Of a DNA stretch of 64,000 nt, positions 1 to 64,000 are shown piece by piece (positions within the stretch are counted from its first letter, which is position 1; every line of letters begins with the position of its first letter). The stretch is from NCBI GenBank assembly GCA_951406725.2, contig OX597836.1:11718001-11782000 (forward strand), in the 5' to 3' direction. The stretch is from Octopus vulgaris. Lineage: Eukaryota. Made by a program: the position numbers and the translations under genes. The notes beneath the pieces are model-generated. The model worked only from the letters and a program-made list of their open reading frames with translations. It did no database searches and had not been told where the DNA came from.

Positions 1-153
1 ACGCCACTAATCTGTTGCAGGTAATCACACTAAGTCACTAGTCTAAGAGCTGATAACTCTGTTTATGAGAAATGCGGAGTATTCCCAATCAAGAATCGAA
101 ATATTGCATAGGTAGTACCACCTAAACATTCATACAGAACTATGAATAAACGG

Positions 154-198
<45 letters not shown>

Positions 199-285
199 GA
201 TAATTTACTGAAAGCAAATGACGAAGACAGGTGAAGGAACAACAAGCAGGTGTAGTAATTTCACGCTTGGAAAGAACAGAAAAGT

Positions 286-321
286 CTTTGATGTTTCGAG
301 CCTATGCTCCTCGACAGAAAG
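286..321 (-). ncRNA. Second copy of the CUGU minimal hammerhead variant
   Basis: cttt CTGTCGA g GAGC atag GCTC GAAACATC aaag. Confidence 0.55.
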
Positions 322-330
322 GATTGAGGG

Positions 331-377
<47 letters not shown>

Positions 378-521
378 TATATATTAGAAGAAATGAGGTA
401 ATCAGAAGATCGGATGGTTTATATTTACAGATATTTATTTATATATTACATTTTTTACATATATATCATATCACTTAGATCATTAGCGCTTTCTCCCATT
501 CTAGTGGGGTTTCAAATAAAT

Positions 522-560
<39 letters not shown>

Positions 561-967
561 TAGATTTACTTATCCATTCGATGTGCATGGCATTTGACAT
601 TAGTTCCAAACACACCATTATCATAGATGACGCTATCGGACTGTAGGGCCATGAACATTTTTCTCTCCGCTTATTAACCGCAGTGTGTGTTCTGCGATAT
701 TTGAGTGTACGCGAACATGTTAAATATGATTGTACACGCATGTACATCTTTTACTTGTTTGTCATTAGACTGCAGCTATTCTGGGGTACCACCAGGAAGA
801 GTGTTAGTCGAATGAATCGGCCCCAATCCTTTGTCCCTTTTTGTTTAAGCCTGGCAATTATTTTGTCGGTCTCTTGCCGAACCGCTTCGTTACGGGGATG
901 TCATCACACCAACACTAGTTGTCAAGCGGTGGTGGGGAGACAAAAACACACAAAAACGCACACATAC

Positions 968-1001
<34 letters not shown>

Positions 1002-1002
1002 G

Positions 1003-1402
1003 TTTTTTCATCTACTCTAGGCACAAGGCCCGAAATTTTGGAGGAGGAACCAGGCCGATTAGATCGACCCCATTTCGCAACTAATACTTAATTTATCGAC
1101 CTCGAAAGGATGAAAGGCAAAGTCGACCTCGGCGGAATTTGAACTCAGAACGTAGTGTCAGACCAAATACCTATTTCTTTACTACCCACAAGGGGCTAAA
1201 CACAGAGAGGACAAACAAGGACAGACAAACGGATTAAGTCGATTATATCGACCCCAGTGCGTAACTGGTACTTAATTTATCGACCTCGAGAGGACGAAAG
1301 GCAAAGTCGACCTCGGCGTAATTTGAACTCAGAACGTAACAGCAGACGAAATACCGCTAAACATTTTGCCCAGCGCACTAACGATTCTGCCAGCTCACCA
1401 CC
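1003..1402 (-). mobile_element. Dimer of the third SINE family between (AAT)n tracts
   Basis: Same consensus blocks. Other copies at ~4404-5372, 19891-20140, 23255-23510, 46668-46890, 59523-59740, 62570-62780 and 63300-63525. Confidence 0.85.
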
Positions 1403-1413
1403 TTAATAATAGA

Positions 1414-1488
<75 letters not shown>

Positions 1489-1506
1489 GACAATAATAAT
1501 AATGGC

Positions 1507-1553
<47 letters not shown>

Positions 1554-1569
1554 CAATAATAATAATAGC

Positions 1570-1601
<32 letters not shown>

Positions 1602-1982
1602 GCGATGTAGATATATACTCCTTCTTTCGGTCTGCATTATATTTGAGTTTGGTTCCATTAAAGTTTAGGTGTAATTGCATGTTTGATGTTAAAATTATCA
1701 GATAATAAAGGATATAATGAGAATGTACCGAATGTTTGTTAGGGTTGAAAGAAAACGAAGCAAAATTGTTCATCATTTTAGCTCTAGATAATTGTGATTA
1801 GAGTTAATTAAGGGTTGTGGTGGTGGTGGTGGTGGTGGTGGTGGTGGTCATGGTGGTAGGGTTTCAGATATTGCGAGTAATATTTCTCAGCAGTCACTTC
1901 CGGTAAGCCAAACAGCTAATCGATCGTCTATAATTATTTATTTTTCACTCGAACACATCTTTAGTAAACATCAACATATATA

Positions 1983-2023
<41 letters not shown>

Positions 2024-2049
2024 GTGCTTCTGTCTGTCTCTCACTGTCG

Positions 2050-2081
<32 letters not shown>

Positions 2082-2199
2082 TTATATATATAATAATAAT
2101 AATATGAGGGAATATTATTCCAAACTTACAGGGAAAAATTCAATTTAATTTTTCATTATTGAATAGATGAAAGGTGGTCTTTTTTCTAATTTTTATACA

Positions 2200-2241
<42 letters not shown>

Positions 2242-2308
2242 GTGAGGGAAGAAATGGTTATAATTTGAATAATCCGTAACAAGATAATTCATTTATCCAT
2301 TTCAATAA

Positions 2309-2348
<40 letters not shown>

Positions 2349-2536
2349 TTTCGGTCATTGAACCTTGGTTTAAAGTTTTGTTTTGTATGTTACTTACTCT
2401 GCCGCACTCATTTTACCAAAGCGCAATTATTTTACAGGGACGTAAACAGACCAACACCGTTTGTCAAGCAGTAGAGAGAGAGACAGGCGCACACACACAT
2501 GTCCAAAGGAGTACAGGGCATTACGTTTGGCACCAG

Positions 2537-2569
<33 letters not shown>

Positions 2570-2837
2570 TCTCCCCAACATCGCTTGACAACTGATGCTT
2601 GTGCGTTTACGTCCCCGTAACTTAGCGGTTCAGCAACAGAGGGTCAAAGATCAATTTTGTCTTTTATCCTTTTTTTTTCGTTTCTTTTTTTCTTTCATCC
2701 TAACCATTCTTTCTCTTTTGCCTACGATTGTACATGTAATTCAAAACCACATCGTTGTAGCTTGTTCTCTCTTTGGCTCATAAATCGCTGAAGTTGTTTG
2801 AACTGGTGTGTTTACATACATATATATACATATATAT

Positions 2838-2911
<74 letters not shown>

Positions 2912-2920
2912 CATACATAC

Positions 2921-2975
<55 letters not shown>

Positions 2976-3044
2976 CATATATATATATATATATGTCGGC
3001 TGCTATTACTTATATAAAACTGTGCTTGTGTGTGTGCACGTATA

Positions 3045-3181
<137 letters not shown>

Positions 3182-3323
3182 CAGATATATAAAAATATAC
3201 ATATATATTTCGTGTCTACAAAGAGTTATATAAGCATTACATAGAGAAATTAGCAGTAACTGGTTTGTTGTCGTGTTGTTTCCTCATTTTACATCATAGA
3301 AAGAAAAACGAGAGGCGGTGGCG

Positions 3324-3379
<56 letters not shown>

Positions 3380-3717
3380 GCGGTGAGGAAGAAGTCTACC
3401 AAATTACCAATGCAGAGAAGGCAAGTACAGCAACGAAATGAAATACTATCTAGCGAGTGAAACAAAGTGCAGTATTATTTATATGAATTACTCGTTCGTA
3501 TGTAATGAACGAGTGATGTCGTCTTGCGTTGAGGCATCAATTTATAATCATCGCTTGTGGTGTATAGCTTGGTTTAAATGTCAAAGTGTTTGCTATCTGT
3601 GTTTGGTTTGTTTTAGATTATGATAACAGAGATAATAGGTGTTTGGGAAAAGATGTAGCTGGTTTGCAAAGCACGATAGTATATAAACATTTAAATCATT
3701 CAGTGTAGCTTTTATGA

Positions 3718-3781
<64 letters not shown>

Positions 3782-3915
3782 TAATGGCTGCGAAAACCCA
3801 AAAATACACAAATTTCTTCAAAACACAAACACCCAAAACAAACTGGAATTGCAAACAGCTATAAAATTTGATGAGAATAAATATATAAATAAATAAATAA
3901 CTATATAAATAAATA

Positions 3916-3947
<32 letters not shown>

Positions 3948-4074
3948 AACAAATGAATGCAGACAAGTGGATTAAAACTAAAAATTTCGAAAAGTAATTA
4001 CCAGATAAGAAAAATAAATGAATAAATTTATCGAAAAAGAAATGGTACTCAAATTATTATTATTATTATTATCA

Positions 4075-4116
<42 letters not shown>

Positions 4117-4136
4117 CATCATCATCATCATCATCA

Positions 4137-4192
<56 letters not shown>

Positions 4193-4193
4193 G

Positions 4194-4251
<58 letters not shown>

Positions 4252-4262
4252 CATCATCATCA

Positions 4263-4314
<52 letters not shown>

Positions 4315-4316
4315 CA

Positions 4317-4404
<88 letters not shown>

Positions 4405-5380
4405 GGCTGCGAGTTGGCGAAATGCTAAGCGGCATTTCGTCTGCCTCTTTACGGTCTGAGTTCTAATTCCACTAAGGTCGACTTTGCCTTTCATCTTTTC
4501 GGGGTCGATAAATTAAGTACCAGTTGAACACTGGTGTCGATGAAACCGTTTCATGCCCACCTCCCCCAAGCTGCCCTTATGGCAAAAAATTGAAATAATT
4601 ATTAAGGCGGAATCTTTAACACGCCGAGCAATAATGCTTAGCGCTATTTCGTCCGTCTCTACGTTCTAAGCTCAAATTCCGGCGAGATCGATTTTGCTTT
4701 ACATCATTTTCTTGGTCGATAAAATAGGTACCACGTGAGTATTTGCGTGGACGAAAATCGATTTACTCCTTACCCTAAAAAACTGCCAGCCCTTTGCTAA
4801 AATTTGAATCATCATCATTATTATATACACGAAGATCGCCCTACTCCCTACACTATACAGGTACTGGCGTTGAAATCAATATTAAAAGCAGCTAACTGGC
4901 AGAATGGTTAAACCACTGGTCAAAAATGCTCAGCAGTGTTTGTTTCGCTTTTGCGCTCTGATTCTGAGTTCAAATTCTGCCGCGGGCGGATTTTTCTATT
5001 TCATCATTTAGAGATCGATAAAACGAGTAGCTGTAGAACGCTGGGGTCATTGCAAACAAAATGCCCCTCCCCCCACAAAACTTCAAGCTTTGTGTCTGCC
5101 AGAAAAAAATTATTAGAAGCATTTTCGTCCGTTTTATCTTTTTTCTTTTTTTCTTTTACGTTCCACGTTCAAATTTCACCGCGGTCGACTTTAACTTTCA
5201 TCTTTCTGGGGTCGATAAAATAAGTACCATACAAAACTTGAGCTTGGCTCCAGAAAAAATGATTAGAAGCATTTTCGTCCGTTTTTATTTTTTCTTTTAC
5301 GTTCCGCGTTCAAATTTCACCGCGGTCGACTTTAACTTTCATCTTTTGGGGTCGATAAAATAAGTACCATACAGAAATTG

Positions 5381-5716
5381 AGTTGACTCCAAGTCTCACC
5401 CAGAGACCTCAAGAGACAACAAGTTAGAAGTTCATGCTGGTGTTATGCCTAGGGTGCCATATATTTGGTTTTGTACATAGTGTTGTTCTAAAGAATGTTT
5501 AAGAAACCATAAGAAAATTGTTTGTTTTGAAACTTGAGATTACATAGAATGAATTTTGCGTAGGATATGGGCAGTTCCCATGAGCACTATCTTTTGAATT
5601 TCTGCCATTTTGGGGTTTCCTGGTATCTGAGCTAGATAGCAATCAGCCCGTTTTGCTATCATTCCCAGAGCACCTATGACAACAGGTATTGTCTTAGTCT
5701 TCAGGTTCCACATTTT

Positions 5717-5717
<1 letters not shown>
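5381..5717 (-). mobile_element. 3' fragment of the same R4/Dong family
   Basis: Close match to ~12663-13021 (KMWNLKTKTIPVVIGALGMIAK...GTAHILRKI). The 5' truncation joins (TAT)n at 5718. Confidence 0.88.
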
Positions 5718-5748
<31 letters not shown>

Positions 5749-8010
5749 ATTATTATTATTATGATTATTATTATTATTATTATTGAGTTGTGAATTAAAA
5801 AACATAAGAGTATGAGATATGGAGGAAATATGAATATATATTAGTTCAGGCGAAAATAACGATAACAGCATGTTGTTGAAAAAAATGGAAAAATATACGA
5901 ATTTTCGTTGCTTTCCATCTGCTGTTTACATGACACAAGATTATATAAAAAGAATATATAAAAATATATAGTGTTATTGATCTGTTGATTACAGTACGAC
6001 GTATGCATTGACAAGTATGGTTGACACTCTAAAAGCTACGTGTGTAGCTAAAAAAAATAAAAAGAAAGAAATAAACACCAGCTAAAACAGAAAAAGAAAA
6101 AAATAATAGCATAAAATAAAATCTATTTAAAAATACAGCAAAGAAATTAGAAAAAATATTTATTCAGACGAATTAATAAAAAGAAAGAAAGAAAATTAAA
6201 AAAAAACATTTCTTGTGCGTTTTTAAATACATTTTTCTCTTTTATTTTTTCGATTTAACTCTTTACGCTTTTTTTTATAATTTTTCAGTTTTTCTTTTGG
6301 TTCTTTATAATTAAATATTTGATTTGATTCGATTCGATTTTCACGTCTGCACTTTCGTCTGCATTATCTTAATGTCTTATCGTGTTTACCAAAGCAATCA
6401 AATGGATACAAAATGATCTGGCTATTAGTAAAGAGTGAAGTATGTGCGTTTGTTTTTCTTTTTTTTTTTCAATTTTTCTCTAATTTTTTTTTCTAATTTT
6501 TCTCTAATTTTTTTTTTCCAATTTTTCTCTAATTTTTTTTTTCCTGCACTAAAATTAGAAGGTGAACGTTCGTTCTATCGATAACATACTAAATTTATCA
6601 GATCTTTTGTTGTACATGTTTTTAGCTGTCGTCAGTTTACTACGAGAACACTTGTCGGAAGTGACGTAAATAAAATTTATTTACCTGCTTTTGTTCGTTT
6701 GTTTTTTCACCTCTTTGTTACTGTAACTTTATCAGTTAATAGTCATGGTTGACCTCAAACGACTGAGTAGGTTATCCAGATACGATTCTGCCTTCGAGTA
6801 TTTCGCTTCAATTAGCTTTTCGTAGCTGCGATTTTTTTTTCAACCGCATAGATTTTCGTAGCTTCGATTTTACAAACCCTAGAGAAAAATATACTCCACT
6901 TTATTTTCGTGGCTGCAGTTTTCCAGACCCAGCGAAATATGCGCTCCCTTTGTTTATCGTAGCTACTATTTTCCAAAAATCACAACATTTCTGTAGCTTG
7001 CGATTGGCTAAAATTACCAAAATTTTCAAATTTTAATTGCTAATAATACTTTATTTATTGATTTATAGCGAAAATTATTTTCACGCTGTACATGTTCACT
7101 TGTTTCTTTTTGTCATTGAAGTGGTTGTGAGATGTACTAAAAATAACAGCTAAGTAACGTTTATTTGGATAAATATTTTAAGTTCGCGCTATCGCATTAA
7201 ACTAAAAAAAACACGTGTTGTCTACAAATATTGACAACACGTGCGATTTTCAGGATGCTGATGACGACAGCTTCCAAATCCTGTTTCTTGACTGGGTGAA
7301 AGTGATCGAACTTCTATAACTTTTTAAAACCATTTTTTCTGGAGAAAGTGAATTAACTCCAGCAATTAAGCATGGAAAAGTATATTATTGTGCCAAATTT
7401 GAAAATTTTTGATGAACTTTAATTTTTGAAATGCTGGCAGCAAAACCAATTAGATTCCCGGCTCCGACCAACGAGTTTGCCACATCACCCACGAATGCAG
7501 GCCACATCCGATGTTGAGGTGTAAGATTTAAGTTTGGAGTTTCATAACAGATTTACTCCCGATTAAGCAAAACAAAAAAAAAAACAATAATATCGTTATT
7601 GTCATATCACGATCGCAACCACAACCACCACACAATCTAACCCCGCGCACTGGGATTGAACCCGAAAACACATGGTTACTAAGCGTGCTTTTTAACCGCA
7701 CAACCATGCCTGCACATCTGTTTATTATTTGGGTCAGTTTTCATTCAGAAGATGACAGGTTTATTACCAGATCAGATTGTGTGGCTGTGGCGGGTGTCGT
7801 GGTGGTGGTGGTGGTAGTGGTGGTGGTGGTGATGGTGATGGTGGTGGTTGTGATAGGAAGGGTTTTGGTAGATATAGCAATTGCTTTAGGGAACTTGAAA
7901 GTAAAATATAAGGCAGCGCTTAATCTCTGCTCTGCCCACTCCTCTATTTCTCTACATATCTGACTGCCTCTCTGTTTGTCTCTGTCTCTGTCACCTCTCA
8001 CTCTGATTCA

Positions 8011-8050
<40 letters not shown>

Positions 8051-8954
8051 CTGTCTATCTGTCCGTTTCTCTCTTTATCATTAACATCTCTCTCTCATCA
8101 TCTCTCTCTCTCTCTTGCTTCAACTCTCTCTCTTTCTAAGCCTCTCTTTCTCGCGCTCTCTCCAACTACCCCGCTCTCCCTTACTTTCTCTTTATCTCTC
8201 AGACTTATCCACGCTCTCCCTACCTTCATTTTCTCTCTCACCAGCTCTCTTTCTCTTTCTTTATCTCTCCCCAGCTCGCTCGCTCTCTAACTCTCCCTCT
8301 GTCTCTCTCTAACCCTTTCTCCCATATTAACTCTCTCTGTCTTTCTAACCCTCTCTCGCTAACCCCCACTCAATCTGCAGCCCTCTCTCTCGCACTCTCT
8401 CCAACTACCCCGCTCTCCCTACCTTCTCTTTTCTCTCTCATCAGATCTCTTTCTCTTTCCTTCTCTTTCTCCCCAGCTCTTTCTCACTCTCTCTTCATCT
8501 CACTCCCTTCCCCACTCTCTCTTTCCATCTCTCCCAGTTTACTAGATATTGGTAATACAAACAGCCCTAACCCATGCACCAACGAACACTTACCATAAAA
8601 ATCGACACATTTTAGAGCAAACTAAACAAATACTACATAATAATAAAACAGATCCAACCTCGACGTGGTGAAGCCGACATTTGATTTGTCATAGACCTTC
8701 TCTCTATACTGTATTAAGCATCTGTAAAGATAAAGAATTGTAGAGGCGCAATGGCCCTGTGGTTAGGGCAGCGGACTCGCGGTCGGAGGATCGCAGTTTC
8801 GATTCCCAGACAGGGCGTTGTCTGTGTTTATTGAGGCTCCGGCTGGGGGTGGTGGCGACCCCTGTTATACTCTTTCGCCCCAACTTTCTCTCACTCTTTC
8901 TTCCTGTTTCTTGAGTAACGCTGCGATGGACACACTCACATATTATATATACAG

Positions 8955-9000
<46 letters not shown>

Positions 9001-9133
9001 ATGTGACAATTATTCGGTAGCCAAAATAAAACTCTGAGTTTCGGGTGCCGAGGTGGAAATCCACACCACAATCTCTTCAGTTATCCCCCTCGGCATCCGA
9101 AACTCAGAGTTGGCTACCGAATAATTGTCACAT
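9001..9133. mobile_element. Short inverted-repeat element with hammerhead, in (TA)n/(CA)n
   Basis: ATGTGACAATTATTCGGTAGCCA...ACTCTGAGTTTCGGGTGCCGAGG mirrored by CCTCGGCATCCGAAACTCAGAGT-TGGCTACCGAATAATTGTCACAT. Confidence 0.72.
9026..9084 (-). ncRNA. Type-I hammerhead motif, canonical core
   Basis: ataa CTGAAGA ...GTGGatttCCAC... GAAA CTCAGA GTT ttat: stem I ATAA/TTAT, near-palindromic ACTC-A-GAGT. The base of stem II pairs imperfectly. Confidence 0.62.
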
Positions 9134-9136
9134 ATT

Positions 9137-9235
<99 letters not shown>

Positions 9236-9907
9236 CGACAGACTTTTCACACTGTTTCCGACAACCATATTCACTCACAAGGTATAGATCGGCCCAGGAC
9301 TATTGTAGAAGACATTTGCCTAAAGTGCCGTGCATTTGGACTGAACGTAAAACTGCGTTGTTGCAAAGCGAGGTTCGTAACCACACAGCTACGCCTATAT
9401 AGATCTATTTTTTATTCCAAAAATCAAAAATTCTCCTATTCAGGCGCAGATGCAGGCACTGGTGTAGGCTATGTGGTTAAGATGCTCACTTTACAACCAT
9501 GTGATTTCGGGTTCAGTCCTACATAGCGCCGGTTCGACTAATTTCTTGTCATTTTGGTGGGCGAAAATTGTATGGAAGCCCATCGCGTGGTGGCTATATT
9601 TGTCACCCCACACTGCTTGGTAACCAGTGTTGGTTTGTTTATGTCTCCATCACTTAGCTGTTCGGTCAAAGAGACTGATAGAATATGTACAAGACTAAAA
9701 ATAAAACAACTGCTGGGGGGGTCGATTTGTTCAAGTTAAGCCTTCAAGTTGGTGCTCCAGCATGGCTGCAGTCTAATCACTTAGAGAAATAAATAAAAAA
9801 AATAATAACGCTCTACTACCCGCTTCGCTAATGGCTGCCAAACATGGTAGCATTTTTGTTTCTCCCTTTTTAGTAAAAACCACTTGTCCATCAGCATCTT
9901 TACTTCT

Positions 9908-10224
9908 GGTAGAGGCACATGGCCTAGCGGTTAGAGCAGCGAACTCGCCGTCGAGGGACCGCGGGTTCGAATCTCAGACTGGGCGATGTGTGTGTTTATG
10001 AGCGAAAACACGTAAGCTCCATGCGGCTCCGGCAGAGGGTAATGGTGAACTTCTGCTGACTCTTTTGTCACAACTTTCTCTCACTCTTTCCTCCTGCATC
10101 TTGCAGTTCACCTGCGACAGACCGGCGTCCCGTCCAGGTGGGGAACCTATATGCCAAGGAAACCGGGAAACTGGCCCTTTTATGAGCCAGGGATGGCTCG
10201 AGAAGGAACAAACAACAAAAACAA
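9908..10224 (+). mobile_element. tRNA-derived SINE (octopus OR-type), full length with 12-bp TSD
   Basis: A box TGGCCTAGCGG, B box GGTTCGAATCT, (AAC)n tail. TSD ATCTTTACTTCT at 9896-9907 and 10225-10236. Confidence 0.9.
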
Positions 10225-10729
10225 ATCTTTACTTCTAAATTGATGCTATGAAATAAAACAAATGCCGGGGGTCGATTTGTTCAAGTTAAGCCTTCAAGTT
10301 GGTGCTCCAGCATGGCTGCAGTCTAATGACTGAGAGAAATAATAAAAAAAAAATAACGCTCTACTACCCGCTTCGCTAATGGCTGCCAAACGTGGTAGCA
10401 TTTTTGTTTCTCCCTTTTTAGCAAAAACCATTTGTCCATCAGTATCTTCACTTCTAAATTGATGCTATAGAATAAGATAAATATTTCCAGACGCCAACTT
10501 CGCAAATTGCATCAATTGGATAGCTTCAAAGATAATTCGACTGAGGAAGATCGAATTATCTATCGTGATTATCCGCAATCATTACATGACGACAGGGTAG
10601 AATGATTCCAAGACAATTATTGCATTGTCTGTTCCAGTTTGGTTATGGCAACCTGTTTGAAGTTCTGCTGGTCGATTACGAAGACAATTTGCATAATATA
10701 GGAAACAAACCACTGAGGGAGAAAATGGC

Positions 10730-11955
10730 AGTGACGCCACAATGCGATATTGACTTCTCAGCAAACAAGGCTTGTGGTTTTATATGACAGTATTGGAATT
10801 CTTACCCACCTCATTGAGATGGAAGGACAAATAGTTTTGTTTGTTTTGCTACCGTTTTCTCTAATGAGCGAATGATGACACAATGCAAAATAAGTTTCGT
10901 GGTAAAGAACACTTATAATGTTATCAAAAAGAATTCGATTCTTACCCCATTCGATAATCAGATGGAAATATTAAAAATGGTTTTGTCCGATTTTCTAATG
11001 CTATATAAGTTTCGCAGAAAACAACGTTTGCAGTGTTTTCAAAAAGTATTGCATTCTTACCTCAATCACCAATCAGATTGAAGCATTTAACCCTTTTGAA
11101 ACCAACCCGGCCAAAACCGCCTCTGGCTCTGTAGTACAGATGTTTTACTTTCATAAGTATTGAATTAAGATCTTCCACAAAACCTTAGTCACAATTTATG
11201 TTCCTAACACTAGCTTAATAATAACTAAGTTTTTTACAAAATTCTTTGTTATATTTAAAATTAATTGAAAGAAACACAGAGCATCTCTACAGAGATATGG
11301 TAACAAAAGGCATAAAAGCACTCGTGCTGGTGCCATGTAGAAAACAGTAGTGATGGTGCCACATTAACCCTTTTGATACCAACCTGCCTGAAACTGCCTC
11401 TGGCTCTGCAGTACAAATGTCTTGTTTTCAAAAGTTCTGAATTAAGATATTCCACCAAACCTTAGTCACAATTTATGTTCCTAACACTAGCTGAATGATA
11501 ATGAAGTTATTTTCCTAAATTATTTGTTATATTTAAAATTAATTGAATGAAACACAGAGCATCTAAAAATAAATACGGTAACAAAAGGGTTAAAATGGTT
11601 TTGTCTGTTTTTCTGCCATCTTTCTCCAATGATGTCACAATATGACATAAGTTTAGGAGAAAAACGACGCTTGTCGTGTTATCGAAGAGTATTAAATTCT
11701 TACCCCTGCACCAATCGGATGGAAACACTTACAAATAATTTGGTTTCTCTTTTTACCGTCTTTCTCCAACGAGCCAACGATGCCACAATGCGATATAAGT
11801 TCTGCAGCAAACAATGCTTGCTTAAAGAGTATTCGATTCTTACCCCACTCACCAATCAAATGGATGCACTTAAAATGGTTTTGCTTGACTTCCTAACGTC
11901 TTTTTCCAGTGCTATATGCTTCGCGGCAAATAACGCTTGTGGTATTACATGGTGA
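10730..11955. repeat. Diverged tandem repeat (~105-150 bp units), interrupted by piggyBac MITEs
   Basis: Recurring ATTCTTACCC...(CCAATC)RGATGGA...AAATGGTTTTG...ATAAGTTTCG at ~10798, 10938, 11053, 11696 and 11836. Confidence 0.75.
11091..11589. mobile_element. Tandem pair of piggyBac-type MITEs (11091-11310 and 11368-11589)
   Basis: TTAA|CCCTTTTGATACC...GGTAACAAAAGGG|TTAA, with TTAA at 11087-11090, 11364-11367 and 11590-11593. The two ~220 bp copies align along their length. Confidence 0.85.
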
Positions 11956-12296
11956 TCTCATATCAAGATAAGCAGCGCATGACCTTGCAGGTGGGGCCCA
12001 GTTGGAATTTTTTTCTGGTTGAGTAACCCATTCCGCTCAAAAGGTCCCTGAATAAGGGTTGTTTAAGGATGTTGAACGAAACGCCCATTTTTCCAGGGGT
12101 GAATTATTCAAACCCCAAAGAATCCCTCTCAACACACGGCTATGATGCTCCCCCACTACTTCTGCTCGTGAGCATATCCACTGAGGGTCATGCTCAACTG
12201 GTTAAGGTAAAAAAACTGACAAGCAAATCTGAGGTATTGAGCAGAATAATTGCTGTAGCCCATCTTTAATACTATATCATTACAATTATTATTATA

Positions 12297-12588
12297 AATG
12301 TCCCAAGAATGGCTAGTATGAAAGGAGCCATTCTGAGGTTACACCTGTGATTTAAAAAGGTAATATAAAAGGAGAAAGGCTCCCGTTGGCTTTTATGGGT
12401 TTTTTCCACCAAGAACCTTTCGTAACGCCTCCCCCCTATTAGGAGTTTTTCGTTGTTATATTTTGTTGTTAAACTGCTTTTTTACTCGGATTTTTTCACA
12501 AACGGACAAAACCCTTTGTAACCTTTCGTCCTGTTTTGTCCCTTTATGTGATAATTGATTTTTGTCAGCCCTTGTGGCCAATAAAAGA

Positions 12589-12590
<2 letters not shown>
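12297..12590 (+). mobile_element. 3' fragment of a second, diverged Tx1-clade LINE family
   Basis: 12297-12350 translates NVPRMASMKGAILRLHL*, resembling the ORF2 C-terminus NVARMARMNDEATLSMIL*. Ends CAGCCCTTGTGGCCAATAAAAGAA, followed by (TTA)n. Confidence 0.7.
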
Positions 12591-12631
<41 letters not shown>

Positions 12632-12632
<1 letters not shown>

Positions 12633-14015
12633 TATGTTTGACTTTTGCTTTATATTTGTACAAGTTGGCTCCAAGTCTCACCCAGAGACCTCAAGAGACA
12701 ACAGGGTTGGAAGTTCATGTTGTTGTTATGCCTAGTGTGCCATATATTTGGGGGGTGGGGATGTTGTACTAATGAATGTCTAAAAAGAAAAAGTTTTTTT
12801 TTTTTTTTTTTAAACCGAAAATTATGTTTGTTTTAAACCTTGAGATTACATAGAGAGTATTTTGCGTAGGATATGAGCAGTTCCCATGAGCACTATCTTT
12901 TGAACTTCTGCCATTTTTGGTTTCCTGGTATCTGAGTTAGGTAGCTATCAGCCCTTTTGCTATCATTCCCAGGGCACCTATGACAACAGGTATTGTTTTA
13001 GTCTTCAGCTTCCACATTTTGCTGATTTCTATTTCAAGATCTTTATATTTGCTCAGTTTTTGGTAGGTCTTGACAGATACGTTTATATCGATTGGGACAG
13101 TCATATCAATGAGGAGGCATGTTCTTTGTTTGAAGTTTTTCAATATGATGTCTGGCCTATTTGCATCTATCTTCCTGTCAGTTTGAATGGTGAAGTTCCA
13201 GAGGAGTGAGATGTGGTCATTTTCAAGCACTGGGGGTGGTTTGTGTTCCCACCAGTTTTTTTCATGGGGCAAATCCAGGTTTTTACAGATTACCCAGTGA
13301 ATATATTGTGCAGCTCTATCGTGCCTGTTGAGATACTCTGTAGGCGCTAGAAGACTGCACTTGGAGACCACATGGTCAATGGTTTCATTTGTTGCTTGCA
13401 TACACGACACGTTGGACTGCTTCTGATCTTTAATATGTTGGCCTGGTAGTTTCTTGTTGGTAGGCATTGATCTTGAGCTGCTATGATAAACCCCTCTGTT
13501 TCAGATTTTAAGCCAGAGGCCATTAGCCATTGATGGGTCAGGGCTTTGTCGATATCTGCATTATTCGCTCTCTTTGGGTATTTGCCATAGAGAGGTTTTC
13601 TTGCCATTTATTATTCAGAATATCTAAGGCCGCAGTTTTGGCACGGGTTTTCATGCGCCTAGCTTTTTCTGTGCTTGTTTCTTGTATATCTATCTCCGAA
13701 ATTGGTTGTATTCGGAATTCACTTAGATATTCCTTTGCCTGTTTTGTGACTGAGTATGATGCTTTCTTGTTTTCATGTTTTGAGACAAGTTTTAGCATCC
13801 AGTCCTCAGAGTTTTCAGGTAGGTGTCTAGGCCAATTGTAGCAATCTTCATTGTTATTGCCAGTTGCAAAAGACCACGGCCTCCCTCTTTTCTTGGCAGA
13901 TAGAGTCGTTCTGTATCTGCCTTAGGGTGTGCATTCTATGCATTGTCAACAGTTTCCTTATTTTTCTGTCGAGCTGACATATTTCAGTAATTGACCAGTT
14001 AACAATATTGAAACT

Positions 14016-14018
<3 letters not shown>
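12632..14018 (-). mobile_element. 5'-truncated R4/Dong-type non-LTR retrotransposon (restriction-like endonuclease), frameshifted
   Basis: Minus-strand peptides YSFNIVNW...RLYLPRKEGGRGLLQL, ETEGFIIAAQDQ, CRVC...ETIDHVVSKC, RHD, RPDII...LIDMTVP...KLSKY, GTAHILRKILSM* (stop 12846-12848). (TAA)n tracts abut both ends. Confidence 0.92.
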
Positions 14019-14082
<64 letters not shown>

Positions 14083-14096
14083 CATCATCATCATCA

Positions 14097-14172
<76 letters not shown>

Positions 14173-14210
14173 CATTACTATTATTATTACTATTATTATT
14201 ATTATTATTA

Positions 14211-14253
<43 letters not shown>

Positions 14254-14326
14254 CATCATCATTATTATTATTACTATTATTATTACTATTATTATTATTA
14301 TTACTATTATTATTATTATTATTATT

Positions 14327-14545
14327 CAGTAGTTTTATTTTTATAGCGTGCTTTCACTGCACTACCGAGCGCAGCTCTGTGTGCTTTGGGTATGTGCTGT
14401 GATTTGTTGTGATGCTCTGATGGTTATTGTATGGAAAGTGTTCTGCGTAGGATGTGTGCAGTGCCTAGTAGTGCAATTTTCTGTATGTTATATGTGTTTG
14501 TAAGTCCTGGTGTTTTTGTTATGTATTTGTATGAATATTTTTTTA
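14327..14545 (-). mobile_element. 3' fragment of a second R4/Dong subfamily
   Basis: KYITKTPGLTNTYNIQKIALLGTAHILRRTLSIQ* C-terminus with a different 3' UTR. Embedded in (TAT)n on both sides. Confidence 0.8.
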
Positions 14546-14639
14546 TCTTTTTTATAATAATTATTATTATTATTATTATTATTATTATCATCATCATTAT
14601 TATTATTACTATTATTATTACTATTATTATTATTATTAC

Positions 14640-14699
<60 letters not shown>

Positions 14700-15499
14700 C
14701 ATTATCATCATCATCATCGCAGCCACCGCTATTAATCGTTCATTATCAGAAGTTTGCTGTACTTTGACATGGCCACAGCCATTTCATTGGCTGATGTTGT
14801 TACATGATCAGTCAAATCAACAGTCCTGGGTCACACTTCATAGCTCGCCCATTGTTACGAAGTCAGTGCAAACGATGACGTCAGGAGCTTTGAACCGGAA
14901 GTAATTATAGGTCAAGAGCTCATAGCTTCTGTGCAGTAGGTTATCCACATTTGATAGTTTTTCTCTTCATTTGATATCAGGCTGGTTGTGGCGGCGTGGC
15001 GATGCTTTTGCTTTCATTACAATCGAAACACAGCGGTTCTACGCTGACGTTCAATATGCTAGAAATAACAGTCATATCACCCTCAAATCACGTGCAATCG
15101 CCTTGGAGCGGAGAGGTGACATTAGATTATGTAATTCTAGATATATTGTATTTGAAATTAAGATGGGATGGTCGATGCAGGAATTTTATCAATTAGCGCT
15201 CGTTGTATTAACTTAATTAATGTTCTTACCCGATGTGAGTGTTTAACCTTTGCCTGGCTCTAAACGAGCAGATTTATGATCAACGACGTTCCAGCCACGA
15301 CTATACAATCTTTTTTCTTAACAAAGTACAATGTATGTATATATATATATATCGTGTACATTAAAACACATTAAGAGGCTTCAAAATAGGAAAGCCTTGT
15401 GCTAGAAAGAGCAGTAGAAAACTCAAACCACTAATTAGAGATAAATTCTCGAAAAGAATGAAAATAAAAACGTTTACCATCTAATTTAGTTCCTAGACC

Positions 15500-15557
<58 letters not shown>

Positions 15558-15756
15558 ACATACGTACACACATATCTACACATACACACACAGATACACG
15601 TGCACACGCACACAAGTGCACGAGCGTGGTCAGTATGTAAACCAGCTCCAGCTGGCCTTTGCACTGGGGGTTGCCCTTTATATTCTCCCTTACCTACCAT
15701 TCAAAGTTTTACCCACCACCTTCCTGTCTTTCCCAGTCTACATCATACTCCAAAAA

Positions 15757-15851
15757 AGTACCTTCGTCCGAAAGGGTACAGTGAACTACAGTACCCTCGT
15801 CCGAAAGGGTACAGTGAACTACAGTACCCTCGTCCGATAGGGTACAGTGAA
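15757..15851. repeat. 33-bp tandem repeat x3 with internal hairpin
   Basis: AGTACCCTCGTCCGAAAGGGTACAGTGAACTAC units, with a GTACCCT/AGGGTAC stem. Confidence 0.92.
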
Positions 15852-16526
15852 ACTCCCTCTATTCCTCGTAGCATCCATCAAATATTCAAATATATCTACT
15901 CGTGAGACTTGTCCCATATTTTGTTACCGTTTGTCGTTTGTTTTTGGTTCATGGTTAAACATCTGTGCGTGCGTCCGTGCGTGGTGCGTGTTGTATAACG
16001 CAAAAGCGCAGGAAAAGACAGAAAGCTGTGTGTCCGTTTATATTTCACGATGAAATGACATGAAACAGAAAATAAAACAGGCAGATGTATAAACACGGAC
16101 GATGTGTTCTCTGACGCCATGATTAATAACGCTGTAATTACATGTAACCACTACGGCTCGTTCACTCCTTGAAGGAATTATATTTCAAAGGGGGATCAGA
16201 TGAAACTACACCAGGAAACCTAGGGAGTTGAAAACATCAGGTGCATAACAGGATATGGTTATTCGCGACTGTACAATCATGTGTGTATGCCTGTATGTAT
16301 GCATACATGTATGTACGTATGTTAGCATGTATATGTGTGTGTGTATATATATATATATATTTACATATATACAAATATGTATAAACATATATATATATAT
16401 ATATAAATATATACAAATATATATAAACATATATATATATATAAATATATATCATACTCGAATATATGTATACATGAATTTATAGGCACGTATCAAAAAT
16501 ATATATACCGTATACGTCTGTGTATG

Positions 16527-16623
<97 letters not shown>

Positions 16624-16752
16624 CCCATATATACAAATATATATAAACATATATATATTATATATACAAATATATATCATACTCGAATGCATGTATACAT
16701 GAATTTATAGACACGTATCAAAAAATATATATACAGTATACGTCTGTATATA

Positions 16753-16817
<65 letters not shown>

Positions 16818-17350
16818 TTTATTTATATTGCATTCTTGTATATCTAGTCTGTGTGTATACATGTAATATTAATTGTACTTGTACGTATATATAAATATAT
16901 GTAAGTACATATATATATACACACACACACACACACGCACAACATATATATATATATATATATATATAGTGATTACAATGGCTGTGCTCCAGCATGGCCA
17001 CAGCCTCAAGGCTGAAACATATAAAAGAATAAAAGAATAAGTACACATCTGTTAACTACGTAGTTTAAATTTAATAAGTACAGCTGTACACTTTACAACA
17101 GACGAGACGCCATTTTCCTGCAGGCGATCTTATATCTTTTTTCGTCTTCCAATATATATGTTTGTGTGTTTGTTATGAATTTGTCAGCAAAAAGTATTTT
17201 AAAAAAACCCGTCGAAGACAAAATGAAAACTAGATATAATTATTCATTTAAAGCTTAATTGAAAGGTTAAGAATGTAGAAATGTCTTTGGCGATTCCTAC
17301 TTATGTTTTTCGCCAGAATATTTAACAGTAAGAAAGGGGATATATGCAAA

Positions 17351-17800
17351 GGCGGCGAGCTGGCGGAATCGTTAGCACGCCGGGCGAAATGCGTAGCCGT
17401 ATTTCGTCTGCCGCTACGTTCTGATTTCAAATTCCTCCGAGGTCGACTTTGCCTTTCATCCTTTCGGGGTCGATAAATTAAGTATCAGTTATGCACTGGG
17501 GTCGATGTAATCGACTTAATCCCTTTGTCTGTCCTTGTTTGTCCTCTCTGTGTTTAGCCTCTTGTGGGTAATAAAGAAATAGAAACGCTAGCACGCTAGG
17601 CGAAATGCGTAGCCGTATTTCGTCTGCCGCTACGTTCTGAGTTCAAATTCCGCCGAGGTCGACTTTGCCTTTCATCCTTTCGGGGTCGATAAATTAAGTA
17701 CCAATTACGCACTGAGGTCGATATAATCGACTTAATCCGTTTATCTGTCCTTGTTTGTCCTCTCTGTGTATAGCCCCTTGTGGGTAGTAAAGAAATAAGA
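17351..17800 (+). mobile_element. Third SINE family (GGCGGCGAGCTGGCAGAATCG head, GCCTTTCATCCTTTCGGGGTCGATAAA central block), dimer
   Basis: B-box-like GAGTTCAAATTCC. Two tandem units, each ending TGTGGGTA(A/G)TAAAGAAATA. Confidence 0.85.
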
Positions 17801-18630
17801 AGGAGATATGCGGAGGAAACAGATGAAACCTGGAAATATGTGTTGTTTCGTATCAAGTCATATTGAAAATGGTGGAGGTTAAACGACCGGAAGTTAACAG
17901 ATTCGAAGTCATGGAGGTATTCTGTGAAGGGACGAAGCAGGAAGTAAAAAGGTCTAAATGAAATAGAAAGAAAGGGATTACGCATGATAAACTGTAGCAC
18001 GGGAAACGTAAAACAGATTATATAGTATAATTCGATTGTAGACGTTTATATATAAATACCGGATCTCTCAACTAGCTGCGAGAAATCCAGGAATATAGAT
18101 TTACTATGCAATATCATGTAATATACTGCACCCGATATTGAGTAGCCACCCTGATTTTGAAGTTGGTTATTTTGGGTATGGCGTTTTGAAAATATTTTTG
18201 TTCCTGATTTTCTTAGCGTTGATTGATAAATATTGAACATTTTCGGATTTAAAAGTGAACTTGTACCTGTAACTGTTAAATAAAATCAACTTAGTTACTT
18301 ATTTCTTCGATTAATTTTCGTCCTATAGACATTATACGGTATATATGGTACACTGTGATATATTTTAAGAATTTTATGTTTAATAATAAACATCAAAGTC
18401 TGCTTTACAAAGAGATAATTTTGAATCAGTTGAATATAATTTATTTCTTTATATTTCGAGTGTGTATTTAGGTCGATTCTAGAAGTACCGGAAAATCCAG
18501 AATCTCTCATGTTTGCTCGATAATTGATGCGGAAGTGTGTGTATGTGTGTGTGTGTGTGTAACAGCTCACATGACCGCAGTCCAATGATTGCAACAAGGA
18601 AAAATTGCATACATACATACACACTTACAA

Positions 18631-18675
<45 letters not shown>

Positions 18676-18756
18676 TATGCGTGTGTGTGTATAACAGCTC
18701 ACATGACCGCAGGCCATTGACTACAAAAAGGAAAAGATACATACTTACATACATAT

Positions 18757-18815
<59 letters not shown>

Positions 18816-18889
18816 TGTTTGTGTATAACAGCTCACATGACCGCAGTCCAGTGACTACAACACGGAAAATATCTTACATACATACTTAC

Positions 18890-18968
<79 letters not shown>

Positions 18969-19413
18969 ATACAGTGAGATTTGGTTTTAGCAAAAATACA
19001 AGGAAATAGTTTTGTAAAAATGAGAAACTATGAGGTAATATCTACTGCATGATTATAAAAATATCTAAGAAAGAAGAAGGAAAGAGAGAGGAAATAACGA
19101 TGAGTTACGAACGAAACATCAAAGGAATTTCCCGTTTTCAGAAATGTTAACCAGATATAAAGTAAAAACTGATGTTGCTCTTTAAATTCAAGTTATCTCT
19201 GAGTAATTCTATGTCACAGAAGTTATTGTTTTTGTAGTCTCCGGACTATCCGTAATGTAATATTATTCCTATGTCAGGCATATATGTAACTTATGTGCCG
19301 CCTCAGACTAACCTTGAACCAGCAGTCCTATGGCACACGGGAAATTGTTACTAAGGAAACCCCACAAAACCTTTGATTTCAACAGCCGTATGACATGACA
19401 CACAACTAGTTCT

Positions 19414-19529
19414 TCTCCTGATGATAAGGTTTACTCATCACATTTAAATTAACTGTTTATGTATATTAACGACGTAATTATACAAAAGGCACTGTTTTTA
19501 CATTCTATCTGTCGAAACAGCTGTAGAGA
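19414..19529 (+). ncRNA. Type-I hammerhead motif with long, poorly paired stem II
   Basis: tctc CTGATGA ...89 nt... GAAAC AGCT GTA gaga, with palindrome ACAGCTGT. Shares TTTACTCAT and CATYCTAT with the 60979-61051 motif. Confidence 0.6.
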
Positions 19530-20175
19530 TGGATTAGTTTTGAATCATCTGCGGAATCTGTTTTCTGCTTTTTTTTATTGTTTTTTTCTGTTATATATAA
19601 ATTGATCGTACCCATGCAGCGTTCGTGCATTTAATACTGGTGACACAGTCAAACTGAGCGGTACTGACCAGGTGTCGAAACCATAGTTATATCCGTTTGG
19701 CAGCTGATGATGGTAATATAAATGTTCTATGCTTGGTTGTGAATTTCTTATATTTCAATTTCGTTATTCTGAGTTGTCCCTCATTCTTGTAAAGTGGAGA
19801 GTATTTATGGATTCAAAGTTTTCGGGAATCACTTACTTTGGTATTTGTTGGTTTTCCTTCATAGGTAACCTTAGTATACTTAAACAACGCAAGGCGGTGA
19901 ACTGGCTGAGCCGTTAACATGCCGGACAAAATGCTTAGCGGTATTTTGTTTGTCTTTATGTTTTGATTGCAAATGCCGTCAGTATCGACTTTGTCTTTCA
20001 TTTTTCAGGGTCGATAACATAAGTACCAACAGAACACTGGGGTCGATAAAATAAGTACCAGTCAAATACTGAGGTCGATATAATCGACTATTCCCCCACC
20101 ATAAATTTTAGGCCATGTGCCCATAGTAGAAAGGATTATAAGATTCATATCTAGTTATGGGAAGTTCTGAGGTAT

Positions 20176-20253
<78 letters not shown>

Positions 20254-20358
20254 TGTGTGTGTGTTTATATAAATAAGGATAAAATCGTTAATTTAATTGT
20301 CGATCTTATCAAGTGACCAGCCTGGGAATAAAAACCTTCAAAGGTAATAATTATTATT

Positions 20359-20470
20359 AAAATTATAATTTAGGGTATCTAAGAGATATCTCCACGCTGG
20401 AATTAGAGTCAAGTTTTGACTGCTATTTCCAGCGTGGAGGTATCTCTTAGATACCCTAAATTTTAATTTT
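20359..20470. repeat. ~112-bp near-perfect palindrome in a TA-flanked repeat fragment
   Basis: AATTTAGGGTATCTAAGAGATATCTCCACGCTGGAA ... TTCCAGCGTGGAGGTATCTCTTAGATACCCTAAATT. Confidence 0.85.
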
Positions 20471-20682
20471 ATATATATAAATGTGTGTGTGTGTGTGTGT
20501 AATGTGAATTATGTGGGTATAGAAATCGGTTCCTCTGGGATTTACTGTAATGCAATAACGTGTTAAAGTTTAACGACCTCGTATTCATTAAGCTTTTAAT
20601 TGGCGCGGATGTATTCTCAAAGTTTATATATGAATACTCTCTTCCGTTTAGTGCGTGTGTGCGCGCGCGCGCGTGTGTGTGA

Positions 20683-20716
<34 letters not shown>

Positions 20717-21037
20717 GGGATCGAGAGAGAGCGGGGATCGAGAGAACTAAAAAAAAAACAAATTCACGGTAATTTAGAGCGCAATTAGTACCAGGTCGAT
20801 AAAACTCCAACACGTTTATTACACTTCATTAAAAAGAAAGCTGGTCCGACATGCGTGTATATGTGCAATCGCTGAAAGCGAAGAATTTTTAACTAGAAAG
20901 AAGTAGGAATGCATGAATTTCACATAGAGTTCTTTCTTCAATTTTGTGTATGTGCGTGTGTGAGTGTATGTAATTAACTGATACTTCATTATAATAAAGG
21001 TTATAGAACGTTAATTACAGAAGTGCGATGCACGAAT

Positions 21038-21079
<42 letters not shown>

Positions 21080-21260
21080 TTAATCCAAACAAGAAAACAA
21101 AAACAACAACGCAAGGATGTGGAACAAATAAAGTATTATTGGACGCTCTTCGTCGGAAACATAGGAGAAGGAAAGATCCCGAGAAGGAAAGATCCCGAGA
21201 AGGAAAGATCCCGAGAAGGGAAGACGGGAAAAAATCGCTAGTGATACAGACGAGGTCACA

Positions 21261-21302
<42 letters not shown>

Positions 21303-21388
21303 AGGATTCATAAAAAAACAAAAGACGAACAGGTGGTGTAAAAAGAAACAGATGAATTAGTATAACGCGCTCAAGGGATTGAAAAGTT

Positions 21389-21424
21389 CTTTGACGTTTC
21401 GAGCCTACGCTCTTCCACAGAAAG
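21389..21424 (-). ncRNA. 36-nt minimal hammerhead variant (CUGU core)
   Basis: cttt CTGTGGA a GAGC gtag GCTC GAAACGTC aaag, with ACGT palindrome and GUC triplet. Confidence 0.65.
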
Positions 21425-21616
21425 GAACACAAAAGAAACAAGGAGAGAAAAAAAATATATATTAATTTTTATATAAAGATGCTGAGATATGACCAGCGTT
21501 GAACCCCTTATTCGCATAATCACCGAACCTGGAACTTAACTGTGGTCCATCTATAGCACTTATTCAGCATTAACTAACACCTTTGGGTCTCAATGACACC
21601 ATTGACTCTCATAGCC

Positions 21617-21691
<75 letters not shown>

Positions 21692-22199
21692 CATTGGGGG
21701 TAAAATGGGGTGGGCAATGGTGTGAGGAGGGTCGCAAGTCGCTCGGGGCTACCGTTTGGTTGCCATGGTGTGGAAAATGGGAAAAGGAGAAAGGAAAGAG
21801 TGGAAGAAGGGAAAGAAGAAAGAGAAGATAAAGACGAAGAAAAAATTTTAAAATAAGAAAAAGAAAGAGAAAAGGGCTATAAAAAGAACCAGGCAAAGAA
21901 GACGAACGAAAGAAGAAAGGGGGAAAGAGGACAACACGCACAAAACAACACCACCACCAAAACCCGAGCGAAGCAGGGGTCAAAATAGCCAGTCGTATAT
22001 ATATTTTGTAAACAAATAATACAATATTACGTAATTCAACATTACGTTTCATGAGCCCTTTTAAAGCATTTTTATAAGGTTTCTTTTATTTTCTGGAAAC
22101 TCGCCGCGTACCGACAACGGTCCGCGAACTACCATTTTGTGAAGCACTAATCTAGTTTAAGCAAGACGCAGTCATTTTGTTTGTTGTATTTCTAGTCTC

Positions 22200-22620
22200 A
22201 TCTAATTTATTTAACGCTTAGAGGAGACTATTATTACGACTATAACTCTTACTAGAACTTTCAGTCATTCTTAATATCTATTAACTATTTTTAGCGTTTC
22301 TCTCAGATTTAAAAACGACTTCCTCTAACGCATCTATAACACATCTTCGCCATCTTTTCCTTTCATTTGCATATGTGTATGTTATACCCTGTCTAGTTCA
22401 TTAATTACTTTCGCAAGTTTGTCTATGGTTTAATTCGCTTATCTCCCTTTCTTCGTGTCGTATGATATCAGTAGATTTTATTTAATTTCTTCTCTTCAAA
22501 GTTGCTTGGCCGTATTTTCCTAAATCGAATTTCACACCAATTTTCTTACAGTATATTTTATATCGCACTACCGTCTGCAATCGTTTTCTCCTATTAGCGG
22601 TCCTCTGCAACACATATCTT
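22200..22620 (-). pseudogene. Heavily decayed R4/Dong-like RT fragment
   Basis: Minus strand reads KIGVKFDLGKYGQATLKRRN*IKSTDIIRHEEREISELNHRQT ... HMQMKGK ... FKSERNAKN, resembling the GMxFGLDKCAK...QMKEK...LKSELNAKN segment of R4/Dong RTs. Recognised by eye only. Confidence 0.5.
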
Positions 22621-22897
22621 ATTATACTAACCCGCTTGAAACCGCGACCCCTTCATTTCATCACGATGCAAACTCCCTGTATTAAAGTGATCTTTACTCA
22701 CTTACTTGTTTCAGTCATTTGACTGCGGCCATGCTGGAGCACCGCCTTTAGTCGAGCAAATCGACCCCAGGACTTATTTCTTTGTAAGCCTAGTACTTAT
22801 TCTATCGGTATCTTTTGCCGAACCCCTGACTAACGGGGACGTAAACACATCAGCACCGGTTGTCAGGCAGTGGTGGGGGACAAACAGCCACAAAGGC

Positions 22898-22983
<86 letters not shown>

Positions 22984-23007
22984 GTGTGTGCGTGTGTGTA
23001 TGTGTGT

Positions 23008-23073
<66 letters not shown>

Positions 23074-23558
23074 ACGGGCTTCTGAATGCTTGCAATGTGT
23101 GCGACGAGTTTAAGCCTTCCAACCACACAGGCTGTGGCTGGATTGGGACTCAGGAAGCAAAGAGCCTAGAAAAAATACTGCAAGGTACCGGGTCCAACTT
23201 CCTTGTAGTTCTGCCAAACCATCGCCCTGGGTTGTACAGTTTTTATTTTTCACCGTCTCTGAATGGCTGAAACGTAAAGTTGACCGCGACAGGATTTGAG
23301 CTCTGAGCGGAGAGTATCGGAATAAATACCGCAAAGCATTCCGTCCAACGTTTTTACAGGACCGGCTTGGATTAGAGATTTTTTAAAATTATTTAATGAC
23401 CGCCGGAGAATGAATGGCAAAGTTAACCTCGACAGAATATGAACCTGTACTGGTAGAATCGTTACAAATACTCAAAGCATTTTGTCTCACGCTCTAACGA
23501 CTCAGCCATAATTTTTACTCTCTTCTTTTCTTTGCTTGTACTTAAATATTCCTGTTTG

Positions 23559-23979
23559 GGATCTTTTCGGTTTGAACGGCAGTTTTTTCTAGCGGTGTCA
23601 TATGAAACTGTCATCCATAATTATGACCCTAGTATCGATCTATTGCATTTCAATCTGTTTTAGGGTTAGGGTTAGGGTTAGGAGTGGGGGAAGGGTATCT
23701 TTTTTTCTTCACAAATGTAAATAAACCCAATCTGTTTCTTAAACGAGGGACATATTCATACGGCACAGAATGTTTTCACCTCAATAGACGTCATTGATTG
23801 GTTGAAATTGCAGAAATTGCAGAAAAAAAACAACAAATATCTTACAAACTATAGAATTTTCTCAATAAAGCCAAGAGAAAAAGATGTTTTATAAACACAT
23901 TCTACCAGTATACGAGGTTTAAAAGTGTTAAGTTACCTAGAAATTATGTTTAAAACTGCCGTTCAAACCGAAAAGATCC
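23559..23979. mobile_element. Non-autonomous DNA transposon (MITE) with 28-bp TIRs, 8-bp TSD and internal TTAGGG repeats
   Basis: TIR GGATCTTTTCGGTTTGAACGGCAGTTTT and its exact reverse complement. TSD CCTGTTTG at 23551-23558 and 23980-23987. (TTAGGG)3 at 23660-23677. Confidence 0.92.
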
Positions 23980-25020
23980 CCTGTTTGATACAATTTTAAG
24001 AATGTACTCAGTTTTATCATATCAATTACGGATGTTGTTATAATACTATTTACATTAACCAGGTTATATTGATGTTCGTATCTGTTCCCAATAAGTCTAT
24101 AGCGACCACATTTTATGCTTTTGTTTTCTATACATAATTCCTGTTGTTTTATCGTCGAAGTTTTATTTCGGGAGAGTCTTCTTTTCATTCGTCAATCCAC
24201 GAGAAAAATTCCATCGATTTTAATTCTTTAACTGTTGCCAGAATTACACTATTTTTCATATTCAAAATTATTTCCCTCTTTCAGAATTTTCTACTCTTAG
24301 ATCTTTCTAGCAGTCTTTCTGTTCATATTTTTAGTCGGTGTAATTCTGGTGTGTCTTTTGTTGGTCGATATCTTGTAGGTACGACTGAATTTGATTTCGC
24401 TATTTTTTCGCCATTTTGTATTATATATCTTTATCATTTAATTTTATTTATTTCCTTATTGTACTTGATCTTATCTTCGTGACTTACGTTCTTCTCAACG
24501 TTTGCAACATTAATATTGCTATTTTTTTTCTTTTATTTTAGTTTCACTTTTCAATGCTTATATTTTTTGCTGTTTGCTTCTCGTTTGTTACTCATATTTC
24601 TTTTTTACGTATACTTCCACTTTTTTTCTTTAATGTTCTGTCTGATATTTAGATTTAAGAATGATTTTTTTTTTCCTGAAATTAACGAGTCTGTTTCGGT
24701 CTCAAAACTATTATTAGATCGCGGTTTCGGTTGCTTTATGTTTCTATTTACATTAGTCTCTCTTTATTCTTTACCATATATCTCCATCTTTTATTTATAT
24801 ATAATCTGTGTGTTCTACAATAGGTATGTTATAATGGCTTCTGGCTGCAGATCTCCCGCGCCTTTCTGTTTGTATTTTCTTTGAGCATTCATTCTATTAA
24901 GCGTTCTATTTCTGTTCCTGGTGTTTTGGTACTAAGAATGTTATTTTCATAAATAACTTGGATTGTTAAGGGTCAAAGTAATTTCATACTCCGTCCCTAC
25001 ACACGCTACCCAAACATTGA

Positions 25021-25890
25021 TTTCAAATTTTGGCACCAGGCCAGAAAGTTCGAGAGAGGGAACAAGTCGATTACATCGACCCTATTTGTTCAACTGGTAC
25101 TTAATTTATCGACCCTAAAAGGATGAAAGGCAAAGTCGACGTCGGCGGAATTTGAACTCAGAACGTAACGGCAGACGAAATACCTATTTCTTCACTACCC
25201 ACAAGAGAGGACAAACAAGGACAGACAAACGGATTAAGTCGAATACATCGAGCCCAGTGCGTAACTGGTACTTATTTAATCGTCCCCGAAAGGATGAAGG
25301 GCAAAGTCGACCTCAGCGGAATTTGAACTCAGAACGTAGCGGCAGACGAAATACCTATTTCTTTACTGCCCACAAGGGACTAAACACAGAGAGGACAAAC
25401 AAGGACTGACAAACGGATTAAGTCGATTACATCGACCCCAGTGCGTAGCGGCAGACGAAATACCGCTAAGCATTTCGCCCGGCGTGCTAACGTTTCTTAT
25501 TTCTTTATTGCCCACAAGGGGCTAAACACAGAGGAGACAAACAAGGACAGACAAAGGGATTAAGTCGATTACATCGACCCCCAGTGCGTAACTGGTACTT
25601 ATTTAATCGACCCCGAAAGGATGAAAGGCAAAGTCGACCTCGGCGGAATTTGAACTCAGAACGTAACGGCAGACGAAGAAATAAACACAGAGGAGACAAA
25701 CAAGGCAGACAAAGGGATTAAGTCGATTACATCGACCCCCAGTGCGTAACTGGTACTTATTTAATCGACCCCGAAAGGATGAAAGGCAAAGTCGACTTCG
25801 GCGGAATTTGAACTCAGAACGTAACGGCAGACGAAGAAATAACTCTAAGCACTTCGCCCGGCGTGCTAACGATTCTGCCAGCTCGCCGCC
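25021..25890 (-). mobile_element. Multimer (~5 units) of the third SINE family
   Basis: Repeated GAAAGGATGAAAGGCAAAGTCGACCTCGGCGGAATTTGAACTCAGAACG blocks, with a single head at 25890. Confidence 0.87.
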
Positions 25891-26714
25891 CTACGGCCTA
25901 GTAAAATATTTCCCACTGCATACTGTATAAATTTATGAAAAATCCTGTTTTGTAGTTTTAGACTGTTTATAATCATATATTCCTAGGCTTTGTGTCGTCA
26001 AAAACTCAGAGTGGTTATTAATGGTGAGTATCATATATGGAACAAATATCGACTTATTTCATATCATACAAGAGTGGAATATTACAGAAATAAATGAGGC
26101 AGACTACAGAAATTGCTTGTAATTATTATTAAGTAATGATTAAACGACCTTTATCAAGCATAACTTTAACCTAAACTGCTCTCACATGAATGAAATATAT
26201 TTTCGATTTGAATAAAATGTCACATGGTGCAGAAACGAGATTTTCTCATTAGAGCCTCGAGCATGTTATATCGTTAATTAAAGAATATCTAAATCAAACA
26301 AGCAGAGAACTTGGCCGAACCTATTATTTCGCACTTGTTTGGCTATTACACACGTCCACTCATTGAAATCGAGATCGTGTTGAATGTCGACGAGAATTAA
26401 TAGCCTTGTCTAGCCAGCGGGAGAAATAGCGGTATCTGTCCTTCTTTATCTTTCTCTGTCTGGCTGTCTGTCTGTCTGTCGGTCTGTCTCTGTCTCTGTC
26501 TCTCTTTCTCTTTCTTTGTATATATCTGTCTCTCTTTCTCTTTCTTTGTATATATATATATATGTGTGTATATGTATAAATATATATATATATGTATATA
26601 TATGTATATGTATATATATGTATATGTATATGTATAAATATATATATATATGTATATATATGTATATATATATGTATATATATATATGTATATATATATA
26701 TATGAATATATGTA

Positions 26715-26791
<77 letters not shown>

Positions 26792-26854
26792 GTATATATA
26801 TATATATGTATATGTATATATATATATATGAATATGTATGTATATACATATATA

Positions 26855-26885
<31 letters not shown>

Positions 26886-26944
26886 GTATATGTATGTATA
26901 TATATACATATATATGTATATATATATGTATATATATCTATATA

Positions 26945-27018
<74 letters not shown>

Positions 27019-27518
27019 GTATGTATATATATATATATATGATACGATTACAGTAACTATTCTCGGGAGCTAGACAATTAAAATAGCTGCGAATAATTAT
27101 GAGAGTAGCAAACGTCGCTTTTTCATACGTTCGAAGAAAGAGACAGATACGACCATAAACTTTTACTGAAGATAACTTTTACTGAATGCATGATATTCAA
27201 CTTTGCTTTATTGATATCTTATAATACGATTTATATGAAGGTGAGTGGTAAAGTTGTTGCGCTGCTGATCGTAAGGTAGCGGGTTGAACTTCGTGTCCTT
27301 GAGAAGGTGATGCGTTGCCCTGTGTTAAAAATTTTTCTAATTTCATGTGGTAATTAGTAGTCTTCGATCTATTTATCGATCTGTCTATCGCTATCAGTCT
27401 GTATGTCTATCTATCTGTCTGTCTATCATTCTATATATCTACCTATTTTTGTCTGTCTTTATATCTATCTGTTTAGCTAAGTGTTGCCTGTCTATCTCTC
27501 TCTCTCTCTCTCTGTCAC

Positions 27519-27567
<49 letters not shown>

Positions 27568-27793
27568 TTCTCTATCTATCTGTCTGTCTGTCTGTCTATC
27601 TATTTCTTTGTCTATCTGCCTTTTTATCTGTACTTTTCCTTAATGGCATGACAGTTTTGCATTATCTCCCCTTCTCGTGTGGAGCAGGGTTTTAATTGCC
27701 ATTTGGTAATTGTGAGACATCTTCTAAATGGGGAAATTATTTTAATAAATCAAGAGTTAACACCGTGTGGTATTTGGCATAGATATAACAGTA

Positions 27794-27867
<74 letters not shown>

Positions 27868-27957
27868 GCCCCTGGATGTTTTGTTGTCCCTTTTTGTATC
27901 ACCTAGTTGTTCGGATGTTTTGCGTTCTTGTCCCATTTTGTATTTTATATATATATC

Positions 27958-28427
27958 ATATTAAATTAGAGATAAAACCACTATTAGGCAAATCATACAA
28001 TGAAAAACTTAAGCCAATACATAAGATTATTTAATTTATATTATTTAAATATATAACAAAATTATTAAAAAAATATAATTAATATAACACTACGATCGTT
28101 TCATTTAATTGGTTGATTAACCCTCGCCAAGTTAAATATTTAAACCACTTGATGAATGACTGTAACTCGAAAATTTAAAGAAATTAACAGCCATGAAACG
28201 ATCGTAGTGTTATATTAATTGTATTTTTTTAATAATTTTGTTATATATTTAAATAATATAAATTAAATAATCTTATGTATTGGCTTAAGTTTTTCATTGT
28301 ATGATTTGCCTAATAGTGGTTTTATCTCTAATTTAATATAATATAATATTTTACTGTAAAATTGGATTCAATCCTAAATCTGATTTTTCCCTGTAAGTTT
28401 GGATTTATTCCCTAATATTTATTATTA
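27958..28427. mobile_element. Inverted-repeat element (arms 27958-28104 and 28193-28339) with hammerhead, putative Penelope-like terminus
   Basis: ~147-bp arms nearly perfectly complementary. The right arm extends to a terminus (TTTTTCCCTGTAAGTTTGGA) also seen in reverse at ~2100-2140. (TA)n flanks. Confidence 0.75.
28146..28209 (+). ncRNA. Minimal type-I hammerhead motif (C3 to U in this copy)
   Basis: cac TTGATGA ATGACTGT...ACAGCCAT GAAAC GATC GTA gtg: stem II 7/8 paired, palindromic ACGATCGT in place of stem III. Confidence 0.75.
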
Positions 28428-28510
<83 letters not shown>

Positions 28511-28527
28511 TATACATATATATACAT

Positions 28528-28579
<52 letters not shown>

Positions 28580-28735
28580 GCTTGGTGATGCAAAGAGGAA
28601 AAATAGAATTAGAAAGATAGATATTGAGTGTATATATAAATATACATACACACACGTTAATATTTAGCGGAAGCAACAGCATGACTCAAGGGCCGAAGGC
28701 TTCGAGTCAGTCTGTCGCTTTTGCTAAGTATTAAT

Positions 28736-28767
<32 letters not shown>

Positions 28768-28815
28768 TACATACACGTGTGTGTGTATACATACATACAT
28801 ACATACATACATACA

Positions 28816-28851
<36 letters not shown>

Positions 28852-28878
28852 TACATATATATATACATAAATATACGA

Positions 28879-28915
<37 letters not shown>

Positions 28916-29125
28916 CATACATATATATACATGCATGCATGCCTCTCTGTGTAGACCCACACCCATACCCCTAAACATTATACCGTAATACCGATATAAA
29001 CAGCTGGCAAGTTTCGTATGATGCTGGGGCCCCATCGAAATGGAACCGGGGCTGAGCTGGTGTTAATGAACCGTGAAAAGTGCATTATTCCACACATTAA
29101 CCAAGCTCCATAATAAACTTACATG

Positions 29126-29137
29126 ATTCTTCTTCTT

Positions 29138-29220
<83 letters not shown>

Positions 29221-29229
29221 CATTATTAA

Positions 29230-29310
<81 letters not shown>

Positions 29311-29335
29311 CATTACTAATATTATTATTATTATG

Positions 29336-29366
<31 letters not shown>

Positions 29367-29580
29367 TCATTATTATTATCATTATTATCATTATTATTAT
29401 TATTATTATCATTATTATGATTATTATTATTATTATTATTATCATTATTATTATTATTATTATTATTAATATTATCATTATTATTAATATTATTATTCTT
29501 ATTAATATTATTATTATTAATATTATTATTATTAATTTTATTATTATTATTATTATTATTATTATCATTATTATTATTAT

Positions 29581-29635
<55 letters not shown>

Positions 29636-29654
29636 TGTTGTAGTAGTAGTAGTT

Positions 29655-29706
<52 letters not shown>
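29126..29706. repeat. Compound (TTC)n(ATT)n(AGT)n microsatellite
   Basis: Direct inspection. Confidence 0.97.
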
Positions 29707-30139
29707 CATTTTCCATTCTGGTAGACTGGCGATAGCATATGTGTTAGAATACCTATGGCGCATTTCCTTTATCCCTTCGTTTCTTCCCGGCAGTCTCCGT
29801 GCGTTGACGTATGCTAATGAACTTTCCAGATCCTCGTTTAACATCTGTACCGCATCTGTTGAACGCTTCCCTTCACGCGCTGCTTTTAAGCGCTGCCTGC
29901 GTGTGGCATCTGACCAACCTTCGTCTTGTTACCGCGAAACTGAAATATGGCTGCCAAATCGTAAAATTCTGATGGCAGCTTATACGCATACACAGTAGTT
30001 GTTACCCATCACACTGACGGGTAATTTTTCGAAGTATGCCTTTGCCATCATGGGTTCGAATCAGGAAACCTGGCAAACGCTTATCATTTGCGTGTTTCAA
30101 TCACTGGATTACGGCCATGTTGGGGCACTTTCAAGTTCA

Positions 30140-30690
30140 TATTCCACCGAGGTCGACTTTGCCTTTCATCCTTTCAGGGTTGATAAATTAAGTACCAGTT
30201 ACGCACTGGGGGGTCTATGTAATCGACTTAATCCCTTTGTCTCTCCTTATTTGTCCCCTCTGTGTTTAGCCCCTTGTGAGCAATAAAAATATAAGAAACG
30301 TCAGCACGCCGGGCGAAATGCTTACGTTCTGAGTTTAAATTCCGCCGAGGTCGACTCTGCCTTTCATCCTTTCGGGATCGATAAATTAAGTACTAGTTAC
30401 GCTCTGGGGTCGATGTAAACGACTTAATCCCTTTGTTTGTCCTTGTTTGTCCCCTCTACGTTTAGCCTTATGTAGGCAATAAAGAAATAAGAAACGTTAG
30501 CACACCGGATGAAATGCTTAGCAGCATTTCGTCTGACTTTACATTCTGAGTTCAAATTCCACCGAGGTCGACTTTACCTTTCCTCCTTTTGGAGTCGATA
30601 AATTAAGTACCAGCTGCGTTCTGGACTCGATCTAATCGACTGGCCCCTCTCCCAAAACTTTCGGGCCTTATGCCTCGAGTAGAAAAAAAT
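30140..30690 (+). mobile_element. Trimer of the third SINE family
   Basis: Three GAGGTCGACT(T/C)T..CCTTTC blocks in tandem. Confidence 0.83.
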
Positions 30691-31485
30691 TATGTAAATT
30701 ACCCTGACCTTAATTATGTTTTTACTATTTTTGTATATGTTTGTGTCTCTTGGCTGCTGGAGACAGAGTAGCACAATTGCCGTGTTGATGACGTCTATCG
30801 CGGCAGAAACACGTACTCTTATTCTCAGACACTAACGCTTCCCTTTTCCTAAATAGCTTGTAATTTTTTGAGAATCCCTGTTATTACATCCCCTCCTCAT
30901 GTGGAGCTGGTCTTCATTACCATTTGTCAATTATGACATATCGTTTTGAGACAGAGATGATTTTAATAAATCAAAAATTTATGTTGTATAGCATTTTATA
31001 TACCTGTATATAATGGTTTACTAATGTGTTCGTGTATTTGCAAGGCCTCGGAAGGTTATTGGAATTCGGAAAGTTATTGACGCAAAACAAACATAAAGAA
31101 TTAACGAGAAAAGATAAAGGAAATTTGTTAATTAAAAATAACATTTGAACAGAAATGTGTCATCACTTAATATGTGAGGAAAAGATATTCCATATACATG
31201 TATGTATGTGTTTCTGTACATATTATATATATATATATATAAACAAAAGGGTAATACTATAGATTACTACCAGTGGCTCAGCACAAAAGACGAATTAGTC
31301 ATTAGACAAATTATTATTCATATAGAAAAATATTATTCATGTAGAAATATAATTAAGGGCTCCTAAATAAAGATGCCAAGTGATGGGAACACAAAAAGGG
31401 GATAAATTTATCGAGAGTGAAAATCAAAAACATTTACCGATAACTTTACATATATATATATATATATGTATGTATATATATGTAT

Positions 31486-31568
<83 letters not shown>

Positions 31569-31686
31569 TAGATATATAGATATAACATATATGATATAAT
31601 ATATATAGATATTATATATATACATAATATATGTGTGTGTGTATGTATGTGTGTATATAACTGCGTGTATATATGTATGCATGTGA

Positions 31687-31733
<47 letters not shown>

Positions 31734-32217
31734 CAGATACATACATACATATTGATAGATGAAAAAATATACACATACATATATACAGATAGATAGCTAT
31801 GCACACAGACATTTATATAGAGAGATAATAGATTGATAGATAATACGTTTGTAGATATACAAAGATGGATATACACACAAACATATATAAATGGATATAC
31901 ATATACGCGCACACGCATATATACACCTGCACATAACATATACGTATGTATATAATGTGAATGTATGTTTGTGTATATCTCGCGCTCTCTCTGTTTCTCT
32001 CTTAATATATAAAGGAGAGATTTTGCTTTTATCCAAAATAGAGATGAACACCGTTTTTGTATGTGATCAGCTTGAAAAGACGTTAAGATATTAAGATATT
32101 TTTTTATTTTCCTTTAAATGAAACCAATGGTAGCCTTAATACACAAATAGAGAAATTTTATCCACCAATGCTGTGTTGAGCGGTCATTTTCATTGTTCGG
32201 CACTTACATATAAATAT

Positions 32218-32327
<110 letters not shown>

Positions 32328-32340
32328 TGAGAGAGAGAGA

Positions 32341-32445
32341 TATTTTTCTTTATTAGCCATACAGGGCTGAAAACAGAGGGGACAAATTTCAAAGTAGAAC
32401 TTTTCTTTTGGGGGAGAAAATAATTTAAAAAATAAAAAAGTTAAA
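32341..32445 (-). mobile_element. 3' end fragment of a related Tx1-clade LINE
   Basis: TTTCTTTATTAGCCATACAGGGCTG...GTAGAACTTTTCTTTTG is the reverse complement of the LINE 3' terminus. Lies between (GA)n and (TAGA/TAGG)n. Confidence 0.75.
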
Positions 32446-32505
32446 AAAATAAAAGATAGGTAGGTAAGTAGATAGGTATGTAGATAGATAGGTAGAAAGA
32501 TAGAT

Positions 32506-32551
<46 letters not shown>

Positions 32552-33936
32552 GTGTATATATACATACATACACACACATACATACACGCTCACACACACA
32601 CTCACACACACACACTCATACGTGTTGTTGCCATAACTCAAAAATTTAACCTTCAACGAAATATTAAAAAAAAAAACATTTTCTCGAAAAGGACTAAAAC
32701 AAAAACAACAGGAACAACAACGAAACAACACTCCAAACAACAATATCAACACAAAACATTTTCCTATCCTTCAACCCATTGCAATTTCAAAGCCTTTTGG
32801 TTTACTTGAGCGTCCCATTGTTTTCGACTGGAGATAATAGTTTATTCATCAAAATCAAAAACAAAAACAAAACGTCAGTCTAAATTAAGAAATTGTTACT
32901 CTATTGTTACTTCTATTTTATTTATATTTCATGTTTTTTTTATTATTATTACCCTTTTCTTCTTTTACAAAACAAATTTTCTAGTTGAGGGAGGAGTTTT
33001 TTGCGTTATTTTCCGGGGTACATTTTTTTTTCTCTTTTGTACATTATCACATTTTCAATGTTTCTTTCTGTTTCTGTGTTTCGTTTCGTTTTGTTTTTGT
33101 TTTTTTTTTTGTTTTTTGTTTTCAGAGTTGTTTTAGTTTCTGCATGTGTTAGAAATTACAAGAAGAAAAACAATAGGAAGAAACGAAACGCATTTTAGCT
33201 GACGGCTGTGCTTCAAACCTGGTTTCAGTTATCTACCTGGGCTTGGTGGGTACTTTGTTGAGGACATACATTTTGTTGGAGATGAGGAAAATAAGAAGAA
33301 ATATTACTGAGAAACGCACACACACACCCTCTACATAAACACATACATATTTATGTATATATATATATATATATATATACGCACACATACATTTATATCC
33401 ATATACATACATATATGCACACACATTTATATATATATATACATTTATATAATATTCATACATATATATACATTTATATACATAGACATATATATACATA
33501 TATCTACATATTCATACATACATATATACACACACGCACATATATATATATATACATATACATACACACACATATATATACATACACATGCATATATATA
33601 TGCGTACACATATCTATATACATATACATATATATACATATACACAGGTTTATATACATATATAAACGCATTTATATGCATATGTATATATAAATAAATA
33701 TATATATATGTGGATGTTTATATAGATACATTTATATGAATATATATATATATATTATAATCTCTGTGTATGCATCCATATGTATACATACATATATACA
33801 TACACACATTGAAACATACAAACTAATATACATACACACATTCAAACATACAAACTAATATACATGCATACGTTCATACATACATACATACATACATACA
33901 TACATACATACATACATACATACATACATACATACA

Positions 33937-33970
<34 letters not shown>

Positions 33971-34060
33971 CACACATACATACATACATACATACATACA
34001 CACACACATACATACATACATACATACATACATACATACATACATACATACATACATACA

Positions 34061-34091
<31 letters not shown>

Positions 34092-34873
34092 GTCTATGCG
34101 TTGGAGTATGAATGAGTCGGCAATCTTCAGCTTTGTAACTGATGATTCAGATCTCCTTTACTCGGCAGGAGAGTGTCAACTGGAAAGCATTATATAGTTT
34201 TCCCCCCATTTTACTCATATATATATATATATATATACATATATATACCTGGCTGCAAGGAAGCTGTAGCAGTCAGTGCTACAATGTCTAACAATGGAGA
34301 ACGAGAATCTACAATCTAAAAAAAGTCTAAAATAACTCACGTTAAACAAATGAGTAAATGAATAAATAGCAAGGTCTTACGACTATGAAAAGCAGTTTTC
34401 TGCAAATACCGAATGATGGTACGAGAGCTGTATTGTAACGATAAACTGATGGCGAGTTGTGACTCGTCAGCTGTAGCTTATTGTTAAGTTATGCCTACTT
34501 AAGTCGCTGGGTTCGTAGAATCGAGACAGTGACGATTAAAATGAACGCCGCGAGCTTATTTTGTTGTGTATTTTTACGTTCTGACTTTATATTCTGTCGA
34601 TGCCAAGTCTTTGCTTTTCATTCCTTTTAAGGTAGTTAAAACCGAAATACTAGTAATATGCTGGGCGCTATCTAGTCAACTATAACTGATATCTAATCGG
34701 TTACGACGGCAATTGTTCCAATTGTTCCTTGTCGTCCGACGACGAAGAACCATTTATTCGCCTCTCTCTTTATCTTTCTATCAATCTATTCATTACTCCA
34801 TCTAAATGTCTATTGATCCAACAATTTATTTTTCCATTCTATTTATCTGTTTGACTGTCTGTCTGCCTATCTA

Positions 34874-36785
34874 GAGACCCTTCGACATCGCACGTTCGGT
34901 CCGTCAGGGATGCCCCCTCTCGTCGCTTCTATACGTATTGACTCTCGAGCCATTATTGCGGAAGCTGGCAACCTTGAGAGGCATCCCGCGAGAACTGGGA
35001 TGCGGGACGAGCGTGTCTGCATACGCGGACGACGTCACCGTCATAGTGTCTAGCCACGAGCACATCGAGCAGGTCGGCGAGACACTGAAAAACTACGAAG
35101 CGGTGACAGGAGCGAAAATCAACCAGGAAAAGTCAGTGGGCTTGCGACTAGGCTCCTGGAGAAGCAAGCCCATGCCGTCCACCAGCGCCTCCGTCGTGGG
35201 ACGCTGGACCGACGGCCCGGTTGAGTTGCTCGGGGTCTGGTTTGGTCCGGACCTCCAAGTGGAGAAGAACTGGAACGAGATAACGAGTAGAGTGGTCACT
35301 CTCGCCCGGCAATGGGCCAAGAGGAAACTGTCCCTAAAAGGTCGGGCGGAGGTGGCGAACACGTACATCGCGTCCGTCATCTACTACCGCCTGACCGTCG
35401 TACCTTGTCCCGACCCTACCATCACCAAACTACAACGCATTCTCTTTCGCTTCTTGTGGAAAGGATGCGTCCCGATGGTCAGGCGATCCATTTGCTGTCA
35501 ACACCCGTTAAAAGGAGAGCTGGGCATGCCGTGGTTGATGATGCGCAGACACGCGCTGAGACTGCGACATCTCTGGCTCTATGTAGACGACGGTGAACAG
35601 GTGTGGTCGCCGTTTGTGAGGCACGCTTTCCCGCAGCTCGTCTCCATGACCGAACTGCAGTCGTGGATCAAAAAGAGGCCGAGGAAGGGCGAATGGCACC
35701 GCGAGTGTCGCGTTGCTCTCAAGCAACTCTGCCGTCCTGGGTCGACCTTGAGTGACTTCAACACAACCAAAGCATTCTATAGGGGTTTAGTGGAGGGGAG
35801 GTACGACGACGAGCTCGGGGCGAACCTGGACGTCGACGAGGAGTACCTGACCCGCCTGTTCAGGACGACTTTCGGGCCAGGGCCCATGGACAACTTCCAG
35901 AGATCCCTGGCCTGGCAGTGCTACCGAGAAGCGCTACCCGTTCGGGATAAGCTCTACAGACACGGCTCGAGAAACACGGGGCCGACCTGCCCGAGATGCG
36001 GTCAGAGCGACGAAACCGTTCTGCACGCACTCGTGCAGTGTCCAACAATTTCCGACCTGTGGGCTTATGTCGAACAACTGCTGTCACGTGTGGGACGAGT
36101 CGGTTTATCAGCTGAGTCTATCGTCAATATTGTCACGCCTCCTTCCTTCAAACGGGAAGGAAGAGCTATTTTCATCATCCTTGTGGCTATGGCGAAAGAA
36201 TGTATCTGGTGGACGCGTCTGAAAGGATTGGAGACAAACACTTTCCTCTCTGGTCAATCTCTCATCAACTTCTTCAAGTACCACTTGAAAAGGAAAGTGA
36301 GAGTAGAGAGGCAAGTTTTGTCTAGCGAACGTTTTAAAAAAAGATGGGTGAATGTAGCAAGAATGGCACGTATGAATGACGAAGCCACCTTGAGCATGAT
36401 CCTATGAACCCAGAAATTGAAAACAGAGAGTTGCTTATTCGCAAAAAAAAAAAAAAGAAATATAACATGTGACTCCATTGACCGAGGTTACCGTGGTCTT
36501 TTTCGTAGGCTTTTCTTTCCACGGGTAAACCTCACCTGTCCTCCCCTTTACACTTCATATTGACATTTCTGTGATAACGATCCCTATTGATCAATTTTTT
36601 TTTTCCCTCTCCCCCTTTTTTTTTAACTCCCCTTATTTTGTCCTCTTTCTCTCCTTTTACGATCCCTTTTGATCGAAACTCCCCCTTCCTTTTTTTTCTT
36701 TTTTTTTTAAACCTTCAAAAGAAAAGCTCTACCTTGTAATTTGTTCTATCTGTGTGCAGCCCTGTGTGGCTAATAAAGAAACATA
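34874..36785 (+). mobile_element. 5'-truncated non-LTR retrotransposon, L1/Tx1 clade
   Basis: GC-rich block with RT motifs RQGCPLS and YADD, C-terminal CPRC-x8-H-x4-C zinc knuckle, T-rich 3' UTR ending ...GTGTGGCTAATAAAGAAACATA. Both flanks are (CTAT)n/(CTGT)n-type repeats. Confidence 0.93.
34875..36407 (+). CDS. ORF2 fragment (reverse transcriptase C-terminal half plus zf-RVT), 5' truncated, no internal stops
   Basis: Frame open from 34875 (RPFDIARSVRQGCPLSSLLYVLTLEPLL...AYADDVTV...CPRCGQSDETVLHALVQC...NVARMARMNDEATLSMIL*). It includes listed ORF 34938..36407. Confidence 0.9.
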   Translation, partial: RPFDIARSVRQGCPLSSLLYVLTLEPLLRKLATLRGIPRELGCGTSVSAYADDVTVIVSSHEHIEQVGETLKNYEAVTGAKINQEKSVGLRLGSWRSKPMPSTSASVVGRWTDGPVELLGVWFGPDLQVEKNWNEITSRVVTLARQWAKRKLSLKGRAEVANTYIASVIYYRLTVVPCPDPTITKLQRILFRFLWKGCVPMVRRSICCQHPLKGELGMPWLMMRRHALRLRHLWLYVDDGEQVWSPFVRHAFPQLVSMTELQSWIKKRPRKGEWHRECRVALKQLCRPGSTLSDFNTTKAFYRGLVEGRYDDELGANLDVDEEYLTRLFRTTFGPGPMDNFQRSLAWQCYREALPVRDKLYRHGSRNTGPTCPRCGQSDETVLHALVQCPTISDLWAYVEQLLSRVGRVGLSAESIVNIVTPPSFKREGRAIFIILVAMAKECIWWTRLKGLETNTFLSGQSLINFFKYHLKRKVRVERQVLSSERFKKRWVNVARMARMNDEATLSMIL

Positions 36786-36949
36786 TCTATCTATCTATTT
36801 GTCATTCTATCTGTCTGTATATATATCTGTCTACCTATCCATCTATCTGTCTATCTATCCATCTATCTATCTATCTATCCCTCTACCCATTCATCTGTCT
36901 CTCTATCACCTTCCTCTGTCTAACAACTCATACATTCAACCATCCATCA

Positions 36950-36987
<38 letters not shown>

Positions 36988-37481
36988 TTATCTATTTATC
37001 TATCTGTCTATCTATTTATCTATCTATCTATCTATCCATCTGTCTACCTACTTTTCTTTCTGTCTATCTATCTATCCATCCATCCATCCATTCACCCAAC
37101 CATCAATCTATCTATCCATTTGTGTACCTATCTACCCATTCATCCATCTATCTGTCTATTCACCCCACCATCCACCTATTTATCCATCTTTTCTATCAAT
37201 ATATCTATCTATCTATCTATCCCTTCATCTATCTGCCTATCTACATTTTCCTCCATCTATCTGCCAATTCATGCATTCAACTATTCACACATCCTTCAAT
37301 TCATCCATTTATCCATTCGTTCCATCTACGTTTTTATCCAACTGTCTATGACCCTGTCTGTCTGCCTGCACGTACATGCATCGAGAACGTTCGAAGGTTA
37401 ATACTAATAACACATAATTAATCAAATACTTTTTAATCTCTCTCCTTATAAATCAATACATACACACATATACACACACTC

Positions 37482-37512
<31 letters not shown>

Positions 37513-37838
37513 TGTATGTATGTATGTATGTATGTATGTATGTATGTATGTATGTATGTATGTATGTATTATGTATGTATGTATGTATGTATGCATGTAT
37601 GTATGTATGTATGTATGTATGTATGTATGTATGTATGTATGTATGTATGTATGTATGTATGTATGTATGTATGCATGTATGTATGTATGTATGTATGTAT
37701 GTATGTATGTATGTATTATGTATGTATGTATGTATGTATGTATTATGTATGTATGTATGTATGCATGCATGTATGTATGTATGTATGTATGTATTATGTA
37801 TGTATGTATGTATGTATGTATGCATGTATGTATGTATG

Positions 37839-37868
<30 letters not shown>
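36786..37868. repeat. Degenerate (CTAT/CCAT)n followed by (TATG)n
   Basis: Direct inspection. Many other (TA)n, (AAT)n, (GATA)n, (CATA)n and (GA)n tracts occur throughout the window (e.g. 2815-3180, 4055-4402, 14019-14326, 26550-27040, 33880-34090, 58605-58923). Confidence 0.95.
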
Positions 37869-37872
<4 letters not shown>

Positions 37873-38189
37873 TGTTGATTTAATTTTTTTTCAATTTGTG
37901 TAACATATCTCTCGTCAAACAGGAATTCAATTTCAATTTCAAATAAAATTAGTAATTAGAAAAAGAAATAATAAACGTTTCCATTTACATAAACCCTCAA
38001 TTAATTATAACGAATATATTATTAATAAATAGCTTGATAATTACAGTGTTGTAATTGATTTCACAAGTTGAATTACAGTAAGTTTATTTAATACACAGTT
38101 ACGAAGTAATAGAGATAAGCGAAGTTAGGTTTATCGTAGTTAAATTATCGCCATTTTGCATAAATATACACACTCCTCTGTGTGTGATT

Positions 38190-38243
<54 letters not shown>

Positions 38244-38719
38244 AACAGAGAGGAAGTTGTGACGCTACGTTAGTAACTCAAGCACGTAGAGTTTCGTGTG
38301 GTATTCTGGAAATTCACGCATGTAGCTAGCTACACAGATATATACATATACTGAGTAATATTTTGGCGTTTAAATTATTAAATCACATGTGACCGAGTGC
38401 AGCTTGCCAACCACATGGTTCCGAGTTCAGTCCTACTGCGTGGTACTTGGGCGCAAGTGTCTTATACTATAGCCTCGGGCCCACCAAAGCCTTGTCAATG
38501 GATTCGGTAGACAGAAACTGAAAGAAACCCGTCGTGTATATATATATATTATATGTAAAAAAATACAAACTGGGACAAGAACGCAAAACATTTAGAAGAC
38601 GATATAAAAAACACGGACGGGACATTCGAAGCCCTCAATCTTCAGTCAAGATTATATATATCGAAACCGCAATCCTATGACCGCGAGTCCGCTGCCCTAA
38701 CCACTGGGCCATTGCGCCC

Positions 38720-38796
<77 letters not shown>

Positions 38797-38927
38797 ATTA
38801 TATATATATATGTATATATGTATATATATATATGTATATATATATGTATATATATGTATATATATATGTATATATATGTATATATATGTATATATATATA
38901 TGTATATATATGTATATATATGTATAC

Positions 38928-39002
<75 letters not shown>

Positions 39003-39003
<1 letters not shown>

Positions 39004-39388
39004 TGGAGGCGCAATGGCCCAGTGGTTAGGGCAGCGGACTCGCGGTCGTAGGATTGCGGTTTCGATTCCCAGACCGGGCGTTGTTGTGAGTATTTATTGA
39101 GCGAAAACACCTAAAGCTCCACGAGGCTCCGGCAGGGGGTGGTGGTGATCCCTGCTGTACTTTTTCACCACAACTTTCTCTCGCTCTTTCTTCCTGTTTC
39201 TCTTGTACCTGTATTTCAAAGGGCCAGCCTTGTCACCTTCTGTGTGTCACGCTGAATCTCCTCGAGAACTACATTAAGGGTACACGTGTCTGTGGAGTGC
39301 TCAGCCACTTGCACGTTAATTTCACGAGCAGGCTGTTCCGTTGATCGTATCAGCAGGGACCCTCATCGTCGCAACCGACGGAGTGCTC
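39003..39388 (+). mobile_element. tRNA-derived SINE (second OR-type family)
   Basis: Head GTGGAGGCGCAATGGCCCAGTGGTTAGGGCAGCGGACTCGCGG...GTTTCGATTCCC. Partial copies at ~8740-8930, 38662-38720, 55559-55817 and 61330-61392. Confidence 0.88.
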
Positions 39389-39746
39389 CTATATCTGCGA
39401 GTTGTGGTTTATTAGAGGACTTTTCGACTCTGATTTTGACCGTGTGCCCTATTATAATTATATATATATATATATATATATTATGTTGGGGGGGGGGGAC
39501 AAACACAGACACACAAACATATACACACACACACATACATATATTTATATACGACTGGCTTCTTTCAGTTTCCGTCTACCAAATCCACTCATAAGGCTTT
39601 GGTCGGCCCGAGGCTATAGTAAAAGACACCTGCCCAAAGTGCCACGAAGTGGGACTGAACCCGGAACCATGAGGTTCGTAAGCAAGCTATTTACCACACA
39701 GCCACTCCTAAGCCTATATATATATATGAATATATATATAAATGAA

Positions 39747-39889
<143 letters not shown>

Positions 39890-40812
39890 GTATATATATA
39901 TTATATATATATATACATCTTTCTAAATAAGTTATAACTTCAGTTTACAAAAATACCAGCATATCCACCGAAGCTCACCACATTACTAGGAATATAGAAC
40001 CGAGAATCAACAGATAATAATAGTAAATATCGAATACAGACCAGAACCCGGAAACTGTAGAGGCGAAGTATTATACTTCGGAAAAACAAAGTTGAGATTA
40101 TACTGAAATATGAAACGGTAGGAATTCCGATTGTAGTTAAACTTTTACTGACCTCGATGAAAATAGATTGGTGAATGTATTCTAAGCAGTACCTAAAATA
40201 TATTGATATTAAGGTCGATCAAGTTATTGGCCACAAATGGCTGAAGAAATATGTATGATAGGTTAGTTAATTAAAAGTTCGATAAGAAAAATGTAATGAG
40301 GAAAGTAATCTGTGACACTATACTATTTATAAGTTACTGCAATCAGTGGAGGAAAAATATATTTCAAATTTAAGATAATTTAAATACTTGGGATATAGCT
40401 TAAAGGAAAAAAGCGCTAATAAAAACAAATGTTAATGAGAAATAGAACGAATAAAAATAAATATGAATGGAAGATACGTTAAAAAACAAATAAATTACAA
40501 AAGATTGAATTAATGGCTGAGAATTAAGATTCGAGAGAATTAAACATAATTAAGAGTAGTAAAAGATATTAAACAACAAATTGCATCGTCTTAAGATTGA
40601 CTGAGAATACCCGAGATATTAATAACTGTTTGAAAACATCAATAAAACTAATGGTACGAAAAATGTGGATATGAATCGAAGTAATTCTTAAGAATGATTT
40701 AAACAATTAAAAAACATAATAATTGCTTCTCATTAATTATACCAAAATGACAAGTATCATCTAGTAATTAAGATACGTATTATGAGTGTTGCATAAACAC
40801 TTCCCACCATTT

Positions 40813-41127
40813 TTGTTTTTTTTGTTTGTTCCTTCTCGAGCCATACCTGGCTCATAAGGGCCGGTTTCCCGGGTTTCTTGGCGTATTGGTTCCCCACCTG
40901 GATGGGACGCCGGTCCGTCGCAGGTGAGCTGCAAGATGCACGAGGAAAGAGTGAGAGAGAAAGTTGTGGCGAAAGAGTCAGCAGAAGTTCGCCATTACCT
41001 TCTGCCGGAACTGCGTGGAGCTTAGGTGCTTTCGCTCATAAACACACACATCGCCCGGTCTGAGATTCGAACCCGCGATCCCTCGACCGCAAGTCCGCTG
41101 CTCTAACCACTAGGCCAAGTGCCTCCA
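40813..41127 (-). mobile_element. tRNA-derived SINE (same OR-type family)
   Basis: Reverse complement of the 9908-10224 element. Confidence 0.9.
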
Positions 41128-41328
41128 CACTGCTCACCATTGAGTAAATATAGTTAACTGTGCAATCTGCATACGGTCAGAAATGCCTTTTTCTACCACG
41201 TGGCCTACCGCACGGAAGTTAAAAGTGTTGGATAAAATGAATTTATTCAAACCTACTAGTGGTAGCAGTTATTATTGTTAATAGTTTTGATAGTTACCAG
41301 GGTGATTATTGTAATGATAATGATAGTA

Positions 41329-42472
41329 GGGCGCAGGAGTGGCTGTGGAGGCACATGGCCTAGTGGTTAGAGCAGCGAACTCGCGGTCGAGGGATCGTGG
41401 GTTCGAATCTCAGACCGGACGATTTTGTGTGTTTATGAGCGAAACACCTAAGCTCCACGCGGCTCTGGCAGAAGGTAATGGCGAACTAGTGGAGCACATG
41501 GCCTAGTGGTTAGAGCAGCGAACTCGCGGTCGTGGGATCGTGGGTTCGAATCTCAGACCGGACGATTTTGTGTGTTTATGAGCGAAACACCTAAGCTCCA
41601 CGCGGCTCTGGCAGAAGGTAATGGCGAACTAGTGGAGGCACATGGCCTAGTGGTTAGAGCAGCGGACTCGTGGTCGTGGGATCGTGGGTTCGAATCTCAG
41701 ACCGGACGATTTTGTGTGTTTATGAGCGAAACACCTAAGCTCCACGCGGCTCTGGCAGAAGGTAATGGCGAACTAGTGGAGGCACATGGCCTAGTGGTTA
41801 GAGCAGCGGACTCGTGGTCGTGGGATCGTGGGTTCGAATCTCAGACCGGACGATTTTGTGTGTTTATGAGCGAAACACCTAAGCTCCACACGGCTCTGGC
41901 AGAAGGTAATGGCGAAACTTCCGCTGACTCTTTCGCCACAACTTTCTCTCACTCTTTCCTCCTGCATCTTGCAGCTCACCTGCGTCGGACCGGCGTCCCG
42001 TCCAGGTGGGGAAACTATACGCCAAGGAAACCGGGAAACCGGCCCTTATGAGCCAGGCATGGCTAGAGAAGGAACAAACAACAGCAGGAGTGGCTGTGTG
42101 GTAAGTAACTTGCTTACGAACCATATGGTTCCGGGTTCAGTCCCACTGCGTGGCATATTGGGTACGGCCGACCAAAGCCTTGTGAGTGGATTTGGTAGAC
42201 GGAAACTGAAAGAAGCCCGTCGTATATATATATGCGTGTGTGTTTGTGTGTTTGTGTTTGTCCCCCCACCAACATTGTTTGACAACCGATGCTGGTCTGT
42301 TTGCGTCCCCGTAACTTAGCGGTTCGGCAAAAAGAGACCGCGATGGAATAAGTACTAGGCTTACAAAGAAATAAGTCCTGGGGAGTCGATTTGCTCGACT
42401 AAAAGCCGGTGCTCCAGCATGGCCGCAGTCAAATGACTGAAACAAGTAAAAGGGTAAAAGAATAAAAGAGTA
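41329..42472 (+). mobile_element. Abundant tRNA-like SINE with internal (TA)n/(TG)n tract (probably octopus OK-type), interrupted by the four-headed SINE
   Basis: GGCGCAGGAGTGGCTGTGTGGTAAG...GGTTCAGTCCCACTGCG...GCTCCAGCATGGCCGCAGTCAAATGACTGAAACAAGTAAAAG. Other copies or fragments at ~750-965, 9233-9397, 9440-9800, 22695-23085, 38390-38540, 39485-39715, 48685-49070, 55817-55935 with 57290-57470, 61150-61328 and 61685-62040. Confidence 0.82.
41345..42083 (+). mobile_element. OR-type SINE with four tandem tRNA heads
   Basis: Heads at 41345, 41489, 41632 and 41776 followed by a single body and tail. TSD GCAGGAGTGGCT at 41333-41344 and 42084-42095. Confidence 0.9.
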
Positions 42473-42871
42473 AGGTTAACAACTCTTTTATTCTACTAGA
42501 AGATAAGATAGTTTTGGGGGCAAGACTTAGAGCTGAGCAGTAAATTTTCCAAGTATTTGGCTCGAACAGGGAAAACCTCGGAACACCAAATAAATCTTCT
42601 CGTGATACGAATAAGATTCCCAATACAACACTTTACTCGAAAATAGAGAGCAAATAGAAATTCTTCCAATGATAATTAATTTATTGGTGAAACAAACCGT
42701 TTGTGTAACTGTAAAATACAGCTCAAATAACCAGTACTTAGGGAAACATTTCCGATATATATGTACTGTAGCAGGGCAATTGGATGTACCTTATTCTGAG
42801 ATCTTTTAGCGAATCGTTGAAATACAAGGAGGTTAATAAACTAACACCGGTTCTCAAGGGACGATGGACAA

Positions 42872-42904
<33 letters not shown>

Positions 42905-43043
42905 TATGCACTGGTATAATTGATGACGAAAGAGAAGATGGTTTTGGTACGAAACTATTCAACGCGTTGATCGTTTCGACGAACCCTACAGCTGTTCCTT
43001 ATAGGTTGGATGCCATGCTGTGCGTCTAGTTGTATTGCAGCCC

Positions 43044-43437
43044 GTGGAGGCGCAATGGCCCAGTGGTTAGGGCAGCGGACTCGTGGTCGTAGGATCGCGG
43101 TTTCGATTCCCAGACCGGGCGTTGTGAGTGTTTATTGAGCGAAAACACCTAAAGCTCCAGGAAGCTCCGGCAGGGGATGGTGGTGATCCCTGCTGTACTC
43201 TTTCACCACAACTTTCTCTCACTCTTACTTCCTGTTTCTGTTGTACCTGTATTTCAAAGGGCCGGCCTTGTCACTCTCTATGTCACGCTGAATATCCCCG
43301 AGAACTACGTTAAGGGTACACGTGTCTGTGGAATGCTCAGCCATTTACACGTTAATTTCACGAGCAGGCTGTTCCGTTGATTCGGATCAACCGGAACCCT
43401 CGTCGTCGTAACCGACGGAGTGCTTCCATTCCATCCA
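43044..43437 (+). mobile_element. Full-length copy of the second OR-type SINE
   Basis: Aligns with 39003-39388. Probable TSD ATTGCA(G/A)CCC at 43034-43043 and 43438-43447. Confidence 0.88.
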
Positions 43438-43454
43438 TTGCAACCCAAAGTCCA

Positions 43455-43494
<40 letters not shown>

Positions 43495-43637
43495 ATGCAT
43501 TTCCGATATAAATGTACAGTAGCAGCTGATTGAATGCACCTTTACTGGTTCTGGTCGATATTGGGTGTTAACTGCTATTTACTGTTAGTTCTCTCTTCTA
43601 CATTCCTAACGGTGTGGTAGGCTTTGAGAGAAATATA

Positions 43638-43896
43638 AATAAATAAAATAAATGCGCCCTTTTAAAGCCTAGCCAGGATTCATGGGCCCGGTTTCCCGGT
43701 TTCAATGGCGTATGAGTTCCCCAGCTGGACAGGACGCCAGTCCATTGCAGCGTTACTCATTTTTACCAGCTGAGTGAACTAGAGCAACGTGAAATGAAGT
43801 GTTTTGCTCAAGAACACAACGCCCGGTCCAGGAATCGAAACCACAATCTTACGATCATGACGCTGACACCCTAACCACTGAGCCACGCGCCTCCAC
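43638..43896 (-). mobile_element. tRNA-derived SINE variant with 14-bp TSD
   Basis: TSD TTGAGAGAAATATA at 43624-43637 and 43897-43910. Central TTCTTGAGCAAAACACTT CORE-like segment. Tail shared with 46050-46490. Confidence 0.88.
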
Positions 43897-44061
43897 TTGA
43901 GAGAAATATACAGGGGTTTTTCTAAATCTAGGTATACTACAGTCGATTAAATAGGGATTAATTAGTCAGTACAATTAACATAATTTTGTATTAGGCAACA
44001 CTAGCTTATACGAAACGTGCATAAGCAAATCATGAATTGTAAATTATGATTTTAAAATGTA

Positions 44062-44446
44062 CTAGCAGTATCGCCCGGCGTTGCTCGGGTTTGTAAGGGA
44101 AATAACTATAAGGCATTTTTAGAGAGTTATAGCCAAAAAATAGCAAAAAAATGGAAAAAAAATTATGGTAAATTTTTTTGAGAGTTAAAAAAGGTCGAGT
44201 TGCGTCCCCTAGACAGTCTGTGGTTTGTGTTTCTGATTCTCGACCCCATGTCGAATTTATCGATTTTTTTTCAGAACTGGGGGAACTTTTCAAAATTTTC
44301 GCTGCGTTAGTTTTGAATTATGACATTGGGCTATGTGTGTGTCAAGTTTCATCAGAATCGGTTGAAAGCCGTGGTCAGGGTGAGGGTACAACCTAACAGA
44401 CACACAGACACGCAGACAGACAAACTGCCGTTTATATAGAGAGAGA
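44062..44446 (-). mobile_element. Non-autonomous Helitron (Lep1-like organisation)
   Basis: On the minus strand: A|TC 5' end, (CTGT)n near the 5' end, subterminal hairpin CCCGAGCAACGCCGGG, 3' end CTAG|T, no TSD. Confidence 0.85.
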
Positions 44447-44882
44447 TGATTGTCCATTTCTCTGTGTTTTATACAATTATCTCTAATCTCAAACAGGATC
44501 TTTCCGAAGTGAATTTTGGATTTACTAATCGAACAGTGATACAAATATAATTATATGGATTGCATGATTTAGTTAGCCAAGTTTGATTACTACAGAGTAC
44601 TTCAAAATTATTCGTCTGAATTTTAAAAATCCTTATTGTTATAGGCATGTGATTTTGTGCATATGTGTGTGTGTGTGTGTGTGTGTGTAAATAGATAAAT
44701 AGAGATAGACTATGTAAAAGCTGAAGGAGAGAGAGATAGGGGGAGAGAGCTAAATGAGCAGTCAGTTGGTAGTCACCTTTAGTTGAGTAAACGGGAGCAG
44801 CGTAAAATGAAGTACCTTGCTCAAGGACACAACACATCACCTGATCACACATACACATACACACACACACACACATACACAC

Positions 44883-44951
<69 letters not shown>

Positions 44952-45041
44952 AAAATTAGATAGATAGATAGATAAATAGATAGATGGAAAGATTAGATAG
45001 ATAGACAGACAGACAGACAAACAGATAGATAGATAGATAGA

Positions 45042-45282
45042 TATGTTTCTTTATTAGCCACACAGGGCTGCACACAGATAGAACAAATTACAAGGTAGAG
45101 CTTTTCTTTTGAAGGTTTAAAAAAAAAAATTAAAAATTAAAAAAAATAAAATAAAAAAAAAAATCCGAACGGGTAGCGCTTCTCGGTAGCACCGCCAGGC
45201 CAGGGATCTCTGGAAGTTGTCCATAGGTCCCGGGCCGAAAGTCGTTTGAAACAGGCGGGTCAGGTATTCCTCGTCGACGCCC

Positions 45283-45284
<2 letters not shown>
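45042..45284 (-). mobile_element. Short, internally deleted copy of the same Tx1-clade LINE
   Basis: 45165-45284 encodes [39 protein letters not shown] (matches ~35826-35948). 45042-45120 matches the LINE 3' end (~36705-36785). Flanked on both sides by (TAGA)n. Confidence 0.92.
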
Positions 45285-45348
<64 letters not shown>

Positions 45349-45390
45349 GTAGATAGATAGACAGATAGACAGACAGACAGACAGACAAAC

Positions 45391-45490
<100 letters not shown>

Positions 45491-46049
45491 GGGCAGACAG
45501 AAAGACAGACACACACACAGATAAATAAACCCACAAATAAATAAAAGATGAAATTTTTTCATATGATTCGACAAATGAATGAAAGCTTCATCATCTATAC
45601 AATTATATAATTGGCATATTAATTAAAATGTAATGGGTTACCCTTAGCAACCAGAGAGAAGAATCAAACCGATGAATTGCTACGAAACTAACCAGATTCA
45701 AGAAGTTTCCCCGACGTTCCTGGTTCCCATCTTTTTGTTGCATCGCAGTCATTAATGTCGTAATTTATGCTGGAAAATAGACAGCCATGCGCTGTTGTTC
45801 TTCTGAAAAATACATTCATCTAGAAAATATTTGCGTATTCTCGTGGGAAATTGCATCTGCGATTCCTTAAAGGTCCCCCTCTCTCTCTCTTACTCTCTTA
45901 CTCTCTCTCTCGCGCGCGCGCTCGCTCCACTTATTTATATTAACGTGAAATGTAGGTTCTGTAACTTGACAGCTTTTTCTCTCTTAATTTTTTTTTAGTT
46001 CGCACGAAATAAAGTGCAAGATCCACGGTGACCTTCGCTTTCTTTATTT

Positions 46050-46490
46050 CATATTTATTTATTTATGCGCCCTTTTCAAGCCTAGCCAGGGTCATGGGCC
46101 CGAATTTCCCGGTTTCTATGGCGTATGTGTTTCCCCTAGCTTGAAGGGACGCCAGTCCATCGCAGCGTTACTCAAGAAACAGGAAGAAAGAGCGAGAGAA
46201 AGTTGGGGGCGAAAGAGTACAAGAGGGGTCGCCACCACCCCCTGCTGGAGTCTTGTGGAGCTTTTAGGTGTTTTCGCTCAGTAAAAACACACAACGCCCG
46301 GTCTGGGAATCGAAACCGCGATCCTCTGACCGCGAGTCCGCTGCCCTAACCACTGGGCCATTGCGCCTCCACAAAATAAATGCGCCCCTTTTAAAGCCTA
46401 GCTAGGTTCAAGGGCCCGGTTTCCCGGTTTCTATCGCGTATGTGTTCCCCTAGCTTGAAGGGACGCCAGTCCATCGCAGCGTTACTCATT
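46050..46490 (-). mobile_element. OR-type SINE plus adjacent tail fragment
   Basis: Head ends at ~46372 (CCATTGCGCCTCCAC). The tail sequence is repeated at 46373-46490. Confidence 0.82.
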
Positions 46491-47328
46491 TAAATGATTA
46501 TTCCGGGGCATATTCACCATCTACTTCAGTTTCTGCTTTCTATTTGCTTGGCAGACGGTCGGAATAATCATTTAAAGATGTTTTTGTTAAATGCTGTTTT
46601 GGCTTTGTCGAATAAAACTTATTGAAAAAAAGCCGCAATAATTATGCACCAACCTCATATAAATACATATTTCTTTATTGCCCTCAAGGGGCTAAACACA
46701 GAGAGGACAAACAAGGACATACAAACGGATTAAGTCGATTATATCGACCCCAGTGCGGTAACTGGTACTTAATTTATCGACCCCGAAAGAATGAAAGGCA
46801 AAGTCGACCTCGGCGGAATTTGAACTCAGAACGTAACGGCAGACAAAATACGGCTACGCATTTCGCCCGGCGTGCTAACATTTCTGCCGGTTCATATAAA
46901 TACAAATCATATTTGCCCGCAGAGCGGACTTGAATAACGTGAAATAAAGTGTTTTGCTCAAGAACACAACACGCTGCAAGTACTCGAACTCACTGCCTTA
47001 CATTTACAAGCCAAATACCTCTAACCACTAAACCACACGCTTAACCACCAAGCCAGTGTCCACTAGACAGCATGTCAGGTGATGGAGAGTAACAATACTT
47101 CCGTTTCTCATTCAGTCTCTTTCTGTCTGAACATCTCTCCTGTATATTTATCTCGTTCGCTAAGCTTACATTTCCGTGTGTGAGGTGAACTCAGCCAACC
47201 AAGATAATATCACTTCAGACTTTAATTCATACATACTTTAGCACCAATGTATTAAATTGGAAGCTGGTAATTTAATAATCATTCACTCTTTGACAATAAG
47301 TAGGTCTACCATCGTACACGTAGGTGGT

Positions 47329-47380
<52 letters not shown>

Positions 47381-47638
47381 AGTACTAGTGTGTGCATTTA
47401 TGCTAACAAATATATATGCTTATACACACACACATATACACATAATTATCTTTATCCATACATAAATATGCATAATATACATATAAAACTATATGTATAT
47501 ACACACATAATACTTCTTTATTCATAGATAAATATACATATAAAACTACATGTGTACACACACATATATGAATTATATATATGAATTATATATATAGACA
47601 TATATGTATATATATATATGTATGTATATATATATACA

Positions 47639-47688
<50 letters not shown>

Positions 47689-47707
47689 CATATATATATA
47701 CATATAT

Positions 47708-47752
<45 letters not shown>

Positions 47753-47782
47753 CATATATATATATATATGTATGTATGTATG

Positions 47783-47814
<32 letters not shown>

Positions 47815-48450
47815 ATCATATTCTGAGTTCTATTTCCCTGTTTGCATCATCATAACTATATACACGTGCATGCAAATGAGTGTAACTGCGTGTCTGTATA
47901 AATCTTTGTATGTACTTTTAGATATCTCATGTATATATATATATATATATATGCACGTATGCATACATTCTATGTATACACGTCTTAGCATACATAAATC
48001 TGTTTATCTGTGTATACATATATGTAAATATATGTATGTATGTGTGTGTATGTGTATTGTTTGATTGTGTGTGTATAGAGAGAGAGAGATATGATATATA
48101 CACACATTTATATGCATTTATATGAGTGTACGCATATATCTACGTGTGTAGTTGTGTGTGTGTATGTGAGTTCGGGCGTGTGTGTGTGTGTGCGTGTGTG
48201 TTGTGTGCAATTGAATGTAAATAATATTCACTTCAGATTGACAAAAATTCGTAGCACCCAGCACCTGTTGTGCCATTGTGCAATCTCTGTGATTTAATAT
48301 CTGCCTTACGACTCAAGTTATCCACTCGAGTTTCATGTTCGATTATCTGCTACACCCAGCTTTCCTCCATATTTTGACAAGAGCTTCTTTAAAACATTAA
48401 ATCACTAAATATGAAACTTATTTAAACTCTCTTTTACTGATTTATTTGCT

Positions 48451-48683
48451 GAAGAGCGATTGAATCATCTTCTTCGCGAAAATCCGCGTCAAACCACCAG
48501 AGAAATGTGATAAAAAAAAAGTGTGGTGAATCACATTCACTCAATGGGCAAGATTCAGAAACTCGGCGTTTGGACGCCACACTGAGCGAAAACAAAAATC
48601 AACGCTCCACAATCGCTCCCACTTGGCGCGCTCGACATCGCTCAACATATGGTCACAAACAACGTTTTCTTTACTGTATAGTC
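48451..48683 (+). pseudogene. Decayed mariner (Tc1/mariner) transposase fragment
   Basis: Frameshifted peptides EERLNHLLRENPRQTTREM / VVNHIHSMGKIQKLGVWTPH / LSENKNQRSTIA...KQRFLYCIV: HTH region, WVPHEL-like motif, up to just before TGDEKW, where a SINE interrupts. Confidence 0.85.
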
Positions 48684-49072
48684 TTACTCCTTACTCTTTT
48701 ACCTGTTTCAGTCATTTGACTGTGGCCATGCTGGAGCACCGCCTTTAGTCGAGCAAATCGACCCCAGGACTTATTCTTTGTAAGCCTAGTACTTATTCTA
48801 TCGGTCTCTTTTGCCGAACCGCTAGGTTACGGGGACGTAAGCACACCAGCATCGGTTGTCAAGCGATGTTGGGGAGACAAATACAGACACACATACATAT
48901 ATATATACATATATACATATATACGACGGGCTTGTTTCAGTTTCCGTCTACCAAATCCACTCACAAGGCTTTGGTCGGTCCGAGGCTATAGTAGAAGATT
49001 TGTTCGACTAAAGGCAGTGCTCCAGCATGGCCGAAGTCAAATGACTGAAACAAGCAAAAGATTAAAAGATTG

Positions 49073-49122
<50 letters not shown>

Positions 49123-49153
49123 ATGTATGTATATGAGTGTATGTGCGCATATA

Positions 49154-49192
<39 letters not shown>

Positions 49193-50447
49193 CTGTATAT
49201 GAGTGTATGCGCGCGCATATTTGTGTATATATATATATATGTGTGTGTGTATGTGTGTGTGTGTGTAACTGTGTGTGTTCATTCGTGTACATATATGATT
49301 GCGCATGTGCATGTATGTGTATATATGAATATGCGAGTGTCTATGTATGAAGCTGTGTATCTGTGTATATGTATATTTATGCTTATGTGTCTATTTATAC
49401 ATATGTGTGAGAATATATATCAGTGTGTGTGTGTGTTTTTGATGTGTGTGTATGTATGCACATACGCATACAACACACACGCGCACACCTTTGTGTGACA
49501 TTTCATATACGAGATTTTTATTTAGGCCTCTGTATTCACGGCAAATTAAACTCGGTTTTACAGTTAATACGAGTAAGTTCATATCAGCAAATTGCAAAGA
49601 AAACCGTGTTAACATGGCAGTTTTGCATGCAATTATCGCTGCTTGGATTAATTTGAACAATTAATAGATTACTTATATTTCGCTGATGTATTAAACGATT
49701 TACTCGAGGCAACAGCTTGCGCGATCATTTTTCCAAACATTTGTGAATTTCTAATGAAACTTTGATTTTATTCAGAGGAAAGGTCGCTGGGTTTTGCATA
49801 CATTCGACACACGATGTCAAAATGGCGAATGTAAAATCTATTTTATTTATGTAATTTATTGATGTATTTGTTTAAAGAGTTAGTCCATATCTCGCCGTTG
49901 TGGTCACTGAGATTTGAACACATTCGGCACACGACGGCAGTAAGTTCAAATCTCAGCCACCTTTTTCTTTTTAATTTTATGTTCTTACTCCTTCCGTGGT
50001 CGACAAGCTAAAACACGGAGGCTTATATAATCGGCTTTCTATTTCCCATGTCAATTCAAACAAGAGAAAATTTGCAGCCTTACTTTTAAGTAAGTAAAAA
50101 AAAAAGATAGTTTACTATGCCTTCCACGTAACGTTCCGGTAGAGTTTTAAGCACGATTTTAATGCTATTTTACACCGGCATCTTGGCTAAGTGTCTTCTA
50201 TTATTGCCTCGAATCAACTAATGCCTTCTAAGCGAATTTGGTAGACGGAAACTGAAAGAAACTTGGTTTATGAGTGTGTGTGCGTGTATATATATATATA
50301 TAGAGAGAGAGAGAGATGAGTGTATTTTTCCCTTGTCAACAATTAACACGGAAAAAATAGATAAATAGTTACCAGGGTAGCAAAAAACCACACAAGTAAA
50401 CATGTGTCGAAAGTAAAAGTATTTGATTTATACCTGCGTTAAACTCC

Positions 50448-50487
<40 letters not shown>

Positions 50488-50490
50488 TTA

Positions 50491-50528
<38 letters not shown>

Positions 50529-50554
50529 TAGGTGTATATAAATATATTTATACG

Positions 50555-50586
<32 letters not shown>

Positions 50587-50673
50587 TGTATACGTGTGTA
50601 TAATCTTATATATGTATATGTATATGTGTGTACACGTATACACACACATAAACACACACACACACATACACAC

Positions 50674-50808
50674 ACACGAAAAGATAGCTTAAACTGTGCT
50701 CTAAATGGAAGTGTAGTCAAATCCTATTTTATGGACTCAACCATGTTCTACAATAAGTGGAAAGGTAAGCTACTATAAATCTGCACGAACTTTCCGGACA
50801 ACCCAATA
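50674..50808. mobile_element. Probable mariner-type terminus
   Basis: CTGCACGAACTTTCCGGACAACCCAA followed by TA resembles mariner TIRs. No partner TIR seen in the window. Confidence 0.5.
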
Positions 50809-51432
50809 TATTTTTAGTATATATGTCTATATAAAAATGGTGAACGACTTGACTGGGACTTCGACTCCAATTTGAGTCCCCCTCAGAGGCAGCGTACATT
50901 CGATTCTGTCTGTCAATGGAAGAATATGTATCTAATGACGTCATAAGTTCCCCAAATACGAGACTCCGTGAAAAGAAAATTCCCGCTGGCGTAATGTTCG
51001 TACGGATTTTAGTATCTTTCTGTGCTATTTTCGATATAGATATGTATTTATCTTGTATCTATTTGCTAGGGGCATATTCTTGCAATTAATTTAATTAGCT
51101 CGTGTGAGTGTGTGTGTGTGTGTGTATGTACTAGAATGTTACCCGTTATATAATGCTTAACTTCAGAAGTATACTTTTACTGGTGTGGATAATATCAGAA
51201 ATTATGTCATCCGTACCTTAATTATAAATCTGGTATTTATCAATTTTCTCGCTGTTTATACAAAATGATGAAATGAATACTAGTTACAGCATATCCTATG
51301 CTGTATCGGTGTTGCCAAAAATTGCCATCTCATATAAACATTAACATGTAAAGGGTTAATATAGGATGGGATAATTAGAAAATATTTTATACGAAACAGT
51401 GGAAATATTTCGCGGAATTAAACATTATTCTA

Positions 51433-51733
51433 GCGTGGAAGGTGTTTGTAAGCCATTTAAGAAACACACAAAAGCCGTTCGATTCACTTCAACATTTAAG
51501 TTTAATTTGTCAAAATATTTTCGTCGCTTTAAGACCGCGACCTGTTCATTGACAAACAGGTCGCGGTCTTATAGCGACGAAAATATTTTGACAAATCAAA
51601 CTTAAATGTTGAAGTGAATCGAACGGCTTTTGTGTGTTTCTTAAATGGCTTACAAACACCTTCCACGCAGCAGTTGTTTTCGTCCCAGCACACGATCTCA
51701 GATCAAATCACTTGCTATGCAAGTACATCTCCT
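51433..51733. mobile_element. Inverted-repeat element (arms ~51433-51546 and ~51555-51668)
   Basis: ~114-bp near-perfect arms. The extension 51631-51733 recurs in reverse at ~59345-59446 between (AAT)n tracts. Confidence 0.75.
51506..51556 (-). ncRNA. Hammerhead-like fold with altered positions 3 and 8
   Basis: tttgtca ATGAACA g GTCGC ggtcttaaa GCGAC GAAA ATAT TT tgacaaa: 7-bp stem I, 5-bp stem II, palindrome AATATT. Core reads A3/C8 instead of C3/G8. Confidence 0.5.
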
Positions 51734-52510
51734 TCGTAAAAAACATTATTCTCTTTTTTTTATACACAGAAAAAAGACAAAACGAGGTTTTACAATTATT
51801 GGACTCAGTAGTCCATTTATAAATTGGGGCGTTAAGCCTTTTAAACACAATAACATACAATAAACATTAAATATTATACAATAAACATGCAGATATATTT
51901 CATCACAGAAACAAAAAAAAACAAAGAGATAAAAGGTGCGGATTAAGGATCGAATGATAATGCGTTCAGCCACACCTCGCGGGACGTAATTGCAAATGGC
52001 CAGCGACAAGTCGCGGCAATACCTGCTCCCACTTCGCCGGGGTTCGTTTCTCAGACGAGCCATGGTCATCCGATTTTTCTTTTTCTTTCTCTCTTTTTTT
52101 TTCTCGGAGGAAATCAGTAGTGCTGGGATCCAAGAACATCTGAGATCAAACTTCATTGGACATTTGGCTTTTGCCGTTATGATGATTGCTGTTGTGAGTA
52201 GTGGTAGTGGTGGGAGGTGGTTTTCTGATTATTCTTCTTGCCTGTTGTTTAAGTATCAATTGTTACATAAATACTGTCGACCAGTGGTGGAAAATAGTTT
52301 CTTGTTTGGCGTTGGCAATCAATTGTATATATACAAATGTGTGTGGTGGGGAGTGTGTGTGTGTATGAGTGAGTGTGTGTGTGTGTATGTATATATATAT
52401 ATATATGATGCCGTCTTAACAGGACTGAAAAATGTTGGCTCCTGGCCTAAGTCTGATTTCACGGGTTTTAAGTTGAAAGACAAATAAGTGCACTACGTAG
52501 GAAGGTGTGA

Positions 52511-52586
<76 letters not shown>

Positions 52587-53147
52587 ATACATATAGCTGT
52601 GTAAGTGTGTGTATGAGAGACAAAGAGAGAAATACGGGAAAAAGAGAGAGAGAGGAATGTGTGTATGTGTGTATGCGTATGTGTGTGTATGGGAGAGTGA
52701 GAGAGGATGAAAGGCAAAAAGGTCAGTGTATGTGTGTGAGAGAAAGAGAGAGAAAGAGAATGAGAGACAAAAGTGTCTGTGTATGTGCGAGAGAGAGAGT
52801 GATGGAGAGAGGGAGACAGAGAGAAAAGGAGAGAGACAGAGAAAAATGAGCGGGTTAAAAATCGTCTGTTTATGAAGTATATTTCATCGGTTCTTGCCGA
52901 AAGATAAGACGTTTCACAGCCAAAAAGGTTTTCTGTGATCCTAACTTAATACTGGGAATTAATATCACACAAACGTCTGCAATTATTTCATCAAAACAGA
53001 GCTATACAATATGAATAATTCCAGAATCTTCTATGAAACGTGTTTTAAAAACACCGACTACATTCAGATTGCTATTCCACCGTTTTCTGTTTTTGCTTAT
53101 TTCACCGATATTTTTCAGTCAAATTTTCAGTTGATTTTTCCTCTGCT

Positions 53148-53795
53148 TGAGTAGGCACAAGGCCCCGAAAATTTGGGGGAGGGGGCAGTCGATTAGATCG
53201 TCCCCAGTAAGCAACTGGTACTTAATTTATCGTTCACCTAAAGGATGAAAGGCAAAGTCGACCTCTTCGGAATTTGAACTCAGAACGTAAAGACAGACGA
53301 AATTCCGCTAAGCATTTCGCCCGGCTTGCTAACATTTCTTATTTCTTTTTGCCCACAAGGGGCTAAACATAGAGGGAACAAACAAGGACAGACAAAGGGA
53401 TTAAGTCGATTACATCGACCTCAGTGTGTAATTGGCACTTAATTTATCGACCCCGAAAGGATGAAAGGCAAAGTCAAACTCAGCGGAATTTGAACTCAGA
53501 ACGTAGCGGCAGACGAAATACGTATTTCTTTACTACCCAAAAGGGGCTTAACACAGAGCGGACAAACAATGACAGACAAACAGATTAAGTCGATTATATC
53601 GACCCCAGTGCATAACTGGTACTTATTTAATCGACCCCGAAAGGGTTCGACCCTAGTGCATAACTGGTAATTATTTAATCGACCCCGAAAGGATGAAAGG
53701 CAAAGTCAACCTCAGCGGAATTTGAACTCAGAACGTAACTGCAGACGAAATACCACTAAGCATTTCGCCCGGTGTGCTAACGATCCTGCCAGGTC
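53148..53795 (-). mobile_element. Trimer of the third SINE family
   Basis: Three AAGGATGAAAGGCAAAGTC...GGAATTTGAACTCAGAACG blocks. Confidence 0.83.
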
Positions 53796-54311
53796 ATCCA
53801 AGATTTTGAAACACGACCAGCAATATTTGTTTTTTGGTTTTCTTTTTGCAGAGGAGGGTATATAAGCCCATTACATTGATCCCAGAGTTTACTAACAGGT
53901 CAAGTGAATATCATCTCCCTTCGTTGTCCTCCTACAACTATTTCTACAGCCCTGGTTGATTTCGCTCTTCTGGTGTCCACATCAAGACAGAATACAAAGT
54001 ACAGGAATGATAAAAATTTATAACCAGCAGCTAATCAAAATCTAACAGAAATCTCTTAATCTATAGCGGGTGGAGAGTTAATTAATTCGTGTTATAACGA
54101 CGAAAACAGACAGAACATGCGTCATTTTCTCTTAAAAGCAATCTATCTCCACGCCATTAGACATCTGATAAAAGACTGGTTCACAACAATTGCAAATCCA
54201 TTGTTCGGTTTTTCATACTCTTCGACTGAGTCTCCAAAACATATAATCAGACGAAAGCAGCAGGGATATTGCCGTTCTTTGTCGCTAAATTGATCAGATT
54301 CATGCGTCCTG

Positions 54312-54434
54312 TTAATAATAATAATAATAACAATAATAATAATAATGATGATAATAATAATAATAATAATAATAATGATAATAAAAATAATAATGATAAT
54401 AATAATAATTATGATGATAATAATAATAATAATG

Positions 54435-54502
<68 letters not shown>

Positions 54503-54759
54503 AATAATATTAATAATGATGATGATAATAATAATAATAATGATAATAATAATAATAATAATAATGATAATAATAATAATATTAATAATAATATTAATGA
54601 TAATAATAATAATAATAATAAAAATAATAATGATAATAATAAAAACAATAATAATAATAATAATGATGATGATGATGATAATAATGATAATAATGATAAT
54701 AATAATAATGATAATAAAAATAATAATAATAATGATAATAATAATAATAATAACAATAA

Positions 54760-54790
<31 letters not shown>

Positions 54791-54887
54791 AATAATATTA
54801 ATAATGATGATGATAATAATAATAATAATGATAATAAAAATAATAAAAATAATAATAATAATAATAATATTAATAATAATATTAATG

Positions 54888-54924
<37 letters not shown>

Positions 54925-55370
54925 TAATAATAAAAACAATAATAATAATAATAATGATGATGATGATGATAATAATGATAATAATAATAATAATAATAAT
55001 ATTAATAATGATAATAATAATAATAATAATAAAAATAATAATAATAATGATAATAATAATAATAATAATAATAATATTAATAATGATAATAATAATAATG
55101 ATAATAAAAATAATAATAATAATGATAATAATAATAATAATAACAATAATAATAATAAAAATAATAATAATAATGATGATGATGATGATGACGACGACGA
55201 CAATAGTGGTGGTGGTGGCGGCATGGTGGTGGTGGCGGCATGGTGGTGGTGGCGGTGGTGGTGGTGATGGTGGTGGCGGCGGCGGCGGTGGTGATGGTGG
55301 TGGTGGTAGCGGCGGCGGTGGTGGTGGTGGTGGCGGCGGTGGTGGTGGTGGTAGTGGTGGTGGTGGTTGG
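54312..55370. repeat. Long compound (AAT/GAT)n then (GGT/GGC)n microsatellite
   Basis: Direct inspection. Source of the poly-N/I/P/G ORFs. Confidence 0.97.
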
Positions 55371-56150
55371 TGCTGCTGCTGTTTAGTCTCAGGTGTCGAA
55401 GACAATGGAATTAGCTGAGATGGTCAACATTGTTAACCGAAGAGAGAAAATTGAACACAGCACTGGAAGATTGCGCAAAAAAACAAAAAACAAACAAAAA
55501 CACTTTGAAGCGTTGAACGTGGTAGGACAGCTTATGAACGTAGGTCTATATGTGTAGATGGAGGCGCAATGGCCCAGTGGTTAGGGCAGCGGACTCGCGG
55601 TCGTAGGATCGCCGTTTCGATTCCCAGACCGGGCGTTGTGAGTGTTTATTGAGCGAAAACACCTAAAAAAAGCTCCACAAGGCTCCGGCAGGGGATGGTG
55701 GTGATCCCTGCTGTACTCTTTCACCACAACTTTCTCTCACTCTTACTTCCTGTTTCTGTTGTACCTGTATTTCAAAGGGCCGGCCTTGTCACTCTCTGTG
55801 TCACGTTGAATATCCCCATGGTTCCGGGTTCAGTCTCACTGCGTCGCACCTTGGGTAAGTGTCTTCTACTATAGCCTCGGACAACCAAGCCTTGTGAGTT
55901 GATTTGGTAGACAGAAACTGAAAGAAGCTTGTTGTATATATATATATATATGTATGTGTATATATATATATATATATTTAAATATTTGTTGTGCAAGATT
56001 TTTTATGTGAAGTCGTGTGTTGAAACATATATTGTTATATTTCGGAATGGTCATATTGCCAGTTTAGCCAATAAAAACACACGCACTATATATTTGGTGT
56101 TATTTTGCTTCAGTGATATTTATTTTTTACATTAATCTTAATCTTATTTC

Positions 56151-56195
56151 GGCCAAAGTTCTTTCGTCACACTCCTGTGACCGCATCAGTGGTCC
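56151..56195 (-). ncRNA. Inverted identical copy of the A9C hammerhead variant
   Basis: Reverse complement of 57075-57119, within the long inverted duplication. Confidence 0.62.
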
Positions 56196-57074
56196 TTTGT
56201 TTTCTTCTCACTTACTTGTGTCTCTCCTTACTAACCGTCAGCCATTTTGTATTTCTATTGTATGTCTTCATTTGCGCATGCTTATATCTCTATGTGCGTC
56301 TATGTTTATTTAGTGTGTGGGGGGGGATGCCTGTAATATTTGTATCTTCTGGTTATATACATTCTTGTAATTTGTATTTTGTTTTTGTTGCTGTTGCTTT
56401 TGTTCTAATTTTGTTCATGTGTTTACATCCACCCATTATTATCATTACATATGCTTGTATGTATGTATAACAACAATATTAGTAATAATAATAAATCTAA
56501 TCGAGAAAAAAAAAAAAAAAAAAAAGAATATACATATACATATATATATATATACATACATATACATATACATATATATATATATACATATATACACACA
56601 TATATACACATATACATATACATATATATACACATATACATATATATAGATATTCATTTCTATTTCTTTAATTACCTGTGTATTTATTATGTTTGCAGGA
56701 TCCACTATTGTCATATGTTGTGGTGTGCGCTATTGCTCCATTCTAGTTTTCTTTTTTTCTCGATTAGATTTATTATTATTATTACTAATATTGTTGTTAT
56801 ACATACATACAAGCATATGTAATGATGATAATGGGTGGATGTAAACACATGAACAAAATTAGAACAAAAGCAACAACAACAAAAACAAAATACAAATTAC
56901 AAGAATGTATATAACCAGAAGATACAAATATTACAGGCATCCCCCCCACACACACACTAAATAAACATAGACGCACATAGAGATATAAGCATGCGCAAAT
57001 GAAGACATAAAATAGAAATACAAAATGGCTGACGGTTAGTAAGGAGAGACACAAGTAAGTGAGAAGAAAGCAAA

Positions 57075-57119
57075 GGACCACTGATGCGGTCACAGGAGTG
57101 TGACGAAAGAACTTTGGCC
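57075..57119 (+). ncRNA. Minimal hammerhead variant (A9 to C)
   Basis: ggacca CTGATGC g GTCACA ggag TGTGAC GAAA GAAC TT tggcc, with a perfect 6-bp stem II. Confidence 0.62.
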
Positions 57120-57233
57120 GAAATAAGATTAAGATTAATGTAAAAAATAAATATCACTGAAGCAAAATAACACCAAATATATAGTGCGTGTGTTTTTATT
57201 GGCTAAACTGGCAATATGACCATTCCGAAATAT

Positions 57234-57284
<51 letters not shown>

Positions 57285-57580
57285 AGTGTATGTATGTGGG
57301 GGTCTTTGTTCTGTGTTTGTTCCCGGTGTTGGTATGTTTACGCACTCATAACTTAGCGGTTCGGCAAAAGAGAACGATAGAATAAGTACGATTTGCTCGA
57401 CTAAAGGCGATGCTCCAGCATGGCCGCAGTCAAAAGACTGAAGCAAGTAAAAGAGTAATAGAGAGTAAAGGGTATATATATGTATGTGCATGTATAAGGA
57501 TGTATATATATATTGAATCGTTAGCCCCTACACGCAATTTTTTTCTCTCCTTGTTTCTCTCTTTGTTTCCTTTCTGTGTA

Positions 57581-57618
57581 TCTTTCTGTCTAAGAGCGTA
57601 GGCTCGAAACGTAAAAGA
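57581..57618 (+). ncRNA. Third copy of the CUGU minimal hammerhead variant (G8 mutated)
   Basis: tcttt CTGTCTA a GAGC gtag GCTC GAAACGTA aaaga. Confidence 0.55.
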
Positions 57619-57713
57619 CTTGTTTTATTTCTATTCCTGAGCGCCATACTAATACATTATTTGTTTGTACTCCACCTGCCTTCGTCTTTTGTTTATTTTC
57701 ATAAACCTTCCCG

Positions 57714-57780
<67 letters not shown>

Positions 57781-58436
57781 AGATAGATGTATGTGTGTTT
57801 GCGCCCGCACGTGTATAATCGGTAAAAATTACCAACTGACTCAAAAGTCAGGAGTTTCGCGCCTTTTCCAAACCGACTTTCAAGTTTTTAGAACCTTAAT
57901 CTCACTGTTTATCCTCCGATACAGATACATCCTTCAGGTAGGAATCCACCGTGCGAAAAGCCCTCATTCGTTAGCTTCCGAAATGGAAGGAGAAAACACT
58001 TCATACTCTGAAATACGATCTGCGGCAGCGGCATCCATGAGCGTAAACAACGATAAAACCAACAGCTATAATGACTAACACCTCAATAACTATATAAACA
58101 GCGGCCATTTCTTATGAGATATTATATATACTTCTAATGAGTTCCGTACGCCATGAATATGCTGATTAGCTCAACGGAATTAATGATTCTCGAATAACCA
58201 TGACTTTGATTAGACTCTCTACCGAGATTAATACGCGTTTTATTTCATATGGAATGGAAATTGCTGCCGTTTAAAAGCTATTCAAAATGACAACGTACAT
58301 ACATATACACATACATATATATATATGTATGTATATGTATATAAATATGTGTATATATATATATATATATTAGAACATTATTATTCATAATAAATAATAA
58401 TATTAGTGGCCGCAAGCATAAAACCGTACAGGTATA

Positions 58437-58513
<77 letters not shown>

Positions 58514-58538
58514 CTGTGTGTGTGTGTGTGTATATATG

Positions 58539-58571
<33 letters not shown>

Positions 58572-58693
58572 ACAGTGAGAGAGGGGAGAGAGGGAGAGAG
58601 AGATGATGATGAGGAGGATGGTGGTGGTGGTGGTGGTGATGGTGGTGGTGATGATGATGATGATGATGATGATGATGGTAATGATGATGGTGG

Positions 58694-58739
<46 letters not shown>

Positions 58740-58753
58740 GGTGGTGATGGTGG

Positions 58754-58785
<32 letters not shown>

Positions 58786-59293
58786 GTGGTGATGATGATG
58801 ATGATGGTGGTGATGATGATGATGATGATGGTGATGGTGGTGGTGGTGGTGGTGGTGGTGATGATGATGATGATGATGATGATGATGGTGATGACGGTGA
58901 TGACGGTGATGATGATGACGATGAAACATATTGCTTTGTTTATGCAAATGCTCGTTAGGGAAACTACTAATTGCCACACATACATTATTCCTAATTTTCC
59001 ACCGGCGTCTTTCGGAATAAATACAAGTGTAGGCATATCAATTGCTTCTAACAAAGACACAAGGACTGAATTTTCTTTTTTTTTCTTTGGCTTTGGTAAG
59101 AGAGGACTGGTAGATATCCTTCACACTACAGTATCTGGCTGATAATCTTTTTTTTTATTATTGATCCCCGAAAAGATCGAAACAAAGAAAGGTAAATGTC
59201 TCTCACTCTCTCTCTCTCTCTCTTTACGATCCAGGTTCAATTTCCGTCGATTACATCGATTAGCCCCCTCCTACAAATTTTAGTAGAAAGGAT

Positions 59294-59326
<33 letters not shown>

Positions 59327-59930
59327 TATAATAATAATAATTACGGAGATGTACTTGCATAGCAAGTGACCTGATCTGAGATAGTGTACTGGAGCGAAAA
59401 CAATTGCAGCGTGGAAGGTATTTATAAGCCATTTAAGAAACACACAATAATAATAATTGTTGTTGTTGTTGTTGTTGTTGTTAGAAGTGTTGTTGTTAGT
59501 GGTGTTGTTGTTGTTGTTGTTAAGACAGTCAGCCGGCAGAATCGTTGGCACGCTGGGCAAAAATGCTTAGCGGTATTTCGTCCGTTTTTACGCTCTGAGT
59601 TCAAATTCCGCTGAGGGTGGCTTCGCCTTTCATCCTTTCACAATCATTTAAAACAGATACCAGTCAAACACTGGGGTTCATGATTTCGATTTACCTACTG
59701 CCTTGAAATTGGTGGCTTTGTGCCGAGATTTGAAACCAGTAGTAGTAGTAGTAGTAGTAGGTGTCTAGTAGTAGCAGTAGTAGTAGTAGTAGCAGCAGGT
59801 CTTACATCACCTCAGGTGTGTGTGTGAAGGACGTGACTGATAATTTGTAGACATATGATTTTGTATGTATGTGCATACGTACACACACAGACGCGCATAC
59901 ACACACACACACGCACACCACACATACACA

Positions 59931-60024
<94 letters not shown>

Positions 60025-60145
60025 CATACATAATCGTAGAAACAGTATAATATAGGATTTGTATTCATTATATGTGTATATATGTGTGTGCGTGTGTGTG
60101 TAGATCTATATGTATGTATGTATGTATGTATGTATATATAAATAT

Positions 60146-60195
<50 letters not shown>

Positions 60196-60280
60196 GCATA
60201 TTTATATATGCATATATAAGAATGAATATATATGTAAATGTATGTGCATATATATATGTGTATGTATGTATGTATGTATG

Positions 60281-60325
<45 letters not shown>

Positions 60326-60889
60326 ACAGACATATACGTGTGTATGCATGTATATATATACATATATTTGTATGCATGCATACATTCGCGCATATTGTTC
60401 GCACACATTTTATGTCTGATTTTCAAAGAGAGATTTTCAATAAGAAGAACTTTCTATTAATAATTGAAAACGTTATTAAAGAGAAGCTCAGTGTTTGGTA
60501 AATCATTGATGCAGAATACTTCTGCTAATTCCGGTCATCTGGAACTCTAATGTGGACGGCTAATCAGTCGTTTATCTAAACTGAATTTCGTCTCTTAATA
60601 ATTATTGGGCGAACACAATGAAGCAATCCACAGCAGATATCTTAATAACGAATGAGCAGATACTGAAGTGTGCAGGTAAAGAGAGAAAGACGGGCTGCAT
60701 GCAATGGAGTCGAGCTTTTAATGGCGTAATTGAGAAGACGAGTGGAATGTGTGGAGAATATATTGTTGTAGTTGCCGTTGTCGTCGTCGTCCTCGTTGTT
60801 GTTGTTGTATAGTCCTAGGTTAACCTCAGATCGAGCAGACAGACGTATGATATTGAAGAACAAGCGATAGACGATAGAGCTGTGACTAC

Positions 60890-60947
<58 letters not shown>

Positions 60948-60978
60948 AGAAAATAAGATGACAAAAGAATAAACAATT

Positions 60979-61051
60979 GGCTTACAGTTGTTTCTGCTAT
61001 AGGATGCAGTGCACTCATAGATGGGTGCATGAGTAAAGCTTCATCAGAGCC
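60979..61051 (-). ncRNA. Type-I hammerhead ribozyme motif, canonical core
   Basis: ggct CTGATGA aGCT...AGCa GAAAC aact GTA agcc: stem I GGCT/AGCC, GUA triplet, inner hairpin ACTCAT/ATGAGT in stem II. Confidence 0.8.
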
Positions 61052-63821
61052 TCGAACAAGCATTTGCAAGCATATATATATATTGAGTTCTACACCTGGT
61101 TATTAGTCTCACAATGCCTAAACGATATATATATACTAATTTTTTTTTATTGTTTCCGTCAATTTACTGCGGCCATGCTGAAGCACAGTCTTTAGTCGAG
61201 CAAACGACCCCAGGACATATTCTTTGTAAGCCTAGTACTTATTCTATCGGTCTCTCTTGCCGAACCGCTAAGGGACGGGGAGGTAAACACACCATCATCG
61301 GTTGTCAAGCGATGTTGAGGGGACAAACCGCAGAAAATCGATCCTACGACCGCGACTCCGCTGCCCTAACTACCGGGCCATTGCGCCTCCACACGCATAC
61401 ATATATTATGCATAAATTATCGTTCACACATCTATAGTGTATGTGTTGCAACGCCAATTTGTTATGGGATTGCGTCCCGAGGAGAAAGTTCCTTGAACGA
61501 TGCGGTGTGTTTAAGAACACTGAATACGAAAGACCAGCAAGAAAACGTGCCGCGGGGGTCAACAAGAACGATAGATATCGATCTTTCGCTTTCGATATAA
61601 CTCATCATCGAGAAAATTAGGATAAACACAAATGCATATCAAAGTTCCTAAGCATGTTTCACCATTGTAGTTATGTCCTCTATTACTCTTTTACTTGTTT
61701 CAGTCTTTTGCCTGTGGCCATGCTGGAGCACCACCTTTAGTCGAGCAAATCGACCCCCAGGACTTATTCTTTGTAAGCCTTGATATGAAACGTTGTAGTA
61801 AAAATCACGGCTGATTATAGTTTCTATATCTCCTTTGCTCTTTCACTTGTTTCAGTCATTTGACTGTGGCCATGCTGGAGCACCACCTTTAGTCGAGCAA
61901 ATCGACCCCCAGGACTTATTCTTTGTAAGCCTTGATATGAAACGTTGTAGTAAAAATCACGGCTGATTATAGTTTCTATATCTCCTTTGCTCTTTCACTT
62001 GTTTCAGTCATTTGACTGCGGCCATGGTGGAGCACCGCCGTGGGACTGAAACCGAAACGAAAACCACTTAGTTGTGAAGCGAACTTCTTAACCACACAGC
62101 CACACCTGCGCCTATGTATGGTTCTATTTATGTAATGCACTCTATGGTCCGAAAATATTTTAGAAAGAATTATACCATGTTCTTACCATGTTTCTAATTA
62201 AACATCTGTTACCGATAGATTAAACCGCTTTTAATAATCTATAAGATTCTAGAATGGTCTAAAATAATTATATACCTTCACAAAGAACACAAATGGAGAT
62301 GAAAGACGCTTTCTTATTACAGGTTTCAGATACAATTATCGAGTTTTTATCGACCCTGTGAAGCTTTTTCAGTTTGTAAAAGCAGGACAAATGCCTTGGT
62401 TTCTTACGGCAATTTAATAAGATACAAAGCAAAATAGTAAATTGTTACTTATGGCTATGTCTAAAGTGATACCTATCAAGTGACGAGCAAATTTTGAAGT
62501 ATATTTTTCGCACATTGTATAATATTAAGAAATATGGTATTTATACAATAATTATAATGTAAATTAAGGTAGTTAATTGGAGGAGTCGTTAAATGCACGG
62601 GACAAAAAGCTTAGCGGTATTTCGTCTGTCTTTACGTTCTGAGCTCAAATTCCGCCGAGGTCAACTTTGCCTTTCATCCTTTCGGGGTCGATTAAATAAG
62701 TACCAGTTGCGTACTGGGGTCGATTTAATCGACTGGCCCCTCCCCGAAAAGTTTCAGCCCTTGTGCCTAGAGTAAAAAAAAAGAATTCGCTCGCATAGTT
62801 CATATTTAATTTTACTTTTGTCGAACATTTATTCATTAGTTAAATGAATGTCATCCTCAGCGGGTTCTTACTCAATACAAAAAGCCAAAATGGATACCCC
62901 TCAGCAATATTAGACGCACCCAGATTTTAGCAGCGCATATTTAGGAAACAAAGCTTCTGTTTCATTAAAGCAGGTAATTTAGGATTAACTTCGTATATAG
63001 GACCAGCGGTGATATTTTTTGAGACATTCCTTTTTATTAGAAAAAATTTGAATACTATAGGCCGTCAAATACTTTATCTTTTTATGTATATTTAATTTCA
63101 TTCTCCTTTTTTCACAAGCTTCAAAATTTCTGGAGAAAATGTTTTATTGGACAAAGAATGGTTTACTTTCCGAGAGAAAATTTTATTGTGTATGTTTTGG
63201 TTTACGAGTAGCGATCTAAATCGTGGTCTTTAAAACTCCCATGCTTGTTGATGTTAGCTTCTTTTTAAATGAGTTATATAAAATTAATCAGAGTATAATG
63301 TTGGTTTCAAATTTTGGTACAAGGCCAGCAATATCGAGGTAGGGGCTTTGTCGATTGCATCGACCCAAGCATTCAACTGGTACTGATTTTATTGACTCCG
63401 AAAGGATGAAATGTAAGGATGAAATGCAAAGTCGACCGCGGCAGAATTTGAACTCAGAACATGAAGTCTGCCGAAATGACGCTAAGAATGTTGTCCGATG
63501 TGCTAATGGTTCTGCCAGTTCGCTCCTTTAAACTAAATAAAAACAGAATTAAAATAAAACACATTGAATTGCTTCTGCATGTAGACAATCATATCTTGGG
63601 CAGGAATTCGAACTATCGAACCTTCAACAAGAAAGGTTATGATGGAAACTGCAACACCCCGGCGTTTAGACAGTCATATTTCGATCTTTATTTTCACTGA
63701 AATCAAATCTCCCTTAACATTCAGCGTGAAAATGCTTCAGAGAAAAGCTTTAATTTCTTTCTATATTTATAATGAACGAAATGAAAAGTGACTTTTCTAC
63801 TAACTACTATTTATAATCCAG

Positions 63822-64000
63822 ATTTGGAAGTGAAAATTTACAGCCTGAACGTCCTGTGAATAGAAATGGAAGCGAGTCAAAATGGCCACGGGCATTCAAT
63901 AGGTTTTTCACTGAAAGTCTCTTGAAGAAAGGAGGAAAGAACAGCATGCCAATTGAGCAAATAGTTCACAATCTTACTGCCATCAGTACGATGGTGCTGT
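63822..64000 (+). CDS. Candidate host exon of unknown gene, running off the window end
   Basis: TACTAAC branch-point consensus at 63798-63804 and acceptor CCAG ending at 63821. One frame is open to the window end (FGSENLQPERPVNRNGSESKWPRAFNRFFTESLLKKGGKNSMPIEQIVHNLTAISTMVL). No homology recognised. Confidence 0.4.

What the first reader, a model, noticed from the sequence alone, without database searches (positions are those of the whole stretch)
21299..21455. CUGU-core (A6 to U) 36-nt hammerhead variant shared by three copies
Seen: copies at 286-321, 21389-21424 and 57581-57618 all read CTGT, not CTGA, while keeping stem I (CTTT/AAAG), stem II (GAGC/GCTC) and GAAA. The triplet varies within NUH (AUC, GUC, GUA). 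Established: A6 is normally near-invariant in hammerheads. Inference: the substitution is a family trait rather than decay, so this is either a functional core variant or a ribozyme-derived structure retained for retrotransposition.
Basis: partly seen in the sequence, partly recalled or inferred. Interest (0 to 1): 0.75.

Follow-up and report, generated by a model that had tools for sequence, protein, structure and literature searches.

The report
Altered-core hammerhead in active Neptune retrotransposon
A recently active jumping gene with over 17,000 copies in this animal genome carries a self-cutting 'hammerhead' RNA motif in which one normally fixed core letter is changed (A6 to U) while every other required letter has been kept, so it is likely a slowed-down but still selected ribozyme; cutting itself is untested.

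Summary
Observation confirmed. The three window motifs are 5'-truncated ends of a Neptune-type Penelope-like retrotransposon (RT + CX4CXXC + GIY-YIG, inserted in (TA)n). CUGU is the family state: 17,377 exact genomic matches against 218 CUGA and 483 CUGC/CUGG. The youngest copies (97-99% alike; one ORF open for 1,179 codons) carry CUGU in both pLTRs. A sister family with the same stem II keeps CUGA (5,455). Across CUGU subfamilies, fourfold-synonymous ORF sites diverged up to about 27%. Only N7 and H17, the two positions hammerhead chemistry leaves free, changed within the 36-nt motif, and G17 stayed at background. This points to selection on the hammerhead fold. U6 is also predicted to pair UGU with ACG, giving an off-state hairpin. 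Best reading: an attenuated, dimer-dependent ribozyme (0.55). Main rival: a non-catalytic RNA handle (0.3). No pile-up of 5' ends at the cleavage site; activity untested. A6U was not found in the literature searched, but Lünse 2017 could not be read. The scan noted other PLE hammerheads in this genome before, but no note shown concerned CUGU.

The parts
21300..21455 (-). 5'-truncated 3' end (pLTR fragment) of a Neptune-type Penelope-like retrotransposon; the focal copy, 86-89% identical to its nearest genomic relatives
   Evidence: link to the ORF
21389..21424 (-). Minimal type I hammerhead: stem I 21424-21421/21392-21389; C3-U4-G5-U6 at 21420-21417 (U6 = 21417); G7, G8, A9, A9a; stem II 21412-21401 with GUAG loop; GAAA 21400-21397; palindromic A-C-G-U helix III; C17 at 21393; predicted cleavage between 21393 and 21392
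   Evidence: sequence, structural scan, numbering by the published consensus
21265..21299 (.). (TA)n target tract at the element's 3' end, about 90-110 nt downstream of the predicted cleavage site in this family
   Evidence: the same 3' junction in relatives
196..332 (-). Second copy, from an old basal side lineage (ends approximate); hammerhead 286-321 with CUGU-C-GA-G, loop AUAG, ACAU, AUC
57513..57714 (+). Third copy, from a younger subfamily (ends approximate); hammerhead 57582-57617 with CUGU and a private G8->U change

Best explanation
This is the minimal type I hammerhead in the terminal repeat (pLTR) of an autonomous, recently active Neptune-type Penelope-like retrotransposon whose lineage fixed A6->U early and kept every other constrained hammerhead position, and it likely works as a slowed, dimer-dependent self-cleaving ribozyme. 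Shown: the motif lies on the sense strand about 0.5-0.7 kb behind the RT-endonuclease ORF; full-length elements carry it twice, 4.5 kb apart; insertions end about 110 nt downstream of the cleavage site at (TA)n. Inferred: a read-through transcript holds both motifs, which pair through ACGU to build helix III. U6 lowers the rate in two ways: it loses the A6 contacts, and it is predicted to pair U4-G5-U6 with A15.1-C-G into an off-state hairpin. Occasional cleavage would release a unit-length RNA. The priming site lies downstream of the cut, and inserted copies run 320-1,085 nt past the upstream hammerhead, so the template must be a re-ligated circle or an uncut tandem RNA, and a slow ribozyme allows either.
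For: Family state: 17,377 CUGU, 218 CUGA, 483 CUGC/G. Carrier: RVT_1 at or above the curated cut-off, GIY-YIG below it, CX4CXXC linker, L240 open for 1,179 codons; 7 of 15 long young loci have two pLTRs with CTGT; 30 of 30 young copies have the identical motif. Selection: second allele >=15% at N7 (four states) and H17 (A/U), at 0 of the other 34 motif positions, and at 16 of 76 downstream flank columns (p=0.002). Differences shared by two older CUGU copies against the youngest: 11-27% of fourfold sites and 3-5% of second codon positions in 9 pairs; P(0 of 34) from 2e-5 to 0.02. G17, which blocks cleavage, has 120 exact copies against an estimated 14,000-15,000, although A->G is a transition. 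Stems covary between CUGU and CUGA families (6 of 8 pairs). Precedent: natural A6C is slow in Mg2+ but active, above all in Mn2+ (PMC7151607); PLE minimal hammerheads cleave weakly and only as dimers (PMC4209133).
Against: No activity data. Saturation mutagenesis of another hammerhead found CUGA-turn mutants low in activity and not rescued (PMC9901934, passages), and A6C cut a fast ribozyme to 3.6e-6 per min in 0.3 mM Mg2+. The U6 hairpin is predicted to be 0.4-2.5 kcal/mol more stable than the hammerhead fold in the four monomers folded. 5' truncations do not pile up at the cleavage site: about 21 of 6,464 against about 65 of an estimated 15,000 at a control site, p=0.29, with no positive control. 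No compensatory change inside the CUGU lineage; the stems are simply invariant. Loop 2 and 9a are invariant too, which also fits protein binding. 19 of the 34 motif positions were fixed by the search pattern in sample S1 and checked without that bias only in mid-age subfamilies (S2, 57 copies) and ORF-selected copies; with the 15 unbiased columns alone p=0.06. That U6 itself is selected is not shown (a single site).
Confidence: 0.55

Rival explanations
1. Catalysis was lost with A6U; the motif is kept as a non-catalytic RNA element (a rod-like hairpin or a hammerhead-shaped handle) bound by the element's RT-endonuclease or a host factor, and uncut tandem transcripts are the template.
For: Predicted G5-C pairing has a median probability of 0.80 in 103 CUGU copies against 0.10 in 8 CUGA copies with the same loop and 0.0 in 23 sister-family CUGA copies. 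Loop 2 is invariant. No 5' pile-up at the cleavage site. Naiad PLEs spread without canonical hammerheads (PMC8557442, passages). The CUGU lineage outnumbers the CUGA sister family about threefold in exact matches (different patterns).
Against: Of 14 positions outside Watson-Crick stems, the only two that changed between subfamilies are N7 and H17, exactly those free in hammerhead chemistry. A plain hairpin would not predict invariant C3, U16.1, G8 and G12 beside a freely changing N7. G17 would add a C3-G pair to the hairpin yet never founded a subfamily.
Confidence: 0.3
2. U6 makes a conditional ribozyme: near-silent in Mg2+ but switched on by Mn2+ or by the element's own protein, like the A6C variant.
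For: A6C gives a >10,000-fold preference for Mn2+ in one ribozyme (PMC7151607). Host factors were proposed for PLE minimal hammerheads.
Against: No data for U at position 6. The authors doubt the biological relevance of the Mn2+ effect.
Confidence: 0.12
3. Neutral hitch-hiking: a dead ribozyme carried by a successful master copy, with no selection on the motif.
For: All copies of a young family look conserved by descent. Master lineages are few, so counts of copies are not independent events.
Against: The comparison is between subfamilies whose synonymous sites differ by up to 27% while 34 motif positions do not differ; flanks changed.
Confidence: 0.03

Closest known systems
Minimal type I hammerheads of metazoan Penelope-like elements (Cervera & de la Pena 2014, PMC4209133; read parts 1-2 of 4 and part 2 of 3 of supplement file 2; file 1 not available)
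   Same: U-rich lead-in, 4-bp stem I, extra nucleotide 9a, G10.1-C11.1, GAAA, palindromic 15.1-16.1 (ACGU, the commonest form in their Fig. S3), NUH, position in both pLTRs
   Different: Their consensus is CUGANGAH; all 44 of the 56 Fig. S3 rows that I saw keep A6, and the core variant they describe is U3-A8. Here U6 is fixed in an autonomous lineage.
Natural A6C hammerhead of phage Bcep176 (Perreault 2011, PMC3088659, passages; Naghdi 2020, PMC7151607, parts 1-2 of 4)
   Same: Natural substitution at core position 6; slow but detectable cleavage, rescued by Mn2+
   Different: A single phage sequence with C; here U, in more than 17,000 copies of a eukaryotic retroelement, in a helix-III-less dimer-type ribozyme, with lineage-level evidence of selection and a predicted competing hairpin.
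Neptune clade of PLEs (features as summarised in Craig et al. 2021, PMC8557442, passages)
   Same: RT followed by a CX2-5CxxC linker and GIY-YIG with CCHH-type residues; partial-tandem pLTRs; short inverted pieces; (TA)n targeting
   Different: Clade membership was not tested by phylogeny (Nematis also has a linker motif); the hammerhead core is non-canonical.
Short-stem-III PLE hammerhead variants that cleave as dimers (Lünse, Weinberg, Breaker 2017, PMC5785218; not held, title seen in reference lists only)
   Same: PLE association, diminished stem III, dimer cleavage (from the title and the review PMC6765202, passages)
   Different: Unknown: I could not check whether it lists A6 variants or cephalopod examples.

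Membership tests
Hammerhead ribozyme (canonical core) | C3 U4 G5 A6 N7 G8 A9 box | tested here: not met
   Position 6 is U in 17,377 of 18,078 exact matches; the other box positions are met
Hammerhead ribozyme (canonical core) | G12 A13 A14 A15.1 and U16.1-H17 | tested here: met
   G17 only 120 exact copies
Hammerhead ribozyme (canonical core) | Stems I and II with G10.1-C11.1 | tested here: met
   (covariation between families only; one of 19 rows misaligned)
Hammerhead ribozyme (canonical core) | Self-cleavage 3' of H17 | not testable with these tools
   An indirect genomic test (5' truncations) was negative and had no positive control
PLE minimal type I hammerhead | Palindromic 15.1-16.1, no own helix III, extra nucleotide 9a | tested here: met
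   ACGU in 74 of 85 copies at each of the two middle positions, the rest mostly CpG transitions; ACGU duplex -1.7 kcal/mol
PLE minimal type I hammerhead | Present in both pLTRs of a PLE | tested here: met
   7 of 15 long young loci
Neptune-type EN+ PLE | Single ORF with RT then GIY-YIG endonuclease | tested here: met
   RVT_1 E=1.5e-7 (31.8 bits, cut-off 29.6); GIY-YIG E=0.007 (17 bits, below the 22.6 cut-off)
Neptune-type EN+ PLE | CX2-5CxxC linker and CCHH residues | tested here: met
   CSRPRCRTC, CISC, EH and RH seen in the L240 translation; definition
Neptune-type EN+ PLE | Placement in the Neptune clade by RT phylogeny | not tested
   No reference PLE proteins at hand
Non-LTR retrozyme | Non-coding tandem monomers each with a hammerhead | tested here: not met
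   Copies are 5'-truncated ends of a coding 4.5-kb unit

The most novel reading that the evidence does not exclude
A natural A6U hammerhead class that cleaves in vivo at a tuned, low rate: one core change both weakens the active site and folds the monomer into an off-state hairpin, and this throttle was kept through the expansion of a very abundant, still-young autonomous PLE lineage because retrotransposition needs some, but not too much, cleavage.
Probability: 0.3. Interest if true: 0.75.

Novelty: new variant of a known kind. Interest (0 to 1): 0.55.

Why it matters
What hammerheads do for Penelope-like elements is an open question (PMC8557442 calls it unclear). This genome offers a natural matched pair: an autonomous lineage with U6 and sister or basal lineages with A6 and the same stem II and palindrome. 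Either outcome of an assay is informative. If it cleaves, A6 is not required in dimeric hammerheads, and descriptor searches that demand CUGA miss tens of thousands of ribozymes. If it does not, an active PLE keeps a hammerhead-shaped RNA under strong selection for a non-catalytic job.

Tried and rejected
Rfam scan of the window: the 150 matches shown of 348 were microsatellite-driven; no hammerhead among them, and 198 were not seen, so it is uninformative. The repeat finder was swamped by microsatellites. Genomic footprint of cleavage: copies starting at the cut. One incidental copy starts exactly there (L156), but genome-wide about 21 independent events (24 of 74 rows, by eye) per 6,464 against about 65 (62 of 100 rows shown, by eye, of 105) per an estimated 15,000 at a control site: no enrichment; no CUGA positive control was run. 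Expression: no RNA holder is on record; only contigs of runs guessed to be RNA were available, so ends, strand and circles could not be seen. The 'other letters' tables missed even the variable N7, so they were not used for position 6 in other organism labels. Per-branch change counts from reconstructed nodes were not obtained, so selection rests on allele counts and pairwise shared differences among observed copies. Retrozyme or SINE reading rejected (coding parent found). The ORF of the CUGA sister family was not found in 30 loci (the single tblastn hit was on the opposite strand), so its autonomous partner is unknown. A splice-acceptor role for the pyrimidine tract was considered; N7 varies freely and no data support it. 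Literature searches without an A6U hammerhead or an octopus PLE hammerhead: (search listings); passages of PMC11014351, PMC10085705 and PMC6155905 added nothing on A6U. Lünse 2017 is not held and could overturn the novelty claim.

Full report
Observation. A scan of both strands for CTGN, a 4-bp stem II, GAAA, UH and a 4-bp stem I gave three hits in the window, all CTGT: 286-321 (-), 21389-21424 (-) and 57582-57617 (+). The triplets are AUC, GUC and GUA. The third copy also has G8->T, and the first has a non-palindromic ACAU. All three are short fragments in (TA)n tracts. The genome G000 has 2.8 Gb in 227 contigs. Earlier scan notes call it octopus-like; I did not test that.

Family trait. With the rest of the 26-nt pattern fixed, position 6 is T in 17,377 places, A in 218 and C or G in 483; reversed controls give 0. 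A sister family with the same stem II and ACGU but a 3-nt loop 2 has 5,455 matches, and 96 of the 100 listed have A6, none T. In a tree of 216 3' ends (position 6 masked; 35 sister-family copies as outgroup), the 181 GUAG-loop copies form a ladder. A small basal group holds four CUGA copies (L031-L034) with one CUGC and one CUGU, and the other CUGA and CUGC copies are scattered inside CUGU clades like private changes. Supports are moderate (0.68-0.97 near the base), and CUGA/CUGC copies were enriched on purpose. The window copy at 286 lies in a basal side group with one A, one C and one U copy, so its U6 may be separate from the main fixation.

Carrier. Longer copies run upstream into coding sequence. 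Of 30 loci chosen by the coding part, at least 20 have the motif downstream on the sense strand, nearly all CTGT. The youngest subfamily is 97-99% identical over 1.4 kb, and 30 of 30 such loci have the same CTGT-TGAA motif. Of 15 long young loci, 7 have two pLTRs 4,522-4,565 bp apart, both with CTGT; one upstream copy has G8->T. L240 is open for 1,179 codons, with RVT_1 above its cut-off, a CX4CXXC linker and a GIY-YIG match below its cut-off. These features match the Neptune description in PMC8557442 (passages); no phylogeny was made. The upstream pLTR reaches 320-1,085 nt 5' of the hammerhead, joins the 5' UTR through an identical TTATATAT junction in all 7, and the element ends about 110 nt 3' of the predicted cut at (TA)n.

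Selection. In 85 distinct copies anchored on stem II (S1) and 57 anchored downstream (S2), the motif positions with a second allele of 15% or more are N7 (all four bases) and H17 (A/U). None of the other 34 qualifies, and the 10-13% alleles are CpG transitions. Downstream flank columns qualify in 16 of 76 (19 at 10%) (Fisher p=0.002, or 0.06 with only the 15 columns that S1 leaves free). As a neutral yardstick, sites where two older CUGU copies agree and differ from the youngest make up 11-27% of fourfold sites and 3-5% of second codon positions in 9 pairs, so 0 changes in 34 has a probability of 2e-5 to 0.02. G17 has 120 exact copies against an estimated 14,000-15,000, which is background. 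That the only movable sites among 14 non-Watson-Crick positions are the two that the hammerhead consensus leaves free (N7 and H17, as in PMC7151607 and PMC4209133) argues for selection on the hammerhead fold, not merely on a hairpin. That U6 itself is favoured is not shown. Stems covary only between families (one row misaligned).

What U6 does. The literature read gives A6C as a natural, slow, Mn2+-rescued variant and CUGA-turn mutants as low in activity and unrescued. I found no data on A6U. Folding adds a second effect: U4-G5-U6 pairs with A15.1-C-G, the strand needed for the dimer's helix III. The median probability is 0.80 in 103 CUGU copies, 0.10 in 8 CUGA and 0.02 in 9 CUGC copies with the same loop, and 0.0 in 23 sister copies (36-nt fragments). 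In four monomers this fold is 0.4-2.5 kcal/mol below the hammerhead fold. These are predictions.

Mechanism. Most likely (0.55) a throttled dimeric ribozyme. Two pLTR copies on one read-through RNA pair through ACGU (by analogy with PMC4209133) and cleave slowly. Reverse transcription is primed from a nicked (TA)n target at the internal UAUAUA downstream of the cut (inferred from the junctions) and passes the hammerhead, which needs a ligated circle or an uncut tandem. The test for copies beginning at the cut was negative (about 21 of 6,464 against about 65 of an estimated 15,000, p=0.29). This excludes a common linear cleaved template but does not separate a circle from no cleavage. Rivals: a non-catalytic handle (0.3), a metal- or protein-switched ribozyme (0.12), neutral hitch-hiking (0.03). 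RNA data were uninformative.

Comparison and novelty. It works like the PLE minimal hammerheads but fails the canonical CUGA test. All 44 of the 56 rows seen in the published alignment keep A6. Nine literature searches showed no A6U hammerhead and no octopus PLE hammerhead study, but Lünse et al. 2017 and supplement file 1 of PMC4209133 could not be read and may bear on this. Earlier scan notes cover PLE hammerheads in this genome, including a G3:C8 swap and a decaying-core mini-element; a word search for CUGU/A6U and a sequence search found nothing. Verdict: a real, new variant of a known kind; interest 0.55.

Noticed in passing
window 21071-21206 (-): A broken copy of the CUGA sister family sits about 100 bp from the focal copy in the same orientation; it reads CCGA-CGAA-GAGC and then jumps by a GAGC microhomology deletion to the 3' tail, losing the right half of the hammerhead.
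   Followed up: partly
tree: N7 appears to change at least five times and H17 about four times along the ladder, more than the roughly 0.3 changes per synonymous site would suggest; unexplained (parallel lineages, recombination, or tuning of the competing hairpin).
   Followed up: no
L002-L030, about 70 nt upstream of the hammerhead: Many copies are 5'-truncated at the same place (TCGCCATGATAG) after (TA)n, a strong truncation or template-switch hotspot.
   Followed up: no
L240 5' UTR, about 260-320 nt downstream of the upstream hammerhead: A stretch conserved between subfamilies (TTGATGTGAAATCC...ATACACCACGACGTC) has a faint hammerhead-like look (UGAUG, GAAA, ACGUC); not analysed.
   Followed up: no
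L074, L050, L006: Short inverted copies of the element's last ~30 nt or more lie at 5' junctions, the usual PLE insertion mark.
   Followed up: partly
L024:895, L040 (-), L066 (-), L076:1156; window 48449 (+): Other CUGA hammerhead-like motifs with different stems occur in the flanks, i.e. further families; the window hit at 48449 lacks a clear stem I and may be chance.
   Followed up: no
sister family L126, L127, L145: Three related sister-family copies have G17 with A6 (two) or C6 (one), possibly a small non-cleaving side branch.
   Followed up: no
Runs under four different coded organism labels hold at least 80% of the words of the youngest subfamily's pLTR/5' UTR, so the lineage may be shared by related species.
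   Followed up: partly
window 1171-1388, 25000-25873, 46668-46885, 53237-53787: Another dispersed repeat family of about 200-300 bp (D19/D20), SINE-like, abundant in the loci as well.
   Followed up: no
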